Part shown: in pieces, positions 1 through 44,170 of the stretch
How positions within the stretch are numbered: the stretch's first letter is position 1
Layout: every line of letters starts with the position of its first letter
Assembly: GCA_937868875.1 (NCBI GenBank)
Contig: CALMNP010000417.1
Span: 1 to 44,170, forward strand
Length of the DNA: 44,170 bases
Source: an uncultured Bacillota bacterium
GTDB lineage: Bacteria > Bacillota > Sulfobacillia > JAMDAP01
Direction: 5' to 3'
Notes under the pieces: model-generated
Told to the model about the DNA's origin: nothing
Seen by the model: only the letters and a program-made list of their open reading frames with translations
The model's database searches: none
Program-made: the position numbers and the translations under genes

Positions 1-2
1 CC

Positions 3-92
3 ACCGTGCCCGGCCCGGGGGAACTGCAGGTGCGCCTGGACTTCGGCGGCGTGGAGCGCGTGGTGCTGGCGCGGACCCTAGTCGTCTCTTAG
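3..92 (+). CDS. 3' end of an unidentified host gene (partial, 29 codons + TAG)
   Basis: Frame 3 reads TVPGPGELQVRLDFGGVERVVLARTLVVS*. Third positions are almost all G/C up to ~nt 77, as in the high-GC backbone. The last 15 nt (78..92) overlap the convergent small island ORF. Too short to name. Confidence 0.4.
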   Translation, partial: TVPGPGELQVRLDFGGVERVVLARTLVVS

Positions 93-578
93 CGACGGGA
101 AATGGTATACGAGAAAGTCTACGAACTCACTTGGGGCCCACGGATCGGGTCCCACGGGGTAGTGGATATGGTCCTCGATTGGACGAGGATGGTGAACATT
201 CAGGTGAGGCTGTCTGGCAACAGGAGAAGCTTCAGTGGCTAGCGCATTGAAGTCGTATCTGAATACCCATTCGAACTTTCCAGAATAGCACCCGCCATCG
301 GGCTTGCTGAACTGATATTTCCATTTTACCAGGATGTAGTCGTCGTCATCTTCGTACCTTAGCCAAGCCTCCTTAATAAGGAGGTAGTACTGCTTATCCC
401 GGAGATGGAACCCCCTTTCTGGGTCGGTGGTCGATGAGGGGGTAATCTCTCGAATGAAGTAACCCGTATATGGCTGAGGGCGGGTGACCTGCAAGATACC
501 ACCTTTGATAATCGGCTCCAACGACCTAGCCCACAGATGCCGACGCTCTTCCACTCTATCCTTCTTCATGGCCTCCAC
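78..578 (-). CDS. small hypothetical protein (163-166 aa) with an acidic DDDD patch and a C-terminal His cluster; second gene of the low-GC island
   Basis: Open frame 78..578. The start is GTG at 578 or, more likely, ATG at 569..567, which forms an ATGA overlap with the TGA (568..566) of the 930-aa gene and implies translational coupling. GC is ~50%, like its partner. Motifs read from the translation: YEDDDDYILVKWKY, WVFRYDFN, HLNVHHPRPIEDHIHYP. No family is recognised with certainty. There is only a faint, memory-based resemblance to DUF6516/TumE-type small proteins. Confidence 0.75.
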   Translation of the reverse strand: MEAMKKDRVEERRHLWARSLEPIIKGGILQVTRPQPYTGYFIREITPSSTTDPERGFHLRDKQYYLLIKEAWLRYEDDDDYILVKWKYQFSKPDGGCYSGKFEWVFRYDFNALATEASPVARQPHLNVHHPRPIEDHIHYPVGPDPWAPSEFVDFLVYHFPSLRDD

Positions 579-3358
579 CTCGTCAGAAACGGGCTGAGTT
601 CAACGGCCCTTCGAAGTGGCGCTGGGATAGCGAATACGTCCAGCACAGCGTTATCCAGATTCCTCAGGGCGTCGACATGCCTTGAGACACCGAGGAGCCG
701 GTCCCTCTCTGTCACGGCCTCAGTCAGCCCGACTATCGCATTTTGTACTGCATTTACGCTACCTGCAACGCACGACAAGTCCGCCCCTTCAGGAGGCAAT
801 ATGGGAAGAGGCTTGATGAACTTACCATAGTATGCATAGTAGCCTCCCTTTCGCTCAACGCTGGTCACAGCGACAAGCCATGAAAACAGGGCACTGTTAA
901 GTAGTCCGAGCAATAGGGATAAGTCTATGGATTCATCGGATTTCTGTGTGAGAAACGTGCCTCCAATTGGGACCATCGTCCCTTCTGGATCAAGGGCGAA
1001 ACGAGCACGCGGTGCATAGTCCGGACTTAACACCTTGGGAGAACCCGACTGTCGGGGTACGTGTGCCCACGCGTACCAGTCACGAACCTTCGTGCCCCTC
1101 CGCATGAGCAAATCCTTGTTTTCAAGAAGATAGGTATAGGCCTTCGGGTAGGATTTTAGTTCATCTTCAGGCATGAGCCCCCGGGAGTTGTACGGAAAGA
1201 GGCCAGCCAAGTTCCTAGCAGCAAAGAACGCTGAACGAATGAACCGACCAGGCATTACTGGTTGGAGGAGTTGAGACTCCAGAAGAAGAGGTGATTTGTC
1301 ACCTGTAAGCGGTGCACAAAGCCAATGGCGATCTGACGCTTTATCCATCAGGCGCATCAGGAAAACGTCGTCCTTAGCGGTTTTGGCTCCCTCTTTAACA
1401 TTGAACTCAGACTCCAAAGGGTGCCCCACGGCAGTCATGTACTGCCATAATGCGTGCTCTTCGGAATCAAGAAGTAGCCACGGACCTCCCTTTGTCTTCT
1501 GTTCAACGATGCCAAAGCGAACGTCACCTACAGGCGAATCGATCATCGAGGACTTCTCAAGTGTGAAAGCTCTACCTTCATCCGTGTCCGGCAAGTCGTA
1601 GAAACGTACCATCGCGGGGCGAGCCCTACTTGCCTGGCCGGGTCTCATGACCACAACTGATACGTAATTACTAGTGTCAGGAAAGACGTCCACGTCTGTG
1701 AAGTCAACAATCCGAACAATATCATCTGCGATTAGTTTACGGATCGGACTTCCGTGGTGGCCCTTTCCAAGGTTAGACGGCATTACCATCGAAATGGCTC
1801 CGTCTGCCTTTAGCAACCGGGACGACAGTTCAAGAAAGAGGTAGGCTAAGTCGTATCGACCGCGAGCAGACTCATACCGCCTTCTAAGCTCGTCTTGGTA
1901 GTCGCGGTCTAGCGCCCGGCGACCATCCTTGCTCACAAATGGCGGGTTGCCGACAATCACGTCGAATGTCCCACTAAGATCAGATGTATTATCCATTAAC
2001 GAGTCACGGCAAACGATATTTCTCTTCAGGTCGGGCAATGAACTGGACTGGTTGAGAGCGGCGAGAGACAGGTTCAACCGCGCTGCCTCCACCGCACGTG
2101 GATCTTTATCCCAGCCATACAGACTTTTTTGGAGAACCGCGATCCTGTCCGTGAGTGGTATATCGTTGGTGCTGATTCCTTTTGTCTCTGCCATGGTTGA
2201 AATGATCGTTTCAAAGGCGGTAACTAGGAAGGACCCAGAACCGCAAGCAGGGTCAAGGACCTTAGGGAGTACCCCTTTGCTAACAATGGATTTGATTGTG
2301 TCAGCAGTCTGCTTCACCACGTAGTGCACTAGGTACCGAGGCGTGTAGTAGATCCCCTCTGTTTTCCGTACCGACCTCAGGTGGGTTCCCGCGAGTCCGA
2401 AATGCTGCTGCCCTGCTCTTCTGGACTCACGGACAATCACCGATTCTGGCGAATACGACAAGTACTCTTCATAAAAGGCCCCCAGCAAGTCTACATCTAG
2501 CAGTCCGAAGTCTAGTTGAAGGTGGTCAAGTACCGTTGGGGTGTAGAGTCCCGATATAAGCTGCATCGGTGAGAAATCGTTAATCGAATCTAGGTCGGCC
2601 GAATCGTCAGGGTGCCCCTGGAAAAGCGTACTATCATATCGCTCCTTTAGGCGGCTAAGGTATGTAAGAAGCGAAGATTGACCGGCATTTGCGGCCCCGA
2701 GTAAGCTTTTGGGCGGCTCCCACCCGCGGTCTTCGGCATAACGAGCGAATATCAGGCGAGCAAAGAGCAAGTACAGAGCCGAATCCAGGTCGGTAGTTCT
2801 CGATTTGGGGGAATCCGCCAAGACTGCACGTCGCCAAGCCGTAAAATGGCGGAGGAGGTGCTGCACTAATGTCGGACCCCAAGACTCCAAAGGTTTCTGC
2901 GCCAGGGCATAGCGCTCCAAATCACCCGAGTATAGGGCTGTCGGGTACAAGAAATCCAAATCCGCCAAGGAGCCAATAATCTCGTCCCAGGTGCTAGAGA
3001 ATACTGGAACAGGCTCTTTGTGCTCAAGAGGCCAGAGTACGTTGTACAGGCCAATACCGTCGTTCGGGTCTACTGAGGCAAGCCACCTGACGTCCTTGTT
3101 GTAAGCGAGGGTAAGAGCAGGTAGGAGAGGCTGGCCCCCGCAGAGAACGGCCATGTGGGGAATGTTTTGTGCTCCAAAGAAATCCACTCGGACTCCATGA
3201 CTCTCAGGGGAGACAACTGGGCCGTCCCAACCTAGGCCGCTCATCACTCGGGCCAAAACGAGGGCTCCATCTTCACAACTGGCCCTACGGAGGCGCCACA
3301 GGTCCTCAGCAATAGCGCTGGGCAGTGGCACGCGAAACACCTCCTTTGCTTTCTTCAT
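566..3358 (-). CDS. single-chain type IIG-like restriction-modification protein: N-terminal putative nuclease/unknown region, helical spacer, gamma-class N6-adenine DNA methyltransferase, long C-terminal target-recognition region
   Basis: 930-aa ORF. AdoMet motif I is DPACGSGSFL (nt 2254..2225) and catalytic motif IV is NPPF (nt 1948..1937). GIYYTPRYLV precedes motif I. The helical segment LYLLFARLIFARYAEDRGW is typical of Eco57I/MmeI/PglX-type enzymes. About 450 aa follow NPPF, which fits a specificity domain. ATG 3358 has a poor SD. The alternative GTG 3331..3329 lies 8 nt after AAGGAGG (3346..3340). Confidence 0.85.
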   Translation of the reverse strand: MKKAKEVFRVPLPSAIAEDLWRLRRASCEDGALVLARVMSGLGWDGPVVSPESHGVRVDFFGAQNIPHMAVLCGGQPLLPALTLAYNKDVRWLASVDPNDGIGLYNVLWPLEHKEPVPVFSSTWDEIIGSLADLDFLYPTALYSGDLERYALAQKPLESWGPTLVQHLLRHFTAWRRAVLADSPKSRTTDLDSALYLLFARLIFARYAEDRGWEPPKSLLGAANAGQSSLLTYLSRLKERYDSTLFQGHPDDSADLDSINDFSPMQLISGLYTPTVLDHLQLDFGLLDVDLLGAFYEEYLSYSPESVIVRESRRAGQQHFGLAGTHLRSVRKTEGIYYTPRYLVHYVVKQTADTIKSIVSKGVLPKVLDPACGSGSFLVTAFETIISTMAETKGISTNDIPLTDRIAVLQKSLYGWDKDPRAVEAARLNLSLAALNQSSSLPDLKRNIVCRDSLMDNTSDLSGTFDVIVGNPPFVSKDGRRALDRDYQDELRRRYESARGRYDLAYLFLELSSRLLKADGAISMVMPSNLGKGHHGSPIRKLIADDIVRIVDFTDVDVFPDTSNYVSVVVMRPGQASRARPAMVRFYDLPDTDEGRAFTLEKSSMIDSPVGDVRFGIVEQKTKGGPWLLLDSEEHALWQYMTAVGHPLESEFNVKEGAKTAKDDVFLMRLMDKASDRHWLCAPLTGDKSPLLLESQLLQPVMPGRFIRSAFFAARNLAGLFPYNSRGLMPEDELKSYPKAYTYLLENKDLLMRRGTKVRDWYAWAHVPRQSGSPKVLSPDYAPRARFALDPEGTMVPIGGTFLTQKSDESIDLSLLLGLLNSALFSWLVAVTSVERKGGYYAYYGKFIKPLPILPPEGADLSCVAGSVNAVQNAIVGLTEAVTERDRLLGVSRHVDALRNLDNAVLDVFAIPAPLRRAVELSPFLTRWRP

Positions 3359-3436
3359 ACCCTAAATTCGACTTCGCTGGCAAAATCCCTCGTATATCCC
3401 ACAAATTTCTATTATCCTTTTTTGGAGGGACTCCCC

Positions 3437-4501
3437 GTGCTGACCCGCCTTTACCGGCTGCAGGGAACTGAACAGGACTGGGCGGGGGCCCTGGCGGACG
3501 CGGCTCGGGTGCTGCGGTCCGGCGGGCTGGTCGCCTTTCCCACAGAGACGGTCTACGGCCTGGGCGCCAACGCCCTGGACCCGCAGGCCGTTCGCCGCAT
3601 CTTCACGGCCAAGGGCAGGCCGCAGGACAACCCGCTCATCGTCCACGTCGCCGGCGCGGAGCAGGTCCCTGGGCTGGTGCGCCACATCCCCCCCGTCGCC
3701 GAGCGGCTGATGGCGGCGTTCTGGCCGGGGCCCCTGACCCTGGTGCTGCCTCGCCTGGCGGTGGTGCCGCTGGAGGTGACCGCCGGCCTGGAGACGGTGG
3801 CCGTTCGCTTCCCCTCCCACCCCGTGGCGCAGGCCCTGCTGCGCACAGCCGGTGTGCCTGTGGCCGCGCCCAGCGCCAATCGCTCCGGCCGGCCGAGTCC
3901 AACGCGGGCCGAACACGTCATGGAAGATATGGAGGGCCGGGTAGAGGTCGTGCTGGACGGCGGCCCCTGCGGCGTCGGCCTGGAGTCCACCGTGGTGGAC
4001 TGCACTTCGTCCCGCCTGCGCCTGCTGCGCCCGGGCGGCGTGACGCCGCAGGACCTGGAACGGGTGGCAGGGCCGGTGGAGGTGGACCCCGGGGTGCTGA
4101 AGGTGCGGCGCGCCGAAGACCTGGGCCCAGTGGCCTCGCCCGGCATGAAGTACCGGCACTACGCCCCCCGGGGGGAGGCGACGCTGTTCGAGGGCGACAA
4201 GGCAGCCCTGCCGGCGGCCTTGCGAGAAGCGGCCGAAGAGGCGGCGAAACGCGGCCTGACCGTCGCCGTGGTGGCCAGCGACGAGACGCTGGCGGCCTAC
4301 CGGGGACCCGGGTACCCCATCTCTCTCGGCAGCCGGCGGGACCTCCCGGCCATGGCCTCGAGCCTGTTCGACGCCCTGCACCGCTGCGACCAGGTCGGGG
4401 CCGGTCGCGTCCTGCTGGAAGGCGTGGAGCCGGAAGGCGTGGGACTGGCCATCGCCAACCGCCTGCGCCGCGCCGCCGGAGGCCGCGTGGTGCGGCTGTA
4501 G
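3437..4501 (+). CDS. tsaC: L-threonylcarbamoyladenylate synthase (Sua5/YwlC type, t6A biosynthesis)
   Basis: Signatures AFPTETVYGLGANA and SANRSGRPSPT plus a C-terminal Sua5 domain. GGAGGG (3424..3429) lies 7 nt before GTG 3437; the ORF opens at TTG 3422. Confidence 0.9.
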   Translation: MLTRLYRLQGTEQDWAGALADAARVLRSGGLVAFPTETVYGLGANALDPQAVRRIFTAKGRPQDNPLIVHVAGAEQVPGLVRHIPPVAERLMAAFWPGPLTLVLPRLAVVPLEVTAGLETVAVRFPSHPVAQALLRTAGVPVAAPSANRSGRPSPTRAEHVMEDMEGRVEVVLDGGPCGVGLESTVVDCTSSRLRLLRPGGVTPQDLERVAGPVEVDPGVLKVRRAEDLGPVASPGMKYRHYAPRGEATLFEGDKAALPAALREAAEEAAKRGLTVAVVASDETLAAYRGPGYPISLGSRRDLPAMASSLFDALHRCDQVGAGRVLLEGVEPEGVGLAIANRLRRAAGGRVVRL

Positions 4502-4521
4502 CCAGGTCGCGTCCGGCCGAA

Positions 4522-4551
4522 TTGCTGCCCGGATGTTGGCAGTGGTATCAT
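4522..4551 (+). promoter_or_regulatory. candidate sigma-A promoter with extended -10
   Basis: TTGCTG (4522..4527), 18-nt spacer, TATCAT (4546..4551), with TG at 4543..4544. The predicted TSS at ~4558 lies ahead of GAGG and GTG 4576. Confidence 0.4.
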
Positions 4552-4575
4552 GGGGAAAAGCGAGGTGTCGGTTGC

Positions 4576-5046
4576 GTGGGACGTCAGTTCACCCTCGCCG
4601 AAGCCAACGCCCTGTTGCCCTCGGTTGAACCCCTGCTTCGGCACGTGGTGGCCCTGAAGCGGGAGTACGACGGTAAGAAGAAAGAACTTCAGCATTCCAG
4701 GGCTGCGGCCATGTGGAAGGGCCAGTCCGTGGACCGGGACAGCTTCATGGCGGAAGAGACGGAACTGGAGTTTTATGCCGTGGCCTTTCAGGCCGACGCC
4801 CTGCGGCTTCAGGAGATGGGCGTGGAGTTGAAGGATCTGGAGACCGGTCTGGTGGACTTCCCCACGCGGGTGCAGGGCGAGGCCGCCTACCTGTGCTGGC
4901 GGCTGGGCGAGCCGGAAGTGCTCTTCTGGCACGGGCTGGAGGCCGGCTTTGCAGGGCGGAGGCCCGTGGCGGAACTGCCGGGGGAGGCCCTTCCGGAGCG
5001 GGAGCGCGAGAACCGGCAGCTTCCGGACGAGGGGGATTCCGCGTGA
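4576..5046 (+). CDS. DUF2203-like conserved hypothetical protein
   Basis: The N-terminus FTLAEANALLPSVEPLLRHV resembles DUF2203-family proteins (from memory). GTG 4576 is preceded by GAGG. The ORF-track start at 4522 coincides with the putative -35 box. The stop overlaps the next gene (GTGA 5043..5046). Confidence 0.6.
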   Translation: MGRQFTLAEANALLPSVEPLLRHVVALKREYDGKKKELQHSRAAAMWKGQSVDRDSFMAEETELEFYAVAFQADALRLQEMGVELKDLETGLVDFPTRVQGEAAYLCWRLGEPEVLFWHGLEAGFAGRRPVAELPGEALPERERENRQLPDEGDSA

Positions 5047-5582
5047 AGATCTATACCCGGACCGGCGACGCGGGCGAGACCGGCCTTTTTGGCGGCCAGC
5101 GGGTGGGCAAGGACTGCCTGCGCGTCGAAGCCTATGGCGCGGTGGATGAATGCAACGCCGCCCTCGGTTTGGCTGTTTCCACCTGCACCGACCAGGAGCT
5201 TCGCGGCCAACTGCAGCAGCTGCAGCGCGAGTTGTTTGACCTGGGCGCCGACCTGGCCACGCCGGAGGACTCCCCCGGGGCGGAACGCGTCCGCCGCATC
5301 GAGGCCGCCGCCGCTGCACGACTGGAGGGCCTCATTGATCAGGCCACGCAGGAGTTGCCGCCGTTGACCCGCTTCATCCTGCCCGGGGGCACTCAGGCCG
5401 CCTCGGCCCTGCATCTGGCAAGGACGCTGGCCCGTCGGGCGGAGCGGGCCGTGGTGAGGCTGGAGCGGGAAGAGGCCGTCAACCACCAGTGCCTGGTGTA
5501 TCTCAACCGCCTGTCCGACCTGCTCTTCACCCTCGCCCGGCTGGCCAACCACCGAGCCGGTGAGGCCGAGCCCACCTGGTAG
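5043..5582 (+). CDS. PduO-type ATP:cob(I)alamin adenosyltransferase
   Basis: The N-terminus VKIYTRTGDAGETGLFGGQRVGKD and the 179-aa size are typical of the MMAB/PduO/YvqK family. The 110 codons upstream in the ORF-track frame overlap the previous gene and were discarded. Confidence 0.85.
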   Translation: MKIYTRTGDAGETGLFGGQRVGKDCLRVEAYGAVDECNAALGLAVSTCTDQELRGQLQQLQRELFDLGADLATPEDSPGAERVRRIEAAAAARLEGLIDQATQELPPLTRFILPGGTQAASALHLARTLARRAERAVVRLEREEAVNHQCLVYLNRLSDLLFTLARLANHRAGEAEPTW

Positions 5583-5595
5583 GCGGGTGAACAAC

Positions 5596-6135
5596 ATGGG
5601 CGAAGGGACTTCCTATCGCGTGCTCCTGGTCTGCAGCGGCAACACCTGCCGCTCCAGCATGGCCGAGGCGCTGATGAAGGAAACTCTAAAGAAGTTATGG
5701 CCGGAGGGCGCCCAGCGTGTGGCGGTGGCCTCCGCTGGAACTGCCGCCTGGCCCGGCCAGCCCGCCGCCGACCAGGCCGTGGCGGCGATGGCCGAGCGCG
5801 GGCTGGACCTCTCGCCGCATCGGGCCCGACGCCTGGATCAGGTGATGGCGGGCGAATACGCCCTGATTCTAACGATGACCCGCGGCCAGAAGGCCCAGGT
5901 TCAGCAAGTGGCCCGGGACGGCGTGCGCGTCTATACCCTGCGCGAATACGCCCGACCCGAGACGGCTCCTGAGCAGAGCGATATCGCCGACCCCTTCGGC
6001 CTGTCGCTGGACGTCTACCGCCGCACCGCCGAGGAACTGGCGGCCGAATTGGAACGGGCGGTTCTGCGGCTGAAGAACGAGCTGGAAGGTCCCGCGGCGT
6101 TGCCGCCGGGGGACAAGGAGGACAAGACCCCATGA
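5596..6135 (+). CDS. ywlE: low-molecular-weight protein arginine/tyrosine phosphatase (YwlE-like)
   Basis: CX5R P-loop VLLVCSGNTCRSSMAE and acid loop IADPFG. ATG 5596. Position between ywlC and rpiB matches B. subtilis. Confidence 0.85.
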   Translation: MGEGTSYRVLLVCSGNTCRSSMAEALMKETLKKLWPEGAQRVAVASAGTAAWPGQPAADQAVAAMAERGLDLSPHRARRLDQVMAGEYALILTMTRGQKAQVQQVARDGVRVYTLREYARPETAPEQSDIADPFGLSLDVYRRTAEELAAELERAVLRLKNELEGPAALPPGDKEDKTP

Positions 6136-6590
6136 GCATTGCCATCGGCAGCGACCACGCCGGCTTCCCGCTGAAGGAGCACCTGAAGACGGAACTCCAG
6201 GCTATGGGCCTGGAGGCGCGGGATTTTGGCACCCACTCCACGGACTCCTGCGACTATCCGGACATCGCCCACGCCGTGTCCCGCGCCGTGGCCCAGGGTG
6301 AGTGCGAGTCCGGGATTCTGGTCTGCGGCACGGGCATCGGCATGAGCATCACGGCCAACAAGGTGACCGGCGTCCGCGCCGCCCATGTCAGTGACCCCTA
6401 CTCCGCCCGCATGGCCCGCGAGCACAATAACGCCAATGTCCTCTGCCTGGGCGAGCGCGTGGTGGGCCAGGGCCTGGCGGGCGACATCCTGCGCGCCTGG
6501 CTGGGAGCCTCCTTCGCCGGCGGCCGCCACCAGCGCCGCGTGGACAAGATCGGCCAGGTAGAACTGGAGTACCGCGGCCCCGGCAGGTAG
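6132..6590 (+). CDS. rpiB: ribose-5-phosphate isomerase B
   Basis: MSIAIGSDHAGFPLKEHLK and CGTGIGMSITANK (RpiB/LacAB family). ATGA overlap at 6132..6135. Confidence 0.92.
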   Translation: MSIAIGSDHAGFPLKEHLKTELQAMGLEARDFGTHSTDSCDYPDIAHAVSRAVAQGECESGILVCGTGIGMSITANKVTGVRAAHVSDPYSARMAREHNNANVLCLGERVVGQGLAGDILRAWLGASFAGGRHQRRVDKIGQVELEYRGPGR

Positions 6591-6595
6591 GAGGA

Positions 6596-7156
6596 ATGAC
6601 GTTGGACCTGGATCGCATTCGCGCCGATATGGGACAAGCCGCCGAGGAACTGCTGTCCGCGGCGAACCTGAAGCCCGGCCAGATTCTGGTGCTGGGCGGC
6701 AGCACCAGCGAGGTAGCAGGACAGAAGGTGGGCACGGCCGGCAACCTGGAGATCGCCCACGCCATTCTGGACGGCCTGCTGGACGTGGTGGAGGTCCGTG
6801 ACGTCCAGCTGGCGGTGCAGTGCTGCGAGCACCTGAACCGCTGCCTGGTGGTCTCCGAGGAATGCCAGGAGCGCTACGGGCTGGAGCCGGTGACCGTCGT
6901 CCCCGTGCCCAAGGCGGGCGGCGCTCTGGCCACCGCCGCCATGGAACGCCTGGAGCGGCCGGTGGTGGTGGAGTCCATCCGGGCGCACGCCGGCCTGGAC
7001 GTGGGCGCCGTGCTCATCGGCATGCACCTGCGTCCGGTGGCCGTGCCCGTTCGTCTGGCCATCCGTCAGATCGGCGACGCCCCGCTCATCGCCGCCCGCA
7101 CCCGGCCCAAACTGGTGGGCGGCGCGCGCGCTGTCTATCCGGACGCCAACCGTTAG
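6596..7156 (+). CDS. ywlG: TIGR01440/UPF0340 family protein (YwlG-like)
   Basis: LVLGGSTSEV, QCCEHLNR, GMHLRPVAVP and TRPKLVGGARAVY match the YwlG pattern. Synteny after rpiB. Confidence 0.8.
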   Translation: MTLDLDRIRADMGQAAEELLSAANLKPGQILVLGGSTSEVAGQKVGTAGNLEIAHAILDGLLDVVEVRDVQLAVQCCEHLNRCLVVSEECQERYGLEPVTVVPVPKAGGALATAAMERLERPVVVESIRAHAGLDVGAVLIGMHLRPVAVPVRLAIRQIGDAPLIAARTRPKLVGGARAVYPDANR

Positions 7157-7251
7157 CGTACAACAGGCCCCCCGTGGGGTGCCAGTAAATAGCAGGGCGG
7201 GAGCGGTCAAACTGGCCGCGCTCCGCTCGAAGTTCATGGGGAGGAGAACCA

Positions 7252-7887
7252 ATGACCAACATGAAAGTTCGCGTCATGGACCACCCGCTGATTCAGCACA
7301 AACTGGCCTTTATCCGCGACGTCAACACCACGCCCAAGGAGTTCCGCGAACTGGTGGAAGAGGTCTCGATGCTGATGGCCTACGAGGTCACCCGCGACCT
7401 GCCTCTGGAGGACGTCAAGGTGCAGACCCCGCTGGAGATGGCGAACTGCAAGGTGACCTCCGGCAAGGCCCTGGGCATCGTGCCGATCCTGCGCGCCGGT
7501 CTGGGCATGGTCGCCGGCATGCTGCGTCTGGTGCCCAATGCCAAGGTGGGCCACATCGGCGTCTACCGCGACCACGATACCCTGAAGCCGGTGGAGTATT
7601 ATTGTAAGCTGCCCGCCGATGCCCCGGAGCGGCAGATCATCGTCTGCGACCCCATGCTGGCCACCGGCGGTTCAGCCAACATGGCCATCAACTTCATCAA
7701 GGAGCGCGGCGTCAAGAACATCAAGCTGATGTGCCTCATTGCCGCTCCGGAGGGTGTCCGGGCGGTCAACGAAAAGCACCCGGACGTGGAGATCTTCGTT
7801 GCCGCGGTGGACAGCCACCTCAACGAGCACGCCTACATTGTGCCCGGCCTGGGCGACGCGGGCGACCGCCTCTTCGGCACCAAGTAG
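7252..7887 (+). CDS. upp: uracil phosphoribosyltransferase
   Basis: [56 protein letters not shown] lies upstream of ATG 7252; ATG 7261 is an alternative. Confidence 0.95.
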
Positions 7888-7889
7888 TG

Positions 7890-8348
7890 ATGGAGGAACG
7901 CGAAGGCCGCCCCGGGTGGCACGACTATTTCCTGGAGATGGCGAAGCTGGCGGCGACGCGGTCCACCTGCCCCCGGCGCCATGTGGGAGCGGTCCTGGTC
8001 CGCGATCACCGCGTCATTGCTACAGGCTATAACGGCTCCGTCAGGGGAGACGACCACTGCGACGACGTGGGCTGTATGATGGTGGACGGTCATTGCCGGC
8101 GCACCCTGCACGCTGAACTCAACGCCTTGCTGCAATGTGCCATCACCGGTGTCTCCAGCGTGGACACCACCATGTACTGCACGGACTTCCCCTGCGTCGA
8201 CTGCGCCAAATCCATGGCGCAAGCGAGAGTGCAACAGGTGATTTACCTGGCGGAGTACCCGGATGACAATTCGGCGCAGGTCTTGCGCAAGGCGGGGGTC
8301 AAATTGCTGCGGGCGCACCCGGCTGGGTCCGGTTACGTCCTGGAGTAG
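7890..8348 (+). CDS. deoxycytidylate (dCMP) deaminase, ComEB family
   Basis: Zinc-deaminase motifs HAELNAL and PCVDCAK, plus WHDYFLEMAKLAATRSTC. ATG 7890 follows the upp stop immediately. The upstream part of the ORF-track frame overlaps upp. Confidence 0.88.
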   Translation: MEEREGRPGWHDYFLEMAKLAATRSTCPRRHVGAVLVRDHRVIATGYNGSVRGDDHCDDVGCMMVDGHCRRTLHAELNALLQCAITGVSSVDTTMYCTDFPCVDCAKSMAQARVQQVIYLAEYPDDNSAQVLRKAGVKLLRAHPAGSGYVLE

Positions 8349-8411
8349 CGACAGTTGCGACAGGCCGGTCCTCCTGCGGCACATGGAGCCAATACGCTTA
8401 CATTCCGTCGG

Positions 8412-8440
8412 TTGACAGTCCCTGGCAGGTGGCCTACAAT
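8412..8440 (+). promoter_or_regulatory. near-consensus sigma-A promoter
   Basis: TTGACA (8412..8417), exactly 17 nt, TACAAT (8435..8440). It lies ~115 nt upstream of GTG 8555. Confidence 0.6.
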
Positions 8441-8554
8441 GGATGCGGCTGTGTGGCCGAATGGCGTTTTTTCGCGATGCGACAACCTCTCATGGGTCTT
8501 GCTGTTGTTTGTTGCAACCCGCGAGACGCCGGCCGCACCAAATGAGGTGAACCC

Positions 8555-9598
8555 GTGCTGACCTACATCAAGGCCTTCAGTTATGCTCTGCTGGTGGCCT
8601 ACGCTCTCACCCCGCTGGTTCGCATACTGGCGATCAGAGTGGGAGCCCTGGACAAGCCCGTCGAGCGCAGCGTCCATACGGAGCCGAAGCCTTACCTGGG
8701 CGGCATCGCCATTTACCTGGCCTTCTCCATTGCAGCCATCGCCTTCATCGGCTGGCAGATGCCGCTGGTGCGGGGCGTGGTTCTGGGCGGCGGCCTGATT
8801 GTCATCTTCGGCGCCATTGACGACTTCCTCCACCTGTCGGCGAAGGTGAAGCTGCTGGGCCAGATCCTGGCGGCCCTGCTGCTGGTCGTCACCTACGGCG
8901 TGCGCGTGGACTTCCTGACCAACCCCTTCGGCGGCATGTTCTATCTGCATGATTGGGCCATTCCGCTGTCGGTTTTCTGGGTCGTGGCGGTGGTGAACGT
9001 GGTCAACCTGGCCGACGGCCTGGACGGTCTGGCCGCGGGCATCTCCAGCATCGCCTCGCTCACGCTGCTCTTCGTCGGCATGTTCCAGGAGAGCCCCCTG
9101 CCGATCCTGCTCATGACAGCGGCTCTGGCGGGGGCGGCCCTGGGCTTCCTGCCCCACAACTTCAACCCGGCCAAGATCTTCATGGGCGACGCCGGGGCCA
9201 TGTTCCTGGGCTACGCTCTGGCGGCCGTCTCCATTCAGGGCACCCTGAAGAGCGCCACCGGTCTGGCCCTGGGCATTCCCGTGCTGGCTCTGGGCTTGCC
9301 CATCTTTGACACGGCCTTTGCCATCGTCAGGCGGACGGGCAACGGCCGGAAGTTCTACGAGGCGGACCGCGGGCACCTGCACCACCGCCTCATGCAGTTG
9401 GGCCTGTCCCACCGCGACACGGTGCTGGTGATGTACGCCGTCTCCGCCTGGCTGGGCGTCTCCGCCGTGGCCATCAGCGAGATGAGCTTCTTCCCGGCCC
9501 TGGTGGTCATGCTGGCGGTATCGCTGGCCATGGTGGTGGCGGCCCGACGAGTTGGCGTTCTGGACTTCGGCGCCAAGCGCCACCACGTGTCGCACTAG
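8555..9598 (+). CDS. tagO: glycosyltransferase family 4: undecaprenyl-phosphate GlcNAc-1-phosphate transferase (TagO/WecA-like)
   Basis: Polytopic membrane protein with NVVNLADGLDGLAAG and PAKIFMGDAGAMFLGY (MraY/WecA family). Confidence 0.88.
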   Translation: MLTYIKAFSYALLVAYALTPLVRILAIRVGALDKPVERSVHTEPKPYLGGIAIYLAFSIAAIAFIGWQMPLVRGVVLGGGLIVIFGAIDDFLHLSAKVKLLGQILAALLLVVTYGVRVDFLTNPFGGMFYLHDWAIPLSVFWVVAVVNVVNLADGLDGLAAGISSIASLTLLFVGMFQESPLPILLMTAALAGAALGFLPHNFNPAKIFMGDAGAMFLGYALAAVSIQGTLKSATGLALGIPVLALGLPIFDTAFAIVRRTGNGRKFYEADRGHLHHRLMQLGLSHRDTVLVMYAVSAWLGVSAVAISEMSFFPALVVMLAVSLAMVVAARRVGVLDFGAKRHHVSH

Positions 9599-9627
9599 TG
9601 GCGGCGAATGAGGACAAGACGATGCCT

Positions 9628-9653
9628 GGAGGGTTGGGATTCCCCAACCCTCT
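9628..9653 (+). terminator. terminator-like hairpin after tagO
   Basis: A 10-11 bp stem, GGAGGGTTGGG / CCCAACCCTC(T), with a 4-nt loop ATTC. Only TT follows, so it is weak as an intrinsic terminator. Confidence 0.35.
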
Positions 9654-9734
9654 TGCCGTGCCCTTCGGGCCAGGCGCTTGCGGCGCGGCGGCGACCCGGG
9701 CCGCGAACCCTCTGAAAGAGTGGAGGTTCCCCGT

Positions 9735-10919
9735 TTGAGTTCAGGAACAGATTCCCGCCGCACCGTTATGACCATCTTCGGCACCCGGCCGGAAGCCGTG
9801 AAGATGGCGCCCGTGGTCAAGGCTCTTGCGGCCCGGCCGGAGCGCTTCGTCGTGAAGGTGGCCGTGACCGCCCAGCACCGGGAGATGCTGGACCAGACTC
9901 TTCGCCACTTTGACCTCAGGCCCGACCATGACCTCAACATCATGCAGCCGAGGCAGACCCTGGCGGGCATCGCCACGCGGGCCCTGGAAGGGCTGGACCG
10001 GGTGCTCGAGGAGAGCCGCCCGGACCTGGTGCTGGTCCATGGCGATACGGCCACCACCTTCATTGGCTCCCTGGCCGCCTTCTACAGGCAAATCCCCGTC
10101 GGGCACGTGGAGGCCGGCCTGCGGACAGACAACAAGTATGACCCGTTCCCGGAAGAGATGAACCGCCGGCTGACCGGCCAGGTCGCCGACCTGCACTTCG
10201 CCCCCACCCCCTGGGCCCAGGCCAACCTTCTGGCGGAGCGGGTGGACAGGAAGTACCTCTTCGTCACAGGGAATACTGCCATTGATGCCCTGTTCCTGAC
10301 CCGCCGCAGCAACCACCGGTTCGCCGAGCCAGGGCTGCGCTCGCTGGACTTCGCATCGCGCCGTGTCATCGTGGTGGATACCCTGCACCGGCGCGAGAAT
10401 CTGGAGCGGATGGGCGGCATCTACGGGGCCATCCGCCGCCTCGCCGAGGCCAGCCCCGAGGCCCATCTGGTGGTGCTGATGCACAAGAACCCCGCCGTCC
10501 GGGATGCTGCCGCCCCGGTCCTGGCGGGCCTCACCGGCATCACCCTGCTGGACCCCCTGGACTACCCCGACTTCATCAATCTCATCCACCGCGCTTACTT
10601 CGTCATCTCAGACTCGGGCGGCGTGCAGGAGGAGGCCCCGTCCCTGGGCTCACCCGTGCTTCTGCTGCGCGAGACCACGGAGCGGCCGGAGGCCATCGAG
10701 GCCGGGACCGTCCGCATGGTGGGCACCGACCCGGATGCCATCTTCGCCGCGGCGCGGCAGCTTTTGACGGACGACACCGCCTACCGCGCCATGCGCGAGG
10801 CCGGCAATCCCTACGGCGACGGCCTGGCCTCGGAGCGCATCGCCGACGCGCTCGAATACTATTTTGGCTGGCGGGCCGAACCGCCCCGGCCATTCTCCCC
10901 GGCTTCCGCCAGAGCCTGA
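9735..10919 (+). CDS. mnaA: UDP-N-acetylglucosamine 2-epimerase (non-hydrolysing)
   Basis: TIFGTRPEAVKMAPV, HVEAGLRT, DSGGVQEEAPSLG. TTG 9735 lies 8 nt after GGAGG (9722..9726). ATG 9768 is an alternative start. Confidence 0.9.
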   Translation: MSSGTDSRRTVMTIFGTRPEAVKMAPVVKALAARPERFVVKVAVTAQHREMLDQTLRHFDLRPDHDLNIMQPRQTLAGIATRALEGLDRVLEESRPDLVLVHGDTATTFIGSLAAFYRQIPVGHVEAGLRTDNKYDPFPEEMNRRLTGQVADLHFAPTPWAQANLLAERVDRKYLFVTGNTAIDALFLTRRSNHRFAEPGLRSLDFASRRVIVVDTLHRRENLERMGGIYGAIRRLAEASPEAHLVVLMHKNPAVRDAAAPVLAGLTGITLLDPLDYPDFINLIHRAYFVISDSGGVQEEAPSLGSPVLLLRETTERPEAIEAGTVRMVGTDPDAIFAAARQLLTDDTAYRAMREAGNPYGDGLASERIADALEYYFGWRAEPPRPFSPASARA

Positions 10920-11172
10920 CGGGGTGGGTGTAAGCCCACGCCCGAGTTAAGCAGATGGAGAAAACCCGAGCCAATACGCGATTTTGGGCCTCCAACGGCC
11001 CATTTCCTGAAACTGGGACATAATCCGAAAAAAATGTTCCCGGCACAGAAGGATAAAGGACCATCCAAATCGAATATGAACGACTCGTGCAGCAGGATAG
11101 CGCCTTGTGTGAAAACTGTACTTTGCAAAAAGTCCCACAGGTACAGCCGGCTCCCCATGGGGAGGTCTCGCC

Positions 11173-11397
11173 GTGAAGTTCTTTGACCGCGAGAGCCCGG
11201 TCGGCTCCCTGATGGGAGAAGCCTTGGCCTTCGGAGCCACCCTGGCGCTCTCCAGCATAGGTGCTTTCTACCTGGGGAAGTATCTGGACGGGCGCTGGGG
11301 GACGGACCCCTGGCTGTCCGTCATCCTGCCCATTCTGGCCATCGGCGGCTCCTTCTACCGATTCATCCGCCGGATTCTGGCCAACTCGGGGGAGTGA
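11173..11397 (+). CDS. atpZ: AtpZ/ATPase_gene1-type small membrane protein
   Basis: 74-aa two-TM protein with FYLGKYLDGRWGTDPWLSVILPILAIGGSFY, directly ahead of atpI. Confidence 0.75.
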   Translation: MKFFDRESPVGSLMGEALAFGATLALSSIGAFYLGKYLDGRWGTDPWLSVILPILAIGGSFYRFIRRILANSGE

Positions 11398-11406
11398 CGC
11401 CCGCCC

Positions 11407-11694
11407 TTGACCTGGCGATGGATCGCCCTGGGGCTTCTTGTTGGCGGCGCCGTATCCGTGATCAATCACTGGATGTCGCTGGCCACGGTTCGGCGGACGG
11501 AGACCAAGGACCCCTTCGCCAACCAGGGCGCCATCATGGGAAGCTACTTTCTGCGACTCTTTTCAGCCGGCATCGTCCTCTTCTTCCTTCGTGAGCACAC
11601 GCCGGCTCTATTGTCCAGCCTGTTCGCCCTTACAGCGTTTCAGATCTTCCTTATTCTCTACACCACTTCGGAAAGGAGGGAGGGCGAGAAGTGA
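11407..11694 (+). CDS. atpI: ATP synthase protein I
   Basis: 95-aa hydrophobic protein between atpZ and atpB. Its stop overlaps the atpB start (GTGA 11691..11694). Confidence 0.75.
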   Translation: MTWRWIALGLLVGGAVSVINHWMSLATVRRTETKDPFANQGAIMGSYFLRLFSAGIVLFFLREHTPALLSSLFALTAFQIFLILYTTSERREGEK

Positions 11695-12515
11695 ATCCAC
11701 TCTTGTGGGCCATGGCTGAGGAAGGCGCCAAGGAAGCGACTCATGGGCCGGGGCCCCTGGCGGTCATCCCCATTCACATTCCCGGCCTCCTGCCGGAGGG
11801 CCTTGAGATCACCAGCCGCGTCACCACCATGTGGGGCGTCATGGCTGTGCTTCTGATCCTCGGCTGGCTCGCCGGCCGCAACGTGAAGCGCCTCCCGTCC
11901 GGCGTCCAGAATGTGATGGAGATGCTCATTGAGGCGGTTCAGGGCATCATCGGTCAGGTGATGGATCAGGAGCGCACGCGGCAGTTCACGCCGCTGCTTA
12001 CATCTATCTTCGTCTTCATCCTGGCCTCCAACTACTCCGGCCTCCTGCCCGGATTCGGCCATCTGCCGGGCCTGGCCGCTCCCACCAGCGGGTGGGGCGT
12101 GACCGCCGGCCTGGCCATCATTATCTTCTTCAGCGTCCAGATTTACGGACTGAAGAAGAACGGCATCAAGGTGTACAAGCACATGGTGGAACCCTGGTTC
12201 CTGTCACCTCTGATGCTGCCCCTGGGCCTCCTGGAGGAGTTCACCCGGCCTTTCACGCTGTCCATCCGTCTTTACGCCAACATCTTCGGCGGCGAGATGG
12301 TGGTGGTGGCGATGCTGTCGGCCATTCCCTACTTCCTCCCGGTGCTGCCCCTGGCTCTTGAAGTCATCTTCGGCGCCATTCAGGCCTTCATCTTTACGCT
12401 TCTGTCCGCGGTCTACATCGCCGCGGCCACAGAGGACCACGGCCTGCACGCCGAGCACCACGCTGAAGGGCCGCACGGCCTCGGCACCACCGAGGCGGAC
12501 GCTCTCAGCCATTAA
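11691..12515 (+). CDS. atpB: F0 ATP synthase subunit a
   Basis: Polytopic membrane protein carrying the conserved essential-Arg segment LSIRLYANIFGGEM. Has an unusual His-rich C-terminal tail. Confidence 0.93.
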   Translation: MNPLLWAMAEEGAKEATHGPGPLAVIPIHIPGLLPEGLEITSRVTTMWGVMAVLLILGWLAGRNVKRLPSGVQNVMEMLIEAVQGIIGQVMDQERTRQFTPLLTSIFVFILASNYSGLLPGFGHLPGLAAPTSGWGVTAGLAIIIFFSVQIYGLKKNGIKVYKHMVEPWFLSPLMLPLGLLEEFTRPFTLSIRLYANIFGGEMVVVAMLSAIPYFLPVLPLALEVIFGAIQAFIFTLLSAVYIAAATEDHGLHAEHHAEGPHGLGTTEADALSH

Positions 12516-12647
12516 CCTGTCATCAATTTCCTCCCCTCATTGTGAGGCCCGCTCAAAGCAGCGGGTCGGCCTTGGGACGGCGCCTGAGGACGGAGGAGTT
12601 GCGAAACCCACTTGTAGATCCCCATCAGGGGAAAGGAGGGGAACGTT

Positions 12648-12881
12648 TTGACTAATATGGTTTGGTTTGGCGTGGCCGCTGTCATCGCTCTGGCCATCGC
12701 CGCCTTTGCCTCCGCCACCGCTCAGGGCCGCACGGCTTCTGCCGCCATGGACGCCCTCTGGCGTCAGCCCGAGGCCGCCGGCCGGATTCAGACCGCTATG
12801 ATGCTGGCCCTGGCCTTCATGGAAGCCCTGACGCTGTTCGTTCTGGCCGTTGCCTTCGGCCTCCCGGCCGTCATTCGCTAG
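12648..12881 (+). CDS. atpE: F0 ATP synthase subunit c
   Basis: 77-aa hairpin proteolipid with the RQPE loop and carboxylate in AFMEALTLF. GGAGGGG lies 6 nt before TTG 12648. Confidence 0.93.
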   Translation: MTNMVWFGVAAVIALAIAAFASATAQGRTASAAMDALWRQPEAAGRIQTAMMLALAFMEALTLFVLAVAFGLPAVIR

Positions 12882-12997
12882 CAGGCCCATGTACCAGGGG
12901 CGGGGGTGGCCGGCAGCGGTCACCCCGGGCCCCTGACCGGACCCGTCCAAAGCCGTCCCAATCCAGGTCCGCGAAGCTTTGAGAGGGGGGAGCCCAT

Positions 12998-13479
12998 TTG
13001 GAGTTCAGCCTTCACGAACTGATCTGGGCCATCATCAACTTCCTCGTCTTTCTCGGCTTGATGAGCTTTCTGTTCTACAAGCCGGTGCTGAAGATGCTGG
13101 ACGATCGCAAGAATGCCATCGAAGGCGGGCTCGCCCGGGCGGAGGCCGCCCAGCGCGAGGCCGACGACCTGCGCCGTCAGTATCAGGCGCAGATCGGCCA
13201 GGCTCGTACCGAGGCCCAGGATATTGTCGCCACGGCCAATCGTGCCGCCCAGTCCGCCAAGGAACAGATCACGAACGAGGCGCGGGAAGAGGCCGAGCGC
13301 CTCATTCAGCGCGCCCAGGAGAGCATCCGCGTGGAGAAGGAGCAGGCCATCGCCGCCCTTCGCCAGGAGGTGGCCAGCCTTGCGGTCATGGCCGCCGGCA
13401 AGGTCCTGGAGAAGACCCTTACCATGGAAGAGCACGGCGAGCTGGCTCGCCGGTTCGTGCAAGAGGCAGGGGAAGTCCA

Positions 13480-13483
<4 letters not shown>
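12998..13483 (+). CDS. atpF: F0 ATP synthase subunit b
   Basis: One N-terminal TM segment followed by a long charged Ala/Glu/Arg-rich helix. Operon position fits. Confidence 0.9.
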
Positions 13484-15580
<2,097 letters not shown>

Positions 15581-15619
15581 CCCCAGCCGGCTCATCCAGA
15601 GGAAAGGTGGTGAAGGTCC

Positions 15620-16528
15620 GTGGCCGGAAAGCGTGATATCGTCCGGCGCATTCGCGCCGTCCGCAGCATTCAGCAGATGACCAAGGCGATGAAGATGATC
15701 GCCGCCGCTTCCCTGCGGCGCTCCCAGGCTAAGGTCATCGCCGCCCGGCCCTACGCCCGGAGCCTGCAGGACATGCTGCTCCGCCTGGTGGGGACGGACG
15801 CCAACCTGAAGCACCCGCTGGCCGAGCTTCGCCCGGTCAAACGCACCGCCTACGTGGTAATCACCGGCGACCGCGGCATGGCCGGGAGCTACAACGTCAA
15901 CGTCATCCGCCTGGCCAGCGCGGCCTTGCGCCAATCAGAGAACGACACTGTGCTCATCCCTGTCGGCCGCAAGGGGCGGGACTTCTTCCGCCGCCGCGGC
16001 TACGCCTTCGCCCATGAGATTGTGGGCCTCGGCGAGGAACCGGGCTTCGGCCAGGCCAAACAGCTGGCGCAGACCCTGATGACCATGTTCCTGAACCAGG
16101 AGGTAGACGAGGTCCGCCTCATCTACACCGAGTTCATCAGCGCCCTGCAGCAACGGCCGGCGGACGTGCAGTTGCTGCCCATCACCCCGGTGAGAGGCAA
16201 AGACGACTTGCGGGGTGCAGGCGCCCCGCCGCAAGAGGCGGAGGGCGGCGGGCAGCCCACTGCCCCGGTGGAATACATCTACGAGCCCTCGGCAGAGGCC
16301 GTTCTCAGCAGCCTCTTGCCCAAGTTCGTGGAGGTGCAGGTCTACCGGACCATCCTGGAGGCCAAGGCCTCCGAACATGGCGCCCGCATGACCGCCATGG
16401 GGTCCGCTACCGACAACGCCGCAGACATGATCGCCAGGCTCACCCTGGCCTATAACCAGGCCCGCCAGGCGGGCATCACCCGCGAGATTTCCGAAATCGT
16501 CGGCGGCGCCGAGGCCCTGGGCGGCTAA
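15620..16528 (+). CDS. atpG: F1 ATP synthase subunit gamma
   Basis: RRIRAVRSIQQMTKAMKMIAA at the N-terminus and ITREISEIVGGAEAL at the C-terminus. Confidence 0.95.
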   Translation: MAGKRDIVRRIRAVRSIQQMTKAMKMIAAASLRRSQAKVIAARPYARSLQDMLLRLVGTDANLKHPLAELRPVKRTAYVVITGDRGMAGSYNVNVIRLASAALRQSENDTVLIPVGRKGRDFFRRRGYAFAHEIVGLGEEPGFGQAKQLAQTLMTMFLNQEVDEVRLIYTEFISALQQRPADVQLLPITPVRGKDDLRGAGAPPQEAEGGGQPTAPVEYIYEPSAEAVLSSLLPKFVEVQVYRTILEAKASEHGARMTAMGSATDNAADMIARLTLAYNQARQAGITREISEIVGGAEALGG

Positions 16529-17986
<1,458 letters not shown>

Positions 17987-17989
17987 GCC

Positions 17990-18442
17990 ATGGCCGCCGA
18001 TACCCTCACCCTGCGCGTGGTGACGCCTGAGAACACCGTGCTGGATGGTGTGACGGTGGGTGCCATGGTTGTGCCCATGAGCGAGGGCTACCTGGGCATC
18101 CTGCCGAACCACGCCCCCATGGTGGCGTCTCTGCGCATAGGCGTCCTGAAGTTCAAGGCGGGCGACACCTACCGGGCCATGGCCGTGGGCGGCGGCTTCA
18201 TGGAAGTCGCCGACAACCAGGCGACCGTCCTGGTCGACACCGCGGAGGTCGGCGACAGCATCGACGTGCTGCGCGCCAAGGCCGCGCTGGAGCGGGCCCA
18301 GAGGCGCCTCGCCGAACGCCAGGGCAACCTGGACTACGCCCGGGCCGAGGCGGCCCTGCAGCGGGCGCGGGCGCGGCTGCGCGCTGCCGAAGAAGCCCGC
18401 GGCTCCAGCGGTCCCGGCATCACCCCCCGCGACCTGGACTGA
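17990..18442 (+). CDS. atpC: F1 ATP synthase subunit epsilon
   Basis: LRVVTPE...GILPNHAPM beta-sandwich followed by a C-terminal helical hairpin. Last gene of the operon. Confidence 0.93.
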   Translation: MAADTLTLRVVTPENTVLDGVTVGAMVVPMSEGYLGILPNHAPMVASLRIGVLKFKAGDTYRAMAVGGGFMEVADNQATVLVDTAEVGDSIDVLRAKAALERAQRRLAERQGNLDYARAEAALQRARARLRAAEEARGSSGPGITPRDLD

Positions 18443-18461
18443 GCCTCCACCGAGCATCTCC

Positions 18462-18490
18462 AAGGCCGAGACCATGGTCTCGGCCTTTGT
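18462..18490 (+). terminator. intrinsic terminator of the atp operon
   Basis: Palindrome AAGGCCGAGACC-AT-GGTCTCGGCCTT followed by TGT, 20 nt after the atpC stop. Confidence 0.6.
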
Positions 18491-18593
18491 CCGTACCCGG
18501 GCGCGGCGAGGCAGTTCTTTCCTGACGGCACGGCCTTGCGCCCAGGGAGCCCCGCCTGTATCGTGGGGTACAAGATGAAAGGAGGAGTCCATA

Positions 18594-19067
18594 GTGATGG
18601 ACGACGTTCTGAAAAGGCAGGAGGCCACCTTGACGAGGTTGCCCGCCCTGGTGGAGGGGCTCTCCGAGGCGGAACTGGCCTGGCGTCCGGCGCCCCACAA
18701 GTGGTCGGCCAAAGAGATCGTCTGCCACCTGGCGGACGTGGAGTTGATGTACGGCGCCCGCTACCGCTGGGTGCTGGCCGAGGACCAGCCGCTGTTGATC
18801 CCCTTTGACCAGGACCGCTTCGCCCAGGTCCTGGACTACGCCGGAGACGACCTGCAGGCGGCCCTGGAGCAGTTCCGGGTGCTGCGCCGCCGCAATCTGA
18901 GCCTTCTGGAGAGGCTCCTCCCCACCCGCGGCGAGCGCACGGGGTTGCACCAGGAGCGGGGGTCGCTCACGCTGCGCTCCATTGCCGAGAGCATCGCGGC
19001 CCACGACGAAAACCATCTGCGGCAGATCGAGGAGCGCATCCGCGGCGCCCGGGCGGCGTCCCGATGA
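18594..19067 (+). CDS. DinB-family (DinB_2) metal-dependent protein
   Basis: WSAKEIVCHLADVE ... AAHDENHLRQI gives the His triad spacing of DinB-like four-helix bundles. AAAGGAGGAG lies upstream of GTG 18594 / ATG 18597. Confidence 0.75.
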   Translation: MMDDVLKRQEATLTRLPALVEGLSEAELAWRPAPHKWSAKEIVCHLADVELMYGARYRWVLAEDQPLLIPFDQDRFAQVLDYAGDDLQAALEQFRVLRRRNLSLLERLLPTRGERTGLHQERGSLTLRSIAESIAAHDENHLRQIEERIRGARAASR

Positions 19068-19864
19068 AGCTGCTGAGTCAAGTCCGCCTGGTTCTCACCG
19101 ACCTGGACGAAACCCTGCTCACCGACGACAAGCAGGTCACACCCCGGACGATGGCAGCCATACGCCGGCTGGAGGAGGAGGGGGTGCGTGTGGCCCTCTG
19201 CACCGGCCGCGCCGTGGAGGCCACGCGTCCGATCGCCGAGAGCCTGGGCCTTCACCACCTCGTCTGCTGCAACGGCGCCCTGGTGCGCAACAGCGCCGCC
19301 GTGCTGGCCGAGCAAACCATGCCTCCGGAGGTTACGGCCGAACTCGCCCACTTCTTTGGCAGCCATGGCGTGGTGTATTACCTGATGACGCCGGAGGGCT
19401 TCTACGTCAGCGAAATCAACGAGGCCGTCAACCGGGCCTCCCAGATGCGGGGGTATGCCCCGCCGCTTCTTCAGCCCGGCCAGGAGTACACACGGGCCCA
19501 CAAGGTGATGGCGCCCGGCGCCGGCCCCCTGTTCGCCAAGACCCAGTCTCACTTTGGCCACCTGGCCCACATCATCTACCATCCGGACTACCTGGAGATC
19601 GCCCCGGAGGGCATCGACAAGTCCTGGGGCGCGCGGCGGTTGGCCGCCCACCTGGATGTGCCGCAGCACCAGGTGATGGCCTTCGGCGACGCGCTGAACG
19701 ACGTGGAGCTGCTGGCCTGGGCCGGCGTCGGCGTAGCGGTGGCCAACGCCATGGAAGAGACCCGGCGTGCCGCCGACTTCGTCACCCTGTCCAACAACGA
19801 GGAGGGTGTGGCGGAGGTGCTGGAGCGGGTGCTCCGGGCGCGCGAGGCAGGCGAGGACGAGTAG
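19064..19864 (+). CDS. Cof-type HAD-IIB family hydrolase
   Basis: Motif I LVLTDLDETLL and motif IV FGDALNDVELL. ATGA overlap at 19064..19067. Confidence 0.85.
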   Translation: MKLLSQVRLVLTDLDETLLTDDKQVTPRTMAAIRRLEEEGVRVALCTGRAVEATRPIAESLGLHHLVCCNGALVRNSAAVLAEQTMPPEVTAELAHFFGSHGVVYYLMTPEGFYVSEINEAVNRASQMRGYAPPLLQPGQEYTRAHKVMAPGAGPLFAKTQSHFGHLAHIIYHPDYLEIAPEGIDKSWGARRLAAHLDVPQHQVMAFGDALNDVELLAWAGVGVAVANAMEETRRAADFVTLSNNEEGVAEVLERVLRAREAGEDE

Positions 19865-19865
19865 C

Positions 19866-19914
19866 AAAAAGGCCCCGCTCCGGTGCTTCCATGCAGCCGG
19901 GGCGGGGCCTTTTT
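19866..19914. terminator. bidirectional terminator between convergent genes
   Basis: AAAAAGGCCCCGC (19866..19878) pairs with GCGGGGCCTTTTT (19902..19914). A/T runs on both sides would serve the HAD gene (+) and the mreB paralogue (-). Confidence 0.7.
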
Positions 19915-19959
19915 ACTTTCAGGCGACGGGAACGAACGGGGGGCACCGCCTGCCAGGCG

Positions 19960-20970
19960 TTAACGCCGGGTGCCGCGCTTCACCAGGTGTTGCATGATCT
20001 TCATCTGGTCCAGGGCGCGGCCCGTGCCGGCGGCCACGCACTCCACCGGGTTGTCGGCCACGCGGGAAGGGAGTCCGGTCTCGCGCTGCAGCAGGGTAGC
20101 CATGTTGCGGAGCAGCGAGCCGCCGCCGGTCAGCGTGACGCCCTGGTCGTAGATATCGCACAGGAGTTCCGGCGGGCAGCGCTCGATCACCGTGCGTGCC
20201 GCGCTGGTGATCTGGGAGACGGGTTCGGCGATGGCCCGGGCTATCTCCTCGGACGTCAGCTCAAGGCAGCGGGGCAGGCGGGTGGACATGTCCAGACCGG
20301 CCACGGACGTACTCAGGTTCTCCCCGGGGAGGGCGGAACCGATGGCGATCTTGATCGCCTCGGCGGTGCGTTCACCCACCAGGATGTTGTGCTGCTTGCG
20401 CAGGTAGACCTGGATGGCCTCGTCCATGGCGTTGCCTGCCACGCGGATGGACAGGCTGGTGACGATGCCGCCCAGCGACAGGATGGCGATGTCCGTGGTG
20501 CCGCCGCCGATGTCCACTACCATGCTGCCGATGGGCTGGTCGACGGGCAGACCGGCGCCGATGCCGGCGGCCAGGGGCTCCTCGATCAGGTAGGCCTCCT
20601 TGCACCCCGCCTGCAGGGCGGCGTCCACGACGGCTCGGCGCTCCACTTCCGTCACGCTGGAGGGCACGCCCACCACCACGCGGGTGCGGCCCAGGAACTG
20701 GCGCAGGCGATTCTTCCGGATGAAGTGCTGCAGCATCAGCTTGGCCGTGTCAAAGTCGGCGATGACGCCGCCCCGGAGAGGGGTGGCGGCGACGATGCTG
20801 GCCGGCGTCCGGCCGATCATCCTCTTGGCTGCTTCACCCACGGCCAGGATGCGGCCGGAAGGCTGCTCGAGAGCGATGACGGAGGGCTCGCTGCAGACCA
20901 CCCCTCTCCCTCGGGCGAAGACCAGCGTGGTTGCCGTACCCAGGTCGATTCCCAGGTCCTGCTCAAACAA
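19960..20970 (-). CDS. rod-shape-determining actin homologue, MreB family
   Basis: FEQDLGIDLGTATT, VVDIGGGTTD and other actin-fold motifs. AAGGAGG (20985..20979) lies 8 nt before TTG 20970..20968. ATG 21006 would leave almost no leader after the putative promoter. Confidence 0.9.
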   Translation of the reverse strand: MFEQDLGIDLGTATTLVFARGRGVVCSEPSVIALEQPSGRILAVGEAAKRMIGRTPASIVAATPLRGGVIADFDTAKLMLQHFIRKNRLRQFLGRTRVVVGVPSSVTEVERRAVVDAALQAGCKEAYLIEEPLAAGIGAGLPVDQPIGSMVVDIGGGTTDIAILSLGGIVTSLSIRVAGNAMDEAIQVYLRKQHNILVGERTAEAIKIAIGSALPGENLSTSVAGLDMSTRLPRCLELTSEEIARAIAEPVSQITSAARTVIERCPPELLCDIYDQGVTLTGGGSLLRNMATLLQRETGLPSRVADNPVECVAAGTGRALDQMKIMQHLVKRGTRR

Positions 20971-21020
20971 AAAAGACGCCTCCTTGGCGATCACCGCGGT
21001 AAACATGCGCTAATACCACC

Positions 21021-21050
21021 ATTATAGAGTTCTGTAAATTGGCAGGACAA
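21021..21050 (-). promoter_or_regulatory. candidate sigma-A promoter of the minus-strand mreB paralogue
   Basis: On the minus strand: TTGTCC (21050..21045), 18 nt, TATAAT (21026..21021). Confidence 0.4.
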
Positions 21051-21196
21051 GCGGAGACCTCTGGCAAAACCGCGCTATTCCAAGTTTTTGCCGACCGTTG
21101 GGGGAGTGGCCTTGAGACGGCGGTGAACGTAACCTGTTTAAGGCCCGGCGAAAGTGGCAACCCTGGAACCAGAACGGCCAGGGAGGGAAACAGGAC

Positions 21197-21991
21197 GTGA
21201 CGGTTGACGGCGAACCCCCCAATGTCTCCAGCCAGGAGCGCCCGCCCAGGGAGCACGGCGCCAACCACGCCCTGGCGGGCCTTCTGGCCCTGGCGGCGGC
21301 CGGGCTGGCCGTCTTTGGTGTCGCCTATCTGCTCACGCGCCATATGCCCGACCCGCTGCTTCAGGTCGAGCCCGGCCTGGAGTCTCTGGGTGCCAGCCTG
21401 GAGAAGGTGACCCTGACGGTGTGGACTCCCTTGCCGACGGCAGACCAGGTGGACGCCCTGGCGTCCAGGGCCGTGCAGAACCTGGGCCTGCTGCCCGACC
21501 CGGCCTCGCCGGCGGCCCTGGCGCCCGGCGCCGGCAGCGAGCGCCGGGCCTTCCGGCTTCCCGACGAAGGAGGCACGGTGACCCTGACCCTGCACCGGGT
21601 CAGCCCTGCCGCCCTGTCGGTGGTGATGGAACTGCCTGCCCCCGCCTCCCGCTGGTGGGAATGGCGAAGCCGGCTGGTCAGGGCCATAGGGGACGATGAC
21701 GCCGAAGCAGTCCGTGCCTACACGGTGCTCCAGTTCTCAGGGGAGGGCCGATGGCTCTGGTCGTCACGGCGTTCCGTGGCAGCCTCCGTCCTCCACAGCC
21801 TGGACGCCCGCCTGGTGGAGGGAGCGGACGACGACAGCCTCTACAGCCTGACCGCCTACACGCCCCGCCTCAGACAGCGGCTGCTGGTGGCCGGGCGGCC
21901 GGTCAATACGGCGGTGGCTCTGCACTGGGACGCTACCCGGGGCCGCACCGTGCTGTGGCTGGGCTCGCCGGTCATCAACATCGAGTACTGA
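21197..21991 (+). CDS. YwmB-like (DUF1779, TATA-box-binding-fold) membrane-anchored protein
   Basis: One N-terminal TM segment (ALAGLLALAAAGLAVFGVAYLL). The C-terminal end LWLGSPVINIEY resembles YwmB family ends. It lies immediately upstream of murA, as ywmB does in B. subtilis. GGGAGGG lies 9 nt before GTG 21197. Confidence 0.6.
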   Translation: MTVDGEPPNVSSQERPPREHGANHALAGLLALAAAGLAVFGVAYLLTRHMPDPLLQVEPGLESLGASLEKVTLTVWTPLPTADQVDALASRAVQNLGLLPDPASPAALAPGAGSERRAFRLPDEGGTVTLTLHRVSPAALSVVMELPAPASRWWEWRSRLVRAIGDDDAEAVRAYTVLQFSGEGRWLWSSRRSVAASVLHSLDARLVEGADDDSLYSLTAYTPRLRQRLLVAGRPVNTAVALHWDATRGRTVLWLGSPVINIEY

Positions 21992-22056
21992 AACGGCCAC
22001 AAAGCGTCTGAACCCTTCGAAACCCTTGTTGTCAAACGCAAAGGGGGACCCCACAG

Positions 22057-23361
22057 GTGAAGATTCTGGTGGACGGCGGACACAGGCTGTCCGGCCGGGT
22101 CCGGGTGGACGGCGCCAAGAACGCGGTGCTCCCCATTTTGGCTGCGTCTCTGCTGGCGGAGGAACCCGTCACCCTGCGGGGCGTGCCGGCCCTGGACGAC
22201 GTCTTGACCATCGGCGGGGTTCTTCAGGGGATCGGCCTGGATCTGGAGATCGACCCGGGGGGAAACCTTCGCATCAACCCCGGAACCTCCCGGCTGCAGC
22301 CGACGGCCCCGGACGACCTGGTCCGGCGCATGCGCGCCTCCTTCCTCATCCTGGGGCCGCTCCTGGCGAGACTGGGCGAGGTCCGAATCGCCCTCCCCGG
22401 CGGCTGCGCCATCGGCAGCCGGCCCATCGACCTGCATCTGAAGGGCCTGGAGGCTCTGGGGGCCAAACTTGAGCACCAGCATGGCTGCATCCGCATGCAG
22501 GCGCGAGGTCTCGTTGGGACCCGCATTTATCTCGATTTCCCCAGCGTGGGCGCCACCGAGAATATCCTCATGGCAGCCGTCCTGGCTTCCGGCACCACCT
22601 TCATTGAGAACGCGGCCGAGGAGCCGGAGGTCGTGGACCTGGCCAACTTCCTCGTCGCCCTGGGAGCGCGGGTGCATGGCGCCGGCAGCAAGGTCATCCG
22701 CGTGGACGGGGTGCGTCGCCTGAAGGGTACTTCCTACACCGTCATTCCCGACCGCATCGAGGCCGGGACCTTCCTCATCGCCGGCGCCATCACGGGCGGC
22801 GACGTCTGGGTGACGAACGCCCTGCCCGAACACCTCAAGCCCACCATGGCCAAGCTCCGCGAGGCCGGGTGCGAGGTCTGGGAGGAGGAAGAGGGCGGCG
22901 TCCGCGTCCGGGCCAAGGGCCGGCCGCGTTCCCTGGACATCAAGACCCTGCCCTACCCCGGCTTCCCCACCGACATGCAGGCCCAGATGATGGCCCTCTG
23001 CACCCTGGCCGAGGGCACGAGCATCATCACCGAGACGGTCTTCGAGAACCGCTTCATGCACGTGGATGAGCTGAAGCGCATGGGTGCCCAGATCCAGATC
23101 CAGGGCCACAGCGCCGTGGTCAGGGGCGTGCCGGCCCTGTACAGCGCCTCTGTCACGGCCACCGACCTGCGGGCCGGCGCCGCCCTGGTGCTGGCCGGGC
23201 TGGCGGCGGAGGGCCGCACGGAGGTCGGCGGCCTTCACCACCTGGACCGCGGCTACGTCGACCTGGAAGGGAAGCTGCGCGCCCTCGGGGCCCACATCCA
23301 GCGGCGGGAAGAGTGGCACAGCCCATCGGCCGTGCCGGATCTGGTCGGTTCGCCCCAGTAG
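22057..23361 (+). CDS. murA: UDP-N-acetylglucosamine 1-carboxyvinyltransferase
   Basis: [24 protein letters not shown], active-site region [16 protein letters not shown], 434 aa. Confidence 0.96.
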
Positions 23362-23396
23362 GGGTCTAGCGCAGCCCCGGATAGCCCAGCTTGCAA

Positions 23397-23425
23397 GCAT
23401 ATCCCTCCGTTTCCCGCCATAGACA
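23397..23425 (+). promoter_or_regulatory. candidate sigma-E-type sporulation promoter for spoIID
   Basis: GCATAT (23397..23402), then 16 nt after its ATA, then CATAGACA (23418..23425). The B. subtilis sigma-E consensus is ATA-16/18-CATACAnT. Confidence 0.45.
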
Positions 23426-23460
23426 TAACGCAGATGCGGAAAACGGAGGAGGACCTCTCC

Positions 23461-24447
23461 TTGAAGCTTCTTCCCACCCGGCTCTTCGTCTTCCTGCTGC
23501 TGATTCTGGTGGCCCTGCCCGCCCTGCTGGTGCGAGGCTGCAACTGGTCCGCCGCGCCCCGCGCACCGGAGCGGTTCGGCGGTACCCTCAGCATCCGCGT
23601 CTGGCTGCCGTCGGACAAGCGCTCCGTGGACATGGACCTGGAGGCTTACGTGCAGGGCGTGGTCGTGGGCGAGATGCCGCCCGGCTTTGAGCCCGAGGCC
23701 CTCAAGGCACAGGCGGTGGCCGCACGGACCTACGCCGTGCGCCACATGCGGCGTTTCGGTGGGCGTGGCACGGACCAGGACCCCCAGGCGGACGTGTCCG
23801 CCGATCCCGCCACCGATCAGAACTATCTGACCCTGGACCAGTTGGAGGCCAAGGAAGGAACGGCTCAGGCCCGCGCCTTCTGGGATAAGGTACGCCAGGC
23901 GGTGGAGGCCAGTCGCGGTGAGATCATCCTCTACCATGGCGCCCCCATCGAGGCTGTCTACCACTCCACCGACGCCGGGACCACGGAGGACGCCTCGGCC
24001 GTCTGGTCGGGAGAGTACCCCTATCTCAAGTCCGTAGCCAGTGACGACCGGTCATCCCCGCGCTACAGCTCCACCATGACGGTGACTCTGGCGGACCTGG
24101 CCCAGCGTCTGGGACTCAGCCCCCTGGCCGTCAAGGCCTCCAGCGGACAGGCGCTCCTCGCCGTGACGGCGAAGACGACCTCCGGCCGGGCCGCCCAGGT
24201 CAAGGTGGCGGACAAGGTCTTCTCCGGCACGGACTTCCGACGCCTGATGGGGACCGACTTCCGCTCCACGCTGTTCACCTGGAAGGTACAGGGCGACCAG
24301 GTGGAGTTCAGCTTCAACGGCTCCGGGCACGGTGTCGGCATGAGCCAGTGGGGCGCCAACGACCTGGCTGAAGCGGGGCGGGATTACCACGACATTCTGA
24401 AGCACTACTACACAGGCGTGGAATTTGGGCCCATCTTCCAGGAGTAG
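23461..24447 (+). CDS. spoIID: stage II sporulation protein D (lytic transglycosylase)
   Basis: EAYVQGVVVGEMP...EALKAQAVAARTYA and GHGVGMSQWGANDLA. GGAGGAGG (23445..23452) lies 8 nt before TTG 23461, giving MKLLPTRLFVFLLLILVAL. ATG 23434 would be leaderless relative to the putative promoter. Confidence 0.93.
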   Translation: MKLLPTRLFVFLLLILVALPALLVRGCNWSAAPRAPERFGGTLSIRVWLPSDKRSVDMDLEAYVQGVVVGEMPPGFEPEALKAQAVAARTYAVRHMRRFGGRGTDQDPQADVSADPATDQNYLTLDQLEAKEGTAQARAFWDKVRQAVEASRGEIILYHGAPIEAVYHSTDAGTTEDASAVWSGEYPYLKSVASDDRSSPRYSSTMTVTLADLAQRLGLSPLAVKASSGQALLAVTAKTTSGRAAQVKVADKVFSGTDFRRLMGTDFRSTLFTWKVQGDQVEFSFNGSGHGVGMSQWGANDLAEAGRDYHDILKHYYTGVEFGPIFQE

Positions 24448-24452
24448 CGGCC

Positions 24453-25211
24453 GTGACAGCCCTGGCCGGGGTTCTCTGGAAGCGCTGGTATGAACTGCCG
24501 TCGCTCGGGGAACACTGGTGGCCAGAGGTGATGGTCGTGAGCGACAGGCGCGCTCCCTCCCCCTGGTCCTACATCCGCAAGCTGATGATGCCGCCCTGGC
24601 GCGGCTGGGTCAGGGCACGCTGGCCTTACCTGGCCAGCCTTGTCTTGCTGTCCCTGATGCTGGGCTCGCTGGTTTACATGGAGCGGCTGCTGCCGCGGCA
24701 GGCGGAGCCGGCGCCGGGACCGCCCGAGGCGATGGACGAGGCCCGTCCCGGCGGCGCTCCCGACGACACCTCGGCCCTGGGGAGGCAGCAGGGTCCGGCG
24801 ATTCCTGCCGGGACGGCGGCGCCTGAGGAGCCGCTGCGGCCGGTCCGGGGCCGCGTGTCCAGGCCCTACGGGTGGGGGTTTTCCACCACGCTCGGCGACT
24901 ACCGGTTCCATACCGGCGTGGACCTGGAGGCCAGACCCGGCGAGGGGGTGCAGGCGGCTGAAAGCGGCCGGGTGATCTTCGCCGGCACCAACGACGAGAC
25001 CGGCCTGACCGTCATGATTGTGCATAGTGATGGGAAACAGGCCCTGTACGGGAACCTGGGCACCGTTGCCGTGAAGGAGGGACAGCAGGTCACCCGGGGC
25101 GAGGTGCTGGGCGCCACGGGGGCCACGGCCGCAGCCGAGAGCGCTGACCCGCCGCACCTGCACTACGAGGTCCTGGCCGGGAGCGAGCCGGTCGACCCGG
25201 GGCTCCGCTAG
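24453..25211 (+). CDS. membrane-anchored M23 (LytM) family metallopeptidase, SpoIIQ-position
   Basis: TM segment WPYLASLVLLSLMLGSLVYM. Intact M23 motifs HTGVDL (HxxxD) and PHLHYEV (HxH). Confidence 0.85.
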   Translation: MTALAGVLWKRWYELPSLGEHWWPEVMVVSDRRAPSPWSYIRKLMMPPWRGWVRARWPYLASLVLLSLMLGSLVYMERLLPRQAEPAPGPPEAMDEARPGGAPDDTSALGRQQGPAIPAGTAAPEEPLRPVRGRVSRPYGWGFSTTLGDYRFHTGVDLEARPGEGVQAAESGRVIFAGTNDETGLTVMIVHSDGKQALYGNLGTVAVKEGQQVTRGEVLGATGATAAAESADPPHLHYEVLAGSEPVDPGLR

Positions 25212-25258
25212 GGCTCATCCGGCCCAGCCGCTCCGACAGCCGAGAAGGTACAAGCAGA

Positions 25259-25287
25259 GGCCGGGGGTTCGCCCCCGGCCTTGTTTT
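25259..25287 (+). terminator. intrinsic terminator
   Basis: GGCCGGGGG-TTCG-CCCCCGGCC followed by TTGTTTT. Confidence 0.75.
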
Positions 25288-25313
25288 GCCCGCTGTCCGG
25301 CCCGCCGGCGGTT

Positions 25314-25342
25314 AGCATGTTCAGCCCCGCCACTCATATACA
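25314..25342 (+). promoter_or_regulatory. candidate sigma-E-type promoter for spoIIID
   Basis: GCATGTT (25314..25320) and CATATACAT (25334..25342), with spacing in the 15-17 nt range of the ATA-N16-18-CATACAnT consensus. Confidence 0.45.
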
Positions 25343-25377
25343 TGTACCAAAGCGAGTGGCGAAAGGGGCGGGCGCGG

Positions 25378-25626
25378 GTGAAGGACTACATCTGGAAGCG
25401 CGTACTGGACGTTTCCAACCACATATTCAGGACCAAAGACACGGTGCGTGACACCGCCAGGATCTTCGGCGTGTCCAAGAGCACCGTGCACAAGGATGTG
25501 ACGGAGCGTCTCCCCAGAATTAACCCGGAACTCGCCACCCGCGTCAAGCGCGTGCTCGATTTCAACAAGGCGGAGCGGCACATCCGGGGGGGTCAGGCCA
25601 CCCGTCAGAAGTACCTGGATCATTGA
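25378..25626 (+). CDS. spoIIID: stage III sporulation protein D, mother-cell transcription factor
   Basis: FGVSKSTVHKDVTERLPRINPELATRVKRVLDFNKAERHIRGGQATRQKY is nearly identical in pattern to B. subtilis SpoIIID. VKDYIWKR aligns with MHDYIKER, so GTG 25378 is preferred. ATG 25342 lies inside the putative -10. Confidence 0.93.
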   Translation: MKDYIWKRVLDVSNHIFRTKDTVRDTARIFGVSKSTVHKDVTERLPRINPELATRVKRVLDFNKAERHIRGGQATRQKYLDH

Positions 25627-25814
25627 ACGGCGGCCCCTGAGGCCGCCCCGCAGGCCGCAAAACCTGCCCCCGGAGAGGCAGGAGTCGGCCCCCCTGATGT
25701 AGAAATAACTACATAATTCGCCAGAAAATGCCCGCGTGTTTATCCTTTCCCAGCGGGGGAGAGATGCCGGGCGTTTATTTTTGGCACAGCCTTTGGACAA
25801 GCGGGGAATGGCCA

Positions 25815-26843
25815 GTGTTCGTGGCACGGGACATCGGGGTCGACCTGGGGACGGCGAACATCCTGATTTACGTGAAGGGCCGCGGCATTGTGCTGCGCGA
25901 GCCCTCCGTCGTGGCGATGGAGAAGGACTCCGGCCGGGTGCTGGCCATCGGCGAGGAAGCCAAGCGCATGCTGGGCAGGACGCCTGGGAACATCGTCGCC
26001 ACGCGGCCCCTGCGCGAGGGCGTCATCGCCGACTACGACGTCACCGAGGCGATGCTCAAGCACTTCATTCACCGGGCTGCGCCGAACCGTCTGCTGGCCA
26101 AGCCCAACATCATGATCTGCATCCCCGTAGGGGTTACCACCGTCGAGCGCCGCGCCGTCCTGGAGGCGGCTCTCGAAGCCGGGGCCAAGAAGGCCAGCCT
26201 CATCGAGGAGCCGCTGGCGGCGGCCCTGGGCGCCGGCCTTGACATCACCAAGCCCACCGGGAACATGGTGGTGGACATCGGTGGCGGCACCTCCGACCTG
26301 GCCGTTCTGTCGCTGGGCGGCGTCGTGCTCTCCGACTCGCTGCGAGTCGGCGGCGACAAGTTCGACGAGGCCATCGTCCGTTACATCAAGAAGGAATATA
26401 ACCTGCTCATCGGAGAGCGCAGCGCCGAAGAGCTGAAGATCGGCATTGGCACCGCCTACCCGGTGAAGCACGAGTCGGACAGCGAGTCCATGGAGATTCG
26501 CGGCCGCGACCTGGTGACGGGCCTGCCGAAGAACGTGCGCATCACGGCCCGCGAGACCCACGAGGCTCTGCTGGAGCCGGTGACCGCCATCGTTGACGCC
26601 ATCAAGTCTGTTCTGGAGCGCACGCCTCCGGAACTGGCGGCCGACATTATGGACCGCGGCCTGGTCCTCACCGGCGGCGGCGCCATGCTGCGCGGGCTGG
26701 ACCGCCTGATCGCGGAAGAGACGGGCATCCCGGCCCATCTGGCCGAGGACCCCATGTCTTGCGTCGCCCTCGGCACGGGCAAGGCCCTGGAATCCTTCGA
26801 GACCCTGCAGGACCACCTGGTGGTGCTGCGCAAGGTGATGTAG
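25815..26843 (+). CDS. mbl: MreB-family actin homologue (Mbl by synteny after spoIIID)
   Basis: VFVARDIGVDLGTANILIYVKGRGIVLREPSVVA, VVDIGGGTSD. GTG 25815 gives a canonical MreB N-terminus. Confidence 0.92.
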   Translation: MFVARDIGVDLGTANILIYVKGRGIVLREPSVVAMEKDSGRVLAIGEEAKRMLGRTPGNIVATRPLREGVIADYDVTEAMLKHFIHRAAPNRLLAKPNIMICIPVGVTTVERRAVLEAALEAGAKKASLIEEPLAAALGAGLDITKPTGNMVVDIGGGTSDLAVLSLGGVVLSDSLRVGGDKFDEAIVRYIKKEYNLLIGERSAEELKIGIGTAYPVKHESDSESMEIRGRDLVTGLPKNVRITARETHEALLEPVTAIVDAIKSVLERTPPELAADIMDRGLVLTGGGAMLRGLDRLIAEETGIPAHLAEDPMSCVALGTGKALESFETLQDHLVVLRKVM

Positions 26844-26906
26844 GCCCGGCGGCCCCTGGGCCGCCTGGTTCCGAGTCTGATGAGGCGTACGGAAGGAGGT
26901 GAAACT

Positions 26907-27686
26907 ATGTTACGAGGCCTTTACTCGGCCGCCTCCGGCATGATTGCGGACATCACGCGCCTGGACGTGGTCAGCAACAACCTGGCCAACGTGGGCAGTG
27001 CCGGCTTCAAGCGGGACGAGGTGGTGCAGCACGCCTTCAACGACTTGCTGCTCAGCCGCCTGAACGACCGCCCCCGAGCCGTGGGCCCTTACGTGGCGCC
27101 AACTATCGGCTATTTGGGTACCGGCACCTACGTGGACCAGGTGGTCACAGACTTCTCATCGGGAAGCCCGCGGAAGACGGACAACCCCTTCGACCTCTCC
27201 CTCCGCGACCTGCCCGGGCAGCCGACCCAGTTCTTCGCCGTCCAAACCCCGAACGGCGTGCGTTACACCCGCACCCTCAGCCTGCAGCCCCTGAACGGGC
27301 AGCTGTTATCTCCGGACGGCTACCCGGTGCTGGGCGACGGCGGTGACCCGGTTCAGGTGAGCGGCAACGGCGAGGTCCGGGTGGACGAGACCGGCCAGGT
27401 GGTGGTGGGCGGCCGCGTCGCCGGCCGGCTTCAGGTCGTCTCCTTCAACGCCCCGGAGGGCCTGCAGCGACAGGGCGCCGCACTCTACCAGGAGACGGCC
27501 GCATCCGGACAGGCTCAGGACGTGGCTGCACCCCGGTTGCTGGTGGGTTATGAGGAATCGAGCAACGTCAACCCGGTGCTGGAAATGGTCAACATGATCG
27601 AGGTCATGCGGAACTACGAGGCGGGCTCCAAGGCGGTGCAGTCCCAGGACGCCACTCTGGAGAAGCTGCTTCAGCTTCAGGCCTAG
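26907..27686 (+). CDS. flhO: flagellar basal-body rod protein (FlhO/FlgF-type)
   Basis: MLRGLYSAASGMIA...SNNLANVGSAGFKRD and the C-terminal SNVNPVLEMVNMIEVMRNYEA. GGAGGTG lies 5 nt before ATG 26907. Confidence 0.88.
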   Translation: MLRGLYSAASGMIADITRLDVVSNNLANVGSAGFKRDEVVQHAFNDLLLSRLNDRPRAVGPYVAPTIGYLGTGTYVDQVVTDFSSGSPRKTDNPFDLSLRDLPGQPTQFFAVQTPNGVRYTRTLSLQPLNGQLLSPDGYPVLGDGGDPVQVSGNGEVRVDETGQVVVGGRVAGRLQVVSFNAPEGLQRQGAALYQETAASGQAQDVAAPRLLVGYEESSNVNPVLEMVNMIEVMRNYEAGSKAVQSQDATLEKLLQLQA

Positions 27687-27790
27687 GCCCAACCAATCCG
27701 ACAACTGAAATTCCGAGGCTGGACCGCCGCGGCGGGGGCCTCGCAGCGCGGCCGATCGACTGAGGCCGCGCGCCAAGGAGGCAGAGAAGG

Positions 27791-28975
27791 ATGATCCGCT
27801 CGCTCTGGTCGGCTGCGTCCGGCATGCTGGCGCAGCAGATGAACGTCGATACCATCGCCAACAATCTGGCAAACGTCAATACCCCGGGCTTCAAGAAGTC
27901 CCGGGTGGAGTTCGAGGACCTGCTCTATCAGGTGATCCGGCCCCCGCAGCAAGTCGGGACGGGCCAGAACGCCCGTACCGTGCCGGGGCTGGACGTCGGT
28001 CTGGGCGTTCGTCCTGTGGCCACCCTGCGGCAGTTTTCGCCGGGCAACCTGCAGCCCACGGACAACCCCAGCGATTTCGCCATCCGCGGCGACGGCTTTT
28101 TCCTGGTCACGGACGGCACCGCCAAGTTCTACACGCGTGCCGGCAACTTCCAGTTAGACAGCGCCGGAAACCTGGTGACTCCGGAGGGCTACAAGCTGCT
28201 CAGCGAGGCCGGCCAGCCCATTAAGATCGACTTGAACCAGACCATGGGCGCCAAGGCGACCACCAAGGTCACCCTGGGCGGCATCATCAGTTCGAACACG
28301 CCCATCCAGCCTGACCCGGGCTCGACCTTCACCCTGGGATTCGGCGTGGTGGACAGCCGGGGCGGCCCCCAGTCCATCGACCTGACCTTCACGCACACCG
28401 CCGCTAACACCTGGACGGTAGCCAACGGCACGGCCACGACCACGCTGACCATCGACCCCACCACAGGCAAACCGACGGGCACGGCCAGCCTGAGCGTCAC
28501 CTACACGCCCTCCTACACGGGCGCCACAGCGCAGACGGTGGCCTTTGACCTCAGCCAACTGATCAGCAACAGCAGTCCCACCGACGTCAACGTGGCCACC
28601 CAGGACGGCGCCAGCGCCGGCAAGGTGGACCGCTTCAGCGTCGGCCCCGACGGCACGGTGACCCTGAGCTTCACCAACGGCCAGACACAGCAGGCCTCGC
28701 AGATCGGCCTGGCCCGGTTCTCCAATCCCGCCGGCCTGATGGCCGTGGGCCAGAACCTCTACCAGGAGACCGCCGCCTCCGGCCAGGCCCAGACGGGCAA
28801 GCCCGGCAGCGCCCAGTTCGGCAGCCTGGCGCAGTCGGCCCTGGAGACGTCCAACGTGCAGGTGGTCGAGGAGATGGTCAACCTCATCGTGGCTCAGCGC
28901 GCCTACGAGATCAACTCCAAGGCGGTACAGAGCTCCGACGAGATGCTGGGCATCGCCAACGGCCTGCGACGCTAG
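27791..28975 (+). CDS. flhP: flagellar rod/hook-family protein (FlhP/FlgG termini with a FlgE-like central insertion)
   Basis: The N-terminus MIRSLWSAASGMLAQQMNVDTIANNLANVNTPGFKKSR and the C-terminus SNVQVVEEMVNLIVAQRAYEINSK match FlgG. The protein is 394 aa, and its middle section (VVDSRGGPQSIDLTFTHTAANTWTV ... QDGASAGKVDRFSVGPDGTVTLSFTNG) is hook-like. Confidence 0.85.
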   Translation: MIRSLWSAASGMLAQQMNVDTIANNLANVNTPGFKKSRVEFEDLLYQVIRPPQQVGTGQNARTVPGLDVGLGVRPVATLRQFSPGNLQPTDNPSDFAIRGDGFFLVTDGTAKFYTRAGNFQLDSAGNLVTPEGYKLLSEAGQPIKIDLNQTMGAKATTKVTLGGIISSNTPIQPDPGSTFTLGFGVVDSRGGPQSIDLTFTHTAANTWTVANGTATTTLTIDPTTGKPTGTASLSVTYTPSYTGATAQTVAFDLSQLISNSSPTDVNVATQDGASAGKVDRFSVGPDGTVTLSFTNGQTQQASQIGLARFSNPAGLMAVGQNLYQETAASGQAQTGKPGSAQFGSLAQSALETSNVQVVEEMVNLIVAQRAYEINSKAVQSSDEMLGIANGLRR

Positions 28976-28988
28976 GGAGGGGTAGCAC

Positions 28989-29360
28989 GTGAGCCTTGAC
29001 CCACTGGGCGCCGCTCGGTCCGCCCTTGCCGCCGCCGCTTCCCGGCCCGCGGTTGGTCCAACGTCTGCTGCCGCGCCCCGCTCCGCCGCCGGCATGGAAC
29101 CGGCCGAGGCGGCCGGGCTGAAGGACGCCTGCCAGCAGTTTGAGGCCCTCTTCCTGCAGCAACTGCTGAAGGAAGCCCGGGCGGGAGCGGCCGCCCTCTC
29201 GGGGGAGAAGCGCTCCTTTGACCGGGAGGTCTACGAGGGCTGGCAGGACGAGCAATTCGCCAGCGCCATGAGCGGCTCAGGCGGCATTGGCCTGGCCGAG
29301 ATGCTGTACCGGCAACTGGGCGGGGTGAACGCCTCCCCGCCCCGTGGGAGGGACGTATGA
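28989..29360 (+). CDS. rod-binding (FlgJ N-terminal-like) protein
   Basis: [18 protein letters not shown] ... [13 protein letters not shown] matches the Rod_binding domain pattern. Confidence 0.7.
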
Positions 29361-29800
29361 ACACTCAGGAAATCATGGGCATCCTACCCCACCGGCCGCC
29401 GTTCCTGCTGGTCGACCAGGTGCTGGAACTGGACCCGGGCAAGCGGGCCGTAGGCCTGAAGAGCGTGACGGTCAACGAGCCCTTCTTTGCCGGGCATTTC
29501 CCCGGTTTTCCCGTCATGCCGGGCGTTCTCATCGTGGAGGCTATGGCCCAGGTCGGGGCTGTGGCGCTCCTTTCGCTGGAGGAGTACCGCGGCCGCATTG
29601 CCCTCTTCGCCGGCATCGACGGCGCCCGCTTCCGGCGGCAGGTGGTGCCGGGCGATCAGCTTCGCATGGAGGTCACCCTGGACCGCATCCGCGGCACCCT
29701 GGGCAAGGGCTCAGGCAAGGCCTGGGTCGGCGAGCAGCTGGCGGCCGAGGCCCAGCTTCTCTTTGCCATCGGCCCCGCCGCGGAGGGCGCGCAGAAGTAA
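29357..29800 (+). CDS. fabZ: 3-hydroxyacyl-ACP dehydratase
   Basis: [12 protein letters not shown] ... [30 protein letters not shown] overlap at 29357..29360. Confidence 0.95.
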
Positions 29801-29857
29801 GGCCAAGGGGCCAAACCTGGCCGGGGCGCACGTCCGGAACGGCGCCGGCGGGGTTCG

Positions 29858-29887
29858 TTGACAATTTCCGGCGGTGGATGCTACACT
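29858..29887 (+). promoter_or_regulatory. sigma-A promoter of the SAM-riboswitch operon
   Basis: TTGACA (29858..29863), 18 nt, TACACT (29882..29887), with TG at 29879..29880 (extended -10). Confidence 0.55.
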
Positions 29888-29912
29888 GGCTCTAGCCTCA
29901 ACAACTGCATGG

Positions 29913-30049
29913 CTCATCTAGAGAGGACGAGGGACTGGCCCGATGACGCCTCGACAACCGGCCGCACCTTCCGCGGTACGGTGCCAATTCCAGCAGATGA
30001 GACGAGGACGCGCGTCCTGGACCTCTTCAACGGAAGGGGTTTTTTCTTT
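29913..30049 (+). promoter_or_regulatory. SAM-I (S-box) riboswitch with terminator
   Basis: P1 is CTCATCT (29913..29919) / AGATGAG (29995..30001). The conserved core reads AGAGAGGACGAGGGACTGGCCCGATGACGCC...CAACC...GGTGCCAATTCCAGCAGATGAG. A hairpin CCTCTTC-AACG-GAAGGGG (30022..30039) plus TTTTTTCTTT (30040..30049) follows. Confidence 0.85.
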
Positions 30050-30085
30050 GTCCGGCCTGGCCTCACAGCAGAGGGGGTGCGGTCC

Positions 30086-30730
30086 GTGCTCCTGACCGTG
30101 GACGCCGCCGGCGTACTGCCGTCAGCCGCCGCCGTCCTGAGGTTGTTGGACCGCCGCCAGGCAGGCGGCGTGGCCGATGAGGTCCTACAGGCGGTTGAGG
30201 CCGCGCTGCACCGAGCGCCCGAGCAGATGACGCCGCGGGTCGTCTGGACCACGCGGCCCCTGGCGGTACAGCAAGGCCATCTGGTGGTCCTGGGCCGGTC
30301 CAGGGGGGAGAGCCCTCTCCGCTGGAGCCGGGACGGAGTTCCGTCACACCTGGCGGCAGCGGGGCAGGTCAGCCTGGCCGTGGTCACCCTGGGGCCTGAG
30401 CTGGAGGACGAGTCCACGGCGGCCTTTCGTCGCGGCGAGTACCTGCTGGGGCTGGCCCTGGATGCGGTGGGCACCGGAGCGGTGCACCGCCTCATGGCCT
30501 GGACTCGAGCCAGGGTGCGCGCCGAGGCGCGTGCGGCCGGGTTCGACGCCGGGGTGCCGGCGGGTCCGGGCTATGACCGTTGGCCCCTGGACGACCTGCC
30601 CGCCGTTGCGGCGGCTGCTGGAGGGCCCCTGGCCGGTGTGACGGTGACGTCGGGGCTGATGCTGGACCCGGGTAAGAGCCTGTGCCGGGTCATACCCTGG
30701 CTGATGGAGAAAAGGGGGGGAAGGCCTTGA
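30086..30730 (+). CDS. vitamin-B12-dependent methionine synthase activation-domain protein (stand-alone)
   Basis: The C-terminal pattern PGYDRWPLDDLPAV...GVTVTSGLMLDPGKSLCRVI resembles stand-alone Met_synt_B12 activation proteins (~215 aa). GAGGGGG lies 8 nt before GTG 30086. Upstream codons of the track ORF run through the riboswitch. Confidence 0.7.
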   Translation: MLLTVDAAGVLPSAAAVLRLLDRRQAGGVADEVLQAVEAALHRAPEQMTPRVVWTTRPLAVQQGHLVVLGRSRGESPLRWSRDGVPSHLAAAGQVSLAVVTLGPELEDESTAAFRRGEYLLGLALDAVGTGAVHRLMAWTRARVRAEARAAGFDAGVPAGPGYDRWPLDDLPAVAAAAGGPLAGVTVTSGLMLDPGKSLCRVIPWLMEKRGGRP

Positions 30731-33291
30731 CGCGTTTGCTGGAGTGGCTGACGGACCGGCGGGTGCTGGTGCTGGACGGCGCCATGGGCACGATGCTGCA
30801 GGCGCAGGGCCTGCCGCCGGGCGGTTCCCCCGAACGATGGGTTCTGGAGGCCCCTGACCGCATCGAGGCCATTCATCGCGCCTACCAGGAAGCCGGCGCG
30901 GACCTGGTGGAGACCAACACCTTCGGCGGCAGCCGGCCCAAACTGGCCGAGTACGGCCTGGAGGGACGGGTTCGCGACATCAACGCCCGAGCCGTGGAGC
31001 TGGCCCGCCGCGCGGTGGGCGTAAGGGCCCTGGTCGCCGGCTCCATCGGGCCGACGGGCCTCTTCCTGGAGCCCCTCGGGCCCCTGTCCTTCGACCTCGC
31101 CGTAGAGATCTTCGCCGAACAGGCGAGGGCCTTTGAGGAGGCGGGGGCGGACGCGGTCATCATTGAAACCATGGCGGACCTGGCCGAGATCCGGGCCGCC
31201 GTCATCGCCGTCAACTCGACCACCTCTCTGCCGGTCATCGCCCAGATGACCTTTGACCCGGGCGGCCGCACCTTCGCCGGCACCGACCCGGCGGCGGCGG
31301 TGGCCACCCTGGAGGGGCTGGGGGTCGCCGTCCTCGGCGCCAACTGCTCCCTCGGGCCGAAGGAGCTCTTTCCCGTAGCCCAGCAGCTGGTACGGCTGGC
31401 TAAAGTACCTGTCAGCATCCTGCCCAACGCCGGTCTGCCCGTCCTGGAGGATGGCATCACCCGCTTCCCGGAGCGGCCCGATTCCTTCGCCGACTGGGGC
31501 CGCCGTCTGGCGGAGGCCGGTGTGCGGCTGGTGGGCGGCTGCTGCGGGACCACGCCCGACCACATTCGCGCCCTTCGGGCCGCGGTGGAGGCGGTTCGCG
31601 ACCGGGTACAGCCCCTCCCCACGAAGACCACACCGGCGTCCGCAGTGGCCAGCCGCATTCGCGCCGTGGAGTTCAGCGATGCCGCAGGGCCCATCATCAT
31701 CGGCGAGCGCATCAACCCCACTTCGCGGAAGAAGCTGGCCGCCGACATCCGCGAGGGCCGGTTCGCCCTGGTGCGAGCCGAGGCCCGCTCGCAGCTGGCG
31801 GCGGGGGCTCACCTGCTGGACGTGAACGTAGGCGTTCCGGCCATCGACGAGGCACCGGCCATGCGGGCCGCGGTGACAGCGGTGCAGCAGGCTGTAGACG
31901 CCCCCCTGTGCCTGGATTCCCCGGACCCCCTGGCCCTGGAGGCAGGCCTCAAGGTCTACGTAGGGCGGCCGCTCCTCAATTCGGTCACCGCCGAAGAGGA
32001 GCGCCTTGCCCGGGTGCTGCCCCTGGTCAAGAAATACGGGGCCATGGTTATCGCCCTGGCCCTGGATGATTCCGGCATTCCCATGACCGCCGAGGGGCGC
32101 CTGGCAGCGGCCCGCAAGATTGTGGAGCGGGCCGAGGCCATGGGTATCCCCCGCCAGTACCTGCTGGTCGACTGCCTGGTGTTGACAGCCGGGGCCCAGG
32201 CGCGCGAGGCCATGGAGACGCCGCGGGCCATCCGCCTGGTCAAGGAAGAACTGGGTGTACGCACTGTCTTGGGCATCAGCAACATCTCCTTCGGCCTGCC
32301 GGCTCGGGAACTGCTGACGTCCAGCTACCTCACCGTCAACCTGGCCTACGGCCTGGACGCGGCCATCGCCAATCCCCTGGAGCCGCGGGTCTGGGAGTCG
32401 GTGCGGAGCGCCCGTCTCCTGCTGGGGCGCGACCCTGACGCCGGCGAGTACCTGGCCTTCGCCCGCCCCTGGGCGGAAGCGCGCGCAACTCAGGCAGCAG
32501 CGGGAGCCCCGGCTTCGGCGACTGCAGCCGCGCCTGCTGCCGCGGCGCCCCGGGCCGGGCCGCGCCCGCTGCAGGGGGCGGCGGCGCCGGAGTTTGCCCG
32601 ACTGGGCCCGCTGGAACAGAACCCACTGGCCCGCAGCCTCTTCCAGGCCGTGCTGGAGGGGAACCGCGAGGGCATCCTCCCCCTGACCGAGCAGGCCCTG
32701 GAGCAAGGCGTCGGCCCAATGGACATTCTGAACGGGATGCTCATCCCCGCCATCGAGGACGTGGGGGACAAGTTCGGAGCCGGCATCTTCTTCCTGCCGC
32801 AGCTGATGCTGTCGGCGGAGGCGATGAAGAGGGCCTTCCACCGGCTGAAACCGGAGCTGGAGAAGCTGAAGGACGGCCGGGCGGAACGCGGCCGCGTAGT
32901 CCTGGCCACCGTGGAGGGCGACATCCACGATATTGGCAAGAATATCGTCGCAGTCTTGCTTGAGAATCACGGATTTCGGGTGATGGACCTGGGCAAGAGC
33001 GTGCCGGCAGACCGCATCCTGCAGGCCGCCCGGAGCGAGGAAGCAGACCTCATCGGCCTGTCCGCCCTCATGACCACCACCATGCCGCGCATGCGGGACG
33101 TGGTGCAGAAGGTATCGCAGCAGGGCCTGCCGGTGCAGGTGATGATCGGCGGCGCAGTAACCACCGAGTCCTACGCCCGGCAGATTGGAGCCCACGGCTA
33201 CGGCAAAGATGCCCGAGCCGCCGTGGACCTGGCCAAACGTCTTACCGGTGAGCCGGCGGGGTCTTCAGCGCCGGCGGACGCCGCATCCTAG
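30727..33291 (+). CDS. metH: methionine synthase (homocysteine S-methyltransferase + pterin-binding + B12-binding domains, no activation domain)
   Basis: VLVLDGAMGTML and GGCCGTTPDHI (Hcy domain). IIGERINPT... (pterin domain). B12 motif GDIHDIGKNIV and SALMTTTM. TTG 30727 overlaps the upstream stop (TTGA). Confidence 0.92.
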   Translation: MTRLLEWLTDRRVLVLDGAMGTMLQAQGLPPGGSPERWVLEAPDRIEAIHRAYQEAGADLVETNTFGGSRPKLAEYGLEGRVRDINARAVELARRAVGVRALVAGSIGPTGLFLEPLGPLSFDLAVEIFAEQARAFEEAGADAVIIETMADLAEIRAAVIAVNSTTSLPVIAQMTFDPGGRTFAGTDPAAAVATLEGLGVAVLGANCSLGPKELFPVAQQLVRLAKVPVSILPNAGLPVLEDGITRFPERPDSFADWGRRLAEAGVRLVGGCCGTTPDHIRALRAAVEAVRDRVQPLPTKTTPASAVASRIRAVEFSDAAGPIIIGERINPTSRKKLAADIREGRFALVRAEARSQLAAGAHLLDVNVGVPAIDEAPAMRAAVTAVQQAVDAPLCLDSPDPLALEAGLKVYVGRPLLNSVTAEEERLARVLPLVKKYGAMVIALALDDSGIPMTAEGRLAAARKIVERAEAMGIPRQYLLVDCLVLTAGAQAREAMETPRAIRLVKEELGVRTVLGISNISFGLPARELLTSSYLTVNLAYGLDAAIANPLEPRVWESVRSARLLLGRDPDAGEYLAFARPWAEARATQAAAGAPASATAAAPAAAAPRAGPRPLQGAAAPEFARLGPLEQNPLARSLFQAVLEGNREGILPLTEQALEQGVGPMDILNGMLIPAIEDVGDKFGAGIFFLPQLMLSAEAMKRAFHRLKPELEKLKDGRAERGRVVLATVEGDIHDIGKNIVAVLLENHGFRVMDLGKSVPADRILQAARSEEADLIGLSALMTTTMPRMRDVVQKVSQQGLPVQVMIGGAVTTESYARQIGAHGYGKDARAAVDLAKRLTGEPAGSSAPADAAS

Positions 33292-33351
33292 CCAGCCTGC
33301 AACCCCGAACTCCGACGCCGTTGCGTCATGGACCAGAGGAGGAAGAAAAAC

Positions 33352-34590
33352 GTGACCAAGCGCGTACTGTTCACGTCCGAGTCGGTAACCGAAGGCCATC
33401 CTGACAAGATGGCCGACCAGATTTCGGACGCCATTCTGGACGCCATCCTGGCCAGGGACCCGGATGCGCGGGTGGCCTGCGAGACCTTCGTCACCACAGG
33501 TATGGCGCTGGTCGGTGGCGAGATCTCCACCACCTGCTACGTGGATATTCCCAAGATCATTCGCGACACCGTTCGGGGCATCGGCTACACCCGGGCCAAG
33601 TACGGGTTCGACGGTTCCACCTGCGCCGTGCTGACCTCCATTGATGAACAGTCCCCGGACATCGCCCTGGGGGTCAACCAGGCCCTGGAGGCGAAGGAAG
33701 GCAGCGAGTCCTTCCAGGACGTCGAAGCTCTGGGCGCCGGCGATCAAGGCATGATGTTCGGCTTCGCCTGCGACGAGACCCCTGAACTGATGCCCATGCC
33801 CATCGCCCTGGCGCACACGCTGGCCCGCCGTCTGGCCGAGGTGCGCAAGTCGCGCCTCCTCACCTACCTGCGGCCCGACGGCAAGACCCAGGTAACCGTC
33901 GAATATGTGGACGGCCGGCCCACGCGCGTGGACACCGTGCTCATTTCCACCCAGCACCATCCCGAAGTCTCTCAGGACACCATCCGCCGAGACCTGGTGG
34001 AGCACGTGATTCGCCCCGTCGTTCCGGCGCGCCTTTTGGACGATAGGACCCGGATTCTGGTGAACCCCACCGGCCGGTTCGTGGTGGGCGGCCCCCAGGG
34101 CGACTCCGGCCTCACCGGTCGCAAGATCATCGTTGATACGTATGGCGGGTATGCCCGCCACGGCGGCGGCGCCTTCTCCGGCAAGGATCCCACCAAGGTG
34201 GACCGTTCCGCCGCCTACGCCGCCCGCTGGGTGGCCAAGAACGTGGTGGCAGCGGGCCTGGCCTCCAAGTGCGAGATTCAGGTGGCCTACGCCATCGGCG
34301 TGGCCCATCCGGTCTCGGTCCTGGTGGAGACCTTCGGAACCAGCGTCATTCCGGAGGACCAGATCGCGCACCTCGTACAGGAGCACTTCGACCTCCGGCC
34401 GGCCGCCATCATTCGCGACCTGAACCTGCGCCGGCCCATCTACCAGCGGACGGCGGCTTACGGCCACTTCGGCCGAACCGACGTGGATCTGCCCTGGGAG
34501 CATACGGACCGCGCCGACGCCCTGCGCCAGGCCGCCGGCCTGTCTGGGTCCGCTCCCCTGGCGCGTGAAGCCGCCCCTGCCCGGCAGTAA
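33352..34590 (+). CDS. metK: S-adenosylmethionine synthetase
   Basis: [60 protein letters not shown] lies 8 nt before GTG 33352. Confidence 0.96.
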
Positions 34591-34745
34591 ACTTGAGTTC
34601 CGACCCCACGAGGAGGGCCCCGCGCCGTGCACGCAGGGCCCTTGGCGTGTTCCGGTTTCGTCTTTTCCCCGCCGGGAATAGGATGGCAGCAGGCGCCCGT
34701 CCGCCGGCGTTCCGGCGGCCCCGGGGGCGGGGAGGAAGGTCAGGT

Positions 34746-35243
34746 ATGAATCTGGTGCTGCAAGGCCTGATGGTCTTCCTGGCCACGTACGGCCTTCTGG
34801 TGCTGGTTGCGGACTTCGGCCAGAGCCTTCATGCCTGGAGCCGCAGCCGACGGCTGCCCTTCGTCAGCCTGGTCCTTCTCGTGCGTGACCAGGAGGCCAC
34901 GGTGGAAGGCCTGGTGACGGATATTCTGTCGATTGACTACCGTTCGGCCCGGGGGTCGCCCAACTACGAGCTGGTCGTGGTGGATGACCGCTCTCTAGAC
35001 AGCACGCCGACTATTTTGGAGCGCCTCGCTCAGCAGCACGCCGCCCTTCGGGTAGTTCGGCTCGGCGAGGCAGGCAGCCCCGGCCAGACCGCAGCCGACC
35101 TGGGCTTGTTCCTCAGCCACAGCCCGGCCGCCCTGGTGCTGGATGCCCGCATGCGTCATGCCGATTCGCGTCTCCTGGAGGCCGCCGAGTACCTCCTTGG
35201 CCGGCGGCGGACCCCGCCGGGTCCGACCGGCCTGCCGAATTGA
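34746..35243 (+). CDS. small membrane-anchored protein with a glycosyltransferase-2-like N-terminal half
   Basis: TM segment LMVFLATYGLLVLVADF, then VSLVLLVRDQEATVEGLV...YELVVVDDRSLDSTPTILERLA (GT2-like beta-alpha start). Only 165 aa. GGAGGAAGG lies upstream of ATG 34746. Confidence 0.5.
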   Translation: MNLVLQGLMVFLATYGLLVLVADFGQSLHAWSRSRRLPFVSLVLLVRDQEATVEGLVTDILSIDYRSARGSPNYELVVVDDRSLDSTPTILERLAQQHAALRVVRLGEAGSPGQTAADLGLFLSHSPAALVLDARMRHADSRLLEAAEYLLGRRRTPPGPTGLPN

Positions 35244-35332
35244 CGCACAGGGGAAGGAAGAAACAGGAGGGCTGACGAATAGTGCCGCAGTAGATGGGGG
35301 ACCCCTGTCGTTCGGTGCGGGAGGTGAGCGGT

Positions 35333-36475
35333 ATGCAGCGGCTACCCGTGGCCCGGCTCCGGTCGGGCATGGTCGTGGCGCGGCCCATCGTAGGTTCCAG
35401 CGGCCAAATGCTGCTGTCCACCGGCACCGTGCTAAACGAGACGTACATCCACCGGCTCAAGGAGAAGGGCATTCCTTCTATCTATATCCAGGAGCAGGCC
35501 CCGGAGCTGACCGTCCAGGTGGACGACGTCATCTCCGACAAGTCGCGCCTCCGGGCCAACGTAGCGGTCCGAGACCTGATGAAGGACGTCAAGACCGAGT
35601 TAGCCGTGGCGCGCCGCGGCTTCGTCACCCTGAATGACGTCCAGGTCCGCAAGTCCGTCAACTCCCTGGTAGATGAGCTGCTCACCAACCGGGATATCGC
35701 CGTCAACCTGGCCGATATTCGCTCCCTGGACAACTACACCTTCGGCCACTCGGTCCAGGTGGGGGTGCTGGCCATTCTAACCGGCATCACCATGGGCTAC
35801 GACCACTTGAGGCTCCGCGACCTGGGCATCGGCGCCATCCTGCATGACATCGGCATCACCCGCGTCCCGGAGGCCATCGCCACCAAGACGGGCGCCCTGA
35901 CGCCGGAAGAGATGGCCGAGATGCAGAAGCACTGCGAGTATGGCTTCGACATCCTGCGCTACCAGCCGAACCTCAGCATCCTCTCGGCTCACGTGGCCTA
36001 TCAACACCACGAGAGGCACAACGGCGAGGGCTACCCCCGCGGCCTGAAGGGCGACGAGATCCAGGAGTACGCCCGCATCGTGGCCATTGCCGAGCAATAC
36101 GACTCGCTCATCTCCGACCGTCCCTGGCGGGCCGCCCACCTGCCGCACGAGGCGGTGGAGATCATCGCCGGCGGCGGCGACTATTACTTTGACTACCGGG
36201 TGGTCAAGCCTTTCCTGGAGAACGTCGCCGTCTATCCCGTGGGCACCTTGGTGGAACTGAACGACGGTACCCGCGGCGTGGTCACCCAGGTACAGAAGGG
36301 CCTGACGCTCCGGCCGTCCATCCGCCTGCTCCGCTACGAGGACGGCACGGCCATCAAGCCGCCCATCGAGGTCCGCCTTCTGGACCACCCGACCCTGCTG
36401 GTTTCGCGGGTTCTGACCGACCCTTCCGACGTGCTCCCTGCCGGGCAGGTCGCTCAGGGCGGCGGCTCCAGCTGA
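35333..36475 (+). CDS. HD-GYP domain protein (putative c-di-GMP phosphodiesterase)
   Basis: HSVQV...ILHDIG (HD) and HHERHNGEGYPRGL (GYP). GGAGGTG lies 6 nt before ATG 35333. Confidence 0.88.
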   Translation: MQRLPVARLRSGMVVARPIVGSSGQMLLSTGTVLNETYIHRLKEKGIPSIYIQEQAPELTVQVDDVISDKSRLRANVAVRDLMKDVKTELAVARRGFVTLNDVQVRKSVNSLVDELLTNRDIAVNLADIRSLDNYTFGHSVQVGVLAILTGITMGYDHLRLRDLGIGAILHDIGITRVPEAIATKTGALTPEEMAEMQKHCEYGFDILRYQPNLSILSAHVAYQHHERHNGEGYPRGLKGDEIQEYARIVAIAEQYDSLISDRPWRAAHLPHEAVEIIAGGGDYYFDYRVVKPFLENVAVYPVGTLVELNDGTRGVVTQVQKGLTLRPSIRLLRYEDGTAIKPPIEVRLLDHPTLLVSRVLTDPSDVLPAGQVAQGGGSS

Positions 36476-37203
36476 TGTCCTCGCCGTCCCTGATGCCGCT
36501 GCTGTCTCTGCTGTCCGACCTTCGGACCGGCCTGGTCCGGCTGTTCTGGCCGGAGAGGCCCGGCTGCCTCTGGTGCGGGGAGCCGCTCGCGGCAAGCGTG
36601 GTGCCCGACAGACTTTGTCCGACCTGCCGCGGCACCGTGACGCGGGCTCCTATTGCCGGCAGATCCCGTGAGCCCCTGGCTTCCGTCGCCGCCGTCGGTC
36701 CCTACGAGGGTGGGCTGGCCCAGGCTATCCGCGACCTGAAATACCGGCGCCGCCGGTCCCTGGTTCCTTCTCTGGGACAGGCCCTGGCCGGGGCGGTGGC
36801 AGGTGCCCGCCTCGCCGCCCAGCCGGCGGCCAGGGACGGTCAGCCCGTGGGCAAGCCGGTCCTGGTGCCAGTGCCGCTGCACGCCCGGCGCTTCCGAGAA
36901 CGCGGTTTCAACCAGTCGGAGCTGCTGGGCCGGGAGGTTTCGCGCCTGCTCGGCTGGCCCCTTGAGGGGCAATCCCTGCTGCGGGTCCGCGCCACGCGCC
37001 GCCAGGCCCGACTTGGGCGGAGCCAGCGGGAGCAGAACCTGAACGGCGCGTTTTCCGTCCGACCGGGCTGGGCCGCTCCGGGCCACGTGGTCCTGATTGA
37101 CGACGTATACACCACGGGGGCGACCGCCTCCGCCTGCGCCGAAGCTCTGGTCCGGGCCGGGGCCCGGCGGGTGGACATTGTGACCCTGGCCATTGAACGG
37201 TAG
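36475..37203 (+). CDS. comFC: ComF family phosphoribosyltransferase-like competence protein
   Basis: N-terminal zinc-finger cysteines CLWCGE...CPTCR and PRT motif VVLIDDVYTTGATA. The start overlaps the upstream stop by 1 nt. Confidence 0.85.
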   Translation: MSSPSLMPLLSLLSDLRTGLVRLFWPERPGCLWCGEPLAASVVPDRLCPTCRGTVTRAPIAGRSREPLASVAAVGPYEGGLAQAIRDLKYRRRRSLVPSLGQALAGAVAGARLAAQPAARDGQPVGKPVLVPVPLHARRFRERGFNQSELLGREVSRLLGWPLEGQSLLRVRATRRQARLGRSQREQNLNGAFSVRPGWAAPGHVVLIDDVYTTGATASACAEALVRAGARRVDIVTLAIER

Positions 37204-37233
37204 AAGCTCTGGAATAAACGGGGAGGCGAGACG

Positions 37234-37641
37234 GTGGATATTCGCAACTGTCCGCAGTGCGGGCGCATCTTTCAGTACGGGGGCCGAAACCTCTGCCCGG
37301 CCTGCGTTCAGCAGGAGGACGCGCTCTTCGAGAAGGTGCGGGCGTACCTCCACGAGCACGAGGGGGCTTCCGTCGACGAGATCTCGGAGGCGACCGAGGT
37401 AGAACCCAAGAAAATCATGCACTTGCTGCGCGAGGGGCGCCTGCAGGTCAGGGACGGCTCCCTCTCGGGGCTCTATTGCGAGTCCTGCGGCGCGCCAGTG
37501 CCGGGCGGCCGGTTGTGCTCCAAATGCGCCAAGGTCCTGGAGAAGGAAGTGGAGCAGAACTTGCAGGAGTGGGAAGGTCCCCGCGGTAATAGCTGGGGTA
37601 TGCACAGCCAGGAGGGCAGGCGCAAGGAGCCGCTCAAGTAA
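37234..37641 (+). CDS. yvyF: flagellar operon protein YvyF (TIGR03826-type)
   Basis: CPQCGRIF...CPACVQQE at the N-terminus, CESCG...CSKC at the C-terminus, and a position between comFC and flgM, as in B. subtilis. Confidence 0.75.
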   Translation: MDIRNCPQCGRIFQYGGRNLCPACVQQEDALFEKVRAYLHEHEGASVDEISEATEVEPKKIMHLLREGRLQVRDGSLSGLYCESCGAPVPGGRLCSKCAKVLEKEVEQNLQEWEGPRGNSWGMHSQEGRRKEPLK

Positions 37642-37693
37642 CGTTGCTTGCGGGGGTCTGCCTGAACTACGCTCTAACGAATTCGGTTCGTGT

Positions 37694-37727
37694 GCCCTCT
37701 TCCATGGAAGGGGGCATTGCCCTTTTC
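37694..37727 (+). terminator. terminator-like hairpin after yvyF
   Basis: GCCCTCTTCC / GGAAGGGGGC (one G-U pair) followed by ATTGCCCTTTTC. Confidence 0.45.
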
Positions 37728-37921
37728 AGGGAAGGATTCCCTCAACCCGAGGACGAAGTAAGTACACCTGTCGATTTCGGGCACTTGGGGTGGAAGTCGG
37801 TGCGCCATAGAGCAAAAGGGAGATTTCGCCCCTCTGTCGCCTGTGACCGGCCCAAACCGCCCTCAACATTGCCCGGCGGACCCTCGATTCCTTGGGTAGC
37901 AAGGTTTGTGGGGTGATCCAA

Positions 37922-38218
37922 ATGAAGGTCAACCAGACACAGGTACAGGGCGTTCTGGGAGCCTACGGCCGCCAGCAGGTGAACAAGCCCAAAGCGGCTG
38001 AGGCCAGGCCAACAGCGCCGGCGCCCGCAGAGAAGCCCTCAGATGTCGTTGAGCTGTCCCCGGAAGCCCGCGAGCTGGCCAATGTACAGCAGCGGCTGAC
38101 CGAGGTCCCCGACGTTCGGGAGCAGCGCGTGGCCGAGCTTACAGCTAAGGTCCAGAGCGGAGCCTACCAGGTGCCGGCGCGGGACGTCGCCAGGCGAATC
38201 CTGGACCTGGGGCTCTAG
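37922..38218 (+). CDS. flgM: anti-sigma-28 factor FlgM
   Basis: 98 aa, with VELSPEA...VREQRVAELTAKVQSGAYQVPARDVARRIL at the C-terminus (FlgM signature). Confidence 0.85.
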   Translation: MKVNQTQVQGVLGAYGRQQVNKPKAAEARPTAPAPAEKPSDVVELSPEARELANVQQRLTEVPDVREQRVAELTAKVQSGAYQVPARDVARRILDLGL

Positions 38219-38248
38219 CCTTTGCTTCCAGCGACCCTTCACGGATAG

Positions 38249-38764
38249 GTGGTGACTCCCGTGAACCTCCAGTCGGTAGGTCCCATGATCCAGGTTCTTC
38301 AGGATCAACTGAATGTCTATCGGACGCTTCTGGACCTGTCTCGGCGCAAACAGGAGGTTCTGGTCAAGGGTGGCACCGCCCAGTTCGAGGCTATTGTGGA
38401 AAGCGAGCAGGCCCTGCTCTGGCAGGCCGGACGCCTCGAGGAGCGCCGCCTGGGCCTCCAGACCCGGATGGCGGCGGAGATGGGGCTGGTAACGGAGGAC
38501 GTTACCGTCTCCCGCATTGCCCCCTACGTGCCGCAGCCGGAGCGCGACCAACTCCGCACGCTCCAGGCCGACATCCTGAAGGTTCTCGCCGAACTGGGCG
38601 AGGTCAACGAAGTCAATACCCGGCTGATCAAGCAGTCGCTGGCCTACATCAACGCCGCGCTGCAGCTCATCACCTCAGCCGGTCAGCGCCCCGTCACCTA
38701 CACCCCTCGAGGCCAGGCCCTTCCCGTAGCGGAACGGCTCAAGGTCCTCAACCAGAAGGTCTAG
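38249..38764 (+). CDS. flgN: FlgN-family flagellar export chaperone
   Basis: Helical protein with LQDQLNVYRTLLDLSRRKQEVLV, located between flgM and flgK. Start uncertain: GTG 38249 or ATG 38285. Confidence 0.7.
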   Translation: MVTPVNLQSVGPMIQVLQDQLNVYRTLLDLSRRKQEVLVKGGTAQFEAIVESEQALLWQAGRLEERRLGLQTRMAAEMGLVTEDVTVSRIAPYVPQPERDQLRTLQADILKVLAELGEVNEVNTRLIKQSLAYINAALQLITSAGQRPVTYTPRGQALPVAERLKVLNQKV

Positions 38765-38767
38765 CCC

Positions 38768-40252
38768 ATGGGAAACAGCCCTTTCTTTGGAATTGAGATC
38801 GGCCTTCGGGCCTTGCAGGCACAGCAGAGAGCCCTGGATGTCGTCGGCCACAATATTGCCAACGCCAACACCCCGGGTTACTCGCGCCAGCGCCTGGAAC
38901 TGACGGCCAGCGACCCGTACACGGTGCCCTCGGCCATGCGGCCGGGCGGCGTGCCCGGCCAGGTCGGCACGGGCGTTACGGAAGAGGCCGTGCGCCGCTT
39001 CCGCGACACGTTCCTGGACCGCCAGTACCGCAACGAGAACAACTCTTACGGCACCTGGGCGACCCGCGAACAGGTCCTGGGCCAGGTGGAAGCCATCTTC
39101 ATGGAGCCCACGGACAACGGCCTGCGAGCCACCATCGACAAGTTCTGGCAGGCGGTTCAGGACCTGGCCAATGACCCGGACGGCTCTTCCGCCCGTTCCC
39201 TGGTGCGCCAGCGGGCCGTGGAGTTTACATCGACCCTGTCCCACATGTACAAGCAGATTGCCGACCTGCGTGACAACACCACCTCCGACATGGGCGCTAA
39301 GATCAAGGAAATCAACACGGTGGTGGAGCAGGTCGCGTCCCTCAACCGCCAGATCAGCCAGGCCATGGCTGTGGGCGACACCCCCAACGACCTGATGGAC
39401 AAGCGGGATCTGCTGGTGGACAACCTGACGAAGCGGGTGGATGCCCGTGAGGTGCTTCAGCCGAATGGCATCCTTAACGTCTATATCGGCGGTGTCCCTG
39501 CCGTTGAGGGCTTCGACGCCCATCACCTCAAGATGGAGACCGAGCAGGTAACCGCTCCGGTCATCTGGGACCACCTGAACCGGCCCGCGGCCATCAACGG
39601 CGGCGACCTGGGCGCCCTCATCGGACTGCGGGACAATGACCTGACCAACTACCTGGACCAACTGGACTGGATTGCCTACCAGTTCGGGGCAGCCTTCAAC
39701 GCCCAGCACCGGCAAGGCTTCGACCTGAACAGCAACCCCGGCGGCGACTTCTTCGACGGGCTCCCTGTGGGGACGCCTCCCGACTCCTTCGCCGAGCACG
39801 TCGGCGCCGCCAGCCGGATCACCGTCTCCGCCGCCATCATGTCCGATCTGAACCTGATCGCCTCGGCCGCCTCCGCTCCTGTGAAGGTGGAGGACCGCGG
39901 CAATGCCGAAAAACTGTCGGATCTGTTCCGTGACGCCAAGCTTTTTCCGCCCCCGGACCCCGCTGCCACACCGCCCTATGTTTACACAGCGCCGCTTTCG
40001 GACTACTACATTTCCGTCACGTCCCGCCTCGGCGTGGATTCTCAGGCGGCCCAACGCTTGGCCGGGAACCAGGAACTGCTTCTGAAGTCCATTGACAACC
40101 AGCGCACCGGCGTCTCCGGCGTCTCCCTGGACGAAGAGATGGTCAACATGATCAAGTATCAGAACGCCTACAGCGCTGCGGCGCGCATCGTGACCACCGT
40201 GGACGAGATGCTCGACACCATTATCAACCGGCTTGGCATCGTTGGGAGGTAA
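38768..40252 (+). CDS. flgK: flagellar hook-associated protein 1
   Basis: GLRALQAQQRALDVVGHNIANANTPGYSRQR at the N-terminus and VSLDEEMVNMIKYQNAYSAAARIV at the C-terminus. Confidence 0.93.
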   Translation: MGNSPFFGIEIGLRALQAQQRALDVVGHNIANANTPGYSRQRLELTASDPYTVPSAMRPGGVPGQVGTGVTEEAVRRFRDTFLDRQYRNENNSYGTWATREQVLGQVEAIFMEPTDNGLRATIDKFWQAVQDLANDPDGSSARSLVRQRAVEFTSTLSHMYKQIADLRDNTTSDMGAKIKEINTVVEQVASLNRQISQAMAVGDTPNDLMDKRDLLVDNLTKRVDAREVLQPNGILNVYIGGVPAVEGFDAHHLKMETEQVTAPVIWDHLNRPAAINGGDLGALIGLRDNDLTNYLDQLDWIAYQFGAAFNAQHRQGFDLNSNPGGDFFDGLPVGTPPDSFAEHVGAASRITVSAAIMSDLNLIASAASAPVKVEDRGNAEKLSDLFRDAKLFPPPDPAATPPYVYTAPLSDYYISVTSRLGVDSQAAQRLAGNQELLLKSIDNQRTGVSGVSLDEEMVNMIKYQNAYSAAARIVTTVDEMLDTIINRLGIVGR

Positions 40253-40258
40253 TAGGCC

Positions 40259-41149
40259 ATGAGAGTGACAAGCAGTTCCATCGCCGGCAACCTGGTCTAT
40301 AACCTGCAGCAGGTGACCAAGCGTATTGACACCCTGCAGACCCAGCTGGCCTCCGGCAAGCAGGTGCAGACGGTCTCCGATGACCCCAACCAGGCACGGG
40401 CGGGCATGAAGCTCCGCACGTCCCTGGCCGCCAATGAGCAGTACCAGAAGAATGCGAACGACGCCGACGGCTGGCTGCAGAGCACGGACATAGCCCTGGA
40501 TCAACTGGGGCGCGTGCTGGAACGAGCCAAGGTCCTGGCTGTGAACGGCGGCATGGACACCCTGCCGGTCGAATCTCGTCAGGCCCTGGCCGACGAGGCC
40601 AAGCAGCTCCTGGGCGAGGCCGTCCAGGTGGGCAATGCTACCTTTGGCGACAAGTTCATCTTCGCGGGCTTCAAGACCAAGTCCCCCGCCTTTACTCAAG
40701 CCGGCCTGACGGTGACGCCCAACAACCCCTTGGACGGGGCTGAGGCCCTCAACCGCGAGATTTCCGCCGGCGTGCGCCTGAGCATCAACGTCACCGGGCA
40801 GGCCCTGACGGACACCAAGGTCTTCGATGCCCTGTCCAACCTGGCCAACAGCCTCGCCTCAGGCAACGCCCTGGAGACCGGCACGACCCGTCTTCAGGAA
40901 ATTGACGACTCTATCAATGCTATCCTCTCGCTGCGGTCTGAGATCGGCGCCAAGGCCAACCGGGTCAGCGCCGCCCAGGATGCCCTGACCGGTGCCGAGG
41001 TCAACGTCAACAAACTCCTGGAGAGTGCGGAAGATGTGGATGTGACGAAGGCCATCGTCGACCTGACCGTGGCCGAGACCTCGCGCCAGACGGCCCTGGC
41101 GGTGGGCGCCCGCATCATCCCCAAGACCCTGGTCGACTTCCTCCGCTAA
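40259..41149 (+). CDS. flgL: flagellar hook-associated protein 3
   Basis: Flagellin-like termini (MRVTSSS...LQTQLASGK; DVDVTKAIVDLTVAETSRQTALAVGARI), 296 aa, following flgK. Confidence 0.9.
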   Translation: MRVTSSSIAGNLVYNLQQVTKRIDTLQTQLASGKQVQTVSDDPNQARAGMKLRTSLAANEQYQKNANDADGWLQSTDIALDQLGRVLERAKVLAVNGGMDTLPVESRQALADEAKQLLGEAVQVGNATFGDKFIFAGFKTKSPAFTQAGLTVTPNNPLDGAEALNREISAGVRLSINVTGQALTDTKVFDALSNLANSLASGNALETGTTRLQEIDDSINAILSLRSEIGAKANRVSAAQDALTGAEVNVNKLLESAEDVDVTKAIVDLTVAETSRQTALAVGARIIPKTLVDFLR

Positions 41150-41166
41150 CACGAGCACGTAAAGGC

Positions 41167-41200
41167 CGGGACGCCCTCTGGAGGCGTCCCGTCTCGTTCC
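41167..41200 (+). terminator. hairpin between flgL and fliW (terminator/attenuator-like)
   Basis: CGGGACGCC (41167..41175) pairs with GGCGTCCCG (41183..41191) around a 7-nt loop, followed by TCTCGTTCC. Confidence 0.4.
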
Positions 41201-41220
41201 TCAGAGGAGAGATGCAAGGC

Positions 41221-41673
41221 ATGGAACTGCAGACATCCCGCTTCGGCACCCTGACGGTGCCTGACGAGAAGGTCCTGGGCTTTCCGGACGGCCTCTACGG
41301 TTTCGAAGAGAGCCGCCAATTCGTCCTGGTCGACCTGGGGCGGCCGGACAGCGGCTTCTTCTGGCTGCAGTCGCTGGAGGATGGCGACCTGGCGTTTGTT
41401 CTGGTGAACCCCCTGCTCTTCGCGCCCGACTACGAACTGGATGCTATAGAGGAGGACCTGGCTGCCGTCGGCGCATCCACCCTGGATCACGCCGTGGTCA
41501 TGGCCCTGGTCTCCGTCCCCGAGGACTTCCGTCTGGCGACCGCAAACCTTCAGGCGCCCCTGCTGATCAACTCCGACCGGAGACTGGGACGCCAGATCAT
41601 CACCGGCAACCCGTCCCACTCCCTCAAATCCCCGGTTTTTGTGGCTCCGCAGACTGCTGCTGCGACGCGGTAG
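41221..41673 (+). CDS. fliW: flagellar assembly factor FliW
   Basis: [33 protein letters not shown] ... [15 protein letters not shown] 41221 has workable SD spacing (GGAG at 41206..41209). ATG 41212 abuts the SD. Confidence 0.9.
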
Positions 41674-41722
41674 CGGCCACGCCGCCAGGGAGGGCGGCGA
41701 TACCCGACAGGGAGGTCACCCC

Positions 41723-41992
41723 ATGCTGGTGCTCACGCGCGGATTAGATCAAAGCATTCTGATCGGCGACGGCATCGAGATCAAAATCGTCGCCATCAAA
41801 GGTACGGGGGACGGCGCTGCCGTCCGGCTGGGGATCGAGGCGCCCCGGAATGTCCGCGTCCTGCGGAAGGAAGTGCTGGACGAGGTGGCGCGGGAGAACC
41901 GCACCGCCCAGGCTCCGGCGTCGGCCGAGACGCTGGAGGCCCTGCTGGCACAAGCTCCATGGGCTAAAGAGGGAGAAAACAAGCCCAAATAG
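41723..41992 (+). CDS. csrA: carbon storage regulator CsrA (flagellar type)
   Basis: [27 protein letters not shown]...[24 protein letters not shown] lies 6 nt before ATG 41723. Confidence 0.95.
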
Positions 41993-42007
41993 GGAGCTTT
42001 TGAGAGG

Positions 42008-42034
42008 AAAATCCCGCCATCGGCGGGATTTTTG
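42008..42034 (+). terminator. intrinsic terminator after csrA
   Basis: AAAATCCCGCC-ATCG-GGCGGGATTTT followed by T. Confidence 0.8.
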
Positions 42035-42110
42035 CTTGACGGGGCCGGAAATCGCCCCCAGCAATTGCGCCAGCCCTGTCGATTCATAGAGTGAAGGCAG
42101 AATCTGCCTG

Positions 42111-42184
42111 CGGCGGCGGGATGCCGCCGACGCCCCGCCGGAACCGCGGCTGGCGGGGTCAGACCCCAAATTCGTCAAGGAGGA
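42111..42184 (+). promoter_or_regulatory. flagellin 5' leader with three GGA motifs (candidate CsrA binding sites)
   Basis: Hairpin CGGCGGC-GGGAT-GCCGCCG (42111..42129) has GGA in its loop. Hairpin CCCCGCC-GGAACCGCGGCT-GGCGGGG (42133..42158) also has GGA in its loop. The SD AAGGAGGA (42177..42184) lies 10 nt before GTG 42195. Confidence 0.5.
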
Positions 42185-42194
42185 TGAATGAACC

Positions 42195-43583
42195 GTGAGG
42201 ATCAACAACAACATCAGCGCCCTGAACGCTTGGCGCAACCTGACCATGACTGACGGGTCCATCGGCAAGTCCCTTGAGAAGCTGTCGTCCGGCCTCCGCA
42301 TCAACCGCGCCGCCGACGACGCCGCCGGCCTGGCGATTTCGGAAAAGATGCGCGCCCAGATCAAGGGCCTGAACCAGGCGGTTCGGAACGCCCAGGACGG
42401 CATCTCCCTCATCCAGACCGCAGAAGGTGCCCTGACCGAGACCCACAGCATCCTGCAGCGTATGCGCGAGCTGGCCGTTCAGGCGTCGAACGACACCCTG
42501 ACGACCGAAGATCGCGGGACGATCCAGAAGGAAGTCGACCAGCTGATCGGCGAGGTCAACCGCATTTCCGACACCACGGAGTTCAACACCCGCAAGCTGT
42601 TGAACGGCGCGGCCGGTCTGGATGCCACTGTTTCCGGACTCAACGCTGACCGTGTGTCGGTCAAGGAAGGCACTGCTGATACGCAGGCCGGCGGCAAGGT
42701 CAACATCACCAACATCACCTCGGCCAAATCGGCCAGCACGGGCGCGGGTTCCCTGGCCGTCGTTGCCGGCGGAACTTTCACGATCAACGGGACGTCCATT
42801 ACCGTCGCGGCCGGATCCACTGGTGACCAGATCGCTGCTGCCATCAACGCCGTGACAGGTCAGACGGGCGTGAAGGCCGCTTGGGACGCCACCGGTTCCA
42901 CGCTTACTGTAGAAACGCAGGACGTGGGTAGCGCCGCCAAGCAGGTCATCGCCGGCCTTGACACCGTCACCGGTGCGGTCGCCGGCACCTTTGATGGCAC
43001 CGATGTCGGTACCGACGCCGTGATCACTGCGACAGACGAGAACGCCGTGGCCATCACGAGCTACACGGCCCGCGGCAACGACATCACCATCACCCAGAGC
43101 GCCACGAAGGCCAAGGGTCTGACGTTCTCCGTCTATAGCGGTTACACGGCCGCTACGGCCGTCACTGCTAACATTACGGTCAATGCGAACAACGCCATGA
43201 ACTTCCAGATCGGCGCCAACTCCGGCCAGAGCATGTACGCCTCGGTCGGCAACATGAGCGCCGCTGCGCTTGGCATTGGCAACATCAACGTGACGGCCCG
43301 GTCGTCCGCCTCCGACGGGATCTCGGTCCTGGATACCGCCATCAAGACGGTCTCCGGCGAGCGCGCCAAGCTCGGTGCTGTGCAGAACCGTCTCGAGCAC
43401 ACCATCAACAACTTGGGCGCCGCCTCCGAGAACCTGACGGCTGCCGAGTCCCGCGTTCGCGACGTGGATATGGCTCAGGAGATGACCGCCTTCACCCGGA
43501 ACCAGATCCTGATGCAGGCTGGCACCGCGATGCTGGCGCAGGCCAACCAGAAGCCGCAGAGCGTTCTCCAGCTCCTCCGGTAA
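42195..43583 (+). CDS. fliC: flagellin
   Basis: MRINNNISALNA...LSSGLRINRAADDAAGLAISEKMRAQIKGLNQA at the N-terminus and GAVQNRLEHTINNL...QANQKPQSVLQLLR at the C-terminus. The central Thr/Ala/Gly-rich variable region carries a Flagellin_IN-like motif. Confidence 0.96.
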   Translation: MRINNNISALNAWRNLTMTDGSIGKSLEKLSSGLRINRAADDAAGLAISEKMRAQIKGLNQAVRNAQDGISLIQTAEGALTETHSILQRMRELAVQASNDTLTTEDRGTIQKEVDQLIGEVNRISDTTEFNTRKLLNGAAGLDATVSGLNADRVSVKEGTADTQAGGKVNITNITSAKSASTGAGSLAVVAGGTFTINGTSITVAAGSTGDQIAAAINAVTGQTGVKAAWDATGSTLTVETQDVGSAAKQVIAGLDTVTGAVAGTFDGTDVGTDAVITATDENAVAITSYTARGNDITITQSATKAKGLTFSVYSGYTAATAVTANITVNANNAMNFQIGANSGQSMYASVGNMSAAALGIGNINVTARSSASDGISVLDTAIKTVSGERAKLGAVQNRLEHTINNLGAASENLTAAESRVRDVDMAQEMTAFTRNQILMQAGTAMLAQANQKPQSVLQLLR

Positions 43584-43598
43584 GTTCACCTCTGAATC

Positions 43599-43631
43599 GT
43601 GGAAGCCAGCCCCCCAGGGGCTGGCTTCCAC
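43599..43631 (+). terminator. perfect 15-bp inverted repeat after flagellin (terminator/stabiliser hairpin, no U-tract)
   Basis: GTGGAAGCCAGCCCC-CCA-GGGGCTGGCTTCCAC, followed by ACCCCC rather than a T run. Confidence 0.5.
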
Positions 43632-43650
43632 ACCCCCTTAGAAAGGCGGG

Positions 43651-44031
43651 TTGAGTAGGGTGCGCGTAGAAGCTAGCAGCAGCGCGGTGCGTTCCGCTGA
43701 GGCGGACTCCCTCGCTCTGGTCAAACAACTGCCCGCCGTGACCTTGCCTGGTCAGGCGCCCAACCGCCCTCAGCCGGGAAGTGTGCAGCCTCGCGAGCGC
43801 CAGCCCTCTCCACGCGAAGTGGAGCAGGCGGTGGAGACCCTCAACAGGACCTCCCTCATCTTCAACACCAACCTCCGTTTCTCCATTCATGAGGCGACGC
43901 ATCAAATCATGGTCAAGGTTATCCGCGAGGATACCGGCGAGGTCATTCGGGAGGTTCCCCCCGAGAAAGCGCTTGACGCCCTGGCCAGGATGGAACAGGC
44001 CCTGGGCCTGCTCGTAGACGAGCGGCGATAG
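43651..44031 (+). CDS. flaG: FlaG family flagellar protein
   Basis: NTNLRFSIHEATHQIMVKVIREDTGEVIREVPPEKALD matches the FlaG core. Start is TTG 43651 or GTG 43660. Confidence 0.85.
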   Translation: MSRVRVEASSSAVRSAEADSLALVKQLPAVTLPGQAPNRPQPGSVQPRERQPSPREVEQAVETLNRTSLIFNTNLRFSIHEATHQIMVKVIREDTGEVIREVPPEKALDALARMEQALGLLVDERR

Positions 44032-44094
44032 CACAGAAGCTACAGCCGGGAGGCCCGGAGCCCGGCACAAGTTTTCGGTCAGGAAGTGAGTCCC

Positions 44095-44170
44095 ATGACG
44101 TCTCCCTTCAGCATCGGCGGCCTGGCCTCAGGTATCGATACCCAGAGCATGATCTCCAAGCTCATGGACA
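44095..44170 (+). CDS. fliD: flagellar filament cap protein FliD (5' end, partial)
   Basis: MTSPFSIGGLASGIDTQSMISKLMD is a canonical FliD N-terminus. It runs off the window. Confidence 0.8.
   Translation, partial: MTSPFSIGGLASGIDTQSMISKLMD

Follow-up and report, generated by a model that had tools for sequence, protein, structure and literature searches.

Composition and borders of the island

The window analysed here, which denotes a whole stretch of 44,170 nucleotides from an uncultured Bacillota bacterium, contains close to its 5' end an island on the minus strand (78..3421) that consists of a cassette of exactly two long open reading frames and a 63-nt AT-rich leader placed at the junction of the host genes prmC and tsaC. 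Its GC content of 52.8% compares to 66.8% across the remaining window (z = –7.4, relative to 188 windows of the same size elsewhere with a mean of 66.7%, a standard deviation of 1.9% and a minimum of 63.1%), and it is the sole stretch with a GC content below 60% within the 44 kb. The contrast extends to GC3, which amounts to 56% in the large and 60% in the small island gene vs 89% in tsaC. On its left, the island is bordered by the 3' end of prmC (3..92, plus strand), where extension from contig L002 yields a 91-aa fragment that matches the C-terminal end of a relative's PrmC (E 5e-9), and on its right by tsaC (3422..4501, plus strand), a member of the Sua5/YrdC family that matches the Pfam models Sua5_yciO_yrdC (1e-62) and Sua5_C (7e-28). 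Both borders agree with an initial annotation of the locus, which had described the end of a host gene on one side and tsaC on the other. In six relatives (L111, L114, L130, L140, L176 and L178), prmC directly adjoins tsaC and the order prfA-prmC-tsaC is uninterrupted. In light of the strong contrast in GC and GC3 and the insertion into a gene order that is contiguous in these six relatives, the island is foreign DNA that was acquired horizontally, as already proposed from its low GC content. We found neither terminal repeats nor an integrase at the island. The final 15 nt of prmC overlap with the 3' end of the small gene in convergent orientation, and the insertion has thus changed the C-terminal tail of PrmC. 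Between tsaC and the large gene lies a divergent, AT-rich intergenic stretch (3359..3421, without assigned strand), which is the presumed promoter region of the cassette; a consensus scan of the interval detected no sigma-70-like site.

The two genes are joined by an ATGA stop/start overlap (566..569, minus strand), which is apparent from the sequence and had been recognized before. For the small gene, the reading frame covers either 78..569 (163 aa, starting with ATG) or 78..578 (166 aa, starting with GTG), and ATG 569 is the better start, with the Shine-Dalgarno-like element AGGTGGAGG (572-580) located immediately 5' of it within the end of the large gene. The reading frame of the large gene (566..3358) encodes 930 aa, but its translation more likely initiates at GTG 3331, with AAGGAGG at 3346-3340, leading to a protein of 921 aa, the same length as its closest homologue. 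Both starts are small corrections to the initial annotation.

A predicted methyltransferase that has lost its nuclease site

The large gene (566..3358, minus strand) codes for a type IIG-like fusion of a methyltransferase and a target-recognition domain (TRD) with an apparently dead nuclease. In Pfam, the protein matches Eco57I (5e-23), N6_Mtase (7e-22) and TaqI_C (4e-6), and in PADLOC MTase_II (5e-56) and REase_MTase_IIG (PDLC03604, 4e-53), the latter with the first 178 profile positions uncovered. By homology, it is placed in the HSDR_N/Eco57I/TaqI_C type IIG family, with HSDR_N found in most of its 1081 homologues. Its gamma-class N6-adenine methyltransferase domain (aa ~331–600; 1559..2368, minus strand) contains the intact motifs I (DPACGSGSF, nt 2228-2254) and IV (NPPF, nt 1937-1948), both of which were noted initially, and among solved structures it is most closely related to CamA and M.BseCI. 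The module of methyltransferase and TRD aligns with either protein (E 1e-20 to 9e-25), with the alignment to M.BseCI spanning aa 329–859. Located on the same polypeptide, the TaqI_C-type TRD (aa 757–853; 800..1090, minus strand) scores 27.6 bits on PF12950, barely above the cut-off of 26.5. The preceding helical linker (aa ~111–330; 2369..3028, minus strand), which is helical in the AF2 model, is defined by invariant alignment columns that are kept throughout the family and include W175, R176 and the block R201-D210.

The N-terminus of the protein (aa ~14–110; 3029..3319, minus strand) harbours a degenerate HSDR_N-like PD-(D/E)xK nuclease domain, as identified from alignments, AF2 and Foldseek. 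In this domain D59 is kept, whereas the ExK half of the motif has disappeared, with the glutamate replaced by Leu72 and the lysine by Gly74; the catalytic D..ExK is present in 99 of about 110 family members. The large protein has no match to PF04313 at E≤1. An AF2 model of the domain (pLDDT 87) shows an aa-bbb-a-bb core, whose top Foldseek matches are weak (E 0.05–1.1) and include restriction-endonuclease-like folds; among them are 9y1l, the tRNA-splicing endonuclease 2ohc, EcoT38I, HsdR of EcoR124I, DrdV and BpuSI. The fold thus appears to be retained in the dead domain. The ExK is missing in the protein of the window and in every partner-linked relative, with L001 lacking the aspartate too. 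All motif-less large proteins (15 of 15) fall into one deep clade, and each of the 15 has kept both methyltransferase motifs, I and IV, intact.

Taken together, methylation is expected from the sequence, whereas cleavage is not. With motifs I and IV intact, adenine methylation is predicted to be retained, and the best reading is that the protein would still recognize DNA through its TaqI_C-type TRD. Judged from the alignments, it is not expected to work as a single-chain type IIG restriction-modification (R-M) enzyme, contrary to the initial assignment, since the catalytic ExK kept in 99 of about 110 members is missing. The accompanying statement that enzymes of this kind normally act alone does not apply here, since the nuclease site is lost and its loss goes together with the presence of a partner.

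The small partner protein and its possible relation to TumE

The small gene (78..569, minus strand) encodes a His-rich α+β protein of a rare family with about 10 clusters of homologues among 5.8 billion proteins. Consistent with the absence of a confident family assignment noted before, searches of Pfam, PADLOC and NCBIfam gave no match at E≤1, and PHROGs gave just two chance-level matches to families of unknown function (E 0.07 and 0.16). We also did not detect a helix-turn-helix or other regulator families in the protein, and the island contains neither a controller protein nor a separate methylase, an S subunit or a BREX partner, as the initial annotation had stated.

The motif-less lineages examined comprise the window, L001, L006, L009, L010, L017, L018, L020, L181 and the P0100 contig. 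In 10 of 10, a small gene is located downstream of the large one at –17 to +12 nt from its end, whereas the 62 motif-intact loci taken from GTDB genomes are all devoid of a downstream small partner, a contrast that does not amount to 72 independent observations since nuclease loss and partner gain may have been a single evolutionary event. The identity between partners tracks that between large proteins (43% with 43%, ~30% with ~30%), and homologues of the small gene recur directly 3' of homologous methylase fusions in unrelated contexts, a recurrence that had been proposed as a check. The small open reading frame is a real conserved partner and not a hitchhiker. Of the five subclades of large proteins, four have partners whose relationship to each other could be demonstrated, with hhalign connecting those of L020 (E 8e-8) and L018 (E 2e-5) to the family of the window type. 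The L017 partner alone gives no match to this family in hhalign (probability 0.9%) and is linked only via shared invariant columns in a MAFFT alignment and via L181, whose unseen partner is recovered at 2e-22 by a broad partner HMM that includes L017.

Residues that are invariant throughout the superfamily of small proteins are R9, E67, Y85, R104, H122, H136 and P138. D58 and D91 are not kept in L018 and L020, and we found no acidic metal-binding cluster that is conserved across the whole superfamily. The glutamate, arginine and two histidines among the invariant residues are of the type that metal-independent RNases employ, for instance RNase T1 and barnase. An AF2 model built from 10 sequences (pLDDT 72, pTM 0.72) contains helices at 5–17 and 146–156 and eight strand segments assigned by DSSP, seven long ones and a short one at 122–125, which we read as a seven-stranded antiparallel sheet. 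Foldseek revealed no structural match of the model (best E 0.74 in PDB and 0.08 in BFVD), and comparison to known nuclease folds and families (PD-(D/E)xK, HNH, GIY-YIG, PLD, half-pipe) was equally without match.

The only Pfam family that is repeatedly matched by partner sequences is TumE (PF20126, formerly DUF6516; Durairaj et al., 2023, PMC10584680). The matches, obtained for relatives of the window protein (E 0.008, 0.016, 0.07 and 0.07; 13.6–16.6 bits), are all below the gathering score of 23.4, compared to 28–57 bits for true TumE proteins. The P0100 partner has a precomputed TumE match at E≤0.001, and the small protein of the window itself has none. In a comparison to seven haloarchaeal DUF6516 proteins, which represent one of seven TumE classes, the partner profiles A3 and A4 gave hhalign probabilities below 1%, and hmmsearch was non-significant in both directions. 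MAFFT E-INS-i pairs the motifs RYDN with FRY(D/E), HExH with HLNxH and E[FY]PG with H[YF]P, with L-INS-i differing in register in the N-terminal half. In the published TumE fold, which has no homologue in the PDB, two helices lie on an antiparallel sheet of seven strands, and the toxins, which are encoded 3' of diverse partners in a bicistron, inhibit translation and not replication (PMC10584680). The predicted fold of the small protein agrees with this wording, a likeness between a verbal description and a model of pLDDT 72. The small protein is thus possibly a distant TumE-like effector; the earlier suggestion of a toxin-like effector fits this weak, sub-threshold signal.

A candidate two-component module and its relation to known systems

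We tentatively favour, at somewhat less than an even chance, a methylation-linked two-component module derived from a type IIG enzyme, in which the effector function has passed from the dead nuclease domain to the TumE-like partner; such a module has the appearance of a two-part system for defence or addiction that has not been described before. In this scheme, the fused PD-(D/E)xK domain, devoid of its catalytic glutamate and lysine, would survive as a scaffold only, and its effector role would be taken over by the translationally coupled small protein, a distant TumE-like toxin that is most likely a metal-independent nucleic-acid hydrolase directed against RNA or the translation apparatus. 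Both proteins would be made at a ratio of about 1:1 and form a complex, with the large subunit silencing the effector in an antitoxin-like manner while methylating the host's own sites. The trigger might be an encounter of the large subunit with unmethylated foreign sites, an attack on it by an anti-restriction factor or the end of its synthesis upon cassette loss. The freed or activated effector would then arrest growth, leading to abortive infection or post-segregational killing. We infer complex formation, toxicity, RNA as target and the trigger. A precedent is the translation-targeting toxin PrrC, which is restrained by the EcoprrI R-M system (PMC3632139). The more specific version, where a sensor composed of TRD and methyltransferase gates a TumE-fold toxin so that unmethylated DNA or an anti-restriction protein causes translational shut-down instead of cutting, we regard as possible but not likely. 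If true, it would constitute a previously undescribed hybrid class of immunity, the first tie of the TumE superfamily to self/non-self discrimination based on DNA methylation and a minimal two-gene form of the PrrC/EcoprrI principle.

The same observations could describe a split restriction enzyme, which we consider possible without thinking it likely, where the small protein would be a DNA endonuclease subunit replacing the dead fused nuclease. With similarly limited probability, this subunit would have no specificity of its own and dock onto the large one, perhaps at the degenerate domain; no more probable is that unmethylated DNA would be cut near sites recognized by the TRD, in an ordinary R-M function with a new nuclease fold. 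A DNA-cutting partner accounts for the data about equally well as the favoured module: the strict link between ExK loss and partner reads naturally as functional replacement, the methyltransferase motifs are kept as required for self-protection, the invariant His/Glu/Arg cluster could form a nuclease active site, and among the functions that DeepFRI assigns to TumE families by prediction are DNA binding, ester-bond hydrolase and nuclease activity. The order of a methylase followed by an endonuclease gene with translational coupling is also common in R-M operons, and endonucleases of type II often have no relatives in the sequence databases. Conversely, the partner matches no known nuclease fold or family, it has no superfamily-wide acidic metal-binding cluster, with D58 and D91 lost in L018 and L020, and its sole family signal, TumE, leads to toxins shown to inhibit translation rather than replication.

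Less probable still is that the large protein is an orphan methyltransferase of epigenetic function and the small one its non-catalytic helper, acting as chaperone, as modulator of dimerization or specificity or as regulator, without a role of the pair in defence or toxicity. Such a function would agree with a dead nuclease next to an intact methyltransferase, with CamA and M.BseCI, both stand-alone methyltransferases, as closest solved relatives of its module with the TRD, with MTase_II and not a IIG model on top in PADLOC and with the lack of any toxin or nuclease family above threshold; CamA is a known orphan methyltransferase. However, orphan enzymes are usually core and vertically inherited, whereas we find a compositionally foreign cassette in varied genomic contexts, and a passive helper would be expected neither to keep invariant His, Glu and Arg over such divergence nor to coincide so exactly with nuclease-motif loss; the negative searches for regulator families weigh against a regulator. 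An intact type IIG enzyme that restricts alone, followed by an unrelated or dispensable small reading frame, is very improbable and largely refuted by the alignments. Overall homology, domain order and the retained D59 would speak for it, but the window protein and every partner-linked relative lack the ExK half of the active site, and the small frame is conserved, always adjacent, co-diverging and absent from all 62 motif-intact relatives.

Among catalogued arrangements, a classical type II system with separate methylase and endonuclease found no support in the sequence, with the small protein matching no recognized nuclease family or fold, and neither did BREX, DISARM, MADS and other methylase systems, with PglZ, BrxC, DrmA/B and MAD proteins absent from the two-gene island; the PglX, DrmMI and mad2 models match via the shared methyltransferase domain only (59 bits vs cut-offs of 400–900), and the small partner has no counterpart in PADLOC. 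M.TaqI, M.BseCI and CamA are stand-alone gamma-class methyltransferases with a TaqI_C TRD that lack the N-terminal nuclease-like and helical region of about 330 aa and a conserved TumE-like partner. Type IIG enzymes such as MmeI, BpuSI and DrdV share the domain order and length of the large protein, with homology across about 90% of it at 25–30% identity, as well as gamma-class motifs I/IV, a TaqI_C-type TRD and a restriction-endonuclease-like N-terminal fold. The large protein differs from them in the missing catalytic ExK, in the placement of motif-less proteins in a separate clade and in an obligatory small partner gene that is absent from true IIG enzymes. TumE-TumA pairs resemble the cassette in that the gene of a small protein follows, and overlaps with, an unrelated partner gene, in His-rich conserved motifs and in the predicted two-helix/seven-strand fold without PDB homologue, as far as the TumE fold can be compared by its description. 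Here, however, the partner is a DNA methyltransferase of ~930 aa instead of a small DNA-binding antitoxin, and the small proteins contain 160–220 aa vs ~100–125 aa in the haloarchaeal TumE proteins examined. Finally, the proposed logic is close to that of PrrC and EcoprrI, where a toxin encoded in an R-M locus is kept latent by the R-M protein until DNA without modification, or an anti-restriction factor from a phage, sets it free (PMC3632139). PrrC, an ABC-ATPase/HEPN protein, shares no homology with the small protein, and EcoprrI is a complete and active type Ic system of three subunits, whereas the island contains only two genes, with an R-M partner that has no nuclease of its own.

A cassette of foreign composition between prmC and tsaC

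The low-GC block that the initial annotation had located between positions 78 and 3421 of the window is evident from its composition. This island has a GC content of 52.8%, compared to 66.8% in the remaining 40.7 kb, corresponding to a z-score of –7.4 relative to 188 windows of the same size elsewhere (mean 66.7%, standard deviation 1.9%, lowest value 63.1%), and the GC content at third codon positions amounts to 56% and 60% in its large and small genes but to 89% in the adjoining tsaC. These properties show that the cassette is foreign. Brief dips at ~10800-11250 (0.55-0.59) and ~4500-4800 (0.62) in a backbone of 65-72% are far smaller than the island.

As proposed initially, the block contains two genes on the minus strand, which share an ATGA at 566-569. 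The large gene (566..3358) encodes 930 aa and the small gene either 163 aa from an ATG (78..569) or 166 aa from a GTG (78..578). For the large gene, the ATG annotated as start codon at 3358 has a poor ribosome-binding site, while an alternative GTG at 3331 on the same strand is located 8 nt past a perfect AAGGAGG (3346-3340). Initiation at this GTG results in a protein of 921 aa, which is exactly as long as P0003, the closest homologue; the alignment with P0003 begins at its N-terminus from the same position. A scan of the island for promoters and terminators gave no signal above shuffled expectation.

The right neighbour of the island is tsaC (Pfam Sua5_yciO_yrdC 1e-62, Sua5_C 7e-28) and the left neighbour the 3' end of prmC. 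The contig L002 extends further into this flank and yields a 91-aa fragment, which aligns with the PrmC C-terminus of a relative with an E-value of 5e-9. Since the order prfA-prmC-tsaC is uninterrupted in six metagenomic loci of relatives (TsaC identity 50-58%), the 3.3 kb have been inserted into a conserved junction. Over its last 15 nt, prmC overlaps convergently with the end of the small gene (78-92) and PrmC terminates with RVVLARTLVVS compared to RVVLARRGREE in relatives, thus indicating that the insertion has replaced the last few codons of prmC. In the search for an empty site, TsaC was used to find close relatives in metagenome contigs; as the best of these was 58% identical, the empty site in front of tsaC is shown only as conserved prfA-prmC-tsaC synteny. 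We found neither convincing terminal direct or inverted repeats nor integrase or mobility genes.

The same two proteins, with an exact match of the small one, are encoded on four short contigs from other metagenomes (L002-L005, from JGI 3300010328, 3300025143 and 3300022551 and ENA ERZ27245621). These contigs all break 130-260 bp outside of the island and the contig of the window begins 77 nt from it. Because assemblies break at both borders, this suggests a strain-level presence/absence polymorphism, where strains with and without the island coexist. Elsewhere in the window, a SAM (S-box) riboswitch (Rfam RF00162) at 29911-30003 on the plus strand (63.5 bits, E 1.4e-12) is the sole Rfam match at gathering score, and ARAGORN detected no tRNA or tmRNA genes in the 44 kb.

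The large protein and its nuclease domain

The large protein contains the Pfam domains Eco57I, N6_Mtase, MmeI_Mtase and TaqI_C. In PADLOC, it is best matched by a type II methyltransferase model, over residues 331-854, while the type IIG model spans residues 143-854 and leaves the first 178 profile positions unmatched. Models of BREX, DISARM and MADS methylases match via the methyltransferase domain only, with scores far below their cut-offs. Among the 1081 homologues identified at E≤1e-10, most contain 900-1000 aa, are 25-30% identical over about 90% of their length and carry an N-terminal Pfam HSDR_N domain, where the PD-(D/E)xK signature appears in alignments as GRVDYxF...LEAK. The D..ExK motif is kept in 99 of about 110 full-length homologues. 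In the protein of the window, Asp 59 is retained and the positions of the catalytic Glu and Lys are occupied by Leu 72 and Gly 74, whereas in P0003, which is 43% identical, the Asp is lost as well. The claim of a working single-chain type IIG restriction-modification enzyme is thus not borne out.

The domain nevertheless appears to have retained its fold. An AF2 model of residues 1-210, based on 40 sequences, shows the expected aa-bbb-a-bb core with a pLDDT of 87. Matches of this model in Foldseek are statistically weak (E 0.05-1.1), with the best including the putative restriction-endonuclease domain 9y1l, the Thermoplasma tRNA-splicing endonuclease 2ohc, EcoT38I, HsdR of EcoR124I, DrdV and BpuSI, with unrelated folds in between. 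In the remainder of the protein, the methyltransferase motifs I and IV are intact and the part comprising the methyltransferase and the target recognition domain (TRD) can be aligned with CamA and M.BseCI, two methyltransferases of solved structure. The absence of the ExK in a domain that appears to have kept its fold, combined with intact motifs I and IV, identifies the protein as a type IIG derivative with a nuclease domain that is structurally preserved but predicted to be catalytically dead. We found no signal that the TRD diverges faster than the rest of the protein, which would have hinted at a specificity-independent partner.

A rare partner protein linked to the motif-less clade

The small protein has no match at E≤1 in Pfam, PADLOC or NCBIfam, and PADLOC-DB does not include a small partner. 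Two matches in PHROGs, both to families of unknown function, are at chance level (E 0.07 and 0.16). Neither phmmer nor profile searches of PDB sequences gave anything meaningful, the match to NikD (E 0.019) being attributable to chance. A word-indexed search of 5.8 billion proteins retrieved only the protein itself. Four true relatives and one artefact emerged when 1.84 billion cluster representatives were scanned in full with HMMER, and a profile search extended the family to ten clusters. The 1941-aa repeat protein P0125 matched in five stretches and was dismissed as an artefact of composition or repeats (YQFNDG...SPDG). No relatives were found by tblastn against plasmids and phages or in a scan of genome contigs; against plasmids, the large protein had no match at E≤1e-20 and the partner from locus L018 chance matches only.

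An AF2 model of the small protein, based on ten sequences (pLDDT 72, pTM 0.72), consists of an N-terminal helix, a mainly antiparallel sheet and a C-terminal helix. DSSP assigns eight strand segments, seven long ones and a short one at 122-125, and we read the modelled sheet as seven-stranded. Foldseek searches of PDB and BFVD returned no match with E<0.08. Assignments to His-Me/HNH, PD-(D/E)xK, GIY-YIG, PLD, PabI half-pipe, cupin/2OG-oxygenase, Vsr and PUA-like reader folds were discarded, as motif spacing and fold do not fit and searches were empty.

The initial annotation had raised the question whether homologues of the small gene recur downstream of homologous methylases, which is indeed the case. 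Wherever upstream DNA is available, the small gene is located 1-4 nt from, or overlaps with, the end of an Eco57I/TaqI_C gene encoding 921-964 aa. This pairing is found in at least five distinct lineages with differing flanking genes (L001, L006-8, L009, L010-14 and L015/16), with L001 also residing in a low-GC island (54% vs 65%), and the ExK is absent from the large proteins in all of them. The remaining ExK-less homologues in our list form three groups (typified by P0078/P0052, P0068/P0100 and P0006), each with an unannotated gene encoding 170-220 aa at a distance of -17 to +12 nt downstream. In hhalign comparisons with the partner family of the window, the small proteins of L020 and L018 match with E-values of 8e-8 and 2e-5, while the one of L017 alone reaches a probability of 0.9% and is joined only via shared invariant MAFFT columns and L181, whose previously unseen partner is picked up at 2e-22 by an HMM of the broad set including L017. 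The positions invariant in the MAFFT alignment of partners are R9, E67, Y85, R104, H122, H136 and P138. On these grounds, the small proteins of the three groups are distant relatives of the window's partner.

As a converse sample, we inspected 80 loci of GTDB genomes encoding relatives of the large protein. In 62 of these, the ORF is complete and the motif intact, and a homologue of the partner is absent from the entire locus in every one of the 62. The 15 motif-less proteins (i.e. those without ExK) all fall into one clade of a neighbour-joining tree, apart from 50 motif-intact ones, and the association of dead nuclease and partner may thus date to one ancient event. It has since persisted through the divergence of both proteins to 16-30% identity, with the partner diverging in step with the large protein. 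Together, the comparisons show an obligatory partner that co-diverges with the large protein and carries an invariant set of Glu, Arg, His and His.

Several neighbouring genes were observed at these loci. In one partner-linked lineage, three contigs (L006:4400-5455, L007:4088-5143, L008:1656-2711) carry a 351-aa PLDc_2 gene (PF13091, phospholipase D/nuclease family) in the same orientation as the pair and ~250 nt downstream of it. This gene may represent a third component there or be unrelated to the pair. Two distant lineages contain small unannotated ORFs that overlap with the start of their large gene (L006:552-764, 70 aa; L020:1363-1593, 76 aa) and may be optional regulators; the window and L001 do not contain such an ORF. 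A second Eco57I-family gene is found at L181:8329-8754 (GCA_031425735.1), about 2 kb downstream of the pair and beside a ribonucleotide reductase gene. A different recurrent two-gene arrangement is found in motif-intact type IIG relatives, where the end of the gene shares 14 nt with an ORF of ~535-540 aa (L060, L063, L065, L067, L083, L085, L086 and L090, in several Bacteroidota and also Gallionella, Arcobacteraceae and a gammaproteobacterium).

Possible relation to TumE and proposed function

In a permissive Pfam scan of all partner sequences, a single family, the toxin TumE (PF20126, formerly DUF6516), recurs in a collinear manner, with E-values of 0.008 for the L018 partner, 0.016 for P0129 and 0.07 for both P0131 and the family consensus sequence; the P0100 partner has a precomputed match at E≤0.001. 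TumE inhibits translation, and an RNase activity is proposed but not proven; its gene usually forms the downstream half of a bicistron, with upstream partners that are diverse and unrelated (PMC10584680). In MAFFT E-INS-i, the conserved blocks of the partners and of TumE are paired as YxLHYG/YRYQLS, RYDN/FRY(D/E), HExH/HLNxH and E[FY]PG/H[YF]P, with L-INS-i giving another register in the first half. As reference set, we used seven annotated DUF6516 genes from haloarchaeal plasmids (Pfam TumE 2e-6 to 2e-15). Profile-profile and HMM comparisons of the partner family with these seven proteins were negative, and membership in TumE is thus not claimed. A relationship appears somewhat more probable than its absence, as a lead with several independent weak supports and not as established membership. 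On the plasmids (L182-L188), the DUF6516/TumE gene resides upstream of a 130-150-aa gene in seven of seven cases, often overlapping, with the neighbours annotated as 'transcriptional regulator', HTH or hypothetical, which is the reverse of the order reported to predominate, with the toxin gene downstream. The DUF6516/TumE gene of Halococcus dombrowskii adjoins a class I SAM methyltransferase gene. Full-text searches for DUF6516 and TumE yielded only the paper that described the family and its preprint, a genome note on Halococcus and one passing mention in a beta-trefoil preprint, with no link to type IIG-like methylases in those consulted.

The comparisons of motif-less proteins show a loss of the nuclease active site and the retention of the methylation and recognition domains. 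In the simplest reading, the partner has taken over the effector function of the fused nuclease. It would be a toxin-type effector, which the large subunit would hold in check and which would be released upon sensing of foreign DNA or upon loss of the cassette. We favour this scenario tentatively, at somewhat less than an even chance, because translation-targeting toxins provide the sole family signal and the invariant residues resemble those of metal-independent RNases. Almost as likely, and by itself doubtful, is a role of the partner as DNA-cleaving subunit of a new fold, which would suit its presence wherever the fused active site is lost and less so the family signal. A non-catalytic helper of an orphan methylase, as compatible with intact motifs I and IV, would leave the invariant Glu/Arg/His/His set unaccounted for and appears improbable. 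An intact stand-alone type IIG enzyme next to a dispensable ORF, as the domain content might suggest, is largely excluded by the missing ExK and the recurrence of the partner and thus very improbable.

If the toxin scenario is correct, the cassette would illustrate how a single-chain restriction enzyme can exchange its effector in evolution: the fused nuclease decays to a scaffold and is superseded by a separately encoded protein with a toxin fold, with recognition and methylation left in place. It would also provide a second biological setting for the poorly understood TumE fold and a compact two-gene addition to the defence catalogue, for a pair that PADLOC, Pfam and NCBIfam label merely as 'N-6 DNA methylase' and hypothetical protein. 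In annotation pipelines, type IIG calls from domain content alone over-predict restriction activity, and a check for D..ExK cleanly splits the motif-less from the motif-intact group. As the motif-less clade is rare and so far almost exclusively from metagenomes, the claim is modest in scope. On comparative evidence alone, the module is a rare derivative of restriction-modification systems that resembles a toxin-antitoxin pair. The proposed restraint of a toxin by the large subunit would follow the same logic as in the case of the anticodon nuclease PrrC, which is restrained by EcoprrI (PMC3632139).

Follow-up and report, generated by a model that had tools for sequence, protein, structure and literature searches.

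A rare small protein encoded next to apparently nuclease-dead, type IIG-derived methyltransferases, and its possible role as a TumE-like effector

Results

A two-gene operon on a low-GC island

Near one end of the window (the whole stretch of 44,170 nucleotides that we analysed), two minus-strand genes are the only genes on an island of low GC content (Table 1). The island lies on the chromosome of an uncultured Bacillota bacterium, with a convergent host gene on one side and a divergent sua5/tsaC-like gene on the other (Sua5 domains at 3422-4501). We found no flanking direct repeats, tRNA, or integrase at its borders, and scans for promoters and terminators gave results at the level of chance. 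The two genes form an operon that was acquired by horizontal transfer.

The downstream gene of the pair encodes a small protein. The open reading frame that contains it, 78..578 on the minus strand, was described in a first-pass annotation that was made from the sequence alone, and it would encode 166 amino acids if translation started at GTG 578, which is an alternative start. The ATG at 569..567 is the likely start because the N-termini of the relatives that we describe below align with the ATG form, and a Shine-Dalgarno-like run (GAGGTGGAGG) lies just 5' of this ATG. In the numbering of the ATG form, the three peptides quoted in that annotation are found at residues 72, 99, and 122. As it had noted, the ATG shares the four letters ATGA with the stop of the upstream 930-aa gene, whose TGA is at 568..566. 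It was also right that the stop codon of the small gene falls within the end of the convergent host gene: this plus-strand ORF (frame 3) ends with its stop at 90..92, which gives an overlap of 15 nucleotides. The 15-nucleotide overlap with the host ORF was also seen in independent gene calls from four other contigs, and the same small protein was called on four other metagenome contigs.

The small protein has no transmembrane-like segment (the maximum Kyte-Doolittle average over 19 residues is 0.39), no P-loop in its sequence, and no match to any helix-turn-helix (HTH) family, all of which agrees with the first description.

Table 1. Features of the small gene, its partner gene, and the island that carries them (positions in the window)
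Feature	Position	Strand	Basis or remark
Small gene, 163 aa from ATG 569	78..569	minus	ORF list and sequence
Stop codon of the small gene	78-80	minus	
His/Pro loop, P-H-L-N-x-H-H-P-x-P ... H-Y-P (residues 121-138)	156..209	minus	Invariant or near-invariant columns
Beta-sheet core (residues 53-108)	246..413	minus	Alignment and AF2 strands; the TumE-model matches of relatives fall here
DDDD acidic patch (residues 73-76)	342..353	minus	Lineage-specific; conserved in 0 of 9 relatives
ATGA start/stop overlap of the methyltransferase gene and the small gene	566..569	minus	Sequence
Partner gene, 930 aa, Eco57I-like N6-adenine DNA methyltransferase	566..3358	minus	Pfam, PADLOC
Low-GC island with only these two genes	80..3400	.	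Composition profile: about 52% GC versus roughly 70% GC for the chromosome

The small protein belongs to a rare family under purifying selection

The small protein was at first thought to be an orphan, which it is not. A word-indexed search with the window protein as a single sequence matched just the query. When we searched 1.84 billion representative proteins exhaustively with HMMER, we obtained three true relatives (E = 9e-35 to 1e-9), and a profile search of 5.8 billion clusters gave a family of ten clusters (defined at 90% identity), nine of them beyond the window's own. The only addition from a genome scan was locus L023, a family member on a contig from a Dehalococcoidia metagenome-assembled genome (MAG). 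Scans of viral and metagenome contigs turned up no further loci of the family, and tblastn of one member (P0008) against plasmids gave noise alone. We set aside P0005, a 1941-aa repeat protein, as a compositional false match. The family is extremely rare: it amounts to about 10 clusters in 5.8 billion proteins. All of its members come from metagenomes or MAGs, and none of them has a Pfam domain or a name. The homologues of the window protein are 29-52% identical.

In the alignment of the family, G53, L56, D58, E67, Y85, Q86, P90, W101, R104, P121, H122, L123, and F157 are invariant, and N124, H126, H127, P128, P130, H136, Y137, P138, F149, H156, and P158 are nearly so. Position 106, which is part of an FR[FY][DE] motif, is acidic (D or E) in every member. 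Much of the histidine cluster that drew attention to this protein is therefore a family trait, as H122-x3-H126-H127, H136-Y-P, and H156-F-P are invariant or near-invariant. Two other motifs that were singled out, the DDDD patch and D133/H134 (the "DH" of DHIH), are confined to the window's own subclade. The pattern of conservation suggests a catalytic-looking set of residues: E67, Y85, Q86, R104, the acidic residue at 106, H122, N124, H126, H127, H136, and H156. We propose that the His/Pro loop (Table 1) is a metal or catalytic site. We also considered by eye whether the His cluster might be read as HNH, HUH, HIT, cupin, or PD-(D/E)xK, and we dropped these readings because the residues that they require are not conserved across the family.

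The ratio dN/dS of the small gene (Nei-Gojobori) is 0.12 for L005 versus L013 and about 0.2 for the window versus L014. Together with the conservation, these values imply that this is far more than a chance ORF. By these measures, the small gene is genuine and is under purifying selection.

The partner is a methyltransferase that lacks the type IIG nuclease motif

The protein encoded by the upstream gene has Pfam matches to Eco57I (5e-23), N6_Mtase (7e-22), and TaqI_C (3.7e-6), and also to MmeI_Mtase. Its PADLOC matches are to MTase_II and REase_MTase_IIG. Four partners that we compared all have motif I as LDPACGSGSF and motif IV as NPPF, so that with its TaqI_C-like target recognition domain the protein has the methyltransferase motifs and the recognition domain of a type IIG enzyme. 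Its closest relatives of solved structure are CamA, M.BseCI, and BsaXI.

The first-pass annotation took this protein to be a type IIG enzyme. The N-terminal region of the partner is homologous to that of Eco57I-like plasmid enzymes (E = 5e-5 to 5e-8), and the canonical plasmid relatives L025 and L026 carry PDY-x13-EAK (PDY-x-[LI]EAKK in the alignment), which we take to be the catalytic motif of Eco57I. This PD-x13-EAK nuclease motif is absent from the partners in all four of the lineages that we aligned: they have a deletion in place of the PD segment, and LALQ or CGGQ where EAK would be. A block downstream of the lost motif ([YR][AG][YF]... and NF[DEH]...Y) is kept. Also, PADLOC's type IIG profile aligns only from profile position 178 (for the window's partner) or 115 (for L023). 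For comparison, type IIG enzymes cut by means of an N-terminal nuclease domain, in which BpuSI has the analogous motif PD-x15-ExK (PMC3185434). Given the loss of the nuclease motif, the label of type IIG enzyme needs to be corrected. We infer that the partner, which derives from a type IIG enzyme and retains a degenerate N-terminal nuclease-like domain, is nuclease-dead and serves in methylation and recognition.

In its overall plan, the partner still resembles Eco57I, BpuSI, and MmeI: a nuclease-like domain at the N-terminus is followed by a helical linker, then by a gamma-class N6-adenine methyltransferase, and finally by a TaqI_C-like recognition domain. It differs in that PD-x13-EAK is deleted or substituted. 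The loci differ as well. Canonical Eco57I-type loci include a second, stand-alone methyltransferase; this module has none, and it has a conserved small gene downstream instead.

The two genes are coupled and have diverged together

In every contig that is long enough to tell, the small gene is directly 3' of a gene for an N6_Mtase/Eco57I/TaqI_C protein of 930-964 aa. These contigs represent six lineages (the window, L005-7, L023, L008-12, L013, and L014). The start and the stop overlap in five of the six, as ATGA in the window and as TGATG in L005, L008, L013, and L023. In L014, where the true small ORF has 162 aa, the junction is TGA-A-ATG, with a spacer of 1 nucleotide. As read from these junctions, the small gene and the methyltransferase gene are translationally coupled in every lineage. 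In pairwise comparisons, identity was.34 for the small protein and.31 for the methyltransferase and, in the same order,.34 and.32,.31 and.31,.77 and.79,.60 and.61, and.63 and.61. The two values are nearly equal in each comparison, and the two genes have diverged as a unit.

Some relatives of the pair are part of a larger cassette. Dehalococcoidia-type cassettes contain four genes, which encode a ribbon-helix-helix (RHH)-like protein, the methyltransferase, the small protein, and a protein of the PLD family. The RHH-like protein, which is 70 aa long and is encoded 5' of the pair, was identified by reading its sequence. In L005-7 and L023, the gene for the PLD-family protein follows the small gene. 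This protein has 351 aa, a PLDc_2 domain with an HxK...GSxN motif, and weak matches to DrmC, ZacB, and RE_NgoFVII; its C-terminal 200 aa are not assigned to a domain. A likeness to PLD endonucleases of the BfiI/NgoAVII type, or to DrmC of DISARM, is found in this protein only and does not extend to the window; and, unlike DISARM, the four-gene cassettes have no DISARM helicase genes. The PLD gene is missing from the window, from the L008 group, and from L013, which implies that the conserved core is the methyltransferase plus the small protein.

In one contig, L012, the methyltransferase gene has a nonsense codon and the small gene is intact. If this variant is real, then it speaks against a toxin that the methyltransferase must neutralise.

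Predicted structure

With the family alignment as input, AF2 gave a model of the small protein with a pLDDT of 68.8 and a pTM of 0.67; from the window's single sequence, the model was poor (pLDDT 41). The family-based model has a helix at residues 5-17, six strands, a short helix at 116-119, and a helix at 146-156. The strands in the core are at 53-56, 62-72, 78-88, and 103-108, and the DDDD patch sits in a turn between two strands. The loop at 111-139 is poorly modelled, and the pLDDT of the His/Pro residues (121-138) is below 50.

Structural and sequence searches did not place the protein in a known family. Foldseek, which had been proposed as a check along with structure prediction, found nothing at E < 0.05 for the AF2 model in the PDB or in BFVD; generic NTF2- or cystatin-like cones appeared at E > 0.1 only, and we disregarded them. 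The window protein has no usable match in Pfam, NCBIfam, PADLOC, or PHROGs, and it did not match any known nuclease, toxin, or metal-binding family above threshold. Against PDB sequences, neither the single sequence nor the family profile brought up more than noise, such as NikD and Csm2 at E > 0.01.

Is the small protein related to TumE?

The first-pass annotation suggested that the small protein resembles DUF6516/TumE. TumE is a validated family of toxins that block translation and are predicted to be nucleic-acid hydrolases; its fold has two helices packed on a seven-stranded antiparallel sheet, and its genes are mostly 3' of their partner gene (PMC10584680). We looked for a structure of TumE in the PDB and found none. 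The predicted architecture of the small protein is compatible with the description of TumE, but it does not discriminate.

The window protein itself does not match TumE. In the Pfam/HMM test that had been suggested, it had no match at E <= 10 to the Pfam model (PF20126, gathering cut-off 23.4 bits) or to the NCBIfam model (NF045777, an equivalog with a curated cut-off of 90 bits). A TumE-like sequence that we used as a positive control scored 61 bits against the Pfam model.

When the members of the family were scanned singly, TumE was the sole family that was matched repeatedly, by 6 of the 10 members and always below threshold. Against PF20126, P0008 scored 15.6 bits, P0010 scored 13.6 bits, and P0011 scored 12.9 bits (E = 0.016-0.11), while P0006-P0009 scored 12.8-17.8 bits against NF045777 (E = 0.0025-0.087). 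DUF4454, Ntox24, Dicty_CAD, and DUF384 were each matched by one or two members only, and we treated these matches as noise. The TumE matches span the equivalent of residues 55-130. Those to Pfam and those to NCBIfam are collinear with each other if the 122 positions of the NCBIfam model correspond to the Pfam domain plus about 43 N-terminal positions. One run of hhalign chose this same register (KYQxS aligned with KYSL, and FRYD aligned with GFDN). The register places Y85, the acidic residue at 106, and H122 on the invariant Y (of KYSL), D (of GxDN), and H (of DHxH) of TumE, and it places E67 on a partly conserved E.

Our own profile comparisons did not support membership. We collected DUF6516 genes from plasmids, by way of the control query, plus another 120 from a protein collection. 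Against an HMM that was built from 126 real TumE sequences, the small-protein family scored at most 0.6 bits; the TumE profiles that we tested were built from alpha- and beta-proteobacterial sequences. We ran hhalign in local and global modes against TumE alignments, and three of four runs were not significant (P = 0.34-0.43). The fourth, which compared the window's subclade to long-type TumE, gave P = 0.11 in a different register. In the reciprocal search, TumE sequences were not separated from background ORFs. These profile comparisons do not show the small-protein family to be a member of TumE/DUF6516. Nevertheless, given the collinear sub-threshold matches and a predicted architecture that fits the description of TumE, a very remote relationship seems plausible, and we lean slightly towards it. 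So the suggested likeness to TumE holds up in part: it can be seen faintly in 6 of the 10 members, and not in the window protein.

Discussion

Our preferred reading, to which we give a probability of roughly 0.4, is that the low-GC island carries a nuclease-dead methyltransferase module whose effector subunit, TumE-like and His-dependent, is the small protein. The two proteins would form a complex, in which the small one would act as a nuclease-type hydrolase, TumE-like but very divergent, that relies on histidines or on a metal. The methyltransferase/recognition subunit would mark self DNA, and it would either target the small effector or keep it latent. The trigger might be unmodified foreign DNA, or it might be the inhibition of the methyltransferase by phage. 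Once released, the effector would act on nucleic acid, which could be DNA, or could be RNA as in the shut-off of translation by TumE. In the four-gene cassettes, a classical restriction nuclease (the PLD protein) would be present as well.

Alternatively, the small protein might be a non-catalytic accessory subunit on which the nuclease-dead methyltransferase depends for its assembly, stability, activation, or specificity, with the His cluster as a structural metal site. As a variant of this idea, the small protein might bridge the methyltransferase to the PLD nuclease. We consider an accessory role, which is the main rival to our reading, somewhat unlikely, even though much of our evidence does not distinguish it from a catalytic one. 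The strict co-occurrence, the translational coupling, and the equal divergence of the two genes would fit any obligate heteromer, and no enzyme matches the small protein above threshold. An intact small gene beside a methyltransferase gene with a nonsense codon also fits an accessory role. The four-gene cassettes hold a separate PLD nuclease with an HKD-type motif, and we note, against our effector model, that this nuclease in the Dehalococcoidia-type cassettes could do all of the cutting, which would leave the small protein non-catalytic. On the other hand, three lineages keep the pair but have no PLD gene. Also, the invariant residues are polar and His-rich and are clustered like those of active sites, and the only family signal that recurs points to a family of toxins.

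A third idea is that the small protein is a self-standing toxin, i.e., the TumE-type member of an ordinary type II toxin-antitoxin pair that has no functional link to the adjacent methyltransferase. This would account for the sub-threshold matches to TumE and for the downstream position of the gene, as TumE genes are usually 3' of their partner (PMC10584680). It seems improbable to us: there is no ORF for a small antitoxin between the two genes or after them, the gene directly 5' always encodes the 930-964-aa methyltransferase and its stop overlaps the start of the small gene, the two genes co-diverge, and the window protein fails both TumE models.

It is less probable still that the small protein controls transcription of the operon in the manner of the C proteins of restriction-modification (R-M) systems, or is some other DNA-binding regulator. 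Its small size and its place within an R-M-like operon are what one would expect of a regulator, but it does not match any HTH, RHH, or other DNA-binding family, and its predicted fold is rich in beta strands. Furthermore, the four-gene cassettes already encode a separate 70-aa RHH protein upstream, and the small gene is downstream and translationally coupled, unlike those of C proteins. Finally, the concern of the first-pass annotation that the ORF might be spurious or decaying and have no product, which the lack of a Pfam, NCBIfam, PADLOC, or PHROGs match and the poor single-sequence model might seem to invite, is hardly credible for a frame whose conservation extends to 10 clusters, with identities as low as 29%, and which has invariant motifs, a dN/dS of 0.12-0.2, and a conserved coupling to the upstream gene.

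If we return to the small protein as an effector, then the pair might be an undescribed module for defence or addiction, in which a nuclease-less methyltransferase of type IIG descent controls a tiny TumE-like toxin. We think that this fuller proposal is unlikely, and it comes in two forms. The methyltransferase could sense unmodified DNA and direct the toxin to it. Or it could be a "guarded" antitoxin: when phage attack the methyltransferase, a nuclease that blocks translation would be freed. In the second form, the two-gene module would be a minimal counterpart of PrrC and EcoprrI. EcoprrI, a type Ic enzyme, keeps the anticodon nuclease PrrC latent (PMC1484252). The likeness would be a functional analogy only, in that a putative toxin that targets translation is found in an R-M cassette and is proposed to be silenced by the R-M protein. 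PrrC has ABC-ATPase and anticodon-nuclease domains, while the small protein has no kinship to it in sequence or in domains. It has neither the ABC-ATPase P-loop nor the ACNase domain by which PrrC and RloC are recognized, and it matched neither family.

BREX offers another comparison. PglX of BREX is a type IIG-like methyltransferase that has no nuclease activity and needs partner proteins. The partner in our module weakly matches models of PglX, and it too appears to be a nuclease-less, type IIG-like methyltransferase that works with another subunit. But its scores are 57-60 bits, as compared to cut-offs of 400-900 for BREX, and the module is a two-gene operon without BrxA, BrxB, BrxC, PglZ, or BrxL.

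In the libraries and papers that we searched, we found no description of the small-protein family or of its association with a type IIG-like methyltransferase that is nuclease-dead. The components are of known kinds, namely methyltransferases that derive from R-M systems and, possibly, TumE-like toxins. If the small protein is an effector, then the pair would be a new design for a restriction-like system, in which a polypeptide for recognition and methylation that has no nuclease is combined with a protein of 160 aa that acts in trans and is, at the most, a distant relative of TumE toxins. It would also be a mechanistic link between R-M and toxin-antitoxin systems and would give the TumE fold a second biological context. 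And because the recognition domain sits in the methyltransferase, it would be a compact module whose sequence specificity could be programmed. If the small protein is merely accessory, then the nuclease-dead, type IIG-like methyltransferases, as a family, would still have a new obligate partner in it. In either case, the ecological weight of the module is small, as the family is so rare.

How would the small protein compare to TumE, if the two are related? Both would be small alpha+beta proteins, built from an antiparallel sheet of about 6-7 strands plus two helices. The small gene is also the downstream gene of a bicistron, as is usual for TumE. In the small protein, [DE][YF][DN] and PHLNxHH take the place of the DN and DHRH motifs of TumE. 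It is also longer, with 163 aa as compared to about 95-125 aa, and it has an extra loop of about 15 residues that is rich in proline and histidine. The partners differ too: in all lineages of our family the partner is the large methyltransferase, and not a small DNA-binding protein such as TumA.

A separate observation concerns a bona fide DUF6516 gene, on pSmeRU11b, which adjoins a methyltransferase.

Borders of the two-gene island

The composition profile shows that the small gene and its methyltransferase partner lie in an island (window 80-3400) of about 52% GC, while the surrounding DNA is at about 70%. Contig ends in four independent metagenome assemblies that carry the same pair (L001-L004) fall 130-280 nt or less from the island borders. 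Breaks so near the borders hint at polymorphism of the island within the population. With its final 4-5 codons and its stop codon (90-92), the convergent host gene reaches into lower-GC DNA (75-92), which overlaps the 3' end of the small gene. The native C-terminus of this host gene may have been swapped out when the island inserted.

Related and reference loci

Locations of the features discussed in the window and in the compared loci
Feature	Location	Strand	Description
SAM (S-box) riboswitch	window 29911-30003	+	Rfam RF00162, 63.5 bits
Flagellar gene	window 27791-28975	+	90%-identity cluster mates named FlgF
Flagellar gene	window 38768-40252	+	90%-identity cluster mates named FlgK
Four-gene cassette of Dehalococcoidia type	L023 2459-7362; also L005, L006		70-aa RHH-like, 964-aa methyltransferase, 164-aa small protein, 351-aa PLD-family protein
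Canonical Eco57I-like locus	L025 4435-9304		E. coli plasmid; RM fusion with PD-x13-EAK and separate N6 methyltransferase
Canonical Eco57I-like locus	L026 2184-7212		Mesorhizobium plasmid; RM fusion with PD-x13-EAK and separate N6 methyltransferase

The two canonical Eco57I-like plasmid loci are a handy reference architecture for the degenerate partner in the window. An RHH gene is also found upstream in the Mesorhizobium locus. In the four-gene cassette, the PLD-family protein has the motif HAK...GSAN, and its C-terminal half (about 200 amino acids) has no assigned family.

Another relative, L012, is 99.85% identical to L008. Relative to L008, a GGA codon at about 1520-1530, within the partner methyltransferase, has become the nonsense codon TGA, and the small gene is intact. 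This could be a true variant, or else it could be an assembly or read error.

For TumE (DUF6516), the toxin family to which we compared the small protein, we examined eight plasmid loci (L015-L022), and in each of them the TumE gene was 5' of its partner, an HTH or hypothetical gene. The two genes overlap by 4 nt in seven of these and by 13 nt in the other (L018). This order is the reverse of the one described as predominant in the TumE paper (PMC10584680). On S. meliloti pSmeRU11b (L027 3528-5105), a 412-amino-acid "methyltransferase" is followed, 55 nt farther 3', by a bona fide DUF6516/TumE gene.

Other features of the window

The cluster mates of the flagellar genes come from metagenome-assembled genomes labeled "Bacillota bacterium," and this marks the host as an uncultured member of the Bacillota with high GC content. 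The riboswitch precedes an ORF that starts near 29858/30000.
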